Shown here: piece after piece, positions 1-64,000 of the stretch | Layout of the letters: each line of letters starts with the position of its first letter | Position numbering within the stretch: the stretch's first letter is position 1 | Assembly (NCBI GenBank): GCA_044345405.1 | Contig: JBIJBE010000005.1 | Location: forward strand, 60,701-124,700 | Direction: 5' to 3' | From: Bdellovibrionota bacterium | GTDB taxonomy: Bacteria > Bdellovibrionota_C > UBA2361 > OMII01 | DNA: 64,000 nucleotides | Made by a program: the position numbers and the translations under genes | Notes under the pieces: generated by a model | Databases searched by the model: none | Told to the model about the DNA's origin: nothing | What the model saw: only the letters and a program-made list of their open reading frames with translations

Positions 1-116
1 CTAATTTGCCGCCTTTTGTTGTCATACGCGTAATTCTCTCCCTATGAGGCGATACACCATCTCACCTGTTAAGACTCATGTGACCGTGTCTTGGATGCGG
101 ATTTTCCGGTGGGCCC

Positions 117-1775
117 CTATCGCCGAGCCGTCCCAACCCACATAAATCGTGAGGATACCATCCCGTCGGCCGTTTCCATATAGGTGTACACCTCTCGACC
201 CCGAGGGACGGAGAATTTAACTAACACCTCATATTCTCCCTGATCGTTGGTCACAACCTGCGCCACGGTCTTGTCTTGGACAACCAGGTTAAGCTTCACC
301 GCCCCTACCGGAATGCCAGCGTCTGAGTAGACCTTGCCACTGACTCGATAGAGCCGCTCACGCCGAGAGCCGATAAACTGACGTCGAGCCGTGATTCGCG
401 CGGGAGAGATGTCAGGGTCGCTTGCTGGTGGCTGCGGAGCCGCGGTTGGGTCGGTTGGAACTCCCCCTCGCGGAGTCATCAGCTCGGTAGAGATACATCC
501 GTTGTAACGAGACAGGTGGTCCGAGATCTCCCGCACGCTCACACTTGAAAGGCGCGTCGCAGACGGGATCGATATGCTCGGATACATCAGCCCGCTTCTA
601 TCACTGATATCGTGGAAACCCCCGAAGTTGTGCCCAATTTCGTGCGCGAAGATTCCCGGTGTCGCGGCGTCGACGTACGCTTGGGTCACACCGAAGGCGA
701 GCGCTGGAGCCGCGCACACGGTACCGATATAAGCGATACCGATAACACTTCCATCCATGTCCTTCCCTGTGAAGAGATGCTTAAGGTCAACCTGCTCATG
801 AAAATCGCCCCCTGAGCCCCCAAGGTTAGCGGCGTTGTCTGGATTACCAGTGAACACCTTCAGCAGGGTCGCTGAATCGGTCATCGTATATGGTGAGGTC
901 TGTGTGTATACGTGCTGCTTCACCAATCGAAACCGAATCCCGAGCTGAGCCTCGTAGATCGCCTCGGCCGTATTAAGAATACTCGCTATAACCGCGTTAC
1001 TTGATTCGCCGTACTTCGCGTACCACTCGGGGTCGGCGTCCGTACTGATAGTTATAACTTTGGTAGCTTTCGACTCTCCGGTTTCCGAGTTACCAACCGG
1101 GGTAGTCGCGGGGTCAATCGGCATGATCGTGTATTCGCTATGCCCCTCAGCGTGCTGCGCTACGGCCGCCGCGATACTACCGGAACCGACCGCGGATCCA
1201 CACGCACCCCTATAAAAGGCGTGCGCCGGAACGCTCGATACCTTCGCGGAAACCCGTATTGAACCGTTCAGTAAAACCCGCACAGTATAGATACGCTGAC
1301 GAGTTCCGCGCGAGCCAGTCGCGCGCCCCGGGATCGTGATCCTGAGTTCATTATTAATGACCGACGCGGCGGTCGGAAACACCCGACGCCCTTGACGAAC
1401 CGTCCCACCGCCAACCGCGACTTTGCCCCGCAATAAGACCGGCTCGATAGGATCGATATATTTCGCGCCCCGCTTATCAACGAGAGAGGTCCACGTCTTA
1501 TTTCGACGAAGATTGAAACGGGCGTCGATATTTCCAAGATTCGGGATTCTACCGGCAACCTTAACGGTCGGTATGGCATCAAAGGTTTTCGAAGATGACG
1601 CTCGAGCCTGAACGTGTCGCAACCCTTCGACGTCGAGAGCGGCTCGATAAGGAGTAGTTCCGGCGCAAGCTGAGTTTGGCGCCAAAACCACAAAAACCAG
1701 GGTTACAACCAAAGAGAACTGCTGGAATAAACAGCCACTTCTCATATCCTTCTCCACTCTTTTGCAGGCATCCAT
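117..1775 (-). CDS. Secreted M12/reprolysin-like zinc metalloprotease
   Basis: Metzincin motif HEIGHNFGGFHD followed by Met-turn (GLMY); hydrophobic N-terminal signal segment; true start may be a later Met. Confidence 0.8.
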   Translation of the reverse strand: MDACKRVEKDMRSGCLFQQFSLVVTLVFVVLAPNSACAGTTPYRAALDVEGLRHVQARASSSKTFDAIPTVKVAGRIPNLGNIDARFNLRRNKTWTSLVDKRGAKYIDPIEPVLLRGKVAVGGGTVRQGRRVFPTAASVINNELRITIPGRATGSRGTRQRIYTVRVLLNGSIRVSAKVSSVPAHAFYRGACGSAVGSGSIAAAVAQHAEGHSEYTIMPIDPATTPVGNSETGESKATKVITISTDADPEWYAKYGESSNAVIASILNTAEAIYEAQLGIRFRLVKQHVYTQTSPYTMTDSATLLKVFTGNPDNAANLGGSGGDFHEQVDLKHLFTGKDMDGSVIGIAYIGTVCAAPALAFGVTQAYVDAATPGIFAHEIGHNFGGFHDISDRSGLMYPSISIPSATRLSSVSVREISDHLSRYNGCISTELMTPRGGVPTDPTAAPQPPASDPDISPARITARRQFIGSRRERLYRVSGKVYSDAGIPVGAVKLNLVVQDKTVAQVVTNDQGEYEVLVKFSVPRGREVYTYMETADGMVSSRFMWVGTARR

Positions 1776-1922
1776 TCCTACGGCGGAAAAACGCGAGGGC
1801 GTTTTCTCTTACGATGCCCCTCGGAGAAGGAGGGCTCGAAAAATTTTCCAAAAAATTTACAACCCTTGTGCGAATCCCCGTAAGGCGGCTACATAAGCTA
1901 GAGAACCAACCCTGCGTGTCAG

Positions 1923-3167
1923 ATGATTCGAGCCACCCCCTTCTCTCTTTTTCGAATGACCCATTACGCCGCTCACCCCATCAATAAGTTCACTCACTTA
2001 CTGGTGTTATGCGCTGTTGTTGCCTCTGGTTGTGGTCGACCAACGACCGTCTCTCCAGAGAAGGCCTTTCGGCCCATTTCCGCTGAGCGAATCGATCTTT
2101 CAGACGATCTCAGCTTTGAGGGGCTCGAAGCCGCGATCGCTCAGCAGCGAGAGATACTGCGGAAGAGTGGCGACACTCCGATGAACTTCGGCGCCGAGAC
2201 CGTGTCACGGCGGGAATACGCCGAAGCACTCGACGCGTTGGTGGCAACCTTGAGAAGTTCGGAACCCGCGGACTCGAAGCTCACCTACATCCGAAATAAT
2301 TTTCGGTTCCTTGAGTGGTACGGGGGGAGTGATTGGGGCGAGATCCTCTTGACCAGCTACTTCGAGCCGATCATTCCGGGAAGCACGACAGCGTCCGCTC
2401 AATTTTCACAACCACTTTATGAAAAGCCAGACGACCTCGTGGTTATCGACCTCAAAAAATTCTCCGATCGCTTCAAGGATGAGGCAAGCCTACGGGGACG
2501 CGTGCACGAGGGGAAAGTAACGCCGTACTTCTCAAGAGGAGAGATCGATAGCGGACACGCGTTAAAGGGCCGAAAGCTCGAACTGTGCTGGGTTGATCCA
2601 ACAGACGCCTTCTTTCTTCACATCCAGGGGTCCGGGACCGTCAAGCTTCCCCACGGCGAGGAGCTCTTCATCACCTATGCGGAGAAGAACGGTCAAAAAT
2701 ATGTACCCATCGGTAAGTATCTTAAGGAGCGACTCGCCCCGCTTCCGGTTACCATGCAACGGATTGAAAGGGTCGTAAAAATGATGTCCGAACAGGAACG
2801 CTCCGATCTCTTCGCTAAAAATCCGAGCTATGTGTTCTTCACGAAATCAAAACGGAGAGCGATCACATCCCTCGGCGTTCCGGCCACGCCGGGACGGACG
2901 ATCGCGGTCGATTCAAAATTCGCCCCCAAAGGCGCGCTTGCGCTCATCTCCTTCAACAAGCCGTTAGTCGACCAACCAGAGTCAGTTGATAGAGGGACAC
3001 ATCCCACAACGAGGGTTTCACGATTCGTTCTCGATCAGGACTCGGGCGGCGCCATCACCGGAACCGATCACGTAGATCTATTCTGGGGACGGGGCGATGA
3101 GGCTAAAAAAGTAGCGGGAATACTTCAAGACAAGGCCCGAATCGTATTCCTCGTGCCTAAACGATAA
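1923..3167 (+). CDS. mltA: Membrane-bound lytic murein transglycosylase A
   Basis: LTSYFEP, FFLHIQGSG, NPSYVFF and 3D-domain DSGGAI...VDLFWG motifs; lipobox-like VASGC; start may be ATG 1956. Confidence 0.9.
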   Translation: MIRATPFSLFRMTHYAAHPINKFTHLLVLCAVVASGCGRPTTVSPEKAFRPISAERIDLSDDLSFEGLEAAIAQQREILRKSGDTPMNFGAETVSRREYAEALDALVATLRSSEPADSKLTYIRNNFRFLEWYGGSDWGEILLTSYFEPIIPGSTTASAQFSQPLYEKPDDLVVIDLKKFSDRFKDEASLRGRVHEGKVTPYFSRGEIDSGHALKGRKLELCWVDPTDAFFLHIQGSGTVKLPHGEELFITYAEKNGQKYVPIGKYLKERLAPLPVTMQRIERVVKMMSEQERSDLFAKNPSYVFFTKSKRRAITSLGVPATPGRTIAVDSKFAPKGALALISFNKPLVDQPESVDRGTHPTTRVSRFVLDQDSGGAITGTDHVDLFWGRGDEAKKVAGILQDKARIVFLVPKR

Positions 3168-3171
3168 GGGA

Positions 3172-3702
3172 TTACTGGTCCTCTTCCTCAAGGCTCGGCA
3201 CGACTACTCCAGGAGCGATACCTGGCGAGCCTCCCCGTTGAACAGGCACAGCGTTAGGGATCAGTCCCACGATAGCGGGATCGCTTGCGGGAGGAGCAGA
3301 GACGCCCCCGGTGGAAGGACCATCAGGCCCGGAAGGTATCTCGCGCACGATGTCACGCAGAATATCTTTCGACTCCTCGGAATCAGCACTCACCTTCTTC
3401 ACAGGCTCAGGTTCAGGGGCTTTCTTAGCGCGAACACTCTGCTCCGCCGCCCCTGCGCGAACCGAGGTTACCTTTCCATTCTTAAAAATTACTCTGGCGC
3501 CACCTTTATAGTTCCACACGAGCTCCTGCTTCACCCCGCGAACGACTCGCTCCTCCGGCTCTCCCCACGCGGCGAGAACGTCGCGAAGTGAAGCGCCTAC
3601 GCTGAATCGCTCGTCACGTTTCGCTTGAGCCTCACTAGAGGCGGCGTTAGCGCACGTCATGACACACAATCCGATCATCAAGGTTGTAAAGGTTACTCTC
3701 AT
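3172..3702 (-). CDS. Exported hypothetical protein with SmpA/OmlA(BamE)-like small domain and Pro-rich tail
   Basis: Signal peptide (ANA/AAS cleavage-like site); pattern G-x-S-x-x-D-V-x-x-x-WG-x-P...W-x-Y. Confidence 0.5.
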   Translation of the reverse strand: MRVTFTTLMIGLCVMTCANAASSEAQAKRDERFSVGASLRDVLAAWGEPEERVVRGVKQELVWNYKGGARVIFKNGKVTSVRAGAAEQSVRAKKAPEPEPVKKVSADSEESKDILRDIVREIPSGPDGPSTGGVSAPPASDPAIVGLIPNAVPVQRGGSPGIAPGVVVPSLEEEDQ

Positions 3703-3881
3703 GTTCCCTACCCCGTGGCTCTCCCATAACGCAGACCGGATTCGTTTCTCACGAATCGCGCCGCCTCACTCAGAACACTATCGCATCCCGCTGTGAAACC
3801 AGCATCTCGTGTATCGGCTCGAGTCATTGAAACCCTGAGAGATTTTGAGCGTCCTTTGGCTAAGTAGCCTATCGCCCTCGT

Positions 3882-5288
3882 TTACGAACGGGGTTTAAGA
3901 TAAATGGAGAAGGTAGATCCCTGTCCCAACACACTTTCAACGTCGACGCGTCCGCCATGCACCTGGGCGATATGTTTCACGATTGCGAGACCGAGGCCCG
4001 TGCCACCCATCTGACGACTACGCCCTTGGTCTACCCGGTAGAATCGTTCGAAGAGGCGGGAAAGATGCGTGGCCTCAATACCGGGCCCCGTATCACAAAC
4101 CATACACCGGACGTACTCTCCTTGGCGTTCAGCGGTAATCGAGACCTGAGTTCCAGAGTCAGAGTATTTAATCGCGTTATCGATGAGATTGACGAACGCC
4201 TGCTGCATGAGACTCGAATTCACAGCCACTCGAATGTCGTCATCGATCGACGAGGCGAGCGAGATAGATTTCGCGGCCGCGTTAGCGGAACACACCTCAA
4301 TCGCCTCACGCACAATATCAGCGACCTTGTGATTCGAGACGTCCATGCGCTCCTCCTGATCCCCCGCCTCCAGGCGAGAGAGGATCAAAAGATCGTTGAA
4401 GATCGCGTGCAGGCGCTCAGCGTGCTTCCCAATAATTCCCAAGAATTTCTTGAGAGATTCAGGTTCATGCATCGCGCCATCAAGTAAGGTTTCGGCGAAT
4501 CCTTTGATAGATGTTACGGGAGTCCGAAGCTCATGAGACACATTCGCGACGAAATCCCGCCGAACGTTCTCAAGCTTGTGCACCCTCGTCATGTCTCGAA
4601 GCACTATGAGGGTTCCAGATGACGAGCCGTCATCCTGAAACAGCGGAGAACCATACATGTCGAGGATCATCTCTGGGTCTTGTCGCAACATCACCGTGCG
4701 CGTTGTGGGAACCATCGAGGAGGAGGCCTCCTTCATGAAACGTCGGATCTCATCGAAGAGGATAATCTCACCCAGCGACCGACCCTCGACATACGCCTTA
4801 GAGATCCCGAGCAGCGTTCTCGCCGCCTCGTTCATCCGGCGAATTCTCCCCTCCGAATCAACGGTGACAACACCCTCGGTCATGCTTCGTAGGATAGCGT
4901 CCTGCTCTCCGCTCAACTGGGACAGCGCTTGCACCCGCTCTTGAAGCTGCGTCGCCATATCATTCAAACCCTCGGTCAGGGCGCGAAGCCTCTTTCGACG
5001 TGGTATCTCAACGGGCTGCTCAAAACTCCCTTCGGCGAATCGAGCGGTGGCCTCTTCGACTCGCTTTAGCGCCTCCTCACTGAGATAGGAAAGACGAAGC
5101 CCTCCGCAGACGGCGATACCGATGGACATAAGGGACGCGACCACCGAGGCCCTAGAGATATCGGTGCTAAAGGTCAGTTGGAGGAGGAGCGGCACGGAGG
5201 CGATGAGGGCGATCCCTCCTCCCCACACGATTAATCGACCGTATCCACTCATGCTGACCTGACCAACTTCGAGCGAGACAGCGCCCAA
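3882..5288 (-). CDS. phoR: PhoR-like sensor histidine kinase (2TM-HAMP-PAS-HisKA-HATPase)
   Basis: DFVANVSHELRTP H-box, NLIDNAIKY N-box, DTGPGI, FERFYRVD, GGTGLGL; downstream of an OmpR-type regulator; start possibly ATG 5252. Confidence 0.8.
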   Translation of the reverse strand: MGAVSLEVGQVSMSGYGRLIVWGGGIALIASVPLLLQLTFSTDISRASVVASLMSIGIAVCGGLRLSYLSEEALKRVEEATARFAEGSFEQPVEIPRRKRLRALTEGLNDMATQLQERVQALSQLSGEQDAILRSMTEGVVTVDSEGRIRRMNEAARTLLGISKAYVEGRSLGEIILFDEIRRFMKEASSSMVPTTRTVMLRQDPEMILDMYGSPLFQDDGSSSGTLIVLRDMTRVHKLENVRRDFVANVSHELRTPVTSIKGFAETLLDGAMHEPESLKKFLGIIGKHAERLHAIFNDLLILSRLEAGDQEERMDVSNHKVADIVREAIEVCSANAAAKSISLASSIDDDIRVAVNSSLMQQAFVNLIDNAIKYSDSGTQVSITAERQGEYVRCMVCDTGPGIEATHLSRLFERFYRVDQGRSRQMGGTGLGLAIVKHIAQVHGGRVDVESVLGQGSTFSIYLKPRS

Positions 5289-5310
5289 CGCGCTACTCTA
5301 TCCCAGTGCG

Positions 5311-5994
5311 TTATCCCTTGAAACGGTACCCTACTCCCCGGACGGTCTCAATCAAAGCACCAATCTCTCCGAGCTTCTTTCGGAGACCGACCACCTGAAC
5401 ATCTACCGACCTATCGGTAACGGGGTAGTCGTCTCCATGCACTCCATCAACGATTTGAGTGCGGGTGAATACCACACCTGGTTGGCGCATTAAGAAGTGA
5501 AGGAGCTTAAACTCTGTGTTCGTGAGCTCCACGAGATCATCTCGAACATGAACCTCGCGTCGCGTCGGATTTACTTTAAGTCCCTCGATGGCGAGCGTAG
5601 CGTCATCCGCCACGGGAGAGGAACCAACGCGGCGAATCACGCTCTTCACACGAGCGAGCAGAACACTTGGGCTAAACGGCTTCGCCACATAATCATCAGC
5701 TCCAAGCTCCAATCCGGCCACGACATCCTTCTCCTCTCCAAGAGCCGATATCATCACAATTGGGGTCTTCGACAGCGTCGCATCGGACTTGAGACGGCGA
5801 CAAACCTCAAGTCCATCGATTCCTGGAAGCATGATATCTAGCACTACCAACATCGGGCGGACCTCGTGCGCGATCTGCAAGGCCTCCTCTCCAGTACCCG
5901 CGGCCATAACCGTGTAGCCACTCTTGGAGAGATTGTATCTGACAAGTTCCCGAATATCCTCCTCGTCATCAACCACTAAGATAACATCTTTCAT
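5311..5994 (-). CDS. phoB: OmpR/PhoB-family response regulator
   Basis: Receiver domain (VVDD, LDIMLP, GADDYVAKPF) plus winged helix (RSVDVQV..LRKKL, ETVRGVGY). Confidence 0.8.
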   Translation of the reverse strand: MKDVILVVDDEEDIRELVRYNLSKSGYTVMAAGTGEEALQIAHEVRPMLVVLDIMLPGIDGLEVCRRLKSDATLSKTPIVMISALGEEKDVVAGLELGADDYVAKPFSPSVLLARVKSVIRRVGSSPVADDATLAIEGLKVNPTRREVHVRDDLVELTNTEFKLLHFLMRQPGVVFTRTQIVDGVHGDDYPVTDRSVDVQVVGLRKKLGEIGALIETVRGVGYRFKG

Positions 5995-6209
5995 TGTTCC
6001 CGATTCCTAATCCCTAAAGGTTTCTCTCTTTGCTGAAATTCTACCGTTTTCCCTAGCCAAGGTATCCGGATAACGTCCAACTCACTAAAAACTAACAGAT
6101 GGGGACGCCATATTCATAGCGGATTTACTCAAATAAAAAACACCTTTCGACGGTGGGCGAACCGAGACTATGCTGCCACCACAACAACTACAACAGAGAG
6201 GTAACGGTC

Positions 6210-6602
6210 ATGGGGACAAAAATAGAATGCTTTGAATCGATAGCCAACGCGCCAAAAGCGGTCGGCCCCTATTCCCCAGTCGTGCGCGCCGGAAACTTGG
6301 TGTTCCTCTCTGGACAGGTCGGGCTCAACCCCGAGACATCTCAACTCGTGGGCGCGGGCATCCAGGAACAGACCGAACAGGTGATGAAGAATCTTAAAAC
6401 GGTACTCGCCGGCGTTGGGCTCTCATTCAAGGATGTGATCAAGACCGTCATCTTCCTCACTGACCTCTCGAACTTTCAAACCGTGAACAAGATCTACGGA
6501 GACGCGCTTGAGGGACACAAACCCGCGCGCTCTACCATTCAGGTCAGCGCCCTCCCCCTCGGCGCGATCGTTGAGATCGAGATGATTGCGGTGGTGGGGT
6601 AG
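6210..6602 (+). CDS. ridA: RidA/YjgF family enamine-imine deaminase
   Basis: APKAVGPYS, SGQ, PARS, VEIE motifs; ATG 6210 preceded by GAGG. Confidence 0.9.
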   Translation: MGTKIECFESIANAPKAVGPYSPVVRAGNLVFLSGQVGLNPETSQLVGAGIQEQTEQVMKNLKTVLAGVGLSFKDVIKTVIFLTDLSNFQTVNKIYGDALEGHKPARSTIQVSALPLGAIVEIEMIAVVG

Positions 6603-6635
6603 AAAACGATTTTCATCACGAGAACCCGTGACCTC

Positions 6636-6726
6636 GGAGGGTGCTCATTCCTGAGCGCCCTGTCGCGCTTGGCAAATCACCTTCGCCGTACGTAACCACT
6701 CGGCGACCAGGAATGGTCGCCCTCCC
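6636..6726. repeat. REP-like doublet (cluster 1 of the dispersed GGAG-tagged palindrome family)
   Basis: GGAG-GGTGCTCA-TTCC-TGAGCGCC at 6636-6659 and the inverted copy TCGGCGACCAGGAATGGTCGCCCTCCC at 6700-6726. Confidence 0.85.
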
Positions 6727-6882
6727 GACTTTGCGACTCGCGCTTAGGTCTATTGATATGGGGAGAACGAGGAGTCGTCGCGGAGCCCACCCCACAAGGG
6801 GCGGGCCCCACTCCGAGGAAGCAAATCAGGGAACTACAACCAACAACCTAAAACCCTGTCAACGTGGACGAGTAGATACGCT

Positions 6883-6939
6883 TCACAGTGTGAAGACCTC
6901 GCTCACCAATACGACAGAATTAATTCCTATAGCCGACAT
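6883..6939 (-). CDS. Putative 18-aa small peptide MSAIGINSVVLVSEVFTL
   Basis: Minus strand reads AGAAAGGAGGTGATCC immediately before the ATG (AGGAGG 6 nt upstream); TGA at 6885-6883; below the ORF-track size cutoff. Confidence 0.5.
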   Translation of the reverse strand: MSAIGINSVVLVSEVFTL

Positions 6940-6955
6940 GGATCACCTCCTTTCT
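6940..6955 (-). promoter_or_regulatory. Extended Shine-Dalgarno site fully complementary to the canonical 16S rRNA 3' tail
   Basis: Plus strand GGATCACCTCCTTTCT equals the canonical 16S 3' terminus; flanking sequence is not rRNA-like. Confidence 0.75.
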
Positions 6956-7173
6956 CAAAGCAGGCCCCCTTCCCTATAGGAGAGAAGGTTCGCCTGAACT
7001 AGGCGACCGAACTCAGATCATCCGATGAGAGATGATCGAGAACTTAGGATTAGAATGAATATCTATAGCGCATAGCGCAATGACTAAAATGTGAGGGAAC
7101 GAAAACTTTTCTCTCTTGCGTGTCTCACAACAGAAGTGAGGTTCGACTCTCGGCGCCGGACTCATGCGCGCGA

Positions 7174-8370
7174 CTACTCAACGAACAACATGAGTCCCTT
7201 CAGGTAATCCCCCTCAGGATGAAAGATGCTCGTCGGATGACACGGCGCTTGGTGGAGAAAATCAACGACGCGAACAAATCTTCCGGCTGAGACCGCCGCC
7301 CGCATAATCGCGTCGCGGAACATCTCTCGTGAGATTAGTTGAGAACACGAGAACGTCGCGAGCGTTCCACCCGGTTTAATCTTCTTCAGCGCGAGCGCGT
7401 TTATCGTCTCATACCCTCGCATCGCTCGCTGCACCGCTCGCTGGTGCTTCGCGAACGCGGGAGGATCGAGAACGATAAGGTCAAAGGTATCTGGAATCTG
7501 GGTCAGGTAGCTAAAACAATCCGCTACCTCAGCGTTATGCGGGGCGCTCGCGAAATTCGCCACCACATTCTGCCGGCATAAATCGATCGCTGACTTGGAG
7601 GCGTCAACCGAGGTGACCGACTCCGCGCCACCAGCGAAGGCGTACACTGAAAACGCTCCGGTATAGCAAAAGGCGTTCAACACATGCTTACCACGCGCCG
7701 CGTCCCGTATCTTCTGTCGATTAACACGTTGGTCGAGGAAGAAGCCTGTTTTCTGGCCGCCGGTGATATCCGCCAAAAAGCGAAGTCCGTTCTCCGAGAA
7801 GGATACGACCTGGGAGGGCTCCGCGACGGTCGCCTCCACCTCGCCGGACTCCTCTTGCTCATCCATTTGAGACTCGACGCGACGAAAAATAACCTTTGAG
7901 AGACCAAGCTCTGGCATACCGAGCAGACTCCCCTGGATGGATTCGCGTACGCGCCACATCCCCGCCGAGTGACATTGAACGACCGCGGTGTCATCGTAGA
8001 GGTCAATCACGAGACCTGGCAGCTCATCCCCCTCAGCGTGGACCAAACGGAATCCATTTGTTGAGGCATTTCCAACAAGACCCAACCGTTCACGAACCCG
8101 TGTCGCGTTCGCGAGCTTTGCATGAATCAACTCACTCTCGCTTGTCACCTCTTCGAATGAGAGGAGACGAACGGCGATACCTCGCGTTCCCCAATGTCCA
8201 CATCCCAGCAGCGCGCCATCTTTTGAACGCACATCAACGAGGCACCCTCGTTGCAATGTGCCACGACGGTCGGCGATCGCGCCGGAGAAGATCCATGGGT
8301 GACGACGTTTAACAGCGGACTCTCGACCTTGACGAAGGACGACTACGGGACGCGAAGACTTTTCACTCAT
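7174..8370 (-). CDS. rlmI: RlmI-family 23S rRNA m5C methyltransferase
   Basis: PUA-like N-terminus (HPWIFSG), GQKTGFFLDQR, LNAFCYTG, LDPPAF, YLKG. Confidence 0.85.
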   Translation of the reverse strand: MSEKSSRPVVVLRQGRESAVKRRHPWIFSGAIADRRGTLQRGCLVDVRSKDGALLGCGHWGTRGIAVRLLSFEEVTSESELIHAKLANATRVRERLGLVGNASTNGFRLVHAEGDELPGLVIDLYDDTAVVQCHSAGMWRVRESIQGSLLGMPELGLSKVIFRRVESQMDEQEESGEVEATVAEPSQVVSFSENGLRFLADITGGQKTGFFLDQRVNRQKIRDAARGKHVLNAFCYTGAFSVYAFAGGAESVTSVDASKSAIDLCRQNVVANFASAPHNAEVADCFSYLTQIPDTFDLIVLDPPAFAKHQRAVQRAMRGYETINALALKKIKPGGTLATFSCSQLISREMFRDAIMRAAVSAGRFVRVVDFLHQAPCHPTSIFHPEGDYLKGLMLFVE

Positions 8371-8649
8371 GGAGGGGCCTATGCTTTACTAACTGACGCG
8401 CCAACGTTTTGGGCGGGCGTCGTTGCAGTAGTACCACAGAGGCCGATACGCCAGTCAACGCTCGCCCACATCGGGCACGGCGTTACCGAGAAAGCTTTTC
8501 CTCACCCTCCCGCTAACCGTGCGGGAATATTAGATCAGGTTAACGAGAGGCGCGAGGCTAAACCCTTGCTCGCCACCGTAGTGACTGAAAGAGTGCCCCG
8601 CGTCCTGCATGGACGAGCCCTTCACGAAGGCGTCCGTAAGGTAAAAAGA

Positions 8650-9447
8650 TTACTCGGGAGCGGACTCCATCGAGCCCCGAGTGTACGGACGTCCATTAAT
8701 CGTTACCTGACTTCGAACATCAGAGACCCCTTCAACGTTGAGGATAGAGGCGAGCACCTCATCCACTTGGCGATGATTGGAGAGCTTTCCTTCAACGGTA
8801 GCTACCCCATCTCGCACAGTAACCTGCAACGCCTTCATCAATCGAGGATACTCCTCGCTCAAGGCGCGTCGAATAGAGTTCTCAAGTTCAGCATCGGAGA
8901 TTCGCGCTCCGGCCCGACCACCCTGAATGATCATCTGGTCGGAAACGGTACGTTTAGCGATAGATGCGGCGGATGAAACGATCCGCTCTCGAGTCGCTTG
9001 AGAGTCGACGGTTCCACGTAAAATCACACGGTCAGGCTCCGTGAATACGGAAACGTTATACCGGCCGTTCGGCACATCGCGACGGAACGCCTCCTCCATG
9101 CGAGTAATCTCCTCATTACGGCGAGACTGCGGCGCGTGGGCCACCGCGAGGCGGTTGTCCACTCGAGATACACCGTGCGCTCGTTCAGCCGCCTCCTGGA
9201 CTCGACGACGAGCCTCCTCGTTCTCAACATACCCCTCAAGACGTATCTCTCCACGGCCACGGTTATCGATATCAATATTGTGTGGGCCTATCGGCGGCTG
9301 AATCATCGCGATCTGATTGCTTACGTCACTATTGACCTCACGCCAATCAGCGCTGGCCGCGTCTCGCATACCATGCACACTGAACGCCGCGAGTGCGCAT
9401 CCCACAATGATAGTCCGATAAACTCTTGAGCGCGCACGAGGTGTCAT
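8650..9447 (-). CDS. Periplasmic BON-domain protein (about 3 BON domains)
   Basis: Signal peptide; repeated L-x-G-x-V...GV-x-x-V-x-N/S motifs. Confidence 0.8.
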   Translation of the reverse strand: MTPRARSRVYRTIIVGCALAAFSVHGMRDAASADWREVNSDVSNQIAMIQPPIGPHNIDIDNRGRGEIRLEGYVENEEARRRVQEAAERAHGVSRVDNRLAVAHAPQSRRNEEITRMEEAFRRDVPNGRYNVSVFTEPDRVILRGTVDSQATRERIVSSAASIAKRTVSDQMIIQGGRAGARISDAELENSIRRALSEEYPRLMKALQVTVRDGVATVEGKLSNHRQVDEVLASILNVEGVSDVRSQVTINGRPYTRGSMESAPE

Positions 9448-9660
9448 AAACTCTTCTCCCTAAGCTGTGGACCATGCCTCCACTAAAACATGGTGAACAT
9501 GAATCATCTTGCGCCGTGACGGTATGACCCACAACGCTCCCCTCTCACGCCACACACCCGGCTAAGGCCCTGACCGCAGGTTACATGCGGAGCTAACTCC
9601 TTGATATAAAGGGCTTGAACAGCTCACTTTTTAGGACTCTTTAATTGTCTTAGAGCCTGA

Positions 9661-11469
<1,809 letters not shown>

Positions 11470-11471
11470 CA

Positions 11472-12287
11472 GTGACCGTTCAGATAACCCCCTCAGTAAA
11501 GGTCGGGAGGGGAGAAAAGCTCCTTCTCATAGCGGGCCCGTGCCAAATTGAGTCCAAGGATCATGCCTTCAAAATCGCCGAGTTTCTGTGCGAGGCGACG
11601 TCGAAGCTCCCTGTTTCACTTGTCTACAAGTCCTCCTTTGACAAGGCGAACCGCACAAGTGTTAAGAGCCAGCGTGGCGTTGGAATGGACGCTGGTCTCC
11701 GCGTCCTCGATGACGTTCGGACGCAATTCAAGATTCCCGTCCTCACTGACGTTCACTCCGAGGAGCAAGCGCGTGAGGTTGGAAAGGTAGTTGATGTTCT
11801 GCAAATCCCCGCCTTCCTCTGTCGCCAAACAGACCTCTTAGTGGCGGCGGGATTAAGCGGTAAAACGATTAACGTGAAGAAGGGACAATTCCTTCACCCG
11901 GCGGACATGCAGTTCGTCGCCGAGAAGATAGCGAGCACAGGCAACAAGAAGATTCTTCTCTGCGAACGGGGTACCTGCTTCGGCTATCGCGACCTGATCA
12001 TGGACCCTCGTAACCTCGTCATTATGCGAGAGACTGGATATCCGGTCGTATTTGACGCGACGCACAGCGTTCAGAGTATGGGTGGTGGAGCGGGCAGCTC
12101 CGGAGGCTCCCGCCACTTTGTGGAGATCCTCGCCCGAGCCGCGGTCGCGACGGGGACCGACGGACTCTTCATGGAGTGCCACGAGGATCCCGACAACGCG
12201 CCCTCAGACGGACCTTGCATGCTGCCCTTAGATCGGGTTACCCCTCTCTTAGAGCGTTTAGTTCGCATCCGAGAAGCCGCCGAATAG
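11472..12287 (+). CDS. kdsA: KDO-8-phosphate synthase
   Basis: AGPC, SFDKANRTS, QIPAFLCRQT, NVKKGQF, DATHSVQ. Confidence 0.97.
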   Translation: MTVQITPSVKVGRGEKLLLIAGPCQIESKDHAFKIAEFLCEATSKLPVSLVYKSSFDKANRTSVKSQRGVGMDAGLRVLDDVRTQFKIPVLTDVHSEEQAREVGKVVDVLQIPAFLCRQTDLLVAAGLSGKTINVKKGQFLHPADMQFVAEKIASTGNKKILLCERGTCFGYRDLIMDPRNLVIMRETGYPVVFDATHSVQSMGGGAGSSGGSRHFVEILARAAVATGTDGLFMECHEDPDNAPSDGPCMLPLDRVTPLLERLVRIREAAE

Positions 12288-12296
12288 GAAAACTTC

Positions 12297-12938
12297 GTGC
12301 CGATTATCCTGACCCGCAAAAAAAGTTTGGTCCTTGGACTAGGGCTCCTCGGCTCGTTTTTCGTTATAAGCGGGGTAGTCATCTCCGTTCATAACTCCGC
12401 GCGCACACCGACCACGAACGCCTCCCTCAATCGAGCCACTATCGAGGGAGAGACCGGCCTTTCCCTCTCTGAAACCCCGGGCGCTGGGATAGGCTTCGTC
12501 TTGAATGACTTCCATAGAAGCGCGGTGCGAAACGGCAAGATCGTGTGGGAGATCTTTGGCAAAAAGGGGCGATACGACGCTGGAAAGAATCGAGCGGAGA
12601 TCGACGAGCCGATAGTCAACGTAAATCGAGACAACGGAGACACAGTAAACCTTACCGCGAAACGAGCGGATGTCGAACTCACGGGGACTGAAATCCTCAA
12701 GGCTGAGCTCTTTGATGATGTCGTCGTGATTCACAACAAAGAGACGACAATCAAAACGGACCGGGCAATCTACGTCAAGGCGACCGAAACCATCGACATG
12801 CCCAACTACGTACAGGTCGAACATCCGATCTTCACCATTTATGGCAAGAAGCTCCACGGCAACATAACCGATCAAACGGTCGAGATTACAAACGGCGTGA
12901 AGAGCACCTTCAAACCACGGCAAAAAAGGAAGAGATAA
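12297..12938 (+). CDS. lptC: LPS export protein LptC-like
   Basis: Single N-terminal TM helix plus beta-rich domain; lies between kdsA and lptA. Confidence 0.7.
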   Translation: MPIILTRKKSLVLGLGLLGSFFVISGVVISVHNSARTPTTNASLNRATIEGETGLSLSETPGAGIGFVLNDFHRSAVRNGKIVWEIFGKKGRYDAGKNRAEIDEPIVNVNRDNGDTVNLTAKRADVELTGTEILKAELFDDVVVIHNKETTIKTDRAIYVKATETIDMPNYVQVEHPIFTIYGKKLHGNITDQTVEITNGVKSTFKPRQKRKR

Positions 12939-12941
12939 CAC

Positions 12942-13643
12942 ATGAGACAGTACATCACCGCTCTCACCTGTTTACTCACGCTCTCCTCAAGCGTGTGCGC
13001 GCAAAACAATCCAACCGGATCGATGTCCAATCTTATGGACTCAAAGGGGTTTGACGACAGCTTCGGCAAGCTCCCCACAAACATCACCTCCGACTCCCTC
13101 GCGTTTAACGCCAAGGACCGCGTCTTCGCCTACTCCGGCAACGTACAGGTAACACAAGGCGATATGCGTCTCACCTCCAAAACCCTAGAGGGAACGTACA
13201 GCGAAAAGAACGAACTCTTAAAATTAGTCGCGAAGGGCGACGTATTTATCGCGAAGCAGGATATACAGGCGACCGGTCAGATCGCTTCCTATGACGCCGT
13301 GGCCGCGATCGTGACGCTTACCGAGAATCCCCAGCTTCAACAAAAGGAGAGCATCCTTCGAGCGGACAAGATTAAGATCTTCCTTAACGAGAATCGAAGC
13401 CAAGCCGAGGGTGATGTCCGCGTTACCTTTGTGAACTCAAAGGATGGGAATCCTGGATTACCCTCTCTCAATCCTGTAGCGCCACAACCATCGGCGGCTC
13501 CAGCCGCGCCGGTCGCGGCGGCGGTGGCTACACCGACACCAGCGCCGAAGACAACCACCACACCAGCGCCAACCAAGAAAGCAGCTCCGGCGAAGAAGAA
13601 GGCGACACCGACGCCGACGCCTAAGGCGAAGAGGAAGTCGTAG
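12942..13643 (+). CDS. lptA: LptA/OstA-family periplasmic LPS transport protein with Pro/Ala/Lys-rich tail
   Basis: Signal peptide; ITSDSL...YSGNVQVTQG...LTENPQL OstA pattern. Confidence 0.8.
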   Translation: MRQYITALTCLLTLSSSVCAQNNPTGSMSNLMDSKGFDDSFGKLPTNITSDSLAFNAKDRVFAYSGNVQVTQGDMRLTSKTLEGTYSEKNELLKLVAKGDVFIAKQDIQATGQIASYDAVAAIVTLTENPQLQQKESILRADKIKIFLNENRSQAEGDVRVTFVNSKDGNPGLPSLNPVAPQPSAAPAAPVAAAVATPTPAPKTTTTPAPTKKAAPAKKKATPTPTPKAKRKS

Positions 13644-13664
13644 GACATACGGACCGGCACGTCC

Positions 13665-13833
13665 GGAGGGCGGCCATCTTGCGCGCCGTAGCGAAGCGAT
13701 GGCGTGTCCTGGTCGCCAAAATACCGCGCATCTCGAAGCAGCATCACCTTACGTAACCACTCGGCGCGCAGGAATGCGCGCCCTCCGGTGTCATGAGTCG
13801 CACCCTGGGAGGGCGACCATTCCTGGTCGCCGA
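13665..13833. repeat. REP/BIME-like cluster 2 (3 copies, one with a loop insertion)
   Basis: Copies at 13665-13717, 13761-13786 and 13807-13833 in alternating orientation. Confidence 0.85.
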
Positions 13834-14110
13834 GTTGCGCCCCCGGCCCCAGTCATCACATAACCGCTTTAATTTCATCCCCAGCCCATTCCGGTCCGAA
13901 TCTGTCCGTTTTGCAATCATCCCCCCCGCCCCACGCCACACCTTTCCTTGCCTATGAAGTTCAGCCTGTTACTCTACATGGACAATCTGGAGCGGGTAGA
14001 CGAATCAACGACGGCGAAGCCTGGAGATCCCCCTGCGGGCTTCGTCGAACGCAACGCAAGGTTATGTAACCTTCGGTTTTCGATGGGCTCAATCAACCCA
14101 ATTATGTTCA

Positions 14111-14431
14111 ATGAAACTGCTAGACCTAGTAAACAACATCAACTCCGCCCTCAAAGCGGCTAATAAACTCCTGAGAGATGGTGGTCACAAGACTATCTCC
14201 TTTCGGGAACTCGAAACGCTCATCTTTGTGAGCATCGATGGCGCTAAAGGACTCGCGAAGCTCGCGCAGCTTCGCGGGGTCTCCTCGGCGGCAATTACGG
14301 GAGCGGTCGATGCTCTTGAGAAGAAAAGACTGGCGCTCCGCGAGCATTCCGCTCAAGATCGCAGAGTCATCCCCGTGCGACTAACACCGCTCGGTGACAA
14401 AGTGCTCAAAATCGCTTCAGACGCAATCTGA
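14111..14431 (+). CDS. MarR-family winged-helix regulator (short)
   Basis: LA...GVSSAAITGAVDALEKK...R...DRR...V.LT..G signature. Confidence 0.8.
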   Translation: MKLLDLVNNINSALKAANKLLRDGGHKTISFRELETLIFVSIDGAKGLAKLAQLRGVSSAAITGAVDALEKKRLALREHSAQDRRVIPVRLTPLGDKVLKIASDAI

Positions 14432-14439
14432 CGATCATT

Positions 14440-14478
14440 CCAGAGGCACCAGCGCGACCCCTCGCCTGGTGCCTCTGG
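14440..14478 (+). terminator. Stem-loop after the MarR gene (probable terminator)
   Basis: Perfect 13-bp inverted repeat CCAGAGGCACCAG / CTGGTGCCTCTGG; weak U-tract. Confidence 0.55.
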
Positions 14479-14603
14479 TGTTCCATTGAACAGTTCTTAC
14501 GTAGGTTCTTTCGTTGCGTTCGTCGATGTATTTATATGTTCGGTACCAATTAGGTGGCGGAGGCGGTAAGGGCCGTTTCCCCACGCAAGAGAAGGAGAAC
14601 CTC

Positions 14604-15131
14604 ATGGCAGTCGAAACGTCCCCCCACGTCGCTCCAACGCAAACAGTACGAAGCGCGCGCGGCGGCGCAGCGTTTAGTCGCGATTTCGTTCATGAACGAG
14701 GCACCGTTGAGGTAACCACGGGTATTACAGAGCCGCTCGTAACCGCCAAAGCCAGCTTCCTTACGACCGGCGCGGGCACCGACCGGCAATTCTGGGCTCT
14801 CAAGACATCCATCACCGTGTTTCACCGACTATCTCATCAATTTATTACGGTAGAGGAAGCGGCTCACGAGCTCCCCGTTACGGAGAAGGCGTTATTGACC
14901 CTTCATGGCGACGAACCTTGGACGACTTCATGGAGCCCTGATGGCATGACGTTAAGCGGACAATTCCAGACTGTCATCAAAGAGGCTTCAACTCGCGGCC
15001 TTGAGCTTGCTCAGTTATGGGAGGCGATAGGCTCCACAAAGACCCAAGCGGAAAGCGATGGTCGGTGGGAGATTCGGTCTATCTCAGCGGAACTACAACG
15101 AGCGATATGCCAAGCCCTCGCTCAGAGCTAA
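14604..15131 (+). CDS. Hypothetical protein
   Basis: Open frame; AAGGAG SD before ATG 14604; no recognisable motif. Confidence 0.6.
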   Translation: MAVETSPHVAPTQTVRSARGGAAFSRDFVHERGTVEVTTGITEPLVTAKASFLTTGAGTDRQFWALKTSITVFHRLSHQFITVEEAAHELPVTEKALLTLHGDEPWTTSWSPDGMTLSGQFQTVIKEASTRGLELAQLWEAIGSTKTQAESDGRWEIRSISAELQRAICQALAQS

Positions 15132-15177
15132 AGGTGCTCGCCTCGTTTGAGACCGAGCACCGTTCGATATGGATTGT

Positions 15178-16617
15178 TTATCCGCAGGCGCTCCAACCAC
15201 GGCGCAAAGGTCCCCAATAACGGGCCATGCCGGTATTAGCGTTATTACCGATCGCTCCATCGCGACGGATAAGATTCTCAGAGATAGCTAAGGTCGCTCG
15301 TGAATTTACCTCCGGGTCTTGCAACTGGCCTATCGTGAAGGCAGGTTTTCCATCGATCGTTGTTCCAGGCTGAAGACCAGCTCGCTGCATATCGCCACGA
15401 TAGTTCGCGTAATCAAGTGGCGAGAGCTGGTAGATACCGTTGGAATTTCCAACGAACTTACCTTGGTCTCCAACAACCGTGTTCTGGTTGCCCGACTCCT
15501 GAACACCGAGATTCGCGTAGAACGCGGCCCACTCCTCAGATGAACCGGTGGTTATTCCGTGCTTCGCGCCATCCGCTGGGACGTACCCTTCAAGGGAAGA
15601 TCCCTTGATCAAACGATTCATGCGATTGAACTGCTCATTCCATCGCTTCTGCTGCGCTGGCGTAAGGCTCTGAGGACGACCACACTGCCCAAGCGGCGGA
15701 GCAGTATCATCAACAGGGTACCTCATATGATTCTGCGAATCGTTAATTCCCTGCTGCATGAGGTTTTGGTACGCGAGCTTTGCGCTTTCGCCAGTGTTTG
15801 AGCGATTGAATTGTTGATTCATGTCGAATGGTCCCGTGCCATTCATAAGGCGCTGCAAGAGAGCGATGAAAGCTAAACCTTGAAGGATCTGATTATTCTG
15901 TCCCACGAATTGACCGAACGGTCCGGCGCCGATTCCGTTGCCTAACGCAGCCGACGCTGCCCCACCCCCAAGCCCTTGAAGAATTCCCTGAAGGTTCCCT
16001 GATTGTCCCTGCCCTACGCCAGCGATATTTCCGATCGCGCCAAGCGCGCCTTGGGTGCCTGAGCCACCACGTTGGAACTGCCCAAGCGTCGAACCGACAG
16101 CGGCAGCCGCTCCGACTACCTGAGCACCAGCTTGAACGGTACGAGCGATTTGACCAACTCCTCCTGGAAGAGATCCAGCCGCGTTACCCATAACCTGTCC
16201 GACCGCGGGAATAGCCGATGGCCCCTGAGACGCCGCGGCGCCCACCGCTTGGAAGGCACCAAGCGTGTTTCCTGTCTGCATGTTTCGTACCGCGCCTCCA
16301 AGATTGGCGACGACTCCAGACCTATCCGAAGGCGCGAGGTTGGGAGCAGACGGCATCGAATCGAACATCGACGAAGGAACGACTATCTCGGGACGAGCGT
16401 TCCCTCCTTGAAAGATGTCACCACCCACACCGTTGAACATATCTCCACGCTGAGGGAAGAGCGATGCGTCAGGACCCCGCCCGCCGCCGGACTGCTCCCA
16501 CACGGGAAGTGGTAGTTCTTGAGCTGACGCTACGTTGAGGTAGGTAGGCGTGAAGAGGCACGCGGCGAGGAGCGCGCGCAAGACAACAGACGTCGGTGTA
16601 GTTGGGGGGATAGACAC
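15178..16617 (-). CDS. Secreted Gly/Gln-rich protein with a C-terminal lysozyme-like (SLT-type) domain
   Basis: Signal peptide (ASA-Q); long low-complexity region; QESG, GIYQL and LQDPEVN match SLT motifs ES / GLMQ / LxDPxxN. Confidence 0.65.
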   Translation of the reverse strand: MSIPPTTPTSVVLRALLAACLFTPTYLNVASAQELPLPVWEQSGGGRGPDASLFPQRGDMFNGVGGDIFQGGNARPEIVVPSSMFDSMPSAPNLAPSDRSGVVANLGGAVRNMQTGNTLGAFQAVGAAASQGPSAIPAVGQVMGNAAGSLPGGVGQIARTVQAGAQVVGAAAAVGSTLGQFQRGGSGTQGALGAIGNIAGVGQGQSGNLQGILQGLGGGAASAALGNGIGAGPFGQFVGQNNQILQGLAFIALLQRLMNGTGPFDMNQQFNRSNTGESAKLAYQNLMQQGINDSQNHMRYPVDDTAPPLGQCGRPQSLTPAQQKRWNEQFNRMNRLIKGSSLEGYVPADGAKHGITTGSSEEWAAFYANLGVQESGNQNTVVGDQGKFVGNSNGIYQLSPLDYANYRGDMQRAGLQPGTTIDGKPAFTIGQLQDPEVNSRATLAISENLIRRDGAIGNNANTGMARYWGPLRRGWSACG

Positions 16618-16888
16618 AACTTACCTCGTGCAAAAAGTAAAACCCTATTCACTATGGCGTTATGCTTTGTACACACGGCTGATTCCGTATGCACCAACAC
16701 TACCACGGTGATACCTGTGTTATGCGTTGAGGTGAATACCGAGTGCCGTGAATTCCACGATTTTGCTTCAGAAAAAATGATATTCCGCGGCTAACCTGCC
16801 GAACATAATGAACTATTTCTTTCAAAGAGACGCAGATTCACACAGATAATGACAGGCAGACCCCTCAGAGCCCCCGTTGAAGGGTGTT

Positions 16889-18421
16889 CTACGCGACCGA
16901 TCGCGCGGCGATATCGGCGAGCCGCTCATACGGCGCGACGGCCACAAATTCCTTCGCGACGCTCTCCGCGACAGCCCTCGCGGAGAGAACCGCGCCAGGT
17001 ACTCCACACACCCCTGGAATCCGGCCTCCACAGAGAAAGAGGTTTGAGATGTTTCGCATACGGTAATGAAAGCTCACCCCCTCGCCCCGTGACGCCGCTG
17101 GCGCTGAGGGGAAGGGCGCCCCCAGGGGATGATTGAGCACATCTCGCGCGTAGCGAGGGTCGATCGATTCCGCGAACACCAAACTGGAGGTTAATCCTGG
17201 AAATACCCGCTCCCGAAGCTTGGTAAGTACCGAGTCCTTGAATCCCGGCCCATCGAATTTCCACCCACTGTACCTTGCGAGGTGAGGAACGGGCACAAAA
17301 ACCGAGAAAAGCTCTCCCTCGTCACGAGGGTTCGGCGAGTGCGCCGGCGAGAGACGGTGCACCGATAGCATAGGATCTTTCGGAAGTCGCGCTCCCGTCC
17401 CGAGCTGAGAGAGGAGCCCCTCCCACCTCTCAGAGAAGATGACGGTGTAATCAGGAACCTCAGGATAGGCCCGCTTAAGTTTCAGGAAGAGTGAGTACAT
17501 ACCGAAAGATGGAACGCTCGGCCGCAAGCCGAACCGTTCAAGGGGTGAAAGCCACTCATCAGGAAGCATCGAATAGAGACTCCGGGTCTCTCCTCCCCAC
17601 ACAACGAGGTCACACCCCGTCACTACACGCTCTCCCCGATGAGCCGAATAGAGTGAGCGGACATTTCCCGCGCCATCTCGCGCCAGAGCGGCAACCGTAT
17701 GGTTATAGTGGAATCGAACACCGTGACGCTCGGCTAAGGAAACGAGCTCCTGAATCAGAGCTGATACTCCTCCTCGAACGATCCACCCACCACCGTCTCG
17801 CTCTGCGGAATGGAGCGCGACACAGTGAGCCGGCGCCACAAGGGGATTGAATCCCGCCGCGACACTCTGCCAGGAGAAGGCCTGCCGCACCCGACGGTCG
17901 GTGAAATACCGTCCTGAGCATCGCCACAGACTCGATACCTTTCTCAGGCAAAGAGGAATAGTAGCGCTTTTAAGGACAACCCTGAGATCGATCACTTGCT
18001 CACGTTCCGACTTCAAAGCCGCCCGACGAGTCTGCTCCTCGCAATGGTTGAGAAACGAACGATAGCGACGAGCATCCTGAGGCGAGAGCGTCTCAATCGC
18101 CGCTTCTTGCTCCTCGATCGAGGAGACGATGTCGAGATGGCTTCCGTCCGCGTAGAGGTTTCGTCGATAGAGACGGGTGGGAACGAAGGTAATAAAATCA
18201 GCGCGCCTCTCATGAAAGAGAGCGAATAGGTCATCGAACACCCAAGGAGAGCTGATCGTGGGAGGAGCTATTTCAACCGCCTGACCGCTGAGATGAAAAC
18301 TACGCGCCCATCCACCGGGAGTGGATTCAGCTTCGAGCACATCAACATCATGCCCAAGCGCGCGAAGACGCAAGGCGCTCGCCAAGCTCTCGAATCCGGT
18401 CCCGATGACAACGGCTTTCAT
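16889..18421 (-). CDS. Phytoene desaturase (CrtI)-family FAD oxidoreductase, divergent
   Basis: N-terminal Rossmann-like VVIGTGFES...VLE...PGG; C-terminal NLFLCG...GVPGAVLSA. Confidence 0.75.
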   Translation of the reverse strand: MKAVVIGTGFESLASALRLRALGHDVDVLEAESTPGGWARSFHLSGQAVEIAPPTISSPWVFDDLFALFHERRADFITFVPTRLYRRNLYADGSHLDIVSSIEEQEAAIETLSPQDARRYRSFLNHCEEQTRRAALKSEREQVIDLRVVLKSATIPLCLRKVSSLWRCSGRYFTDRRVRQAFSWQSVAAGFNPLVAPAHCVALHSAERDGGGWIVRGGVSALIQELVSLAERHGVRFHYNHTVAALARDGAGNVRSLYSAHRGERVVTGCDLVVWGGETRSLYSMLPDEWLSPLERFGLRPSVPSFGMYSLFLKLKRAYPEVPDYTVIFSERWEGLLSQLGTGARLPKDPMLSVHRLSPAHSPNPRDEGELFSVFVPVPHLARYSGWKFDGPGFKDSVLTKLRERVFPGLTSSLVFAESIDPRYARDVLNHPLGAPFPSAPAASRGEGVSFHYRMRNISNLFLCGGRIPGVCGVPGAVLSARAVAESVAKEFVAVAPYERLADIAARSVA

Positions 18422-18487
18422 ACAAGAAAGGGTAGCAAGATACCGGAAGGAGCAACATCAAAAAATCGGGAGAATCACTTGGGCTCG

Positions 18488-19510
18488 CTACCAGCGAATG
18501 AGGTTACCACCCCACGTGAACCCGGCGCCGAACGCGAGGGTAAGCACGAGATCTCCCTGCTTCAATCGCCCTTCAGCGACGGCCTCAGACATGCAAATAG
18601 GGATCGTGGCGGCGGTGGTGTTGCCGTACTTCTGGATATTATTGAACACCTTCTCCGGAGCGAGTCCGAGTTGCGTTCGTACCATCTCATTGATGCGGAG
18701 GTTCGCTTGATGCGGGATGATGAGATCGATCTGCTCAGGAGTTATCTTATTCCGATGGAGTAACGTGCTCGCGGTTTCGAGTAATCGTGTCACGGCGTTC
18801 TTAAACACGAGCTTGCCATCCATCGAAGGATGCACACGGGCTTGCTGGATATCATCCGCCGAGATGAAGCCGGGGGTGGCGGTTCCCGGAAGCTTCATGC
18901 ACAGCACCTCAGCCCCACTTCCATCACTTCCGAGGAAGGAATCAACTATTCCACGATCTGTTGAAGCACCTTCAACAGCCTCGATGGTCACAGCACCCGC
19001 GCCATCACCGAACAACACCGCCATATCGCGGCCACGGGTGGTTAGATCGAGCACCGGCGATTGGACCTCAGCGCATACGAGAAGCACCTTCTTCGCTTGG
19101 CGGCTCTTGATGTATCCATCAACGACCGAAAGGCCGTAGACGAGTCCGCTGCACTGCGCGCGAATATCGAGCGCCGGAATAGTCCGACACCCTAACTTCT
19201 GTTGAAGCATCACGCCAACGCCTGGAAAGTAGAGATCCGGGGAGAGGGTCGCCATCACGATGAGATCGACATCCTGAGCGCTCCATCCAGTTTTCTCAAG
19301 GGCGAGACGAGCGGCGCGCTCTCCCAGTTCAGAGGTCCCTGCGCACGACGGGTCAACAAACCGCCGTTCTTTAATACCCGTACGCTCAGTAATCCACGCG
19401 TCATTGGTATCCATCAATTTTGAGAGATCTTCATTGGTGACACGACGCTCAGGAACGTAGTGGGCGACCGATCGAATTTGAGCTCGAAGCTCCATAGGAT
19501 TCTCCATCAA
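18488..19510 (-). CDS. fabH: 3-oxoacyl-ACP synthase III
   Basis: WITERTGIKERR, AQCSG, LFGDGAGA, PHQAN, GNT, FGAGFTWG (C-H-N triad). Confidence 0.95.
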   Translation of the reverse strand: MMENPMELRAQIRSVAHYVPERRVTNEDLSKLMDTNDAWITERTGIKERRFVDPSCAGTSELGERAARLALEKTGWSAQDVDLIVMATLSPDLYFPGVGVMLQQKLGCRTIPALDIRAQCSGLVYGLSVVDGYIKSRQAKKVLLVCAEVQSPVLDLTTRGRDMAVLFGDGAGAVTIEAVEGASTDRGIVDSFLGSDGSGAEVLCMKLPGTATPGFISADDIQQARVHPSMDGKLVFKNAVTRLLETASTLLHRNKITPEQIDLIIPHQANLRINEMVRTQLGLAPEKVFNNIQKYGNTTAATIPICMSEAVAEGRLKQGDLVLTLAFGAGFTWGGNLIRW

Positions 19511-19599
19511 GAGGGATTACCTCCCTACTGTAGTAGACTTACGCTGTCCGCACCAATATCTTATCGCCGACCGGGAAAACGCTATGATACCATAAGCTC

Positions 19600-20034
19600 A
19601 TGAGTCCGAAGGTTCAAAAATTCCGCGTCGCGCTCTACGGAGTGCTGGTCGAAAACAATCAGGTCCTCATGGCTACTACCCGAGTCCCATCGGGTCTTAT
19701 CACGAACTTTCCAGGTGGTGGCCTGGAATTAGGGGAGGCTCCCCTGGAAGCGGTGGCCCGCGAATTTCATGAAGAGACCGGGTTAACGGTCGCGGTGAAG
19801 GAGCTCCTCTTCTGCTCCCAGCAATTCCAGCAGAATCCGGAATACCCGACCGAACAGCTCATGCACATCTTTTACCGAGTAGAGCGCGTGGGGGGACAGC
19901 TCATCACCAAGGGAAATAACGATGACGTAGCGAGCGTTGAGTGGGCTACCCTCCAAGACCTCGAACACAAACGTATTCTAGCCGTGGACAGGGAGTTCAC
20001 GAACCACGCCTCGTTCCGTCTGCTCTTTGAGTAG
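19600..20034 (+). CDS. NUDIX hydrolase
   Basis: Nudix box GGGLELGEAPLEAVAREFHEETG. Confidence 0.9.
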   Translation: MSPKVQKFRVALYGVLVENNQVLMATTRVPSGLITNFPGGGLELGEAPLEAVAREFHEETGLTVAVKELLFCSQQFQQNPEYPTEQLMHIFYRVERVGGQLITKGNNDDVASVEWATLQDLEHKRILAVDREFTNHASFRLLFE

Positions 20035-20067
20035 ACAACGCCGCCCTCCCTTGCTACACCCACACCC

Positions 20068-20364
20068 ATGACCTTCGATGATTTCTTAGCGATGTGCGAA
20101 TCGTCTACTGAACCAAGCGGTATCTCCGCGCACCTCAAAGCTCTCTGGTTTGACCGTCAGGGCGACTGGGATGGGGCGCATGAGGAGATTCAAGATGGTC
20201 ACGATCCACTGAGCGCTGTCATTCACGCCTACCTCCACCGCAAAGAGGGAGACCTCTCAAACGCGCGCTACTGGTATAGCACCGCGAATCGGGGTGTGTT
20301 TAAAGGGTCCCTTGATGAGGAGTGGGAAGCGTTGGCGAGAGAGCTGGTGGCGAAAGAGAAGTAG
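20068..20364 (+). CDS. Conserved small hypothetical protein
   Basis: Motif W..AH...Q...HAYLHRKEGD..NA.YWY, recognised from a widespread uncharacterised family. Confidence 0.75.
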   Translation: MTFDDFLAMCESSTEPSGISAHLKALWFDRQGDWDGAHEEIQDGHDPLSAVIHAYLHRKEGDLSNARYWYSTANRGVFKGSLDEEWEALARELVAKEK

Positions 20365-20372
20365 ATCTGGAG

Positions 20373-21161
20373 CTACCGCAATCCCAACTCCTTTTTCATC
20401 ACGGTTCGAGAGATTCGCACGAGCAACGAACGGGGAACGAACCGGGTTCCGTGTGAGAGGAGCTTATTAAACCACCCATCTACTACGATCGGCTTCTTTC
20501 CTAACGCGGCGAGCGCCGACTCGACGACGTGCTCCGCTTTACGATACGGCGAATGATAGTCTCGCATACCCGCACCAGCTTGGAATTCAGTCTGCGTGAG
20601 ACCAGGCAACACCGTAACCACATCAACGCCGGTTCCGAGACACTCGCCGTAGAGACCCTCACCGAAATAGAGGTCAAACGCTTTCGTGCCGCTATAAGCC
20701 GAGAACCACGGCGTGGGAATGGTTCCCACAACGCTTGAGACGATAATGATTGCGCCTCGCTTTCGCTCCTTCATGCCGGGTAAAAACCGAATCGTCATAT
20801 CAACCACTGCGCGGCAGTTAAGATTGATCATCGAGAGGGTCTTGTCTCGGTCAATCGTCTCAACAGACCCGAGATACCCAACCCCTGCGTTGTTGACGAG
20901 CACGTCGACGGTGAGACCAGCGGCTTCAACCGCGCCAACAACGGTATCGACGCCGTCGGATTGTGAAAGGTCGGCGGTCACTGGAATGACCCGTCCCTTC
21001 CCTTCCTGAGCGATCTCATCTTTAATTTTTTGAAGTCGCTCTTCACGACGCGCGACAGCGACAACGGTGAATCCTTGCGAGGCGAGCTTTCTTACGAACG
21101 CCTCACCGATGCCTGAGCTTGCGCCAGTAACGAGGGCGGTTGTGCCGTAGGTGGTTTGCAT
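20373..21161 (-). CDS. Short-chain dehydrogenase/reductase
   Basis: TGASSGIG, NNAG, YSGTK (YxxxK). Confidence 0.92.
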   Translation of the reverse strand: MQTTYGTTALVTGASSGIGEAFVRKLASQGFTVVAVARREERLQKIKDEIAQEGKGRVIPVTADLSQSDGVDTVVGAVEAAGLTVDVLVNNAGVGYLGSVETIDRDKTLSMINLNCRAVVDMTIRFLPGMKERKRGAIIIVSSVVGTIPTPWFSAYSGTKAFDLYFGEGLYGECLGTGVDVVTVLPGLTQTEFQAGAGMRDYHSPYRKAEHVVESALAALGKKPIVVDGWFNKLLSHGTRFVPRSLLVRISRTVMKKELGLR

Positions 21162-21224
21162 GGGGGGTATTTTCGCTAGGAGAAGCGAGGAAGGCTATAG
21201 CATTTATGTAGGAGGGACGATCGA

Positions 21225-21487
21225 GGGAGGGCGGTCAGCTAGACTCGACGTAGCGAAGCGAAGGCGGGTCCTGACCGCACCCCGTCGCATCGCTATGGGG
21301 CCCAAGCAGCGTTGCGTGAGGCGAAATCTATCCGCGTTGAGAGACATTTCGGCGACCAGGAATGGTCGCCCTCCCAAGGTGAGAGCCCGTGACCAGGGAG
21401 GGCGGTCATTCCTGACCGCCGCGTTGCGTGATGCAAAAATATTAGGCGTCACGTGATATTTCGGCGACCGGGGACGGTCGCCCTCCC
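21225..21487. repeat. REP/BIME-like cluster 3 (4 copies, one with a loop insertion)
   Basis: Copies at 21225-21278, 21349-21375, 21396-21420 and 21461-21487 in alternating orientation with conserved linkers. Confidence 0.9.
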
Positions 21488-21508
21488 GCGGTGCGAGCCC
21501 GAGGGGGG

Positions 21509-22126
21509 CTACCCCGCCACCACCATAATCCCCACCTGCACTAATCCCACCAAGAATCCCAGCACTCCGCCGAGAACCTCAATCGTTCGCAACTCGCGCG
21601 CGGAGATCTCGTAAATTAGGGACTCAAGCTTTGAGAGATCGAACCCCTCGATCTTGCGGGCGACGATCTCGCTCACATCAAGTCGGTGCTCAACACGGGT
21701 CACAACCCGCTCCATGAATTCCGGAAAACGCTCCGCCATCTGTCCGGCGAGGGTTTGTTTTATCTGATCGAGAAGCGGCCCCTGAAGAAACATTCCAACC
21801 ATCGGGTTCTGAGATCCGATCTTCTGCGCGAAGGCGTCTATCTGCTCAGACATAAAGGCGGTCGCCTCCTCCGCGGTCTCAGATCCACTAAGCGCCGCGT
21901 GGATATCCGCCTGAGAGAAAAGGTCTCGCTCAATCATTGAACCGAGACTCGCGGCGATCTCCTTTTGTCGTCGAGGTACCAAACCTTGAAAGGTGATACC
22001 CAAAAACCGCGCGGGCTTATGGGGACGAAACAACATTCGAACCGCGATGTAGTTGGTGATGTACCCGATAAGGGCAGCGATTACCGGAACTGAGAGTAAG
22101 GCCCAGAGGGAATAGTGAGATGTCAT
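21509..22126 (-). CDS. DUF445 family membrane protein
   Basis: IGYITNYIAVRMLFRP...QGLVPRR; C-terminal EL..IE.LGGVLG.LVG. Confidence 0.85.
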   Translation of the reverse strand: MTSHYSLWALLSVPVIAALIGYITNYIAVRMLFRPHKPARFLGITFQGLVPRRQKEIAASLGSMIERDLFSQADIHAALSGSETAEEATAFMSEQIDAFAQKIGSQNPMVGMFLQGPLLDQIKQTLAGQMAERFPEFMERVVTRVEHRLDVSEIVARKIEGFDLSKLESLIYEISARELRTIEVLGGVLGFLVGLVQVGIMVVAG

Positions 22127-22182
22127 GGGGAAATTTTTTGGGGAAGAGTTCTATCCTGTATCGACCTCCTGGCTAGGAGGCC

Positions 22183-22221
22183 CCTAGTCGGCATCGCGGA
22201 TAGAAAGCGATGCCGACTAGG
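22183..22221 (-). terminator. Hairpin downstream of ssb
   Basis: Perfect 15-bp stem CCTAGTCGGCATCGC / GCGATGCCGACTAGG; no U-tract. Confidence 0.55.
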
Positions 22222-22236
22222 AACGAACCAATCGAC

Positions 22237-22728
22237 TTAGAACGGAATATCGTCATCGTCGAAGGTAACCGGCTCATCACGAACCGCTGGGGAACGTCCA
22301 CCGTTAGCGGCCTTCGGAAGAGCGTCCGCTGTCGGAATGCCCGCGAGGACGTTGTTGTTAGCCGCCTCACCGCCGAAATCCATGTCAGCGCCTTCGCCCT
22401 TCGCTCCACCAACGAACTGAACGGTGTCAGCGAGGATCTCGGTCGTATACCGATCCTTACCTTCCTTGTCTTGCCACTTACGTGTGCGGATACGTCCCTC
22501 GATGAAAGCCTGACGGCCCTTCTTCAAGAAACGAGCGCAGTTCTCAGCGGTCTTGCCGAACACAACGATGTTGTGCCACTCGGTGTGATCAACCCACTGA
22601 CCGTTCGTGTCCTTCTTACGCTCACCCGTAGCGAGTGAAAACTGACAGATCGCCATCTGTTGAGGGGTGTAGCGAACCTCCGGATCCTTTCCGAGGTTGC
22701 CAAGTAACATGACCTTATTGATACCCAT
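22237..22728 (-). CDS. ssb: Single-stranded DNA-binding protein
   Basis: NKVMLLGNLGKDPE, TEWH, acidic tail DDDIPF. Confidence 0.97.
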   Translation of the reverse strand: MGINKVMLLGNLGKDPEVRYTPQQMAICQFSLATGERKKDTNGQWVDHTEWHNIVVFGKTAENCARFLKKGRQAFIEGRIRTRKWQDKEGKDRYTTEILADTVQFVGGAKGEGADMDFGGEAANNNVLAGIPTADALPKAANGGRSPAVRDEPVTFDDDDIPF

Positions 22729-22949
22729 ACTGAAGCTCCAAAATTAGACACGGAGTTATCGGAGACACACCCTCAAGGGTTGCGTTGACACGCGGTTATA
22801 ACTCACTTTTGTTCAGGTTCAAAGAGTTGAGTGCGACCCGCCACAACTTTCAAAACCCCAACCAAACTGATGGGTTACCCCTCTTTTTTCGACCCACACG
22901 GGCGCCTTGAGTTGAGAAGTTCACCCACTCAGGTACACTACCCTTCATC

Positions 22950-23498
22950 ATGAGAATTTGCACGACCACTATCCCCTTTTCAGGGATGAAAATTGAGGCC
23001 GACCTTCCGCTCGAAGCGCTTAACGCTCGCCTCGCCGAGGGTTCTGAGAAGCAGGAGTTCACCTTTGAAGCCGCTCCTATGGTTGACCTGACCCTCACCC
23101 GTACCCACGGCGGTATCTTGGTGAAAGGGGTCGTATCCGGTCGATGCAGACAGGAATGCGCGACCTGCGCGGACCCCGTCCCTCATGAGATCGTTTCCAC
23201 GATCGATTGGCTCCTTCAAACCGAGAGCGACCGAGCTGGACCCGAGGATGAGCTCGACGATCCCGGAGTGATCGTCTACGAAGGCGATCACGTTGAACTT
23301 GAAGAGCCCCTTCAAGAGGCGCTCATCCTGAACATCAATCCGTTCTGGCACCCGGAGCGTGACCCTCACGAAAAGTGCACCTACTGTAAGCGTGATTGCA
23401 AGGCGCGCGTCTGGGGAGAGGAGAAGAAAGAGGGTGAGCAGAAGAGCTCGACCTTCGGCTCCTTACTCAAAGGGGCGCTCAACGCGGCGAAGAAGTAG
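22950..23498 (+). CDS. yceD: YceD/DUF177 family protein
   Basis: CATC zinc knuckle, L...LQEALIL..P, second CTYC. Confidence 0.75.
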   Translation: MRICTTTIPFSGMKIEADLPLEALNARLAEGSEKQEFTFEAAPMVDLTLTRTHGGILVKGVVSGRCRQECATCADPVPHEIVSTIDWLLQTESDRAGPEDELDDPGVIVYEGDHVELEEPLQEALILNINPFWHPERDPHEKCTYCKRDCKARVWGEEKKEGEQKSSTFGSLLKGALNAAKK

Positions 23499-24489
23499 CG
23501 AGCGCTTTCACCTCTCGCTGAAGGTCCTTTCGATCCCAACCGTACTGTTTGTTGAGCGCCTCATAGAAAGGGATCTGCTCACGAACCATGGTCTCGTACA
23601 CGCTCATGAGACCGGATATCCCTTTTCGTTCAACGAGCGCTTCGAACTCGAGTGAGGCGAGTGCGTAGTCTTCGCCACTTCCATCAAAAGCTGATGTTCC
23701 GACATTTTCCTGCGAGCGAATAAGAGAACGATACCGCTCCTGTACGCTTCCTTTTGGAACGGTGGAGGCAAACCTGGAGCTATACCCTTCAAACCACGCG
23801 GCGAATCCCTCCGCGCGCTTTCTATCGTTCCCACCCGCCCCATCGAGCAAGGCGAACTCAAGCACGTGCCCCATCTCATGCAGGAGAACCTGCGTAAGGA
23901 GCGCGTCAACGTCACCACTCGCGTCACAATGTGGGGAGATGAAATCGACAACCATGTAGATCTGATTCGGCGGCACCATGAATCCGGGATGACCACCAAG
24001 GCTCAACGCCATTGGGAATTGAGAAACAGCGCTCGCGCGATCAATAAAGACCAACGACCAATCGCGACGCTCACGCGCGATACTTTCATCGAAACGAGCG
24101 GTTCGGAGCGCTCGATTAACGGCGGTCGCGGCCTCGGAGATCGCTCGGCTCGGACTTCGTCCGAAGCACTTCTCAACGGAGCGCTGCCATCGAACATCCA
24201 TCGTACCCAAGGGCGTGCTGAACGAAGCGCTTCGGGTAGCACCACGAAGCTCTACATCCTCGGCTTTCGGTATCGTTCGTGGCTCCGACGTTCGGCACGC
24301 GGCCTTCGATCGAAACCGTGACGGTACGTCCTTGAGCGCGGGAGCGCTGAGGATGTTCCCTTGCTCATCAGCATAGACGCACGATTCCTGGGCTTGCAGG
24401 GACGCTGAATGCAGAACGACGGCACCCACGATCGCCGCCCCAGCGATACGATAGAGAGAACTGACACACCACTCGGCGGCGATAGTCAT
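23479..24489 (-). CDS. Exported zinc metallopeptidase-like protein (gluzincin/MA clan)
   Basis: LHEMGH (HExxH) with downstream AEGFA; signal-like segment; ATG 24489 lies just past the lon stop. Confidence 0.6.
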   Translation of the reverse strand: MTIAAEWCVSSLYRIAGAAIVGAVVLHSASLQAQESCVYADEQGNILSAPALKDVPSRFRSKAACRTSEPRTIPKAEDVELRGATRSASFSTPLGTMDVRWQRSVEKCFGRSPSRAISEAATAVNRALRTARFDESIARERRDWSLVFIDRASAVSQFPMALSLGGHPGFMVPPNQIYMVVDFISPHCDASGDVDALLTQVLLHEMGHVLEFALLDGAGGNDRKRAEGFAAWFEGYSSRFASTVPKGSVQERYRSLIRSQENVGTSAFDGSGEDYALASLEFEALVERKGISGLMSVYETMVREQIPFYEALNKQYGWDRKDLQREVKALATSSPR

Positions 24490-24493
24490 GAGA

Positions 24494-26929
24494 CTAGAGA
24501 GAGAATTCTCTCCGCTTCGCCTTCTTACGGGGGGGTAGCGACTTTTTGCCACGTCCAAGGAGCGCGAGCGCGAGCACCTCACTCACGTGTTTCACCGGCA
24601 CGAATTGGATCTGCTTCCGCTGCTCCTCCGGGATCTCCTCGAGGTCCTTGATGTTCTCGTAGGGAATGATCACCTTGGTGATGCCGTGCTGAAGGGCGGC
24701 GAGCGCCTTCTCACGTAAACCACCAACCGCTAGAACGTTTCCACGGAGGGTCATCTCACCCGTCATCGCGATATCCTTCGATACCTTGCGACCTGAAAGC
24801 GCCGATACGAGCGCGGTCGCGATCGTGATACCAGCTGAGGGTCCATCCTTAGGGATAGCTCCACTTGGAACGTGAATATGGATGTCATACTTCGAGTGGA
24901 AATCACTCTCTAATCCAAGCACCGACGCGTTCGCTCGGGCGTAGAAGAGCGCGGCCTGCGCCGACTCCTGCATCACACTACCGAGTTGTCCGGTTAGGGT
25001 GAGTGATCCACCACCCTTCGCCAGCGATACCTCGATCGGCATCACCTCTCCACCAAGCGCCGTCCACGCTAAACCTCGAACGAGCCCCACAGCCTCTGAA
25101 TGCTCAGCGACCTCAGGATCGTACTTCGTGGGTCCAAGGAGCGTGGCGACACGTTTCTCATCAATAACGCGAACAAACTTCTTCTTCTCAGCGACATCTC
25201 GCGCGAGCTTGCGGCACAAGGCGCCGATCTCTCGCTCAAGGGAACGAACTCCAGCCTCACGCGTATATCGTTCAATAACAAGCTGAATCGCTCCTTCAGT
25301 GAATTGAACCTTGTGGCTTCCGAGCCCAGCCTCTTTGAGTTGGCGAGGCACGATATACTTGGTCGCGATCTTCTGTTTCTCCGCGGCGGTATACCCGGGG
25401 ATAGAGAGGATCTCCAAACGGTCCATGAGAGGCTCAGGGATAGTGTCCATCGTATTCGCCGTAGCGATGAAGAGGACATCCGAGAGATCAAACGGCACAT
25501 TCAGGTAGTGATCGAGGAAGTCGATATTCTGATGAGGATCTAAGACCTCAAGAAGCGCGGACGCTGGGTCACCTCTAAAGTCAGCGCCAACTTTATCGAG
25601 CTCATCCAAGACGAAAACTGGATTACGCGTCGCGCACTGCTTCAACCCCTGCAGGATTCGTCCTGGGAGAGCGCCGACATAGGTTCGACGGTGTCCACGA
25701 ATCTCGGCCTCATCACGCATACCGCCCAGCGACATGCGATTGAAGGTACGCCCAAGGGCGCGCGCGATAGACTTACCGAGGGAGGTCTTACCAACGCCGG
25801 GAGGTCCAACGAAGCAGAGGATCGGGCCCTTTGAATCTGGATTCAGCGCGCGAACGCTCAGGTACTCAAGGATTCGGTCCTTAACCTTATCGAGACCGAA
25901 ATGATCCTCGTCGAGGATCTGCTTGGCTTTCTTAAGGTCAAGCTTGTCGGTGGACTTCGTGTGCCACGGGAGATCGGTCATCCACTCAAGGTAGGTGCGA
26001 AGGAGCGCGTACTCGCTTGATTCCGGACTCATCCGCTCAAGTCTCTTGAGCTGCTTGAACGCCTCATCGTGCGCCTGTTTCGGCAACTTGAGCGCTACTA
26101 ATCGCTCACGAACGGCTTGAAGATCCTCCGATCCCGTATCCGTATCGCCGAGTTCACGTTGAATCTGCTTAATCTGCTCGCGAAGGTAGTACTCGCGCTG
26201 CCCCTTCGTCATCTCATCGCGAGCTTTGTCCTTAATCTTCTCAGCCAAGATGAACTTGTTAAGATCGTCGCTGATGGTCTTGTCGGTGAGGCGCAATCTC
26301 TTCACCGGATCCAACTCCTCGAGAGCGGCCTGCGCGTACGGAATCTCGACCTTGTAGTGCGCCAAGATAACATCCGATAGGGTTCCCGGATCTTGGATCT
26401 CCTCGGTGATGATGAGCATCTCCTCAGGCAAGTGCTCATACTCAACGAGCACCTGAAGGTTCTCACGAATTCGATTGATGATCGCTTGATTCTCGGCGGA
26501 CACTCGCTTCGCTGGCGTCGATGGGAGTGGCTCGATCCTGCACGAGAGAAACTTCTTTCCTTCATACTTCTTCGCGCGGGCACGAACGAGTCCCTGCAGG
26601 AGCACCTTCATTCGTCCATCGGGAACTTGCAACGTGCGAACGATGTGCGCGACAACGCCCATCTGGTAGAGATCTCGCCCTTTGGGTTCCTCAACCTCCG
26701 GATTCTTTTGGGTAACCACGAACGCGAGTCGCTCCTCACCCATCGCGGCCTCAACAGCGCGCATACTCTCGGGGCGACTGAGGTAGAGCGACATCATCAC
26801 CCCAGGAAAAGCGACCATGTCCTTGGCGGCGAGCACCGGGAGGACGTTCGGCACCAGTACCGGCTCAAGAGCCCCCGCGGTGGAATCCGACGATCTCTTC
26901 TTGCTCTTTGACGACTTTCTCTGTGCCAT
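24494..26929 (-). CDS. lon: ATP-dependent Lon protease
   Basis: GPPGVGKTS Walker [27 protein letters not shown] catalytic Ser. Confidence 0.98.
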
Positions 26930-27270
26930 ATCTTCCCTGGATCGACCTTCTCAAACGACCGTTCTAAAAGCCGTTTTGCAACCCGGCGATTCAGTCCCTC
27001 TCTGGGCCCAAAACAACCAAGTATATTCAATAGGATATGCCAGCCAACCAACATCGTCCGTTGCACCGACAAACGTAGCTCGCTTTCGACGCACTACGTC
27101 TCTACCCCGTTGGATGACTATAGCCCCGGTATCGATGTTGGAAACAGGGGGAATAAGAAGGGATTACGGCGACCGACCTGGCACCTTACCGGAACGACAT
27201 GTAATCCGGCGAGCCGGAACCGGGTCGGCGCCCACACTCACTCGGGAGGACTAGCACGAGGACGAGTATC

Positions 27271-28074
27271 TTACTTGCCGCACTTCACCAAGGGACTTCC
27301 AGACGCACCGATCGATCGCTGCCTAGACACGCCGCGATACATTTCACAGATAGTAGAGGCCATATCGGAGCACGGCCGTAAGGTGAGACACCCTCCGGGA
27401 AGAGATCCAACCGCGAATCCAGGAACGGAGCCTCGCGCAAAACCTTCCCAGAGGTAGTTATAGCCATCATTGACACACGCATGCAGCGCTGCGGCGATCA
27501 CTTGATCTCTCGGGTCAGCAAAAACGAGTCCCCTCTCTACGAGTATCTCCAACTGCCCACCGCGCGACTTCCCCAGTGAATCCTTTACAACTCCCTCAAT
27601 GGTGACCCATCGATCCTTGGAGTAGTCCCGTTGCGTTAACTGTTGGGGGAAAAGTTCAGGGAGCGCCTCACACCACGCAATGAGCTTGGGGTCTATGGCG
27701 TCTCTCCCAAATCTGGGAAAGGCGATCCTAAAGTACCGATTGAGCACCCTCATCGCCAAACCATCGGATATCCCAGCCGGTAATTTGAAGGTCGAGAAAC
27801 CTGTCTCTTGTTTGAAACAATACGAACCTCCCAGCTGTTCCGCTACCTGGAAGGGACTTTTGCGCTGTATCACTCCGGCGTTGCCAGTACCCCTATCAGC
27901 ACGAATATCGGGCACCTTTGGCAAGGACAGCTCTGAATGCGCGTCGGGCCCCGAAATTCTCGCGGCGTCCACCATCGCCACCATCTTTCTGGCGAGCTGT
28001 GAATCCTTGTCCAACGCTTCAATAACACGCTCCCGCTGCAAGATCGTAATCCCCTCATTCATTCCAGTATTCAT
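27271..28074 (-). CDS. Hypothetical protein
   Basis: 267-codon ORF filling an otherwise empty interval; no family recognised. Confidence 0.6.
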   Translation of the reverse strand: MNTGMNEGITILQRERVIEALDKDSQLARKMVAMVDAARISGPDAHSELSLPKVPDIRADRGTGNAGVIQRKSPFQVAEQLGGSYCFKQETGFSTFKLPAGISDGLAMRVLNRYFRIAFPRFGRDAIDPKLIAWCEALPELFPQQLTQRDYSKDRWVTIEGVVKDSLGKSRGGQLEILVERGLVFADPRDQVIAAALHACVNDGYNYLWEGFARGSVPGFAVGSLPGGCLTLRPCSDMASTICEMYRGVSRQRSIGASGSPLVKCGK

Positions 28075-28513
28075 CTTTCAATTCTTTAAAAAATCTCCCC
28101 GTTATCACAGCTCTCATAGTTCGAGGCATCCTCGGTGACACATAGGAGCGCTATCGAGCGACAAGAACCTCTTTCGCTCGAGCTTTTCCCTCTCGTTGAT
28201 ATCTCTATGTTCGTACCCTTCCGCTCTCGACGGGGAAGGCGCCCAATAGTGTGACAGAGACTGCGATTTTTTTCCTGTTAGGACACAGCTACCCTTTTCG
28301 TTAAACACGCCTAAGATACTGGAATACAGGGCTGTTGGCACTGAGCCACACAGGCAACTATCGGAAACCAGGCAAAAATTGACGCACAGAACTTTTTTTC
28401 GCACGATTCTACTTTACGTAGAGTTACGTCGGTCCAACGGTGCGCATGTTAGATGAAGCCTGGTCCAAGAACTCCAAGGGCCCATGACGAACCCGTCGAG
28501 GGAACGGAGCCGA

Positions 28514-30439
28514 TTAATACCCACTCTCCACCCGCTCCTCCTCCTTGAGGAACGATGGACCGGTACGCACCGGTTCCGCTGAACCGTTCGTCGCCGCTGG
28601 TGGCGCGGCGTTGACACCGCCAGTGCCGGGGAAGTGCTCGAGGAATCCGCTCTTGGAAACTTCAACAACGTAGAACGAACGACGGATCTCACCACCTGGC
28701 GCCATCTCGATCAAACCGGTCACACCCTCGTAGCGAGGAAGTGAGGCGAGCGCCTCGGGGAAGCTCTTTCGTTCACGCGCCGCTTTGTGGATCGCTGATA
28801 CCACAAGGGTTCCGGCGTCGAAGCCTTGAGCTGCGAGGAAGTTCGGCGCGACCTTGAACTTACCTCTGTAGGATTCGTTAAACTGCTGAACAACCGGACG
28901 CGAACTCTGCGGGAAGAATGGAGTCACGAAGATAGCGGACTCAAAGAGCGCCTGGGAGTTCGCTATCTTGCTCGGATTATCCCACAGCGCGGTTCCAAGT
29001 GGTCGCATCGTCTTGCGAGTGGTCGGACTCACGTTCGAGAGCAGCTTAACGCTCATTTCGATAGAATCGGGGATAAGAACCGCTTGCGCGCCCGCGCTAT
29101 CGAGCCGTTGCGCCACCTCAAGCATCGAGGCCTCATCTGAACTCACATACGGAGCCTCAAGCACCGGCGTCAAACCGTAACTCGCGAGGCGTTTCTTAAA
29201 GACGTTCAACACCTCGTTCCCGTTCGCGCTCTCTGGATACGCGATGGCGAACTGCGTGATGGCGTAATCTTTATGAGCGGCGGTCACAAGCGCGTCCATC
29301 TGTGATGTCGTTGTCGCGCCGAGACGGGTGATTCCGTTTCCGGTGGGGAAGGTCTCACTCTTCGAGAAGGAGAGGAGCGGTGTTCGAAGCTCGCGAGCCG
29401 TATCAGCGGCTGCTACCGAAACATCCGTAAGAAGAGGCCCAACGATAACAGCAGGGCTTGAGGTCGCGACAAGCTCTCGTACCGCGGCGGACGCGGCCGC
29501 CGAATCAGAGCCAACATCACGAACCTCCACTCGCGCTCGCGGAGTCTCTCGATCGGCCTCCACAGCGAGATCGAACCCCTGTCGGGTATCTCGACCGAGT
29601 GAGCCGAACTTGTCTGAGAGACTTAAGATAACACCAACCACCGCGGGCTGTCCGTTACCCATAACTCCGGTCGGAAGATCGGTGGCGACGAGGCTTTGCG
29701 CGCCACCTTCCCAGAATGGCCGGCGAAGGTCGGTGTACTCCCGATATCCCGGAGAGGAGCGTCGAAGTCGCTCACGACCAACCAACTCGTTGATGAAGGG
29801 ATCGCTGCTCCAATCAAGCGCGACCGTTTCGAAATCTTGTTGTGGGATCGTGCGAAGAAGCAGGTTCGCTCCGGTTTCGGAGGCCTGAATACCGGTGCGC
29901 TCACCCTGCTGTGCCTGTCGATTGGCTTTTGAGAACCACGCGAGCGATTGCTCAGTGTCTCCGTGACGACCATACGCGTACGCCAGCAAAAGAGAGAACG
30001 AGGTTGGAACGTCGGTCTCACTCAACCCACGAGATTTAAAGTACTGGCTAATCGTTGAGAGGGCGCGAGCGGACTCATCGAGCGCCAAATACTGGCTCGC
30101 GGTGCGAAGCGCCGCGGCTTCAGCCTCCCCGTCAGAGAGCTTAGTCTTTTGCGCTTGAAGATACGCCTCAAGGGCGGATCGTCGCTTTCCTTTGCGAAGC
30201 ATCTCATCGCCAAGCAACAACGAGCCGTTGGTCAGCTTCGTACCGCTGGCATCGTAAAATGGTCGCCAGATCTCCCACGGCAGCGGCTCTGACGGAGAAG
30301 TTGCTGAGATATCCTGCCCTTTTTTTGAAGCGGGGCGTCGCGGACGAGCACCATCATCGACGGAGCAACCCACGACGGATACCAGCAGTCCGGAAAGGAT
30401 CAGAGCGCGAACAGTTTGTCGGACCATAGCGGGAGTCAT
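28514..30439 (-). CDS. LpoA-like lipoprotein (TPR-like region plus periplasmic-binding-protein fold), penicillin-binding protein activator family
   Basis: Lipobox VVGC; ILSLSDKFGSLG...G, IVGPL, AAQGFDAG, YEGVTG. Confidence 0.75.
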   Translation of the reverse strand: MTPAMVRQTVRALILSGLLVSVVGCSVDDGARPRRPASKKGQDISATSPSEPLPWEIWRPFYDASGTKLTNGSLLLGDEMLRKGKRRSALEAYLQAQKTKLSDGEAEAAALRTASQYLALDESARALSTISQYFKSRGLSETDVPTSFSLLLAYAYGRHGDTEQSLAWFSKANRQAQQGERTGIQASETGANLLLRTIPQQDFETVALDWSSDPFINELVGRERLRRSSPGYREYTDLRRPFWEGGAQSLVATDLPTGVMGNGQPAVVGVILSLSDKFGSLGRDTRQGFDLAVEADRETPRARVEVRDVGSDSAAASAAVRELVATSSPAVIVGPLLTDVSVAAADTARELRTPLLSFSKSETFPTGNGITRLGATTTSQMDALVTAAHKDYAITQFAIAYPESANGNEVLNVFKKRLASYGLTPVLEAPYVSSDEASMLEVAQRLDSAGAQAVLIPDSIEMSVKLLSNVSPTTRKTMRPLGTALWDNPSKIANSQALFESAIFVTPFFPQSSRPVVQQFNESYRGKFKVAPNFLAAQGFDAGTLVVSAIHKAARERKSFPEALASLPRYEGVTGLIEMAPGGEIRRSFYVVEVSKSGFLEHFPGTGGVNAAPPAATNGSAEPVRTGPSFLKEEERVESGY

Positions 30440-30595
30440 CGATTAGTCTGGTAGCAGTTGCCTCACTATAATAGGCCGCAACCGAGCTAGCCAACGGTGA
30501 TTTTCATGGGGCTACGCCATGAGCTGCTCTAATGGGCTTAGAGCCGATTCAAAAGGTGTTCGTGAAGAGTCTTTAGGCTTATGTGAGAAGTCCTC

Positions 30596-31735
30596 TTACG
30601 AGAACATATCCTTAACCTTGTCGAAGAACCCCTTATCGGAGCCATCATCGACAACGGTTCCTTGAAGGGTGGCGAGCTTCTCAAGGAGTTCGCGCTCCTC
30701 TTCGGATATCTTCTTGGGAACATGGACGTACACACGCACATGTTGGTCCCCTCGGCGTTGCGGATTACTGCCGAGAACAGGAATACCTTTGTTCTTAATG
30801 CGGAAGACCTTACCCGATGGAGTTCCTGCTGGAATCTTTAACTTCAGCTTACCATCGAGCGATGGAACCTCGATCTCAGTTCCAAGCGCGGCAGCCGCAT
30901 ACGTGATAGGAACCTCGCAGATAACTTCCTGGTCTTGGCGTTGGAACACCGGATGCTCCTCAATGTGCACCTGCACGTAGAGGTCACCGCTCGGACCACC
31001 GCCCATTCCCCCCTCACCCTCGCCCCGCATCTTGAGGCGTTGGCCGTGATCGACACCGGCGGGAACTTTAACTTTAATCGTTGACTCTTTGACGCGAAGA
31101 CCTGAGCCGGAGCAATCACCACACGGGTTCTTCACTACCTCGCCCGCGCCACCACAGGCGTGACATGTTCGCGCGAGGGTAAAGAAACCTTGCTGAACTC
31201 GGATCTGGCCCGCACCCTCACATTGAGGACATCGCTCACGAGAGGAACCCTTGGCGGCGCCGGATCCCACGCACGTATCGCACGTTGAACGACGACCGAT
31301 CGTGATCTCTTTTTCACAACCGAACGCGGCCTCTTCAAAGGTGAGATCGAGATCGTAGCGAAGGTCGTTACCGGCACGGCCACGACCACGACGGGGATCT
31401 CCGCCCATACCACCCATGCCGCCACCAAAGAAGGAGCTGAAGATATCACCGAAAATATCCTCGAAGCCCGAGAAGTCTCCACCTTGGAAACCACCCGCGC
31501 CACCACCCTGCTGGAACGCCGCGTGACCGAAGCGATCGTACCGCGCGCGATTCTCAGCGTCGCTCAACACTGAGTACGCCTCAGTCGCCTCTTTAAATTT
31601 ATCTTCCGCTTCTTTGTTGCCTGGATTCTTGTCGGGGTGAAATTGAACAGCCTTTTTACGATAGGCTTTCTTGACGTCCTCAAGAGACGCGCCTTTGGAG
31701 ACCCCTAATACTTCGTAGTAATCACGCTTTGACAC
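30596..31735 (-). CDS. dnaJ: Chaperone DnaJ
   Basis: J-domain HPD, G/F region, four CxxCxGxG repeats. Confidence 0.98.
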
Positions 31736-31855
31736 GGCCGCACCTTACACTAAAAACATCCTTGGTGTCTGCACTTGGGTGGGTGAATTTCGGCCATTTC
31801 TAAGCCCCCTAAGCGGGTATCCCTTTGACGGAAAAGGCTAAAACCCCAACCTCAC

Positions 31856-31937
31856 ACGTAAACGTGCTCGTGCTCGTAAACGTACCCCAAAACAAAAGCC
31901 GCAACACGATCGGGAGCGTTCACGAGCACGTTCACGT
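31856..31937. repeat. Hexamer-period (ACGTTY/ACGAGC) simple repeats forming an inverted repeat
   Basis: ACGTAAACGTGCTCGTG (31856-31872) and CACGAGCACGTTCACGT (31921-31937) are complementary at 16 of 17 positions; related tract at 36220-36246. Confidence 0.7.
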
Positions 31938-31977
31938 CGTAAGCAGACTAACAGCACGTTACACACTGAACTCACAA

Positions 31978-32024
31978 CGAAAAGCCCCCGAACTAACCCT
32001 CAAAACAGGTCAGCCCGGGGGCTC
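31978..32024 (-). terminator. Rho-independent terminator after dnaK
   Basis: Minus-strand stem GCCCCCGGGCTGACC / GGTTAGTTCGGGGGC (with G-U pairs) followed by TTTT. Confidence 0.7.
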
Positions 32025-32051
32025 TCTCCTTAAACCACGCCGGAGGCCGGT

Positions 32052-33974
32052 TTACTTGTTGTCGCGAACCTCTTCATAGTCCGCGTCAACAACGTCATCC
32101 TTAGGACCAGCGCCTGCGCCGTTCTGCGACTCAGCCGCTCCAGCTCCGTTCGCTGTAGCGCCTGCTGCCGCAGCTCGCTTATATGCCTCTTCGGAGAGCT
32201 TATGGCTCGCCTTCTCAAGGTTCTCGTACGCGCGCTTGATAGCGTCCTGCTCGTTGCTCTCAAGGGCCTTCTTCGCCTCCTCGAGCGCCGTATCAACGGT
32301 ACCCTTAAGCTCAGCGGTCGCCTTGTCACCAAGCTCCTTCAAGGTTGACTCGGTAGCGTAGACCATCGTGTCGAGCTTGTTACGCTCTTCGATGAGCTCG
32401 CGACGCTTACGGTCCTCTTCAGCGTGCTCCTTGGCATCCTGAACCATGCGCTCGATCTCCTCTTTCGAGAGACCGGAGCTCGCCGTGATCTTGATCGACT
32501 GCTCCTTGCCAGTACCGAGATCCTTCGCGGAAACCGATACGATACCGTTCGCGTCGATGTCGAAGGTTACCTCGATCTGAGGAACTCCTCGAGGCGCCGC
32601 TGGAATACCAACGAGCTCGAACCGCCCAAGGGTCTTGCTGTCTCCCGCCATCTCACGCTCTCCCTGCAGAACGTGGATCGATACCGCTGGCTGGTTGTCT
32701 GAAGCTGTCGAGAATACCTGCGACTTCCGCGTTGGAATCGTCGTATTCTTCTCGATGAGCTTGGTGTTCACACCACCGTAGGTCTCGATACCGAGACTGA
32801 GCGGCGTAACGTCGAGAAGGAGAACATCCTTCACGTCACCCTGAAGAACTCCACCCTGAACCGACGCGCCGATAGCGACAGCCTCGTCTGGGTTTACGCT
32901 CTTCGACGCTTCCTTACCGAAGATCTCCTTCACACGCTGTTGAACAGCTGGCATACGGGTCATACCACCCACGAGGATAACCTCGCCGATATCGCTCGCG
33001 TTAAGGCCAGCGTCCTTAAGCGCCGTGCGGCATGGAGCCTCAAGACGTCGAAGAAGGTCGGCGCAAAGCTGCTCGAACTTAGCGCGGGTAATCTTCAAGT
33101 TAAGGTGCTTAGGACCGGACGCGTCAGCCGTAATGAACGGAAGATTGATGTCGGTCTCCATTGAGGAGGAGAGCTCGTGCTTCGCCTTCTCAGCAGCCTC
33201 TTTAAGACGTTGAAGCGCCATCGTGTCCTTACGGAGATCGATGCCCTGCTCCTTCTTGAATTGGTCAGCGATGTAATCAACGAGGATCAGATCGAAATCC
33301 TCTCCTCCGAGGAAGGTGTCACCGTTCGTCGACTTAACCTCGAATACGCCATCACCGAGCTCAAGGATCGATACGTCGAACGTACCTCCTCCGAGGTCGA
33401 ATACCGCTACGGTCTTCTCGTGCTTCTTATCGAGACCGTACGCGAGCGCTGCCGCTGTTGGCTCGTTGATGATACGAAGGACGTTAAGTCCCGCGATCTT
33501 TCCGGCGTCCTTGGTAGCCTGACGCTGCGCGTCATCGAAGTACGCTGGCACGGTGATTACCGCGTCAGTTACAGCCTCACCGAGGTAATCCTCAGCGGTC
33601 TGCTTCATCTTGGTGAGAATCATCGCGGAGATCTCTTGTGGGCTCTTCGCCTCACCCTTGAGCTTTACCCACGCGTCTTGATTTTGCGACGCGGCGATCT
33701 CGTACGGGAGAACTCCCTTAGCCTTCTCAACCTCAGGGGCGTTTACCTTGCGACCGATCAACCGCTTTACCGCGAAGATAGTGTTCTTAGGATTCGTGAC
33801 AGCTTGACGCTTCGCGATCTGCCCTACGAGGCGCTCTCCAGCGTCATTCACGCCCACAACAGATGGAGTTGTGCGGCTTCCCTCGCTGTTGGCGATAACG
33901 GTCGGCGTTCCACCTTCCATGACAGAAACGCACGAGTTGGTGGTTCCAAGGTCAATTCCAATTACTTTTCCCAT
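32052..33974 (-). CDS. dnaK: Chaperone DnaK (Hsp70)
   Basis: [30 protein letters not shown]. Confidence 0.99.
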
Positions 33975-34014
33975 ATCGTGTAATACTCCTTCCTTAAAAT
34001 CTCTTTATCGTTAC

Positions 34015-34572
34015 TTAGGCTTCGTCACCCGCTGTCGCGACGATTACCTCGCCGCAGCGGATCAACTTGTCCTTGTAGTAGTAGGGCTTCTTCAGCTCGC
34101 CTACGATCACCCCGGACTCGGTTCCCGGCACTCGGCTGATCGCCGCGTGCTTTTGTGGATCGAACTGGGTTCCCACGCTCGAATCGCCCCGAATCTGCCA
34201 CTTGCCGAGCTTCTCAACGAAGAGCTTGTGGACCATCTCCAAACCAGTTTTGAGGCTGTCTTGGCTCGCCGAGGTGTGGGATAGCGCGAGTTCCAGGTTG
34301 TCCAGGACCTCGAGCATATCGACGACAATCTTCTCTCCTTGGTATTTAAGTAGCTCAGACTGCTCCTTCAAGGCCCGGCGCTTAAAATTTTCAAAATCAG
34401 CGGCGAGTCGAAGGTAGCGGTCCTTCGCGTCGGCGAGCTCGGCCTCAAGGCTCTGCGTTCCGTCGCCGGGCGTGGCCCCCTGTCCTTCATTAGTAACATC
34501 TTGATCTGGCTGGTTATTATCTCCGCCTACATCCATGGCATCGGCCTCTTCTCTTGACTGCTTCTTTGACAT
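34015..34572 (-). CDS. grpE: Nucleotide exchange factor GrpE
   Basis: RLAADFENFKRR, LDNLELA, FDPQKHAA; directly upstream of dnaK; start placed at ATG 34572. Confidence 0.93.
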   Translation of the reverse strand: MSKKQSREEADAMDVGGDNNQPDQDVTNEGQGATPGDGTQSLEAELADAKDRYLRLAADFENFKRRALKEQSELLKYQGEKIVVDMLEVLDNLELALSHTSASQDSLKTGLEMVHKLFVEKLGKWQIRGDSSVGTQFDPQKHAAISRVPGTESGVIVGELKKPYYYKDKLIRCGEVIVATAGDEA

Positions 34573-34707
34573 TCGTGGTCTTCGATTTGTATCGGGTCTC
34601 TCCCTGGCAGCTTGGGTAAAGCTGGAGGTATTCAGAACGATTAAAGGGCGACAACCCTTAAAACTTTCGGACACCGTGTGCTATAAACACTTGCCGAGGC
34701 TTTTTCA

Positions 34708-35346
34708 ATGTCCACCCCTCAAAACGACTCACATATTCCCTCCGAACAGCTAAAAAGAGGCCAAGAGACTTCGGTTCCGGCGATCGTGCTCCGAGTCACC
34801 CCCTTTCGAGAGAGCGACCTTATCGGACACCTCCTCACACCGAGTATGGGAAAGATATCGGTCATAGCGCGCCACGCTCGGGGAAGCCGCAAACGGTTCC
34901 CAAGCTCCCTTGACCTCTTTGACCGTGGCACCGCCCGCCTCACCGTCGAGAAAAGCGGCGCCCTCGGCGTGAAGGAGTTCTCACCTTCGCACTCCCTCGT
35001 TCAGATTCGCCATGACCTCGATAAGCTCACCCTTGCTTCCCTTCTATGCGAAGCGTTCGACCTCGTTATCCCCGAGCACGGCGGGCACGCCACCCCTCAC
35101 CTCTTCGAACTCCTTGATCTCTCACTCAACGCGATCGATGAGGCGACGGATGTGAAAGGAAGCCTTCGAGCGACCTTCATCGCGCTCGCCTCACTGACGC
35201 AAGATAGCGGCATCGCTGATGTATCATCAGCGACACCGGGGAGTCGCGCGCTCTCACACCTGCTCGACACGATCGAGCGATTCTGCGAACGTCGCCTCAT
35301 GACGAGAAGCGCGCTGAAAGAGATTATTAAACGGGCCGCTTCGTAA
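34708..35346 (+). CDS. recO: DNA repair protein RecO
   Basis: AIVLR....ESD....LT...GKI..IARHAR.S.KRF N-terminal OB-fold pattern. Confidence 0.85.
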   Translation: MSTPQNDSHIPSEQLKRGQETSVPAIVLRVTPFRESDLIGHLLTPSMGKISVIARHARGSRKRFPSSLDLFDRGTARLTVEKSGALGVKEFSPSHSLVQIRHDLDKLTLASLLCEAFDLVIPEHGGHATPHLFELLDLSLNAIDEATDVKGSLRATFIALASLTQDSGIADVSSATPGSRALSHLLDTIERFCERRLMTRSALKEIIKRAAS

Positions 35347-35369
35347 GCCTCCCATCAAACAGGAAAGCT

Positions 35370-36167
35370 ATGAGTAAAGAGACCACCTGCCTCGGCGTTA
35401 TACCGGTTCGACTGGAGAGCTCGCGCTTTCCTAACAAGCCACTCAAAGAGATTCACGGCAAGACACTCGTCGAGCGGGTTTGGCTGCAAGCAAGCAAGAG
35501 CCGGTGCGTAACAACACTCGTTGTCGCGACCAACAACGAGGAGATCGCCGCTGAGTGTTTAAAAAAAGGGATGCGTTACGTTATGACGAGCCCCTCGCAC
35601 GAGACAGGAACCGATCGCGTGGCGGAAACGTGCGCCGTTCTCGAAAAAGAGGGGCACTCATTCGATCTCGTCGCAAATATCCAAGGCGATATGCCCTTTG
35701 TTAATCCAACGGTCATCGACAGCGTGATCACCTCACTCGCGCAATCGGACGCTGGCTTCGGTATGGCGACGATCGGGACACCGATCGTGAGCCGGGAAGA
35801 ATTCGAGCGTCCCGCATCCGTGAAGATCGCCCTCGGCGAATCGGGCCGCGCGCTCTACTTCTCCCGCTCCGCCGTTCCGCATTGGAGAAACTTCCCCGGT
35901 GAGTCAGTCGTCTCAGCCGAAAATCCCCTCGGATACAAACACATGGGGCTCTACATCTTTCGTCGAGACACCCTAGCTCGTATCGCGACACTTCCAAAAG
36001 CGTTCACCGAACAACGAGAAGCCCTTGAGCAGCTCCGCGCGCTCGCGCACGGTATCGGCATCAAGGTACATATCGTATCGAGGGACTCGGTAGAGCCGTG
36101 CATTGAGGTCGATACGCCAGAGGACCTCGAGCAGGCGATTCGGTACGCGGAGCTTAAGAAGTTGTAG
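35370..36167 (+). CDS. kdsB: CMP-KDO synthetase
   Basis: IPVRLESSRFPNKPL, GTDR, NIQGD.P, ALYFSRS, LEQLRAL, VDTPEDL. Confidence 0.95.
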   Translation: MSKETTCLGVIPVRLESSRFPNKPLKEIHGKTLVERVWLQASKSRCVTTLVVATNNEEIAAECLKKGMRYVMTSPSHETGTDRVAETCAVLEKEGHSFDLVANIQGDMPFVNPTVIDSVITSLAQSDAGFGMATIGTPIVSREEFERPASVKIALGESGRALYFSRSAVPHWRNFPGESVVSAENPLGYKHMGLYIFRRDTLARIATLPKAFTEQREALEQLRALAHGIGIKVHIVSRDSVEPCIEVDTPEDLEQAIRYAELKKL

Positions 36168-36219
36168 ATCTCCATTCGTGACGGGGGGGCCTCTCATCGA
36201 GAAATCGGAGAGTGATTCT

Positions 36220-36246
36220 GGGTACGTTCACGTTTACGTTTACGTG
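36220..36246. repeat. Hexamer-period tract GGGTACGTTCACGTTTACGTTTACGTG
   Basis: Same unit and same GGGTACG end as the reverse complement of 31855-31888. Confidence 0.65.
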
Positions 36247-36365
36247 AAACATAGGGGTGTTTGTGTAATTAAAAAAGCCAGGTTGTTCAACCTTTTCCCA
36301 TTGATATCGTTGAAGAAGAGATTATTTTAGCCTCCGCAACCGAAGAGTTGGTATCCTAGAGCAGT

Positions 36366-37190
36366 ATGGATATGCGAGATACCTCTAAAGCGAGCACTCC
36401 CCGCGCCGACGCTATCCGAGCATCTTCTGAACTTGATCGATTCCAGCAAGAACTTACGGTCTCAATGAGCCTGCTTGCGCGCTTCGGGGACCCGGTTAAA
36501 GCCGTCCGAACGGCGCATCACAATCCCGGGTTAGCGACCGATGGATTTACCGTAGTTCCCATGAAAGTTCAGCACCACACTTGCGGTTACTTTAAGACTG
36601 AATACGACAGGGGCGCGGTTTGGGCCGCCACAAGTGATTTTGTAAGTAGCAGCCTCGGGGAGGCGATTCGAAACGTCTACCAACACGGGCACAAATTTCA
36701 CCACGTACGAGACACCACACCGATACCTCGAGAGGTACACGGCGTGGTCGCGTTAAAAGAGCTCTCTGTAGTCGGTCCAGACAACAAACCGATAAAGGCT
36801 TTGCTCGCCGCGGTGATGGACGCTGGCCCCGGCATAGAGGATCCGGCCCACTTGATGATCAACGGAATCGGAACCATGGCGCACGGGGGACAGGGCTATG
36901 GCATGGGCATCGAACTCAAACACTCTCTGGTGTACGTTATTCGGTCAGCCAAGGAGGGATGGTTTGTCTTCGATGGGTTTACCTACTCAAAAACCCCCTA
37001 CAATGAGGTCGATCCGTGGTCCCAAGAGGCGAACACGGCTCGAGTGGAACCGGTTGGCACGATCGATCTCCCCTCGCCGGGCATAGGGTGTCAGAAGATA
37101 TTCCTTTGCTCCTTGGAAACCGCGACAGAGGCGGAGAGAAAATGGCTCACGGATCAGATGCTCGCGGCGCTCATGAAGCCGGGTGCTTAA
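36366..37190 (+). CDS. Orphan GHKL/HATPase protein resembling RsbT/anti-sigma Ser/Thr kinases
   Basis: N-box EAIRNVYQHG, G1 box DAGPGIED, G2 box GYGMG; no His-phosphotransfer helix evident. Confidence 0.65.
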   Translation: MDMRDTSKASTPRADAIRASSELDRFQQELTVSMSLLARFGDPVKAVRTAHHNPGLATDGFTVVPMKVQHHTCGYFKTEYDRGAVWAATSDFVSSSLGEAIRNVYQHGHKFHHVRDTTPIPREVHGVVALKELSVVGPDNKPIKALLAAVMDAGPGIEDPAHLMINGIGTMAHGGQGYGMGIELKHSLVYVIRSAKEGWFVFDGFTYSKTPYNEVDPWSQEANTARVEPVGTIDLPSPGIGCQKIFLCSLETATEAERKWLTDQMLAALMKPGA

Positions 37191-37225
37191 CAGCACGATG
37201 CGACTACAAGAGACGATGTCGCAAT

Positions 37226-37255
37226 AAAAAAAGGCGAGCTCTTCAGCTCGCCTTT
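37226..37255. terminator. Terminator between convergent genes (strongest for the minus strand)
   Basis: AAAAAAAGGCGAGCT-CTTC-AGCTCGCCTTT. Confidence 0.8.
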
Positions 37256-37279
37256 CTCATGCATCGCGATGCCAAACCA

Positions 37280-37597
37280 TTAGTGGCACCCACATCCAGT
37301 GCCACACGCCTTCTTCGGCGTGGTTGTAGTGTTTGAGTCCGAAGAGCTTGAGGACTCCGACTTCGATGCCTTTGGCTTCTTTGAGCTTCCTCCAGTCGAC
37401 GATGAGCCAGAGGTATAGTCGGTCTTATACCAACCGCTGCCCTTGAGATGGAACGCGGACGCGGACACAGCCTTGGTCACCGCGTTGGTCTTTCCCTTCT
37501 CCTTGCAGTTTGGGCACTGCTTGAGTGGCTTGTCGCTAAACTTTTGAATTACCTCGAAACGTCCACAATCGGGACACTCATATTCATACAAGGGCAT
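37280..37597 (-). CDS. FmdB-family zinc-ribbon protein
   Basis: MPLYEYECPDCG...CPNC...FHLKGSGWYKTDY. Confidence 0.9.
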   Translation of the reverse strand: MPLYEYECPDCGRFEVIQKFSDKPLKQCPNCKEKGKTNAVTKAVSASAFHLKGSGWYKTDYTSGSSSTGGSSKKPKASKSESSSSSDSNTTTTPKKACGTGCGCH

Positions 37598-37735
37598 ACG
37601 ACTCTCACCGTGAAAGAAAACGTACTCTAAGTATAACGAGATAGGAGGCACTTGTCGCCTCTCTCCCCGTCTTTTGAGCCCCCTTTAAAGAAAGGAGACT
37701 CTCAGATGTTTGGATAGTCATCCTCGCCTATAATT

Positions 37736-38050
37736 TCAACTACCCTGTGGGTTTTCAAGCACTTGGAGGACTTTTTCGGTCGAAATCCCCCTAAGAAGCA
37801 CGGCTTTTCGCTTTGAGGCCTCCCCTCGAACAAGCTCTATATCCCTTCCCGGAATACCGAGGAGCTCCTTGAGAAAGGACACGAGTTCCTCATTTGCTCT
37901 ACCTTCTATGGGAGGCGCGGCTAGGGATATCTTCGGATAGCCGCCATGAAAGCCAACAAACTTTGAGCGTCTCGCCCGAGGAGCGACAGCGACCTCAAGG
38001 ATCAGACCCTCGTTTGAGGGACGCAGAAATGGAGGTGCAGGACTCGTCAC
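37736..38050 (-). CDS. DUF167/YggU family protein
   Basis: V.PRA...APPIEGRANEEL...G..S..K. Confidence 0.85.
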   Translation of the reverse strand: MTSPAPPFLRPSNEGLILEVAVAPRARRSKFVGFHGGYPKISLAAPPIEGRANEELVSFLKELLGIPGRDIELVRGEASKRKAVLLRGISTEKVLQVLENPQGS

Positions 38051-38099
38051 GCCCTGGAGACTACACCACGAGGGATACTCCAGGAATGGGGCCCGAAGC

Positions 38100-38759
38100 C
38101 TACACGGATACTACGATCTCATTCTTCACCTGCGTTACTCCGGGAGCCATCCATGCGGCGTTCTCCGCCTCTTTGCGCTCAGCCCAGGAGCGAACACTTC
38201 CCCGCAAGGTAACGGTGCTATCGGTCGCGTCGACCTCAATGTTACGGGATTCAAGTTCGGCGTACCGATGAAGCGCCGCTTTAATCTCGTGCTTCACCTC
38301 TCGCGATTTGATGTGAGGCGATACCGAGATACGATTCGTCACGCCCTTCACTCCAAGCAGCTCTTCTACGACTTTTTCGGCCGCCTCTCGTTGGTAGTTC
38401 CACTCCACATTCCCCTCAAGAGTAACCCATCCCTTACTCACCGATACCTTAATATGCTCATCTGGTACCGACGAACTCCATTTAAGCGCGTTCAGCGCCG
38501 TGGTCGCGACGCCAGCGTCGGTCTTCTCAACCGCGCTTGGAAGCTGCACGTCGATATCATTCGCCACGGCGCGCACGCCCGCGACACGTTTTGTGATCCG
38601 CTCCGCGGTCTGTTTCTGAAAGTAACTCGGCACCGCGCCCGTGAGGGTTACGACGCCACCAGATGTCGCGACCCCGATCTTTGAGGCGTCGATACTCGGA
38701 TCCCAACGGAGATCTTCCATCACATCGTGCTGCAGATCTTTGTCATTCTTGATGGTCAT
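38100..38759 (-). CDS. Triple-BON domain protein (OsmY-like, no signal peptide)
   Basis: Three repeats of VTL.G.V...GV..V.N.I. Confidence 0.88.
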   Translation of the reverse strand: MTIKNDKDLQHDVMEDLRWDPSIDASKIGVATSGGVVTLTGAVPSYFQKQTAERITKRVAGVRAVANDIDVQLPSAVEKTDAGVATTALNALKWSSSVPDEHIKVSVSKGWVTLEGNVEWNYQREAAEKVVEELLGVKGVTNRISVSPHIKSREVKHEIKAALHRYAELESRNIEVDATDSTVTLRGSVRSWAERKEAENAAWMAPGVTQVKNEIVVSV

Positions 38760-38785
38760 CGCCCAATCCTCCCAGGGTTAACACG

Positions 38786-39139
38786 TTACGGAGCTGAAAG
38801 TAGAAGCGGGTCCATGAACCGCACGGTCTCACGCCCACCACCTTGGGTAACAACCTCAACCAAGGTCAACTCACGCCCAAAGCCTTCGATCGAAACTGAT
38901 TGGGGAGCGGCAATGACGTGCTCCTGCTGCTCACATGACACGATTAACGCGTCATCGTGCGGATCATAGGTCACTCCATGAAGCTGCCACAGACGACTCT
39001 GATGCTGAGGTCCGTTTCCGGATGAGAGGGTGATGTCTACACCCCTTCCTTGCAACGTGTCCGACATCTGGTCGAAGAACGTTCTCCACTTCTCTTTCGG
39101 TAATCCCCGCTTACTTGACTCAACCATTGCGCTCTCCAT
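38786..39139 (-). CDS. DUF5335-like small protein
   Basis: W..FFD..S...L.GVTYDPHDD...H.I..P pattern. Confidence 0.6.
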   Translation of the reverse strand: MESAMVESSKRGLPKEKWRTFFDQMSDTLQGRGVDITLSSGNGPQHQSRLWQLHGVTYDPHDDALIVSCEQQEHVIAAPQSVSIEGFGRELTLVEVVTQGGGRETVRFMDPLLLSAP

Positions 39140-39573
39140 TAGACAGCGAGCTTCTCTCGCGCGACCTTTAAAATATCCTCGTAGCTTATGATTCCCTTAA
39201 GTTGTCCAAGCTCATCGGCGACAACGATCGCGCCCACTTTGTTCTCGAGCATGAGGTCGATGACATCGACGATATCGGCGCTCGCGTCGACGGCAAGCGG
39301 CTTTACCTGCATCACTTCGCGAATGGAGATGTTTTTTCGCCTAATACCTTCATCCGTCTCTTGAGAGGATTCGTAGAGCTCCTCTAAGAATCCCCGAAGG
39401 TCCCGTTCGCTCAAGATTCCAACGACCTCGTTGTGCTCGACTACTGGTAGATGTCGAATATTGTGCTCATGCATGAGGCTTGCGGCGTCCATGAGAGAGG
39501 ACGCACCGCCGAGAGATAGCACCTTCCTCTCCATAATCTCTGAAGCTTCCATAGACCTCTCCCGCACGAGCAC
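39139..39573 (-). CDS. CBS-pair protein
   Basis: IRHLPVV...GILSERDL and VGAIVV...GIISYEDI; start possibly at the second Met. Confidence 0.88.
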   Translation of the reverse strand: MLVRERSMEASEIMERKVLSLGGASSLMDAASLMHEHNIRHLPVVEHNEVVGILSERDLRGFLEELYESSQETDEGIRRKNISIREVMQVKPLAVDASADIVDVIDLMLENKVGAIVVADELGQLKGIISYEDILKVAREKLAV

Positions 39574-39645
39574 GGTGCCGAAACCGTATCCGTTACTAAA
39601 GGAGATACATCAAAGAGAGGTCGAGGGAGCATGATAGGGAGCAGA

Positions 39646-39837
39646 GGGAGGGCGACCGTCCTCCCCTTCGCCAAGGCTTCGGGGGACATGCCGGTCGCCG
39701 CAATGTTGCGAATCGCCGCCAATCGTCGCCTAACGTAACGCGACGGTCAGGAATGACCGCCCTCCCGGATCACGGGCTCGCACCACGGGAGGGCGACCGT
39801 CCTCCCTCGGCGTTGCTCGGGACAGGTCGGTCGCCGA
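39646..39837. repeat. REP/BIME-like cluster 4 (3 copies, two with loop insertions)
   Basis: Copies at 39646-39699, 39741-39766 and 39787-39837. Confidence 0.85.
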
Positions 39838-39870
39838 AATGTCACGGATAAAATCCAACGAACGCCGCGG

Positions 39871-40584
39871 CTAATCTCGCTCCCCAAAAATCGCCGTTCC
39901 CACCCGCACGACGTCAGCACCTTCCTCTATCGCGACGTCGAAGTCATCCGACATCCCCATGCTGAGAAGAATGGTCGTATTTTGGAAGATACGCGCCCGA
40001 CCTTCCGCAATCAGACGGTCCCGCAACGCAGCCATCGCCTTAAAATGCGGCCGACTAGCCTCAGGATTTTCGTCGTACGGGAGGATAGTCATAAGCCCCT
40101 CAACGCTGATGTCGTTCGCGAGCCGTTCGCAGGCACTCAAAGCTTCCGATAGCTCATCAGGTGTAAATCCACTCTTCTTCTCATCGGCTCCGATATTAAC
40201 TTGTAGCAGAATACGTTGGCGCTTATTGATGCGAGCGGCCTCCTTCGCGACCAGTTCAAGTACCTTGAGTGAGTGCACTGACTCAATCACGTCACAAAGA
40301 CCCACAGCGTCCCGTACCTTATTGCTCTGCAGAGGGCCGATCATGTGAAGCTCAGCATCCGCCGCCACATGGGGTCGCTTCTCTTTGATCTCTTGAAGAT
40401 AGTTTTCACCGAACACGACCGGTAGCGCCATTCGACCCGCGGCAACGGCGTACTCACGCATCGCCTCGATCGTTTTGGTTTTGCTCACCGCGACGAGCGT
40501 TACGCTACCGGGATTGCGTCCCACCCTCCCGGCGGCGCTGTGGAGCCTCTGACGCACCTCCTGCAACCGCGCTTCGATGGACAC
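39871..40584 (-). CDS. yggS: PLP homeostasis protein YggS
   Basis: VAVSKT, FGENYLQE, HMIGPLQSNK, LSMGMSDDF..AIEEG...VRVGTAIFG. Confidence 0.95.
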   Translation of the reverse strand: MSIEARLQEVRQRLHSAAGRVGRNPGSVTLVAVSKTKTIEAMREYAVAAGRMALPVVFGENYLQEIKEKRPHVAADAELHMIGPLQSNKVRDAVGLCDVIESVHSLKVLELVAKEAARINKRQRILLQVNIGADEKKSGFTPDELSEALSACERLANDISVEGLMTILPYDENPEASRPHFKAMAALRDRLIAEGRARIFQNTTILLSMGMSDDFDVAIEEGADVVRVGTAIFGERD

Positions 40585-41174
40585 TACGCCCCCTGCTCTC
40601 GATGAGCGCCGAGCGCGACGAGCTCAACCATGAGCGCCGAGATATTAAGTCCAACGACGTTGGAGTAAGATCCATGAACGGTATCAACGAACTGCAACCC
40701 GAGCCCCTGGATCGCGTACGATCCAGCCTTATCCATGGGCTCTCCGGAACGAACGTACCGCGCGATAACCTCATCACTCATGGGAGCCATCGTAACCTTT
40801 GTGGCGTGAGACCACCGCTTCTCAAGACCGAGCGAGCGGTTGATGATAGCGATTCCACCGAGCACCTCGTGTGTTCGTCCCTGAATCTTTCGAAGCATCG
40901 AACACGCGTCCTCGAACGACTCCGGCTTTCCCAGCACCTCGCCATCGATACATACCGTGGTGTCAGCGCCGATAACATAAGCGTTCGGATGTTGATCAGC
41001 AACGACCGCGGCTTTCACCACCGCTAGGCGTTCAACCATCTCTTGCGCCGACTCCCCTGGGATCGGGGTCTCATCACATCCAGAGACAAGTATAGCGAAT
41101 GAAACACCCGCTTGAGAGAGCAACTCCTTTCGTCGAGGCGATGATGAAGCAAGGATGATCGAGGAGGTTTCCAT
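40584..41174 (-). CDS. maf: Maf-family nucleotide pyrophosphatase
   Basis: ILASSSPRR, GADT, LGKP, DKAGSY, NVVGL. Confidence 0.95.
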   Translation of the reverse strand: METSSIILASSSPRRKELLSQAGVSFAILVSGCDETPIPGESAQEMVERLAVVKAAVVADQHPNAYVIGADTTVCIDGEVLGKPESFEDACSMLRKIQGRTHEVLGGIAIINRSLGLEKRWSHATKVTMAPMSDEVIARYVRSGEPMDKAGSYAIQGLGLQFVDTVHGSYSNVVGLNISALMVELVALGAHREQGA

Positions 41175-41183
41175 CGAGATAAT

Positions 41184-41594
41184 TTACCCCTTCTTGAAAG
41201 CTTTTCGAAGCACACCAACTAAGGTCAACAGAAGCGCTTGATGAAGCGACCCATGCTGATGCGCCTCAAGCTCATCATTGAACTGCGCTTCGACCACCCA
41301 ATCCCGTTGGTCGATCCGCCTACATGAAACGCAAGGCACGCCTCGGCGCTCCAAGATCTCCACCACCTCATCAACTGAAGGGATCCAGAAAAAGTGATTC
41401 GTATGCTCAGTCGGCAATGCGCTCACCGTTCCGGCGGTAAGCGAAAGGAGCTTCAAACTAGGAAGCACCTGAAACTCCTCGAATCCAAGATCCGCGAATC
41501 CACGCGCTACGATATCACCGGGCTCAAAGCGGGGCTCAAGCCCCCACTGTTTCGCCTCGGAGCACACCGCGAACTGTTCACGAGAGAACCACAT
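41184..41594 (-). CDS. Hypothetical protein
   Basis: Fits tightly between guaB and maf on the same strand. Confidence 0.65.
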   Translation of the reverse strand: MWFSREQFAVCSEAKQWGLEPRFEPGDIVARGFADLGFEEFQVLPSLKLLSLTAGTVSALPTEHTNHFFWIPSVDEVVEILERRGVPCVSCRRIDQRDWVVEAQFNDELEAHQHGSLHQALLLTLVGVLRKAFKKG

Positions 41595-41600
41595 CGTTCA

Positions 41601-43115
41601 CTAATCCTCATTTGGCTTCATACGGTCGAGCATCTCAACCGTTGAGGTACCACCCTCAACCACAGTCATCTCAGAGACCCTCGTCAAACGAGCCTTCTCG
41701 TGGAACTCCTTCACCGAAAGGACACCCACGTTACACATCGTTGACTTAAGCTTCACTAATGACACATCCACTTTATCGGAGAGCGGCCCACTGTACGGAA
41801 CGTACGCGTCAACGCCCTCTTCAAAGATGAGGTGCGCCGCGTCGCTCTGCTTGTATCGCTGCCAGTTACGAGCTCGGTTCGATCCCTCGCCCCAGTAGGG
41901 CTTGTAGAGACGTCCGCGGTAGCTGATCTTGGCCGTTGGGCTCTCTTCGGTCATCGCGAAGTACTTACCCATCATCACGAGGTCAGCGCCCATCGCGAGC
42001 GCGACGATCACTTGGGTGTCAGAGTTAAGACCTCCATCGGAGCAGATCGGAACGTACACCCCTGTCTCCTTGAGATACTCATCACGAGCTTTGGCGACAT
42101 CCATAATGGCGCTCGCTTGGCCTCGACCGATTCCCTTCTGCTCACGGGTGATACAGATAGAACCACCACCGATGCCCACCTTTACGAAGTCAACCTGGGC
42201 ATGCTCAGCCATGTAACGGAACGCGTCAGCGGAAACGATATTACCGCCACCGATAACGAGTGACTCTCCGTACTTCTTGCGAAGCTCAACGGCGGCTTTT
42301 GCTTGCCACTCGCTATATCCGTCAGAGGAATCAAGACACACGCAGTCGACACCAGCCTCGATCAGAGCGGCTGTTCGCTCCATGTAATCATACGTATTGA
42401 GCGCGGCGCCAACGAAGAGTCGCTTACGACCATCAGTCAATTCATCCGGATAGGAGTGGTGATCGTAGTAGTCTTTGCGGAACACGAGCGATTTAAGATT
42501 CCCGCTCTTATCAACGATTGGGAGACACTCCTTCTTATTCTTCCACAAAAGATTTGTAGCTTCCTGAAGGCTCACCCCCTCCTCAGCCAGCACAAGTCGC
42601 TCAAGTGGTGTGTAGAACCCCTTCACACACTGCGAGAGGTCGTCTTTGTATTCCCAGAAATCCTTACTTGTCAGGATGCCGAGCAATTTAGAATTTCGCT
42701 CACCGTTCTCTGTAATAGCGATCGTTGAGTGTCCCGTCCGACGACGAAGCTTGAGCGCGTCCTCTAAGGTCGCGGTTGGCGCTAGATTTGAATCGGACTC
42801 AACGAAGCCCGCCTTGTGCTCCTTGACCTCCTTCACCATCCGAGCTTGCGACTCAATGGACTGCGAACAGAAGACGAACGCGCTACCACCCTTTCGAGCG
42901 AGTGCGATAGCGAGCTCAGGGCCCGACACCGCCTGCATCGCGGCGGACACGAACGGCACGTTGAGGTGAGCCTTCATCTCCTCCTTCCCCGGGCGGTACC
43001 GCTGAATCGGGGTCTTGAGGGATACGTTCTGTGGTACGTGCTGCTGGGTAGTGAGGCCGGGCAGAAGTAGGTATTCGTGAAATGTATGGGAGATATCGTC
43101 GATGATGATTGCCAT
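41601..43115 (-). CDS. guaB: IMP dehydrogenase with CBS pair
   Basis: SAAMQAV, KVGIGGGSICITR (catalytic Cys), SDGG, YWGEGS, EEGV; GGAGG SD. Confidence 0.93.
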   Translation of the reverse strand: MAIIIDDISHTFHEYLLLPGLTTQQHVPQNVSLKTPIQRYRPGKEEMKAHLNVPFVSAAMQAVSGPELAIALARKGGSAFVFCSQSIESQARMVKEVKEHKAGFVESDSNLAPTATLEDALKLRRRTGHSTIAITENGERNSKLLGILTSKDFWEYKDDLSQCVKGFYTPLERLVLAEEGVSLQEATNLLWKNKKECLPIVDKSGNLKSLVFRKDYYDHHSYPDELTDGRKRLFVGAALNTYDYMERTAALIEAGVDCVCLDSSDGYSEWQAKAAVELRKKYGESLVIGGGNIVSADAFRYMAEHAQVDFVKVGIGGGSICITREQKGIGRGQASAIMDVAKARDEYLKETGVYVPICSDGGLNSDTQVIVALAMGADLVMMGKYFAMTEESPTAKISYRGRLYKPYWGEGSNRARNWQRYKQSDAAHLIFEEGVDAYVPYSGPLSDKVDVSLVKLKSTMCNVGVLSVKEFHEKARLTRVSEMTVVEGGTSTVEMLDRMKPNED

Positions 43116-43383
43116 AAGACCTCCAATCGATTGGTGAAAGAGCCCTGGCTTGGGGTTGACGAAGGCTACATCAGGATGGGGTTTGGATCAAAGGGGCTTC
43201 GGGGCCGGAGACCTTTCAGCACGCCGGTCTCCGTGAGGGAGTAGGACATGTGCAACTCCCAGGTATCTCTCAGAAAGAGAGCACCGTCTCAGACTTCGCC
43301 CCCACGAATGGTCGACAGATACCAGAAAAGTGCCTCCTTCCGAGGTTACGCACAGATAGGAATGCTATCGAGCTGGATTCCCC

Positions 43384-44712
43384 TCAAAACTCCAACTCAA
43401 ACTGTTCCTGAACTCCTCTGAGGCGAACGGATTCCGGGTTTGGATTAGGAATCGCGAGGTCAAGAACCGCGAAGCCCCCTCGCATTCCATGTGCGATCGT
43501 CAGTATGGGGCCGCAGCTCCACGTCCCGCCATTGCGCACCTGGACGGATGCATGCTGAGGAGCCCTTGCCTGGTGTCCTCGAAGGAACAGGGTAAAGTTC
43601 CCAATCGACGCGAATGTTTCAAATCCCTTGAGTCCAAAGGCTACGCCAGGCCCCGGCTTTCCATCCTTTCCGCGCTCGAAATTTGGGCCGAACATATCGC
43701 CGCTTGTCGGGTCATCGAGGTCTGGATTGAGATCGCTCCATGTAATGTCCGCCGTTGTCTCGCGAACTGCTCGAGACGGGCGAGCATCCGCGTAGCGGGC
43801 GAGCGCTAGGAGATAGTCGTGATTCTCATCCTCAGTTCGAGGGGCCTCTCCATAGAGCCCCCTGAAGTCTCCCCGCACCGGAAACCCCGCATGAGCTACG
43901 TACGCTCCGTGGGGAGTAACGAGAGATGTAGGAAAAAGCGAGAAGACCTCATTGTAGAGGTGCCACAACCCCTCTCTTGCGAATTCTATGCGTCCAGCCG
44001 GGTTCGCTGGGAAGGAGAATTGGGTCTCTCTATCACACATCTCCGAAGAGACCTTGATTTCAATAAGCTCCTGCGTGATAGGATCGTTGACCTCCTCGCG
44101 TAACGAGGGAAACTGTCGTCGTTTCGTTACCTCACGATGTAAGCCGAGCTTATCCTCCCTTTGCACAAGCGGGCTCAATTCGTGATTGCCCGATAGGATC
44201 ACGATGTTTCGTGAGAAACCGTAGCGACACTTTAGCTCGAGAAGAAGGTCCACTAATGACGAACTTGAGGTGCTCCTATCGATGGTATCCCCCATGACGC
44301 AGAGGAATACCTGATCATTCGGATCGTTTTTTTGCCACCTCTCGATTAACCGCTCTTCATCAATAAGTCGCGCGACGAGGTCTCCACGCCCCTCGATATC
44401 GCTCATAAAATACGCGGTCCCCTTGGTTGGGAGCAAAGCCATCCGGCTGATCTGAAGAGAGGACCCTTCGACTAACTCTTGATGAAAACACCCCTCAAGG
44501 TGGCCGCGAGCCTCAAAGAGGAGTTTGGCTGTCTCAACGAGGCTCCTCTCTTTGCACACCGTAAGGATGTCAGCGGCCCTCGGGATCGTGACGGGCTTAG
44601 GCGCGGTGAGGGAGTGATACGGGGAGGTTCCCTCGGTAGCACTCACCTTCCGACCATCAGCCAGTCCCTCTACAACTACCGGAATGTCGGAGCGATCGGG
44701 TCCCCTTTTCAT
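43384..44712 (-). CDS. PPP-family (calcineurin-like) Ser/Thr phosphatase-like metallophosphoesterase
   Basis: SDIEG, GDTIDR, GNHE, HAG, DITWSD, N..RG...FG, RGHQ. Confidence 0.8.
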   Translation of the reverse strand: MKRGPDRSDIPVVVEGLADGRKVSATEGTSPYHSLTAPKPVTIPRAADILTVCKERSLVETAKLLFEARGHLEGCFHQELVEGSSLQISRMALLPTKGTAYFMSDIEGRGDLVARLIDEERLIERWQKNDPNDQVFLCVMGDTIDRSTSSSSLVDLLLELKCRYGFSRNIVILSGNHELSPLVQREDKLGLHREVTKRRQFPSLREEVNDPITQELIEIKVSSEMCDRETQFSFPANPAGRIEFAREGLWHLYNEVFSLFPTSLVTPHGAYVAHAGFPVRGDFRGLYGEAPRTEDENHDYLLALARYADARPSRAVRETTADITWSDLNPDLDDPTSGDMFGPNFERGKDGKPGPGVAFGLKGFETFASIGNFTLFLRGHQARAPQHASVQVRNGGTWSCGPILTIAHGMRGGFAVLDLAIPNPNPESVRLRGVQEQFELEF

Positions 44713-44850
44713 GACGTTACCGGCAGCTTGGCGGACGCGTCTAACCCCGTGGAAGGGACTAGGTAGTAGGACGATCTACTTGGAATCCATGAAATGAACG
44801 CGCTGTTATGCATTACTCCCTCGTACTTCCAGGCGTGGCCCATTTGAGTA

Positions 44851-45690
44851 TCACAAGCCCTCTGCCTTGGCAGAGGCTCTAGCACCCTCAATAACACACG
44901 ACACCGTCACCGATTCCGCGGCGACGTTACCCTCAATGTCCCGTTGAAATTGCTCGAAGGAATAGGGAATAGGCTGATTGTTTACGTCGAATTTAAATAC
45001 CTCTACTTGTGTCGGCTTCATGAGGTCATCGTAGTTTTCGGGGCGATCCGGCGCGTTCTCTGGAATCTCCCGCATAGTGAGTTTAACTCGCTCGCCGCTA
45101 GCCATCTCCCACAGGTACGTTAACGTGGTGTTCTCTTTTACATATGACAACACCCCGATCGTACCCAAATGTCCGTTCAATGAGGGATTGTCCATGGCGA
45201 AGAATTCGGCACTCTCCATGCGAGCGAACCGACTAGGATCGAAGAGGGCGATACACGGATTAGCCACCGCAACGGCAAGTGTAGGTCCCGACTCATCTTG
45301 ATCGATAAACCACTCCACACGAACCATGCCGGCGGCTTTAGTGGTCTCACTGATCTGACCGTATTGTGTGGCGTTTGTAAGCAGTTCATCCACCACCCAT
45401 TTCGCCGCGACTTTCCCGATGCCACGCCTATCAGCCTCGTCAACGACAGCATCCAGATGGAGAGCTATCTGGGACTTCGCCGCTGCCGCAAGCTCTGGAT
45501 CTCGGGTATGTTTATCGAGGCTAAAATAACGCTCCTCAAAGGGATACGCGATCCACAACTCGCCGTGGTCTACATCTCTCATGGGAGGTGACCAGATATC
45601 CTTAATCGATGGATACGTTTCGTTACTAAGGTCAAATGGAGATGCGGTAGGCACCTCGCCCTTCGTTGCAGTAAGAAGTGATGACACCAT
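44851..45690 (-). CDS. Hypothetical protein with a degenerate GHKL/anti-sigma-factor-like domain
   Basis: VVDELLTNATQYG N-box; G boxes degenerate (ANPCIALFDP, GHLG); AAGGAG SD. Confidence 0.5.
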   Translation of the reverse strand: MVSSLLTATKGEVPTASPFDLSNETYPSIKDIWSPPMRDVDHGELWIAYPFEERYFSLDKHTRDPELAAAAKSQIALHLDAVVDEADRRGIGKVAAKWVVDELLTNATQYGQISETTKAAGMVRVEWFIDQDESGPTLAVAVANPCIALFDPSRFARMESAEFFAMDNPSLNGHLGTIGVLSYVKENTTLTYLWEMASGERVKLTMREIPENAPDRPENYDDLMKPTQVEVFKFDVNNQPIPYSFEQFQRDIEGNVAAESVTVSCVIEGARASAKAEGL

Positions 45691-46139
45691 GATTCGCTCC
45701 TTCGATAGGGCATTCCGAAGCCCGCGAGGCGATCCTAGCGTGAGTCACCTGTCCATCGAAGCGATTTTATTCGCCGCGATCCTGTTCGACCCCCTATCGT
45801 CCCCCCATGAGAAATTATGAACCTAACGGCGCTCGGAGTGCCTTTGCGACGACAAACGCCACTCAAAAACGTTACAACGTCATAATCATGAGAGTAGGCG
45901 GAGTTGTTAAATCCACAATTATATAGAGCAGTTATGCGACTCCCCTCACGTATGCATCGATAATGTGGTGTCTCCGCCCTGTCCATTCCTCACCCGACCT
46001 ACATCGAACGGACTGCGCTCGAACCGAACAAAGTCAGCTACATGGCGAGGTAGCAAGCGACGTCATTGTCACCCTCATATGCCGAACTTTTTCCGCCAAG
46101 AGAGGGTTTCAGCAATAGTCGAGAAGAGCCGGTTTGCCT

Positions 46140-47699
46140 CTACCAGTAGAAGTTCACCAAGAAGGCATCGGGATTTTCTTTAAATCCTGGAGGCGGCTTT
46201 TCGGCTCCAGCCGGACCGGTCATCGGCCACCGCCACTTGACGCGCGTTCGTCTCGACAACACGCTTGCGGCGCAAGGCTTACCGCCGACGGAACAGGTGA
46301 TGATCGGTTTCTTAAAGAAGCCGGGTGCGGGAATCTCGGGTTGTACAGGGTACGGGAGTTCATCGGTGAATTGAGCTAACGCCTCTTTCGAAACACCTAA
46401 TGAACGAAACGGTATCGTCACCCATCCACCACGAGGACCAACTGCCTTATTTGTGGGCAACGAGAAGTTGAAGGACTTTCCTAATTCGTTGAAGGTGAGG
46501 GTTAGCGTCGTTTGATTCTCAGATACTTTTTTCCCCTCGTCGCTCACGCCAAATAGTTTAATGCCGGGATAAGGGCTGGGAAGCTGCTTATTCCGGACGT
46601 TCTGATAGAACATCGCGATAAAATTCTCTCGGCAAAAGGGAATAATAACAGAACCGTTCGGGAATACCGCGAGAAACTGCGGATAGTCGAGTCGATCGAT
46701 GAGGGTCTTTAATTCTCCGTCAGGAGAGATCTTTCCCAACACGCCGCTATTTCCTTGGTCCTTCTCGTTCGCCTCAGTGGTAAAATAGAGATTTCCGGAG
46801 GCATCGAATCCAACTCCCCGTGTGCGCCCGAGCCCGCTCGCGATAGTCGTTATCTCGCCAGGCTTTTTCATACTCGTGCTGCGAATCGAACCGCCAACGA
46901 TCTGCTTTGGATCCGCATACTCCCCGTACTGCGCCCAGTAGAATCTTCCCTTGTAGATCGCGAGCCCATTCGCGGAATCCTTAATCGGCAACTTGAACTC
47001 CTGTCGTAGATTCGGCATGCCGCTCTCAGTCAACTGATCAGGATTAATGGAAACTATCACACGTTCGGCCTCAAGGATGAAGTAAATCCTCTTTCCGTGG
47101 ACGACAAGGTTGCGGGGACGTCGTATGTTCGTCACAAGGGGTTTGAGAAACGCCTTTCCGGAAGCATCAAATTCGACTCGATTCACGGAGCCCAGATACT
47201 TGCCGTTTTTATCTTTGTCGTCTGAGAGATCGAGACCAACGTAGATGCGGTTTCTGGAATCAACCGCGACACCGTAGAGACCGGGTTGCTCGGTGAGGAT
47301 GGGCTCCAAACCTTTAGGACTAAGCTTCATTAAGCGCCGCTTGGCGAATTCAGTAAAATAGATGGTCCCATCTGAACCGTAGGCCGCCGCTTGACTGTAA
47401 TGGGAGGGAGCGAAGAGCCACGCGGAGCCCTCAGTGAGTTTGGAGATGATCGGCCCAGCAGATGTCGACCCACTGGATTGCGCGTGAGCTTTCATCGTGA
47501 GCGAAGCGAGGAGGAGCACCAAAACAGTCAGTATCGCTCTCTCGATAACGACCGTGCCGACCCGCTTAGTACACCACAAAATGTTCCCCATGATTATCCA
47601 GGTGCTAACCAAATCCCGCTTTTCTAGCAGGGATGAATTTGGACGCGCTTCCGAAGGAGAGGGTCGACCGAATGGAGGTAGAGCTTTAGATACTGGCAC
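46140..47699 (-). CDS. Secreted beta-propeller protein (NHL/SMP-30-like)
   Basis: Repeats of G-V-A-V-D..N.IY, GLAI...YW, GVGFD..GNLYF; internal signal peptide (AHA-Q) means the real start is probably downstream of 47699. Confidence 0.65.
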   Translation of the reverse strand: MPVSKALPPFGRPSPSEARPNSSLLEKRDLVSTWIIMGNILWCTKRVGTVVIERAILTVLVLLLASLTMKAHAQSSGSTSAGPIISKLTEGSAWLFAPSHYSQAAAYGSDGTIYFTEFAKRRLMKLSPKGLEPILTEQPGLYGVAVDSRNRIYVGLDLSDDKDKNGKYLGSVNRVEFDASGKAFLKPLVTNIRRPRNLVVHGKRIYFILEAERVIVSINPDQLTESGMPNLRQEFKLPIKDSANGLAIYKGRFYWAQYGEYADPKQIVGGSIRSTSMKKPGEITTIASGLGRTRGVGFDASGNLYFTTEANEKDQGNSGVLGKISPDGELKTLIDRLDYPQFLAVFPNGSVIIPFCRENFIAMFYQNVRNKQLPSPYPGIKLFGVSDEGKKVSENQTTLTLTFNELGKSFNFSLPTNKAVGPRGGWVTIPFRSLGVSKEALAQFTDELPYPVQPEIPAPGFFKKPIITCSVGGKPCAASVLSRRTRVKWRWPMTGPAGAEKPPPGFKENPDAFLVNFYW

Positions 47700-47776
47700 T
47701 TTTTCGATGAGAGGCTATCCCGTCTATCCCCTTGATCTCCCGTACTCCACGAGGGACGGAGTCCCGGTTCGTCCTT

Positions 47777-48892
47777 TCAGGATAGCGGACCTTCAACAAC
47801 CTTACCTTGCTTGACTTTTTTTATTACAAAATCGCTTGATTGTATCCCACCCCAATCGTTAAAGCGCACAGGACCGAACGTTACGGTAGTGAACTCATTC
47901 GCGCGAAGATAGTCGCGAAGAGCTTCAGGGCTTTGCTTATTGGAGCTCAAGGCTTGAAGAAGGATCATCGTCGCGTCATACGCTGTGGATGCGCTCAAAA
48001 CAGGATCGGCTTTGTAACGGGCTCGATACCGTCCAGCAAATGTCGTGTCACGGATTCGTGGAGAGATATAGCTCACATTCTCAAAGAGGGGTGCCCACTC
48101 CGTCTGCGAAACGTATCCATCGAGATAGTCAGTGCCATATAGGGGAAGGATAGCTCGTAGCTCTTTCCGCTGCTTCAAAAAGGTGAGCAGGTTACTCTCG
48201 CTACCAAAACCCACAAGAGCGCAGTCAGCTTTAGCCCCGCTCGACGTAACGAGCATCGATTTGAAGTCAGCACCACTTAGATCAAAAGAGTTATCCGATA
48301 CGATCTCAAGCCCCAGGGCGGGAGCCCTCCGTTGAACGATCGCTCGAATGGACTGAAAAAAAGGATCCTGATCAAACGCGAGGATGATTCGCTTTCTGTT
48401 ATCCCGGTAAACTTGCTTAAGAAGGAGCTCTACCTCTGTCTCAAGATTGAACCAGGTCGAAAAAGCCAAAAGATACTGCTCGGCTGATTTTTTAAATACA
48501 ATCGGGGCCCCACTCGGCGTGAGAAGAAAGACCTTCTCTCTATCCGCGACGGGCAAAACGGATTGATAACTATCGAGCCACGTCGGACCCAGAATGATTC
48601 GAGCGCTGTTGAATGAGATGAGTTTTCGGATCGCGTTGAGTGTCTGTATGTTAGTGCTTTGTGTATCCTCGACGACGAGCCTTACCTTTTTGCCGTCAAT
48701 GGTCCCTCTTTCATTGAAGGTTTCGACCGCAAGCAGCGTTCCGTTCGCTTCGACAGCGCCAAAAGTTGACCCGACCCCGGTCAATGCGTAGGCGGCATAC
48801 AGATCAAGGGTCGGCTTGGTCTCGGCAGCTCCCGTCGTTCCAACGATTAGAAATGAAAACAACGAAAGGCAGGTCGCGACTAGGTGTCTCAT
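47777..48892 (-). CDS. LivJ-like ABC substrate-binding protein (orphan)
   Basis: Signal peptide; LTG....G, VEDT, ILGP, DF, YDA pattern; no permease adjacent. Confidence 0.8.
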   Translation of the reverse strand: MRHLVATCLSLFSFLIVGTTGAAETKPTLDLYAAYALTGVGSTFGAVEANGTLLAVETFNERGTIDGKKVRLVVEDTQSTNIQTLNAIRKLISFNSARIILGPTWLDSYQSVLPVADREKVFLLTPSGAPIVFKKSAEQYLLAFSTWFNLETEVELLLKQVYRDNRKRIILAFDQDPFFQSIRAIVQRRAPALGLEIVSDNSFDLSGADFKSMLVTSSGAKADCALVGFGSESNLLTFLKQRKELRAILPLYGTDYLDGYVSQTEWAPLFENVSYISPRIRDTTFAGRYRARYKADPVLSASTAYDATMILLQALSSNKQSPEALRDYLRANEFTTVTFGPVRFNDWGGIQSSDFVIKKVKQGKVVEGPLS

Positions 48893-49322
48893 AAGGTACT
48901 CTCGCACAATCCCTATGAGAGCCAGAGTACCCGGAATCGTGTCGGCATGGGAAGAAGGCGACGCGTCTTCCAACCAAATATAAAGATCGAAAGGTACGCG
49001 CCGTCACGTAAATACCGACCACCGGCTGGTACCTGGAATCCCCGAGCTATCGAGAGCGAAGCCAGTTCTCCTCCAATTCGCGCGACTAATTCACGATTCG
49101 TGCCGATATCATAGAAGAACTGGATTCTACTAAAAGTGGACTTTTACATCCTCCTCGATAGGCATCGATACTACATTTGAAACAGATACGGACTGCATCC
49201 TGGCGGTTTTAATGCTCCTTGGGAGCAGCAGGAAACAAGTCTTTACCATTTCGAACAAGACTGGCGCGGACCTCTAGCGCTAACGCGCACGACCGCGCTT
49301 TTGGCCAGCGAGCGTTTGTTAG

Positions 49323-50621
49323 GTGAACGAAATTCGTTACACTCCCACCATGACTAGCAAAGGCAGCATCTCGACTCATTCGTCTGACCAGGCCGCTTCA
49401 CGCCGTCCTCACGATGGCATGGGGGCGGGTAACTTAGCGCCTCTCCAGGGTGACGGAGACATCCTAGCGTCGACCGACTTTCAGATCTCCTCCGACTCCG
49501 ACGACGCGTTGCACATGGAGCTCTATCGCCGATTCGATTCGGCAATGGGTAGTTGCAAATATTTCTCGTTGAACGAAGTCGCATTCGCCCCAGCAGCGCC
49601 ACGGATTCCGGCACTACTTGCTGAGACATTAAAAGATCCGGAGAATCGTTCATGCGCCTGGCGCTATTTTGGAACCCTTGGTATCGACGGCGCGTTTTCC
49701 GCCACGGAACGACGAGCTCTCTGTATCGGACTCCTCTCCTACGTGAATCAAGACCGAGCCGAGTGCGTCATCCCCCTTATCGAGATGGCGCTCTACGCGA
49801 GCGATCATCGAGATATGCCGCTTTACAAGGCGATCGGAGAGGTGGCTCGAGCCGCGGGCCTCGGAAGGGAGCTCGCGGCTGCGACCGTCTCTGGATTTTG
49901 CAAGCTTTCTAGCTATAATGCGGTCACGGAGACCGCATTCCATCCATGGATCGCCATCCTGGCCCATTCAGATAGCGAAACGGTGTATGCTCAGATAGCG
50001 GAGACTCTCGCCGCGCGCGTTGGAAACAGGCAGCCGGGAACGTACGATCACCTTCTGAGAACGTTGTGCCAATCTCCCTCGCCACACGCAGTATCAGCGC
50101 TCCGTTTAATGGTAACCGCTCCTTATCCCCCTATCGCCGATGAGATCCCAAAGCCGCGTTCCCTGAAAGTCGGCCTCTGGACCGGCACCCTGCTCTGCCT
50201 CGCAACGGTGGCGGCCCAAGGATTTCTTCACGCGGCGACGGCTTTTCTGCGATCTGAGGAACTAGGGATGGCTGTCATGACGGCGCTGCTTTCTCCACAA
50301 GTCTGGACCGTTGGAGCATCGGCCGGCACCCTGTGTGGCCTTACGCTCGTAGGATGGATGTGGAAGGAACGAAGAAAGGCGATCGAGTTCTTCGACGCCA
50401 TTCGAGACTTTTTCAAAAGCTCAGATTACCTGCACTTCGCTGAGCGGGTGTACGCGGGACTAGGAGAGTCAGCTTCACGTAATCCCTACGCCACATCTCT
50501 TCGAGTTCACATGGAGCACTCCGACGTACACGCTTCGGCAGTAGAAACATGGAAGAGACTCTATCCTGTGCACTACTACTATGAGGGCAGGCGACATGCC
50601 GGAGCGCACCGTGAAAGCTAG
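49323..50621 (+). CDS. Hypothetical helical protein with 2-3 C-terminal TM segments
   Basis: 432-codon ORF; hydrophobic stretches around residues 282-348; start uncertain. Confidence 0.6.
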   Translation: MNEIRYTPTMTSKGSISTHSSDQAASRRPHDGMGAGNLAPLQGDGDILASTDFQISSDSDDALHMELYRRFDSAMGSCKYFSLNEVAFAPAAPRIPALLAETLKDPENRSCAWRYFGTLGIDGAFSATERRALCIGLLSYVNQDRAECVIPLIEMALYASDHRDMPLYKAIGEVARAAGLGRELAAATVSGFCKLSSYNAVTETAFHPWIAILAHSDSETVYAQIAETLAARVGNRQPGTYDHLLRTLCQSPSPHAVSALRLMVTAPYPPIADEIPKPRSLKVGLWTGTLLCLATVAAQGFLHAATAFLRSEELGMAVMTALLSPQVWTVGASAGTLCGLTLVGWMWKERRKAIEFFDAIRDFFKSSDYLHFAERVYAGLGESASRNPYATSLRVHMEHSDVHASAVETWKRLYPVHYYYEGRRHAGAHRES

Positions 50622-51120
50622 AGACAATTTTCCGGGAGGAACCATAACGATGGCAAACGGTCCGAGGAATACATCCGCACCCCCACTCGCGGAGGATCTT
50701 CTCAGGCTCGCGTGCGCTTCCCGGGCGCTACTTGAACAACGTCCCGACCTTCGAGGCATGAGACGAGAGGAGCTCGCGGAACTCACCCTCCGACAGATTG
50801 AGCGGGATCAACTCTCACATGAGGTTCTCACCTCTTTTTCTCCCCGATGCGCCTACTTTCGAAGCCAAGTCGCGGCGGTTGCGGATCAAAAAGCACAACA
50901 ACAACTTGGAGGCGCTGAGATAGCCCTTGATCTAAGCAACGCGCTTCCAGCCGCTCTGGCGGGACTCTCCCTTTCCCCTTCGTGCAGAGCACTCGCCGCC
51001 GAGCAGTTACTGTCTCTTACCGACCAAAACGCCAACAATTTCTCAAGACTGGTGGGTGTCCCAGAAGCGGAGCCGCAGTCATCGCGCAAGGAGCCTCCTC
51101 ACTATCCGACCCTACGGTAG
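50581..51120 (+). CDS. Hypothetical protein
   Basis: Open frame; GGAGG before an internal ATG near 50650 suggests a later start. Confidence 0.5.
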   Translation: MRAGDMPERTVKARDNFPGGTITMANGPRNTSAPPLAEDLLRLACASRALLEQRPDLRGMRREELAELTLRQIERDQLSHEVLTSFSPRCAYFRSQVAAVADQKAQQQLGGAEIALDLSNALPAALAGLSLSPSCRALAAEQLLSLTDQNANNFSRLVGVPEAEPQSSRKEPPHYPTLR

Positions 51121-51227
51121 ATGGTGCCTCCGTTGCTTCTTTTTCCCTGCGGCACTCAGTGGATCTTTCACACTCTCATCACTCAAGAGACGGGGGATAG
51201 CCTTATTACTCGGATCTACTTTAGCGA

Positions 51228-52874
51228 TTGACGTGTCTCGGGGGCTGGGTGAATGCTCCATCCGTGATGACCAAAGGAAAGATATCTTCCTGCATACTGA
51301 TTTTTCTATGCGCGATTATCGTGCGGGCTGTCGGCGTCCCCTTCTTCTTTTTCAGTCCAGATGAGTTGATGGATCTTGGGGTCTCTCAGGGGGCGTCTTT
51401 ACGAGAGGTACTTCACCGTTCAACGGTCGAGGTGCATCCACCACTGGAGCAGTTGATGAAGAGACTACTCCTCTGGAGCACCGACAATGTGGCAGTCATT
51501 CGCGGTGTCTACTGTTGCTTGGGACTGATGGCGGTGACCGCGCTCTCACTGGCGGCATATACGGTTGGCGGCCTCAGCGCTGGATTAACGTGCTTTACGA
51601 TCGCCGCTTTTGTGCCGGCATATGTCTCTATCTCTCTTCTCGTTCGTGGCTATGGGCTGTTCGCGCTAGCGATTGCGCTCGCCCTTCGTGAGTTCTTCCT
51701 CCTTGGCAAAAGTCCATCCCCATATACAACCGGTCGAAGCTGGGCGCTGGCGCTATGGCTCGCCCTGGCGTGCGCGACTAACTTCGCTGGCTTTCCGTTT
51801 GCCTGCGCGATCCTACTCTCACTTGCTTCGCTTCTCGCTACAAACCGAAGTCCGACCAGATATATGTACATAGGTACGATAGCCGCGGCTCTAGCTCTTG
51901 AGGGAGCGGTTCTTTGGTGGTGGTACTTCTCACCGGAGACCGGAGCCGCTGAATGGCGCGCCATGAGTAGGAGCCCCTACTTCGAGCAATGCGCCGCGTT
52001 TCAATCCCTATCTTTATGGGTCGTACGACTTTTGACCCTCTTTGTACCCCTTCCTGTTAATCTGATACCTGCCGAATTATTTGTGACAGTCGGCGCGGCG
52101 CTTGTTGTCCTCTATGTGAGAGCACTGGCGCGTTTACGAAACACACACCGGGAACTTGTCGTGTTTGCCTGCATCGCGTGGGGGCTCTCAACAGCGCTTA
52201 ATTTCGCGGGTTTTTACCCACTGGTTGGCCCCCGCCACTCAATTTGGCTCTTACCGGGGATCTTCATTCCTCTCTCGGTCGTTTGGGGACACTTCATTCT
52301 GGCGCATCCCCGCGTTATCGGATTGCTCGTTGTGACGATAACCGCGTTTTCTCTCAAGGGTTGGTACTTTAACCATACCAACGACTTTCCCCTTCCGACC
52401 GCCAATTATCAGGCGGCGAAAGATTTCATTCAGAGAGAGGTCGCTACCGAGGATATTATCATTACCGATCGATTCGGCTTACTCTACGTGTTGTATGAAC
52501 AGGACAGGTTACGCACCTTCTATGAGCCTTCTGAGCCGATCTACTCAACGTCATTTTTAGGGCATCGCGTTCTGGCATCCACCCCCGAACGAAGGTGGCA
52601 ACTAACTCAGCAAGATATAACGCCACTCATGAACGAGCTCCAAACAAAATCAGCGCAAGAAGCGAAGGTCTGGCTGCTCTCTCTTGGATTCAAAGATAAT
52701 GTAATGGAGCAGTTACGGCGCTGCGCGGAGGAAAGACAGATCCCCCTGAGGACCATGGATCTTGCTGGCGTATCCATCGTCGGAGGTCAGACCAGGGACT
52801 TTACGAGGCTTTTCGGATCATCCAGCGAATGCTTCGCCGACTACCGGGACAATTTATGCGCTAAGAGAATATGA
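51228..52874 (+). CDS. GT-C fold glycosyltransferase (PMT/ArnT-like, GT39/GT83)
   Basis: First TM followed by DE motif (FSPDE), EVHPPL, S..VRGY; many TM helices plus a soluble C-terminal domain; start possibly ATG 51267. Confidence 0.75.
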   Translation: MTCLGGWVNAPSVMTKGKISSCILIFLCAIIVRAVGVPFFFFSPDELMDLGVSQGASLREVLHRSTVEVHPPLEQLMKRLLLWSTDNVAVIRGVYCCLGLMAVTALSLAAYTVGGLSAGLTCFTIAAFVPAYVSISLLVRGYGLFALAIALALREFFLLGKSPSPYTTGRSWALALWLALACATNFAGFPFACAILLSLASLLATNRSPTRYMYIGTIAAALALEGAVLWWWYFSPETGAAEWRAMSRSPYFEQCAAFQSLSLWVVRLLTLFVPLPVNLIPAELFVTVGAALVVLYVRALARLRNTHRELVVFACIAWGLSTALNFAGFYPLVGPRHSIWLLPGIFIPLSVVWGHFILAHPRVIGLLVVTITAFSLKGWYFNHTNDFPLPTANYQAAKDFIQREVATEDIIITDRFGLLYVLYEQDRLRTFYEPSEPIYSTSFLGHRVLASTPERRWQLTQQDITPLMNELQTKSAQEAKVWLLSLGFKDNVMEQLRRCAEERQIPLRTMDLAGVSIVGGQTRDFTRLFGSSSECFADYRDNLCAKRI

Positions 52875-53222
52875 GGACGATCTCCGTCGCGGCGCTGTAT
52901 CTTCCGCACCCGACCGCGCTAGTTTGAAAGCAAAGGCTACGAAGGTGCGCAACCCGTGAAAGACAGCCAGGTGCATAACCAGGCCTAGAAGAGCTTCCAT
53001 CTATTGGGTAAGCAATTCGTAGTGTGCTTATGTGTCAATCGGAAGGAGATCCGGAAAAATGTTAGAGCCTTCCCGAATCAACCGTTGGCCTGATATTAGA
53101 ATGAGAGTAACGTCAGGGGCGCGAATCGGGTCAAAATGTTCCAGAAAGTTGGCAGATAGTTCGTTTTTGGGTCCTAGATGCTATCCATCATGACCGGGCT
53201 CCTCGTGTGTTTTAGGTAACAT

Positions 53223-54113
53223 GTGCTTTTTGTCCTTATTCTCATCAACTCATTAGCTACGGCGCTCTACGTTATTCTATCCACCAAGCTGGTCCGACAT
53301 AGTGGGTTCAAGGTTTCCGACGTTCTCGCCGGGAGCCATGTAATCGCTTCCGTGGGATTGGCGTTCATTGTAAGCGCGGATGTGTCAGCAGGATCCATGG
53401 ATAGCTCCGCGTATTGGTTGATTGGCGCGTCTGTTCTCTTAAAGGCATGTTCCAAATGGTTGTATTTCTCCGCCCTCGCCCTCGGAGACGTGGCTCCTTT
53501 AAGCTTCATGAGTGCACTTATTCCTTTAATCGGCGCCGCGTTCGCGTATCTTTTTTCGGGACAGACCAACAGCGCAATTGACATTGCGGGAATTATCGCA
53601 GCCGTATCGCTGTTGGTATTTTCATTAAGGATCGAGCACCGAGCCGCTCGTAGAAAGTCGTTTATTACAGATCATCGGGCTATGAGCTGGACGATTGGAG
53701 CCCTCTCCGCCTTAGCTAATGGAATATCAGCCGTGACACTGATGATGGCGGTTATGCGAGTAGCGCCTCCGCTAGTCTCCTTTTTTAATACCGCGCTCGT
53801 TGCCTTCATATTTATGGGGTACTCGGCGCGTCCAGCCGCTCAGGGGAGTCGCGGGGGAATCCCTTTTTTGTCGATATTCCGTCTACCGGAATTATGGCTC
53901 ATCTCGCTTTTTTTTCTGCTCAGTCACCTCACGCATACCTACCTCTTTACTATCGCGCCTGTGGGACTTGTGCTCGCTTTGGAGCGTTTGAACGTTTCCA
54001 TGCAAGTGATTCTGGCAAAACTTATCTTGGGCGAGAACGATAATTTTCCGCTCAGATTGCTGTGTGCGGTCGCGTTTATGGGTATCACTCTTCTTACTGA
54101 GGTTCTGCGTTGA
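53223..54113 (+). CDS. DMT/EamA-superfamily transporter
   Basis: About 10 hydrophobic segments in two repeats within 296 aa; YFSAL..GDV...S......P pattern. Confidence 0.75.
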   Translation: MLFVLILINSLATALYVILSTKLVRHSGFKVSDVLAGSHVIASVGLAFIVSADVSAGSMDSSAYWLIGASVLLKACSKWLYFSALALGDVAPLSFMSALIPLIGAAFAYLFSGQTNSAIDIAGIIAAVSLLVFSLRIEHRAARRKSFITDHRAMSWTIGALSALANGISAVTLMMAVMRVAPPLVSFFNTALVAFIFMGYSARPAAQGSRGGIPFLSIFRLPELWLISLFFLLSHLTHTYLFTIAPVGLVLALERLNVSMQVILAKLILGENDNFPLRLLCAVAFMGITLLTEVLR

Positions 54114-54949
54114 TGCAACATTCCTCAACAAAAAAGTTACTCTCGGTTATCTTTTGTGCATCGACGCTCACCGTAATCTTCTCTTTGGATTCGATTGCGA
54201 GCATCGCGCGTTTTTGTCGCAACGAATGGGATATCTTTCTTCTGAAGCAGGGATACGTATCCTTCCAACAGCCTGTATTCCTGAGTGTGTCACAACCCCT
54301 AGGAACCATAAAATCTCTCGACGAAAGAGAGGGCAGCCCCCGACTAAAGGAGGTTCTTACCAAGCTTGCTGAAATTTCCCCCGAGAAAGATCCTTTCGCT
54401 GGCGCCAAACGATGCGCTCTCGTAGGGAACTCCTCTCAGCTTATGGGTTCTGGACTTGGGAAAGCTATCGATTCCTTTGATACAGTAGTGAGATTCAACG
54501 AAGCACCTACCATTGGGTATGAGAGCGATGTTGGAAGCAAGACCTCTATACGTTGGACCAACTCAAGGCGAATGCCCCCCCCAGCCGAACAAAAGGTCGG
54601 CATTTCACTCATCACCACGGTATTTTTCCCTACGGACTTGTCATTGATTGAGGGCAGAATTCTCCGTGATGAATACAGCCAATTCACAACAGTTCGTATC
54701 CTCTCTCCAGAGCTAACCAGTTGGGTTACAGGGTTGGTAGGCTATGGGCCTTCATCAGGCATCATCGCCACGCTAGCTGCCGTCATAAAATGCGAGGAAG
54801 TCTCAGTATTCGGTCTCGGCCCCGGAAGAGACGGTTTGTGGTCCCATTATTTTCCGAAGGAAACACCTCTACCCTCTTACCATTCTATCGAGAACGAACA
54901 GCGCCTTTTGAACATTCTCAAGAAAGGAAAGCTAATCGAACTCTACTAG
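54113..54949 (+). CDS. GT29 sialyltransferase-like glycosyltransferase
   Basis: L motif CALVGNS...GKAIDSFDTVVRFNEAPTIGYESDVGSKTS; S motif PSSG...CEEVSVFG; motif III HYF; VS motif HSIENE; N-terminal hydrophobic anchor; TGATG overlap with the upstream gene. Confidence 0.9.
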   Translation: MQHSSTKKLLSVIFCASTLTVIFSLDSIASIARFCRNEWDIFLLKQGYVSFQQPVFLSVSQPLGTIKSLDEREGSPRLKEVLTKLAEISPEKDPFAGAKRCALVGNSSQLMGSGLGKAIDSFDTVVRFNEAPTIGYESDVGSKTSIRWTNSRRMPPPAEQKVGISLITTVFFPTDLSLIEGRILRDEYSQFTTVRILSPELTSWVTGLVGYGPSSGIIATLAAVIKCEEVSVFGLGPGRDGLWSHYFPKETPLPSYHSIENEQRLLNILKKGKLIELY

Positions 54950-55127
54950 CCAGGATTGGATATCCACACGAGGTTTAGGGCTTGACACTCCTGCCCTGTC
55001 TCACTCATATAACCTTAGAGGCTCCACAAAGGCCCGGGTGTCGGTCCACGAGCGTGCGCTTAGCCTGCGGCGCGATTTGCGTTGCGCCTCACCTTCATCT
55101 TTTATCCATATATGCGAGTAGAGTTGG

Positions 55128-55871
55128 ATGCACCCGATTTATGTAGGATACGATGCCCGAGAGCACATCGCTTTTGAAGTACTGCAAAGTTCAATCCTCA
55201 GCCACAACCCGGACTCACAGATTCTCCCACTGGAACACAGCTCTCTCAGAAAACGAGGAATTTTCAGACGCCCTTGGTTGGTTGAAAGCAACACTGGCAG
55301 AAAAATCGACCTAATCGATGGAAGACCATTCAGCACCGAGTTCAGTCATTCCCGATTCCTCGTTCCCTACCTCTGTAACTTTTCTGGATGGGCTCTGTTC
55401 ATCGACTGCGACATGTTATGTACAAGGGACATCAACTCCATATTCGATCTAACACGAGACGAATATGCCATCATGGTAGTAAAGCAGAATCACTGCCCCA
55501 CTTCCGAAACTAAAATGGACCAACAGGTGCAAAGTACGTATCCTCGAAAAAACTGGTCCAGCGTCGTACTTTGGAATTGCGCGCACGATGCTAATAAGAC
55601 GCTGAATCCGGAGTTCGTCAGTGTTGCCTCAGGCGCCAACCTCCACCAATTCACTTGGCTGCAGGATTCGGATATCGGGGATATCTCGCCCGAGTGGAAC
55701 TGGATCCAAGGAACCACGTCCGACTCTATCGAGCCCGCTCTGATTCATTACACCGAGGGCGGTCCATGGTTCGAAGGGCACGAGAAGGTCAAGTTTGGCG
55801 AACTTTGGATTCAGGAATACGCACGTTGGTTGGCTAGTGAGCAGAAGAGAATTCTGGGGCTTCTAGGATGA
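55128..55871 (+). CDS. GT-A nucleotide-sugar transferase, GT8-like/plant CDI-like
   Basis: IYVGYD.RE, STEFSHSRFLVPYL, DCD (DxD), YPRKNWSS, HYTEGGPWF. Confidence 0.85.
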   Translation: MHPIYVGYDAREHIAFEVLQSSILSHNPDSQILPLEHSSLRKRGIFRRPWLVESNTGRKIDLIDGRPFSTEFSHSRFLVPYLCNFSGWALFIDCDMLCTRDINSIFDLTRDEYAIMVVKQNHCPTSETKMDQQVQSTYPRKNWSSVVLWNCAHDANKTLNPEFVSVASGANLHQFTWLQDSDIGDISPEWNWIQGTTSDSIEPALIHYTEGGPWFEGHEKVKFGELWIQEYARWLASEQKRILGLLG

Positions 55872-56755
55872 AAGGTATGGAGTGTAGGCTTTGTGGCGCG
55901 GAGAGGTGTTCAGTGGCAAAGCGCGGAATCCGTCATGATACCTCGATTGATGTATACCGTTGTAGCGTTTGTCGCAGTGGATTCCTGTCATCTTTCGAAC
56001 ATCGGCCTACGGGCTATTATCAAAATGACCATTTTGTGACATCATCGGCTTTCAAAGGCAGGTCCATCCCTGAGCGCATTCGGCATTTTGATAGAGAAAC
56101 GCAAACTCGGTTGAGGCGGCATGAAGGCTTGACCAAAAACAAGCGAGTTTTGGATTATGGTTGTGGAACCGGCGCGTTTCTTACTGGGTTGAGCCGAGTT
56201 GCTCAGAATGTCGTCGGGATAGAGCCTCTCATTTCCTTCAAAGAGCACGTAATCTCCGCGGGAATCGAATGTTTTTCGAATGTCAGCGAATTGCCCGATC
56301 AAGCGGTTTTCGACGTTATCTTCGCTTTTCACGTTTTTGAACATCTCGAAGATCCGCTGGGGCATCTCACTGCTCTCAGCAAGCGCCTCGCTGCCGATGG
56401 GCGAATAATCATTGAGGTTCCAAACATCGATGACGCTCTTACCGGGCTCTTTACTTGCCAAGAATACGTCGACTTTATTTTTAACCCGGATCATCTCTTT
56501 TATTTTTCCCGCGAGAGCCTTTTATGGCTCGCGGAGCAGGCAAATCTTTGCGTAGATGGCGTGCGATTCGTACGAAGATATCCACTCTCAAACCACCTCG
56601 GGTGGTTGAGCAAAGGCCGTCCAAATGGAGATCTGTACTTTGGGGGGATTTTTGATTCCGAGCCTCTTACCAATTCCTACGAGGCGGCACTCGCTGCTTT
56701 AGGCGCCACGGATACGCTTCTTATTCAACTGAGGCAAAGCTCTGGCGCTCTCTAA
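55868..56755 (+). CDS. Class I SAM-dependent methyltransferase with N-terminal zinc finger
   Basis: CRLC...CSVC; VLDYGCGTG; HVFEHL.DP; EVPN; ATGA overlap with the upstream gene. Confidence 0.88.
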   Translation: MKGMECRLCGAERCSVAKRGIRHDTSIDVYRCSVCRSGFLSSFEHRPTGYYQNDHFVTSSAFKGRSIPERIRHFDRETQTRLRRHEGLTKNKRVLDYGCGTGAFLTGLSRVAQNVVGIEPLISFKEHVISAGIECFSNVSELPDQAVFDVIFAFHVFEHLEDPLGHLTALSKRLAADGRIIIEVPNIDDALTGLFTCQEYVDFIFNPDHLFYFSRESLLWLAEQANLCVDGVRFVRRYPLSNHLGWLSKGRPNGDLYFGGIFDSEPLTNSYEAALAALGATDTLLIQLRQSSGAL

Positions 56756-57021
56756 AATTCGTTGGCTTCCAAGAGAGTTGCGCGGGGACGGATCCTCCCC
56801 ATAGCCAAACTAATTCTCTTTTTCACCTTCGCCCCCCCGAATATCCACCGCATTAACCAAACTGGGAATTTAAGTCTCACAGAAGGACTCATTCGCCCCT
56901 GTGTCTGCTTCGAACAGTACGCTATAGCATAGTCGATACCCTTTCGCGCAAAGTGCTCGGTCATGGTGCCCGCTTGAGCATCCACGATGCATAGGCGCGG
57001 TAGGTTTTCATAGGAGACTCG

Positions 57022-58338
57022 ATGAATATTCCATATAAGAGCACCGTGATCGGAGTGCTATCAACCGCTCTGGCCGCAATCAGCGTGTCATCACCGGCGT
57101 TAGGAGAGGTATACGTCCCGCCCTTCTATTCAGCCGTGGCAAAGATGAAACCCGAAGGAAAGCTCGGCACCATCATCAAACGGGAGAAGATATCGACCAC
57201 CGTTCCGGGCGCCCAAGCGTGGCGAATCGCGTACATCTCGTCAGATCTTCGTGATCGCAAGACGATTTCGACCGGTATCGTCGTCGCTCCCACTGGCAAG
57301 GCACCCAAAGGAGGGCGCCCGGTTCTCTCGTGGGCTCACGGCACAACAGGCGCGGCGCAAAATTGCGGACCATCGCAAACGGAGAATCCCGCCGTGCCCC
57401 TTAATCAATACTTCATCGTCGGGGGGAACTCCTGGACGGACTACGGAATTCCGGCCATGGAGGAATTCATCAAACAGGGCTACGTTATAGTTGCTTCCGA
57501 CTATCAAGGCTTAGGGGGTGGAGGTGTTCACCACTATGCCATCAGCGCGACGCAGGGGCGTGATGTCATCAACGCGATCCGCGCAGCCGGTGCGCTCAAA
57601 GAGGTAGGCGCTGGGAAAAAAGCGCTTGTCTACGGATGGTCCCAAGGTGGTGGAGCAACCCTCGCTGCGGCCAGTGCCGGCGACTACATCAATCAAAGAG
57701 GTACCGCTTTCGATGGCATAGAGATGGTGGGGTTCGTGGCCTTAGCGCCACCCGACGTTTCGACCGCTATTCCCCATGAAGGAGTTACTGAAGCAACGGC
57801 CGAGGCTATCCTTGATGGCCTTGCGGGACCCTTCTCACACGATGTCTTCAACTTCACCCACCTCGCGATGAGCCTGTGGGCAACGCAGGCGGCATTCTCC
57901 GATAAGCTTCAGCTGAGCGACCTCTTCACAGAGGAGGGCGCGAAGGTAATAACCGAAGTTTTATCCAACAAGTGCATGCACGTCGCGGCAGATACCTTAA
58001 ACTACACCTACGGTGAGGGATTTGGTTCCCTTATGAAAAAGGACGCAAGTAACGCAAAGGCGTGGGTAGACATGATCTGGGCGGGGGCTGGAACAAAGGA
58101 TACGCCGGTTGCGCCTGTGATTATATTCTTTGGCACCAAAGACACCGCCGTTCCGCCGATTATGGGCAAGCTCTATCGAGAACGCATGTGCAAGCAGGGG
58201 GCTAACGTCGCGCGCATACAGTTAGCTGGGGAGCAGACGCACTTCAGCACACCAGGCGTAGCAAAACCTCTCTACATTCCGTGGGTAGCGGACCGATTCG
58301 CGGGCAAGCCGGCGCCTAACGGATGCTCTGAAGACTAA
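57022..58338 (+). CDS. Secretory lipase family (LIP) alpha/beta hydrolase
   Basis: Signal peptide; WAHGTTG, DYQGLG, nucleophile elbow GWSQGG, G..D..VP, C-terminal His; AGGAG SD. Confidence 0.88.
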   Translation: MNIPYKSTVIGVLSTALAAISVSSPALGEVYVPPFYSAVAKMKPEGKLGTIIKREKISTTVPGAQAWRIAYISSDLRDRKTISTGIVVAPTGKAPKGGRPVLSWAHGTTGAAQNCGPSQTENPAVPLNQYFIVGGNSWTDYGIPAMEEFIKQGYVIVASDYQGLGGGGVHHYAISATQGRDVINAIRAAGALKEVGAGKKALVYGWSQGGGATLAAASAGDYINQRGTAFDGIEMVGFVALAPPDVSTAIPHEGVTEATAEAILDGLAGPFSHDVFNFTHLAMSLWATQAAFSDKLQLSDLFTEEGAKVITEVLSNKCMHVAADTLNYTYGEGFGSLMKKDASNAKAWVDMIWAGAGTKDTPVAPVIIFFGTKDTAVPPIMGKLYRERMCKQGANVARIQLAGEQTHFSTPGVAKPLYIPWVADRFAGKPAPNGCSED

Positions 58339-58401
58339 AGAGGGCGAGCTCTCTGCATAGCACCATCCCTATGTGGAGCAGTGCGGCGCTATGCGGAGGG
58401 C

Positions 58402-58623
58402 CTCTCTGTAGCCGGGCTACTTTTTTCTCTCTGTAGCCGGGCTACTTTTCCCGCCCCGCCGCGCAACTTTTCTCTCTGTAGCCGGGCTACTTCTCTCTGT
58501 AGCCGGGCTACTTTTCTCTCTGTAGCCGGGCTTTCTCTCTGTAGCCGGGCTACTTTTTCTCTCTGTAGCCGGGCTACTTTCTCTCTGTAGCCGGGCTACT
58601 TTTCCCGCCCCGCCGCGCAACTT
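58402..58623 (+). repeat. Tandem array of 8 GTAG-tagged mini-palindromes (CTCTCT-GTAGCCGGGCTAC-Tn)
   Basis: Cores at 58408, 58433, 58478, 58499, 58522 (truncated), 58541, 58565, 58587; spacer CCCGCCCCGCCGCGCAACTT occurs twice. Confidence 0.95.
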
Positions 58624-58650
58624 CCTATCCAGCTCTCCGAACAGTCCCCC

Positions 58651-59625
58651 ATGAGCAAGGATATGAAATATCACCCTCACGGGAGCGTTTTGTTTTGCAC
58701 GCTTAGCCTTGAAGAGGGACTACTACTGTTGGCCAATCCACTATGTGAGGCGATCGTGAAGAGCTGCCTTGCAGCAGCAAAAGAGCTCTACCCCGTGCGG
58801 ATCTGCCACATGATTGTCGAGGGAAGTCACATCCACCTAGTATTGGTGGTGATAAATCCTGATGATGTGAACGCATTCTTTCGGCACTTCAAAACCGAGT
58901 CAGCACACATGATTAACGGACTCCTCGGTCGAAAAAAGCGAACGCTCTGGTGCGAGGGCTACGATAGCCCCATCGTTCTCACTCCTGAGAGAGCTTTGAT
59001 GGCGATAGCCTATCTTTATGCGAATCCAGCCAAGGATAACTTAGAAACTTCCATCGATAGGTATCCCGGGTTCTCAACTTGGAAGATGTTTCAGTCAGGA
59101 AAACTAACTCGTCAGTGGAAGCGTTTGAGACGTCCCCAGTTTACACCCATCCCAAGAGATGCCAACAACCCGCGAGGATATACAAAGCTAGCTGAAGAGC
59201 TCCTTGACGCATCCGATGAAGTGCAAACATTTACCCTTGAGCCGAACGCGTGGATAGAGTCGTTTGGATACCACTCTCAGGGAGAGCAGCAAAAACTAAA
59301 TGAGCAACTGGTCGCGCACATCAGATTGCTTGAGGACCGAGCCGAGAAGAAGAGAGTACAAGAAAAGAAGCGCGTCATGGGGAGAGAGCGTCTGCTCACC
59401 CAGGTTTTCGACACGAGCTATCGCCCTGAACGATCTGGGCGACGCACGTACTGTCTCTCACACAAGCGTAGCATTCGATTGGGATTTATCAGATTTTTTA
59501 AGGCGCTCATGCAGAAAGCGAGGGCGGTTCGGGAGAGATGGAAGTTGGGGCACGTTACAGTTCCGTATCCCCCTGGATTGTATCCACCGTCTATGCCGAA
59601 ACTCGCGAACGTGCTCGCGCGCTAG
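58651..59625 (+). mobile_element. REP-associated tyrosine transposase (RAYT/TnpA-REP; IS200-like HUH Y1 domain with long C-terminal extension)
   Basis: HUH motif HIH (GSHIHLVL), LW..GY, catalytic Y...NP (YLYANPAK), C-terminal W..G...V.YP.G; flanked by GTAG palindromes. Confidence 0.85.
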
Positions 59626-59766
59626 TTTCTCTATCCATCAGATTTTCGCGTTCTCCGATTCGCAGGGCATTCGTGTATCTCAGGCCCAGCCTCTCCCCTA
59701 TACAATGAGGTCAATCTGAAGCTGTGGTGCTACATCGCACCTGGCTGCGGGACCTTTTTGTCTGCA

Positions 59767-59869
59767 GTAGCCCCGGTACATGGAGAGCCCCGGTACATGG
59801 AGAAATTCCCAGTGCTATTCCTGGCGAGTAAATGTGATGCTGATAATTGTTCCCCTGTAGCCGGGCTAC
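59767..59869. repeat. Downstream REP-like copies flanking the RAYT gene
   Basis: Exact GTAGCCGGGCTAC at 59857-59869; variant GTAGCCCCGGTAC at 59767 overlapping a 17-bp tandem duplication (59770-59803). Confidence 0.85.
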
Positions 59870-59902
59870 TTACACAGGGAAGTGGTCACACACGGCGAAA
59901 CC

Positions 59903-60988
59903 CTAGAAATGTACCTCTCCCTTATCATACTCCTTCCACGAGTACTTCTGAATCTGCACCACGTAACAATCACCGGTATCACCAGCGGGCCGGATACCAT
60001 CGACCGTTACCGGCACCGGTGATGGCTCATTTGATTTGTGGACGGAGACAACGTGGCTAAAGTTCTGTCGTCGAATCTTACCGGAGCGATTCTGCAGTTC
60101 GACCATCATAGTAAGCCCCTGTTGCATATCCGTGCTTGGAGCGAAGCGAGTAAAATCGAACGGGAACTTGGGTCGATACCGAACCTTTGGTTCGGCAACC
60201 GCCGAGACAGAGAGATCCGTCGGATTTGCCGACTCGGGGAGCCCTTGAGAGAGTTGTAACGTAATCGCGGCACGAACTTTACCTCGCGGAGCCTCAAAGG
60301 TGGCGCTCCCTACCGCGTCAGCGGTGATCTTAACCTCCGAAAGGTTATACGGTGAAGTTTCAAGTCGCATTACGCGTGTTCCCGTTCTACCTACCGATTG
60401 GTACTTGATGATCCGGGGGCACACGTAGACCCCCCACTCCGCTTGTGGATCATTAAAAGGGGGTACGGCCACGTACATTCCGGCGTCACGCTGTCCCATG
60501 ATCATCTTTACCCGCGTTGGGTGATCCTTTCGTTTCACCTTCGCTTTAAATCCTCCCAACTCTCGGGGATCCTCTGGGTTCGAATGGACGAAAACAACAT
60601 GCGAATCCTCATAGGCGAGCTTCAAGTCAACGCTCTCTAAGAGCGCGTTCGATGAATTCTCGTTGGTAATCGAACGGGCGAGCAACTCCTCGGTCGAAGG
60701 TCGAAAGCGGAGCACCACCTCCCCGATCGAGGTGTTCACGTCCGTAGAGGTGCCCGACCACAAGCCTTCGGTATGGGCATCGATCCGTTGAGAGCCCCTT
60801 GGCGGATGCGATACAAGGGGCACGCTATTTTTGAGACTGTCGCGGAACCTATCGAGTTCATCCTGAGTCATCGCCGGAAAGGAAACTCGAGGAACATCGT
60901 CCGCGAAAACATCCACCGCCGACGATCCCCCCATTCCACCTACAAACGCGGCGAAGAAAAGAAGGTGAGAGAGAACATTTGTTCGCAT
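59903..60988 (-). CDS. Exported hypothetical protein
   Basis: 361-codon ORF with an N-terminal hydrophobic signal; no family recognised. Confidence 0.65.
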   Translation of the reverse strand: MRTNVLSHLLFFAAFVGGMGGSSAVDVFADDVPRVSFPAMTQDELDRFRDSLKNSVPLVSHPPRGSQRIDAHTEGLWSGTSTDVNTSIGEVVLRFRPSTEELLARSITNENSSNALLESVDLKLAYEDSHVVFVHSNPEDPRELGGFKAKVKRKDHPTRVKMIMGQRDAGMYVAVPPFNDPQAEWGVYVCPRIIKYQSVGRTGTRVMRLETSPYNLSEVKITADAVGSATFEAPRGKVRAAITLQLSQGLPESANPTDLSVSAVAEPKVRYRPKFPFDFTRFAPSTDMQQGLTMMVELQNRSGKIRRQNFSHVVSVHKSNEPSPVPVTVDGIRPAGDTGDCYVVQIQKYSWKEYDKGEVHF

Positions 60989-61008
60989 ATCGAGGCAACC
61001 CTACCGCG

Positions 61009-62160
61009 TCATGACGGCCGATACTGTAACTTCCTCATGCTAACCCCTTGAACGATTCCAAGTCCAAAGAGAATTGAGAGCATCGAGGAACCTCCATAAC
61101 TTACAAGGGGCAAGGGGATTCCTACAACGGGCATAAGTCCGATAACCATGCCTATATTGATGACCACGTGGGCGAATATCTGAACGGTAAATCCAAACGC
61201 GAGCAAACACGAGAAAAGGTCCCTCGTTCGGGAGGCGATCCGAAGCATCGAGACAAAGAGTCCAAAGAAGAGGCCAAGCAGGAAGAGGCAACCTACGAAC
61301 CCCCACTCCTCGGCGAGTACCGAGAATACAAAGTCAGTGGTGTGCTCCGGCAGGAACTCAAGTTGGGTCTGCGTTCCCTGTCGATAGCCTTTACCGAAAA
61401 GCTCTCCCGAGCCCACCGCGATCTTTGATTGCGTGATGTGGTATCCACTCCCCTTTGGATCAGACTCAGGATCAAGCAGAACGAGGATTCGACGTTGCTG
61501 GTAGTCATGCAACATCTCCCACGCCGGATAGGCGAGCGCGAGCACGGCGACTACTATGGCGAGCAGGGTCTTTCGTCGCACACCCACAAAGAGGATCTGC
61601 CCGACACCAACTATACCAAGGGAGAGCGCGGTCCCAAGGTCAGGCTGCTTCGCGATGATCGCCATCGGGATCGCGATGAAGAGACCGGGAACCAACAACT
61701 CCGAGAAGCGATACGACACCCCATCACGAGGTGGACGCTTCGAGAGCACTCGCGCCATCGTGACGATGAGGCCGAGCTTCATGAACTCAGAGGGCTGAAG
61801 ATTAAATCCCCCTAGATCCAACCAACGACGAGATCCGTTTACCACTACGCCGAAACCCGCCACCGCGACGAGAAGAGCGAGCGCGGCTCCGTACAGCAGG
61901 AACGAAAATCTATAGAACGTCTGTGTTGGGACCGCCATGCCGATGCCCATCACCACGAGACCGACCATTAGGTACACCGCCTGCTTCAAACACGCGGCGC
62001 TGGGGAAGTTTACATTCAGAAACCCGAACAAATTGACCGTCCCTTCAGCGTCGTATCCGGCGCTAAAGAGCACCACCAAGCCAAAGAGGGGAATAATCAC
62101 CGTGAAGGTAGCCAATCCCCAATCGAAGTGAGCGAAGGAGCGTTTATAGAGACTAGTCAC
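61009..62160 (-). CDS. rodA: Rod shape-determining SEDS glycosyltransferase RodA
   Basis: GSRRW, QPSEFMK, QPDLGT, LPEHTTDF, PLVSYGGSS; follows PBP2. Confidence 0.96.
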   Translation of the reverse strand: MTSLYKRSFAHFDWGLATFTVIIPLFGLVVLFSAGYDAEGTVNLFGFLNVNFPSAACLKQAVYLMVGLVVMGIGMAVPTQTFYRFSFLLYGAALALLVAVAGFGVVVNGSRRWLDLGGFNLQPSEFMKLGLIVTMARVLSKRPPRDGVSYRFSELLVPGLFIAIPMAIIAKQPDLGTALSLGIVGVGQILFVGVRRKTLLAIVVAVLALAYPAWEMLHDYQQRRILVLLDPESDPKGSGYHITQSKIAVGSGELFGKGYRQGTQTQLEFLPEHTTDFVFSVLAEEWGFVGCLFLLGLFFGLFVSMLRIASRTRDLFSCLLAFGFTVQIFAHVVINIGMVIGLMPVVGIPLPLVSYGGSSMLSILFGLGIVQGVSMRKLQYRPS

Positions 62161-64000
62161 CGTTCACCTCCACGACCGGAGCCGGCTTCTTCCTCGGGGC
62201 GCTCTTATCTTCAGGAGGAGGATCGGGAATGCCGAAGTACGCCGCGAACACATCCTGCGCTATCGGCGCCGCCTCAGCGCCGCCATGTCCTCCGTTCTCA
62301 ACGAGAGCTGCCACCACAATCTTCGGATTATCAGCGGGCGCGTATCCGGCGAACCACGCGTGGTCCTCGTCCTTGTTTCCAGATTCGCGGGAGGCCACCT
62401 GCGCGGTTCCGGTCTTGCCACCAACGGAGATGCCATGAATATCTGGAAGCGCGGCTCGATGTCCCGTTCCGCGTTTGTCCTCAACTACACCAACCATCGA
62501 CTTTTTAAGTTTATCAAGGATCTGAGGATCCAGGTCGAGCTTCCGAACGATCTCAGGAGCCGCGGGGGTCTCCTCAAGCACACGACCATCACTCGCTACA
62601 ACCTTGCGAACGATGCGAGGCTTCACGATCAGACCTCCGTTGACCACGGCGGATAGCCCTCGAACGATCTGAAGCGGAGTGGTGGTGATAGCACCCTGAC
62701 CGATCGAAACCGGCAAAGTCTCTCCTGGATACCACTTCTTGTCCTCTGGATTTCTGAAATACTTCGCTTTCCAGGCCGTCGATGGGATGAGTCCTGAACT
62801 CTCATCTCCGATTCCCAGACCAGTTGGCTCACCGAATTCGAAGAGGTCGTGCGCGTACTGATAAATTCGATCAACACCGAGACGTTGTCCGACGGTATAG
62901 AAATAGACGTCGCACGACTGAACGATCGACTCAAAGAGATCTACAGACCCGTGTCCTGAGTGTTTATGACAACGAAACTTTCGAGTGCCGAAGGTAGAGT
63001 AGCCGGGACAGAAGAATCGTTCTTCCGGGGTAACCACGCCTTCGGAAAGAGCCGCGGCGGCGACGAAGATCTTAAACACGGAGCCTGGCGGGAAAACTCC
63101 CTGGGTCACGCGATTGGTAAGCTTGTTCCCCTTTGCGTCGACGATATCGGCCCACGTCTCTTTGGAAACCTCGGTGGTAAAAACCGATGGGGCGAATCGG
63201 GGAGCGGACGCCATCGCCAGGATATCTCCGGTGTTGGGATCCATCGCGACCACCGCGCCCTTCTTTCCAGTGAGCGCCCGATCAGCGACCTCTTGTAAGC
63301 GACGATCGATCGTGAGGATGACGTCGCTACCCGGCAGCGCGAGGTGGGAATACGCCTCTCCGATCTTGTTACCGGCGGCGTTCACAATAACAGCTTGAGA
63401 GCCACGCTCACCCTGAAGATACCGCTCGTACCGCGCCTCAACACCGTACTGACCGATAACGTCTCCCATGCGATAGCCGGCGTAGAGAGGATTCTTGAGC
63501 TGCTCACCCGAGATCTCTCGAATATAGCCGATAGCGTGCGCGGCGAGATCGCCGTGGATATAATCTCGCGCTGGAACGACGGTGATGAGTACACCAGGCA
63601 ATCGATACCGCTGCGCCGCGATCTTAGCGACTAAGTCCCGCGATACATCGCGAAGAAGAAGCTTTGGCTCGTACATCCGCCGCTTACCCTGCCGACTAAG
63701 CTTCTCCAAAAGCTCCTCAGCGGGCTGTCCCGTTATTTCGGCTAACGCGCGAACGGTCTGCTCTGGATTCGGGCTGTCCTCGACCACCAAATCAATGTTG
63801 AACGATGGTCGATTGCGAACCAGGACCTCTCCGTTTCGATCGAGGATCAGTCCCCGTGGTGGTGGCACATACACCATGCGAAGACGGTTATTCTCAGAGC
63901 GGTCGCGGAACACGTGTCCATTAATGATCTGGAGATGCCAGAGGCGGAGCGCCAACACAAAGAGACAGGTCGCGCAGATCCCTAACGCTATCCACGCCCT
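62153..64000 (-). CDS. mrdA: Penicillin-binding protein 2 (5' end outside the window)
   Basis: PRG.I.DRNG, SVFK (SxxK), SCD (SxN position), KTG; frame open to the window edge. Confidence 0.95.
   Translation of the reverse strand, partial: RAWIALGICATCLFVLALRLWHLQIINGHVFRDRSENNRLRMVYVPPPRGLILDRNGEVLVRNRPSFNIDLVVEDSPNPEQTVRALAEITGQPAEELLEKLSRQGKRRMYEPKLLLRDVSRDLVAKIAAQRYRLPGVLITVVPARDYIHGDLAAHAIGYIREISGEQLKNPLYAGYRMGDVIGQYGVEARYERYLQGERGSQAVIVNAAGNKIGEAYSHLALPGSDVILTIDRRLQEVADRALTGKKGAVVAMDPNTGDILAMASAPRFAPSVFTTEVSKETWADIVDAKGNKLTNRVTQGVFPPGSVFKIFVAAAALSEGVVTPEERFFCPGYSTFGTRKFRCHKHSGHGSVDLFESIVQSCDVYFYTVGQRLGVDRIYQYAHDLFEFGEPTGLGIGDESSGLIPSTAWKAKYFRNPEDKKWYPGETLPVSIGQGAITTTPLQIVRGLSAVVNGGLIVKPRIVRKVVASDGRVLEETPAAPEIVRKLDLDPQILDKLKKSMVGVVEDKRGTGHRAALPDIHGISVGGKTGTAQVASRESGNKDEDHAWFAGYAPADNPKIVVAALVENGGHGGAEAAPIAQDVFAAYFGIPDPPPEDKSAPRKKPAPVVEVNGD

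Follow-up and report, generated by a model that had tools for sequence, protein, structure and literature searches.

A DMT-superfamily transporter gene overlapping a GT29-family glycosyltransferase gene in a freshwater Bdellovibrionota bacterium: a rare candidate for bacterial nucleotide-sugar export

Glycosylation outside the cytoplasm is understood to use lipid-linked donors in bacteria. The gene pair described here, which lies in a 64,000-nucleotide stretch of DNA from a Bdellovibrionota bacterium (the window), raises the question of whether a bacterium could move an activated sugar across its inner membrane to a waiting glycosyltransferase, as is done in the Golgi. The pair consists of an EamA/DMT-superfamily transporter gene (53223..54113, + strand, 296 aa, GTG start), recognized by its ORF, a Pfam match and a structural model, and a GT29 (sialyltransferase-family) gene (54113..54949, + strand, 278 aa, ATG start), recognized by PF00777, phmmer and fold. 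Reading the sequence of the coupling junction (54099..54115, + strand), we found GAGG at 54099-54102 followed by TGATG at 54111-54115, in which the stop of the transporter gene (TGA, 54111-54113) shares a base with the ATG of the GT29 gene (54113-54115). The overlap with a transporter gene of about ten transmembrane segments, first noticed in an initial annotation of this DNA, is thereby confirmed; an in-frame TTG at 54110 is also open as an alternative start of the GT29 gene. The junction is no assembly artefact, since contigs from all four of the other, independent runs span it.

The 54113-54949 product is a genuine GT29-family protein, an assignment far beyond chance. Pfam Glyco_transf_29 (PF00777) matched it over HMM positions 30-269 of 272 with an E-value of 1.1e-34 and a score of 120.5 bits, the cut-off being 23 (115.7 bits in the genome-wide search), which bears out the membership proposed initially. 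The closest solved relative found by phmmer was pig ST3Gal-I (2wnb, E 1.1e-18), and the AlphaFold model (pLDDT 80.8) also had ST3Gal-I as its top Foldseek match (2wnf_A, E 3.5e-14, TM 0.56), with ST8SiaIII, ST6GalNAc2 and ST6Gal1 as further matches (3.5e-14 to 3.6e-08 with ST3Gal-I included) and GT42 CstII reaching only 1e-4. The sialylmotifs L, S, III and VS, whose names and residue roles are those of the literature on the family, were all located, in that order and with the L and S cysteines. From the ST3Gal-I alignment and a column check, motif L covers residues about 98-145 (54404..54547, + strand), with C101, N106, D120, R127 and N129, and motif S covers residues 213-235 (54749..54817, + strand), with S214-S215-G216, C227 and G234; motif III (H245-Y246) and motif VS (H257 and E262) were placed by the column check at 54845..54898 (+ strand). 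Of the 42 aligned GT29 sequences, 41 have H257 and 40 have E262. In the alignment, C101 and C227 fall on the cysteines of motifs L and S in ST3Gal-I, and this pair is found in only three of the 42 sequences (the window protein, P0002 and P0004), as is a cysteine at the column of C227. In the periplasm, a C101-C227 disulfide could form; the genome has four DsbA-family genes.

The N-terminus of the GT29 protein, an export signal or signal-anchor in residues 1-31 (54113..54205, + strand; hydropathy, model and comparison with P0002), begins with the basic MQHSSTKK, continues with about 17-19 hydrophobic residues (core 9-25; Kyte-Doolittle 1.85 over 19 residues) and then reads SIA-SIA, and the AlphaFold model has a helix at residues 4-22. 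The short basic start (KK) and hydrophobic stretch described earlier are thus present, and the layout is kept in P0002, the only close relative of the protein, which has 65% identity, the same length and the same cysteines and begins with MKRVAVRK, a hydrophobic stretch and AIA. Two to four basic residues, 17-19 hydrophobic ones and a small-x-small end (SIA or AIA) are common to both proteins; by eye, 15 of their first 35 residues are identical, as against the 65% overall. Among the 42 aligned proteins only four, the window protein being one, have a strong N-terminal hydrophobic segment. This N-terminus would suit a cleavable Sec signal no less than a type II anchor, and an N-in, C-out orientation is predicted, by the positive-inside rule only, because the basic residues stand before and not after the hydrophobic segment in both orthologues.

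Several of these features are those of the eukaryotic Golgi GT29 enzymes (pig ST3Gal-I 2WNB/2WNF, ST8SiaIII, ST6GalNAc2 and ST6Gal1), which have in common with the window protein the four sialylmotifs, the L/S cysteines, the fold and the order of short basic N-terminus, hydrophobic segment, poorly ordered stem of ~50-70 residues and catalytic domain. Unlike them, the window protein is encoded on a bacterial chromosome in a genome where no sialic-acid synthase was seen, is much smaller (278 aa, with a catalytic part of about 185 aa), has only 22-28% identity to the solved Golgi structures and may begin with a cleavable Sec signal. Bacterial GT29 homologues are known, as the initial annotation had noted, and the portion of Petit et al. 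(2018; PMC5811610) used here describes them as lacking a transmembrane segment and these cysteines. The bacterial and phage GT29-like proteins are of the same family, have the D/R/N and H...E catalytic residues and lie in prokaryotic glycan loci, as does the window protein; unlike it, they have, as far as that portion of the source and our survey of 85 other loci go, no transmembrane segment, no L and S cysteine pair and no DMT neighbor. The presence of both an anchor and the cysteine pair in the window protein and P0002 is therefore new relative to the bacterial GT29 proteins described in that portion of the literature. Within the searches made, the window protein is the first bacterial GT29 found to keep the predicted eukaryotic anchor and disulfide signature, and such a protein bears on the debate, raised in the same portion (PMC5811610), over the direction in which the family was transferred between bacteria and eukaryotes.

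The AlphaFold model of the transporter (pLDDT 88.5) has ten long helices and matches every solved DMT fold with a VIA Z of 18.7-30.8, against 7.8 for the next fold, and the ten-helix DMT fold is clear in this model. The VIA Z was highest for LicB (30.8; rmsd 2.5 over 271 residues), followed by YddG (24.7), TPT (24.5), CST (22.6) and Vrg4 (21.6), a ranking that may be skewed by the conformation in which the protein was modelled and that, as a fold comparison, is unable to name the substrate. Set against the SLC35A1-type CST, with which a structural comparison had been suggested, the model is thus nearer to LicB. In sequence, Pfam EamA (PF00892) matched residues 4-129 only, that is, the first half of the protein, with an E-value of 7.1e-06 and 26.8 bits, slightly short of the cut-off (28.2); all 15 members of the transporter's clade match EamA (best E 1.4e-25). 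Of the SLC35/nucleotide-sugar transporter families (PF04142, PF03151 and PF08449), Nuc_sug_transp and UAA were matched by none of the 15 at E <= 1 and TPT by one (E 0.48), and the Atlas neighbors of the transporter are bacterial EamA clusters. The idea of a Golgi SLC35-type transporter was not upheld by these results; the protein appears to be an ordinary, divergent bacterial transporter of the EamA type and is not SLC35-like.

With SLC35A1, the CMP-sialic acid transporter, and other Golgi nucleotide-sugar transporters (6OH3, 6I1R and Vrg4 5OGE), whose job is the one proposed for the window transporter below, the protein has the 10-helix DMT fold in common (Z 20-23 over ~270-290 residues); it differs in having no sequence-family match and ~10% VIA identity to them, and it is structurally less close to them than to LicB, YddG and TPT. 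LicB (7PAF, a choline importer) and YddG (5I20), both bacterial EamA-type proteins, are the closest solved structures and have 13-14% VIA identity to it. The clade of the window transporter stands far apart: of 1.84 billion representatives searched, only 17 matched with E <= 0.001. Invariant polar residues peculiar to this clade include H39, K74, K78, H235, H238 and R255. We also considered a topologically inverted transporter, as lysine and arginine residues cluster in the odd-numbered loops of all 15 clade members; this was rejected because, of three further EamA proteins from the phylum, two have the same bias and one the opposite.

How far the two genes belong together was estimated from their distribution. 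The contigs that carry P0006, a relative of the transporter with 66% identity, and P0002 are both 5382 bp long and presumably identical; both genes and the export signal are conserved in one relative. The next relatives of the transporter, P0007 and P0008, are on contigs of 1341 and 3541 bp. At 85 other loci (5 genome and 80 metagenome), no DMT gene was found beside the GT29 gene, a weak test of linkage in that the GT29 proteins of these loci are anchor-less. The linkage is seen in one lineage only, effectively n = 1. Among the loci examined, a DMT relative adjoins the GT29 gene only in the window and in the close relative, in keeping with the earlier impression that the coupling to a transporter is undescribed, and among the prokaryotic-type GT29 loci an export signal occurs only where a DMT gene adjoins. 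Neither gene was found in any of 34 congeners, which is indicative that the pair comes and goes together. A scan of metagenome contigs with a pattern for the DMT clade gave 216 pattern matches and no relative. Our literature searches found nothing on GT29 in Bdellovibrio, nothing relevant by title or abstract on periplasmic glycosyltransferases with exported nucleotide sugars or CMP-Kdo, and nothing useful on signal peptides of Photobacterium sialyltransferases.

To predict the donor, we scouted the genome for genes of CMP-activated ulosonic acids. No NeuB-type synthase was seen in this genome, rated 99% complete, and its two weak PF03102 matches are DAHP synthases; production of CMP-sialic acid is hence unlikely. 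Two genes for the CMP-Kdo synthetase KdsB were found, one of them in the window (35370..36167, + strand; TIGR00466 kdsB, 179.7 bits against a cut-off of 155.2), and CMP-Kdo is the only CMP-activated ulosonic acid that the genome was seen to produce. Owing to the two KdsB genes and the lack of a NeuB-type synthase, the donor is more likely CMP-Kdo than CMP-sialic acid. The KdsB copy of the window was considered as a donor supply specific to the GT29 protein and rejected, as at least two PF02348 matches are found in 23 of 35 genomes of the genus (G000, the genome of the window, included). That a GT29 enzyme can work on CMP-Kdo within a lumen is indicated by plant RCKT1, which the excerpted part of PMC12168206 lists as the RG-II CMP-Kdo transferase on the strength of mutants, noting that bioassays are still to come. 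According to the same part, RCKT1/MGP2 is a GT29 protein that meets CMP-Kdo in an extracytoplasmic compartment of an organism without sialic acid (PMC12168206). Given the two KdsB genes and no NeuB, RCKT1 is the best functional analogy for the window protein, which by this analogy may use Kdo.

The reading that we prefer, with a probability of roughly 30%, is a Golgi-style one. The two genes would be translated as a coupled unit and belong to an accessory island for envelope glycans, and the GT29 protein would be a compact inverting transferase using CMP-activated ulosonic acids. Sec would send it across the inner membrane, so that its catalytic domain would be periplasmic, tethered or released, where the eukaryote-type L-S cysteine pair would form its disulfide. 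The 10-helix EamA/DMT carrier would carry the CMP-activated donor, most likely CMP-Kdo or a relative, out of the cytoplasm to the periplasmic side of the membrane, perhaps by exchanging it for CMP, and the GT29 protein would transfer the acidic sugar directly, with no lipid-linked donor, to cap an envelope glycan. If this is true, the pair would be the first bacterial nucleotide-sugar transporter together with the first periplasmic Leloir-type glycosyltransferase. Being small and clonable, the gene pair offers a way of asking whether a bacterial DMT protein carries a CMP-sugar; bacterial candidates for nucleotide-sugar transport that can be tested in this way are rare. Should the DMT protein have a different substrate, what is left is an unusual exported GT29 protein in an accessory glycan island.

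The export features of the GT29 N-terminus and the cysteines also suit an enzyme that is periplasmic or secreted, conceivably into prey (relatives in the phylum are predators secreting many enzymes), next to a transporter that does not supply its donor and instead takes up a different small metabolite, as LicB does, or exports one, as YddG does; the donor would then come by another route or be extracellular. With a 15-member clade that is essentially EamA only, a choline importer (LicB) as its nearest solved structure and a fold that names no substrate, the transporter is open to such a role, and we hold this alternative to be somewhat less probable than the preferred reading, as the stop-start overlap and the joint presence and absence favor one function and no other extracytoplasmic source of a CMP-sugar is evident. 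A similarly tentative alternative keeps the catalytic domain in the cytoplasm, where the N-terminal helix would only tether it to the inner membrane, as in many envelope glycosyltransferases, while it transfers cytoplasmic CMP-Kdo onto a lipid-linked intermediate; the DMT protein would be an unrelated neighbor or handle a by-product or product. This would agree with the adjoining GT8 glycosyltransferase (55128-55871) and the class I methyltransferase overlapping it (55868-56755; together 55128..56755, + strand, from Pfam), neither of which has transmembrane segments by hydropathy, and with the other two GT29-like genes in the phylum, which sit in cytoplasmic polysaccharide clusters. Comparable enzymes are Neisseria Lst and Haemophilus LsgB, which are GT52 and not GT29 proteins and, unlike the window protein, have no adjacent DMT gene. 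In the part of PMC8092323 drawn on here, these are LOS sialyltransferases that also transfer Kdo, with CMP-Kdo as an alternative donor; Lst has no SignalP signal peptide and was shown to be cytoplasmic though once thought surface-exposed, and how the CMP-sugar and the enzyme meet across the membrane is called an open question. The same part has the bacterial sialyltransferases and Kdo transferases of tested location, Lst among them, acting in the cytoplasm, where the short-lived, quickly decaying CMP-Kdo is made and used (PMC8092323). Against a cytoplasmic domain stand the basic residues that precede the hydrophobic segment in both orthologues, pointing to N-in, C-out, and the L/S cysteine pair, which is otherwise absent in prokaryotic-type GT29 proteins and would have no use in the reducing environment of the cytoplasm.

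Acquisition of a eukaryote-type GT29 gene in fairly recent times, with the anchor and cysteines as leftovers and the DMT gene adjacent by accident, would explain why the language-model neighbors of the protein are chordate sialyltransferase clusters, why ST3Gal-I is its closest solved relative and why the gene is missing from all 34 congeners; the GC content of the pair is also slightly lower (0.48-0.50) than that of the flanks (0.52-0.58), a small difference. Yet the frame is intact with all catalytic residues kept, and the orthologue at 65% identity keeps the length, the signal layout and the cysteines, which is indicative of long residence under selection. In a GT29 tree of 82 sequences, with no animal or plant sequences included, the stem leading to the window protein and P0002 is long (1.53) and joins other long branches with weak support (64); the two proteins lie neither in the haptophyte clade (41 rows) nor in the short clades of prokaryote and phage type, and inside no sampled eukaryotic clade. 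The stretch is moreover present in 24 lake-water runs from 24 studies, nine of which are possible sources of this DNA, and we consider a recent capture very improbable. A role of the GT29 protein as an effector aimed at a eukaryotic host cell found no support, the stretch being found in lake-water metagenomes. No RNA runs were among the runs listed as holding the stretch, and a promoter and terminator scan gave matches no more numerous than in shuffled sequence.

Upstream in the same accessory glycan island lies a gene for a 548-aa polytopic membrane protein (51228..52874, + strand), which has about 12 hydrophobic segments by hydropathy and no match in Pfam or NCBIfam; homologues were found in two of the 34 congeners, and homologues of the GT8 glycosyltransferase in three. 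We examined whether the DMT protein could be a lipid-sugar flippase serving this protein and rejected it because of the 349-bp gap between the genes and because the homologue in genome G095 (43% identity) stands alone, without DMT or GT29. In that genome the ORFs on either side of it are, by eye from the translations, RNase H-like and GTPase-like.

From our analysis of the Bdellovibrionota genome (3.59 Mb, 85 contigs, 99.4% complete), the stretch was found in 24 lake-water metagenome runs from 24 studies, nine of these runs being possible sources of the DNA. A DMT transporter gene (53223-54113, + strand, 296 aa, GTG start) runs into a glycosyltransferase gene (54113-54949, + strand, 278 aa, ATG start), and the sequence confirmed the overlap described in the initial annotation: in TGATG at 54111-54115 the TGA stop of the first gene overlaps the ATG of the second, and GAGG lies ahead of that start at 54099-54102. 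The junction was crossed without rearrangement by contigs of four out of four other runs. In one metagenome run (X11), two contig variants, with 0 vs 12-25 differences per 151-251 bases, occurred together at 54481-55090 (the 3' third of the glycosyltransferase gene and the downstream spacer), which indicates strain-level diversity at this gene.

The second gene had been read as a GT29 with sialylmotifs L, S, III and VS and the L- and S-motif cysteines, to be checked against the Glyco_transf_29 HMM, and this was borne out. The protein matched the Pfam profile at E 1.1e-34 (120.5 bits) and had no NCBIfam match; all key residues of the four motifs were present in an alignment of 42 sequences. Its best solved relative by sequence was pig ST3Gal-I (E 1.1e-18), in the alignment with which Cys101 and Cys227 line up with the cysteines of motifs L and S, and SHYF with HHYW. 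The AlphaFold model (pLDDT 80.8; mostly 80-98 in the catalytic part, <50 at residues 49-60) gave E 3.5e-14 to 3.6e-08 against ST3Gal-I, ST8SiaIII, ST6GalNAc2 and ST6Gal1, and only ~1e-4 against GT42 CstII. As sequence, motifs and fold agree, GT29 membership is established. The N-terminus reads MQHSSTKK, then LLSVIFCASTLTVIFSL, then DSIASIARFC, and the model has a helix at residues 4-22, short helices, a disordered stem and a catalytic domain from about residue 76. In the sole close relative, P0002 (65% identity, 278 aa), MKRVAVRK is followed by a hydrophobic stretch and LLPAIAVFC; only 15 of the first 35 residues are identical (counted by eye), but the layout of basic residues, hydrophobic core and small-x-small is common to both despite the drift, in keeping with the short basic (KK) N-terminus and hydrophobic stretch originally noted. 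Because basic residues precede the hydrophobic segment, the positive-inside rule predicts an N-in, C-out protein with a Sec signal peptide or signal-anchor. No downstream in-frame start with a ribosome-binding site that would bypass the segment was found in the gene.

For a prokaryotic GT29 the protein is unusual. Across the phylum, 5 of 124 genomes, this one included, had a PF00777 match (three above cut-off), and none of 34 congeners had one; a motif-L pattern scan over one genome per prokaryotic species gave five loci. Among 87 GT29 ORFs from the best 80 of 191 metagenome relatives, nine (212-641 aa, one being a 246-aa fragment with an open 5' end) had a hydrophobic segment that begins no later than residue 60, and the two of these placed in the tree (L035 and L040) fell in a clade with named haptophyte proteins; the short ORFs of the same loci, mostly 170-280 aa, had no N-terminal hydrophobic segment. 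The L-motif cysteine occurred in 18 of the 42 aligned sequences, and the S-motif cysteine in only three: the window protein, P0002 and P0004, another aligned GT29. Since the hydrophobic segment and the cysteine pair are this rare in the prokaryotic GT29 alignment and loci, the protein is a bacterial GT29 bearing the eukaryotic signature; this agrees with Petit et al. (PMC5811610), by whom bacterial GT29 proteins are described as lacking the transmembrane segment and these cysteines. A tree built from 82 sequences grouped it with P0002 (SH-aLRT 99) on a long stem. This two-protein clade lay outside the clade of the haptophyte proteins and outside the short prokaryote- and phage-type clades, and it joined other long branches only weakly. 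The neighbours of the window protein in an atlas of language-model features, which is not a phylogeny, were chordate sialyltransferase clusters.

The transporter scored 26.8 bits against EamA, slightly below the cut-off of 28.2 and over residues 4-129 only. All 15 aligned members of its clade matched EamA, none matched Nuc_sug_transp or UAA, and one matched TPT, at E 0.48. When 1.84 billion representatives were searched exhaustively with HMMER, only 17 matches reached E <= 0.001, the nearest relatives showing 36% and 34% identity, and the atlas neighbours were bacterial EamA clusters. The model (pLDDT 88.5, pTM 0.87) has ten long helices, as the earlier count of about ten TM segments would have it, and matched every solved DMT carrier. 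The VIA-align Z was 30.8 for LicB, a bacterial choline importer, 24.7 for YddG, a bacterial EamA-type carrier, 24.5 for TPT, 24.4 for PfCRT, 23.6 for SLC35B1, 22.6 for the CMP-sialic acid transporter and 21.6 for Vrg4, with the next fold at 7.8. Family matches, few relatives and fold ranking thus make this a genuine but isolated bacterial DMT and no SLC35 derivative; the proposed likeness to Golgi nucleotide-sugar transporters was not upheld, either by family or by structure. Comparison of folds does not reveal the substrate. Invariant polar or basic residues of the four closest members include H39, K74, K78, H235, H238 and R255, the invariant residues being placed in helices 2, 3, 8 and 9 by the helix ranges of the model, and an anionic substrate would perhaps suit them. 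In 15/15 clade members, Lys/Arg cluster in loops 1-2, 5-6 and 7-8 (9-16 residues vs 0-3 elsewhere), which predicts both termini outside; the same bias was seen in two of three further EamA proteins from the phylum, and the opposite in the third.

We then surveyed the linkage of the two genes. P0002 and P0006, a relative of the DMT (66% identity), are each found on a single contig, of 5382 bp and of the same source class, so that they almost certainly share it. The DMT had no relative in 34/34 congeners, and elsewhere in the phylum weak matches only (E 7e-5 to 6e-4). At five genome GT29 loci, every ORF of 100 aa or more that lay up to 5 kb from the GT29 match had three hydrophobic segments or fewer. 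In the best 80 of 191 metagenome loci (at least 1 kb upstream in 56, downstream in 47), 0 of 1448 ORFs matched the DMT-clade profile; two hydropathy scans gave 12 membrane-like neighbours, and the 11 put through Pfam included no EamA, one MarC and otherwise no family. The phylum's two other GT29-like genes belong to cytoplasmic polysaccharide clusters that also contain genes for GT4, GT2, pyruvyl transferase, TylF methyltransferase and PhyH. As the other loci examined show no DMT, the proposed linkage holds in the window lineage and is limited to it, the one whose GT29 has the predicted export signal; this fits export, yet it is a single evolutionary observation. At locus L006 of G112, a genome of the same order, the beginning of a GT29 gene without anchor (6827-7711 of the locus) is overlapped by a PhyH-family dioxygenase gene (6040-6909), both lying inside a GT4/TylF polysaccharide cluster.

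For the donor, NeuB (PF03102) had two weak matches only in the genome, both DAHP synthases by NCBIfam, and PF02348 matched two genes, both KdsB (CMP-Kdo synthetase) by NCBIfam, at 35370-36167 (+ strand) in the window and at 17196-17861 of contig C66. With two KdsB genes and no NeuB, CMP-Kdo is the only CMP-ulosonic acid that the genome is seen to make. A tie of the window KdsB to the GT29 was rejected because within the genus 23 of 35 genomes, this one included, have at least two PF02348 matches; the frequent doubling suggests a second Kdo-containing glycan in the genus. GT29 enzymes can use CMP-Kdo, by the example of plant RCKT1/MGP2, which is listed as the CMP-Kdo transferase of RG-II on the strength of mutants, bioassays being still required (PMC12168206). 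CMP-Kdo is also accepted by Neisseria Lst and Haemophilus LsgB (PMC8092323). Four DsbA-family genes were found in the genome, and no DsbB.

Our leading reading, to which we give about one chance in three, is that the DMT would supply a Sec-exported GT29, which would cap an envelope glycan, with a CMP-ulosonic acid (probably CMP-Kdo). The predicted topology would equally serve an exported GT29 beside a DMT that carries something else, a reading that we hold unlikely though credible. A GT29 tethered to the membrane and facing the cytoplasm runs against the predicted orientation, and it is favoured by all that is known of the sialyltransferases and Kdo transferases of bacteria and by the instability of CMP-Kdo (PMC8092323); we consider it doubtful to a similar degree. 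That the gene, with its motifs complete, is a functionless relic seems very improbable. Bacterial GT29 proteins are already published (PMC5811610), and the DMT fold is in print; our literature search found no report of an export signal, a cysteine pair or translational coupling to a DMT for a bacterial GT29, in accord with the impression that the coupling was undescribed. The export reading would make the pair categorically new only if transport and topology were shown.

Around the pair, accessory glycan genes form a mosaic. A GT8 gene (homologues in 3/34 congeners) and an overlapping methyltransferase gene, both without transmembrane segments, lie 179 bp downstream of the GT29. Upstream, 349 bp from the DMT, a 548-aa polytopic protein (51228-52874, + strand) with about 12 hydrophobic segments had no Pfam or NCBIfam family and homologues in 2/34 congeners; it is independent of the pair, because its homologue in the congener G095 (43% identity) stands alone. 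Its first loop reads SPDE...HPPLEQ, and NPDE...HPPLEQ in that homologue, which may resemble the first-loop motifs of GT-C (ArnT/PMT_2-like) glycosyltransferases. Just upstream of the glycan genes, ORFs of 432 and 179 aa without any family (49323-51120, + strand) sit where GC is higher, at 0.56-0.58. At 58402-58604, a 22-bp unit that contains the palindrome GTAGCCGGGCTAC is present in nine tandem copies, directly followed by a 324-aa IS200/Y1-transposase-like gene (58651-59625, + strand; Y1_Tnp E 2.2e-4), an arrangement that resembles a REP array and its RAYT.
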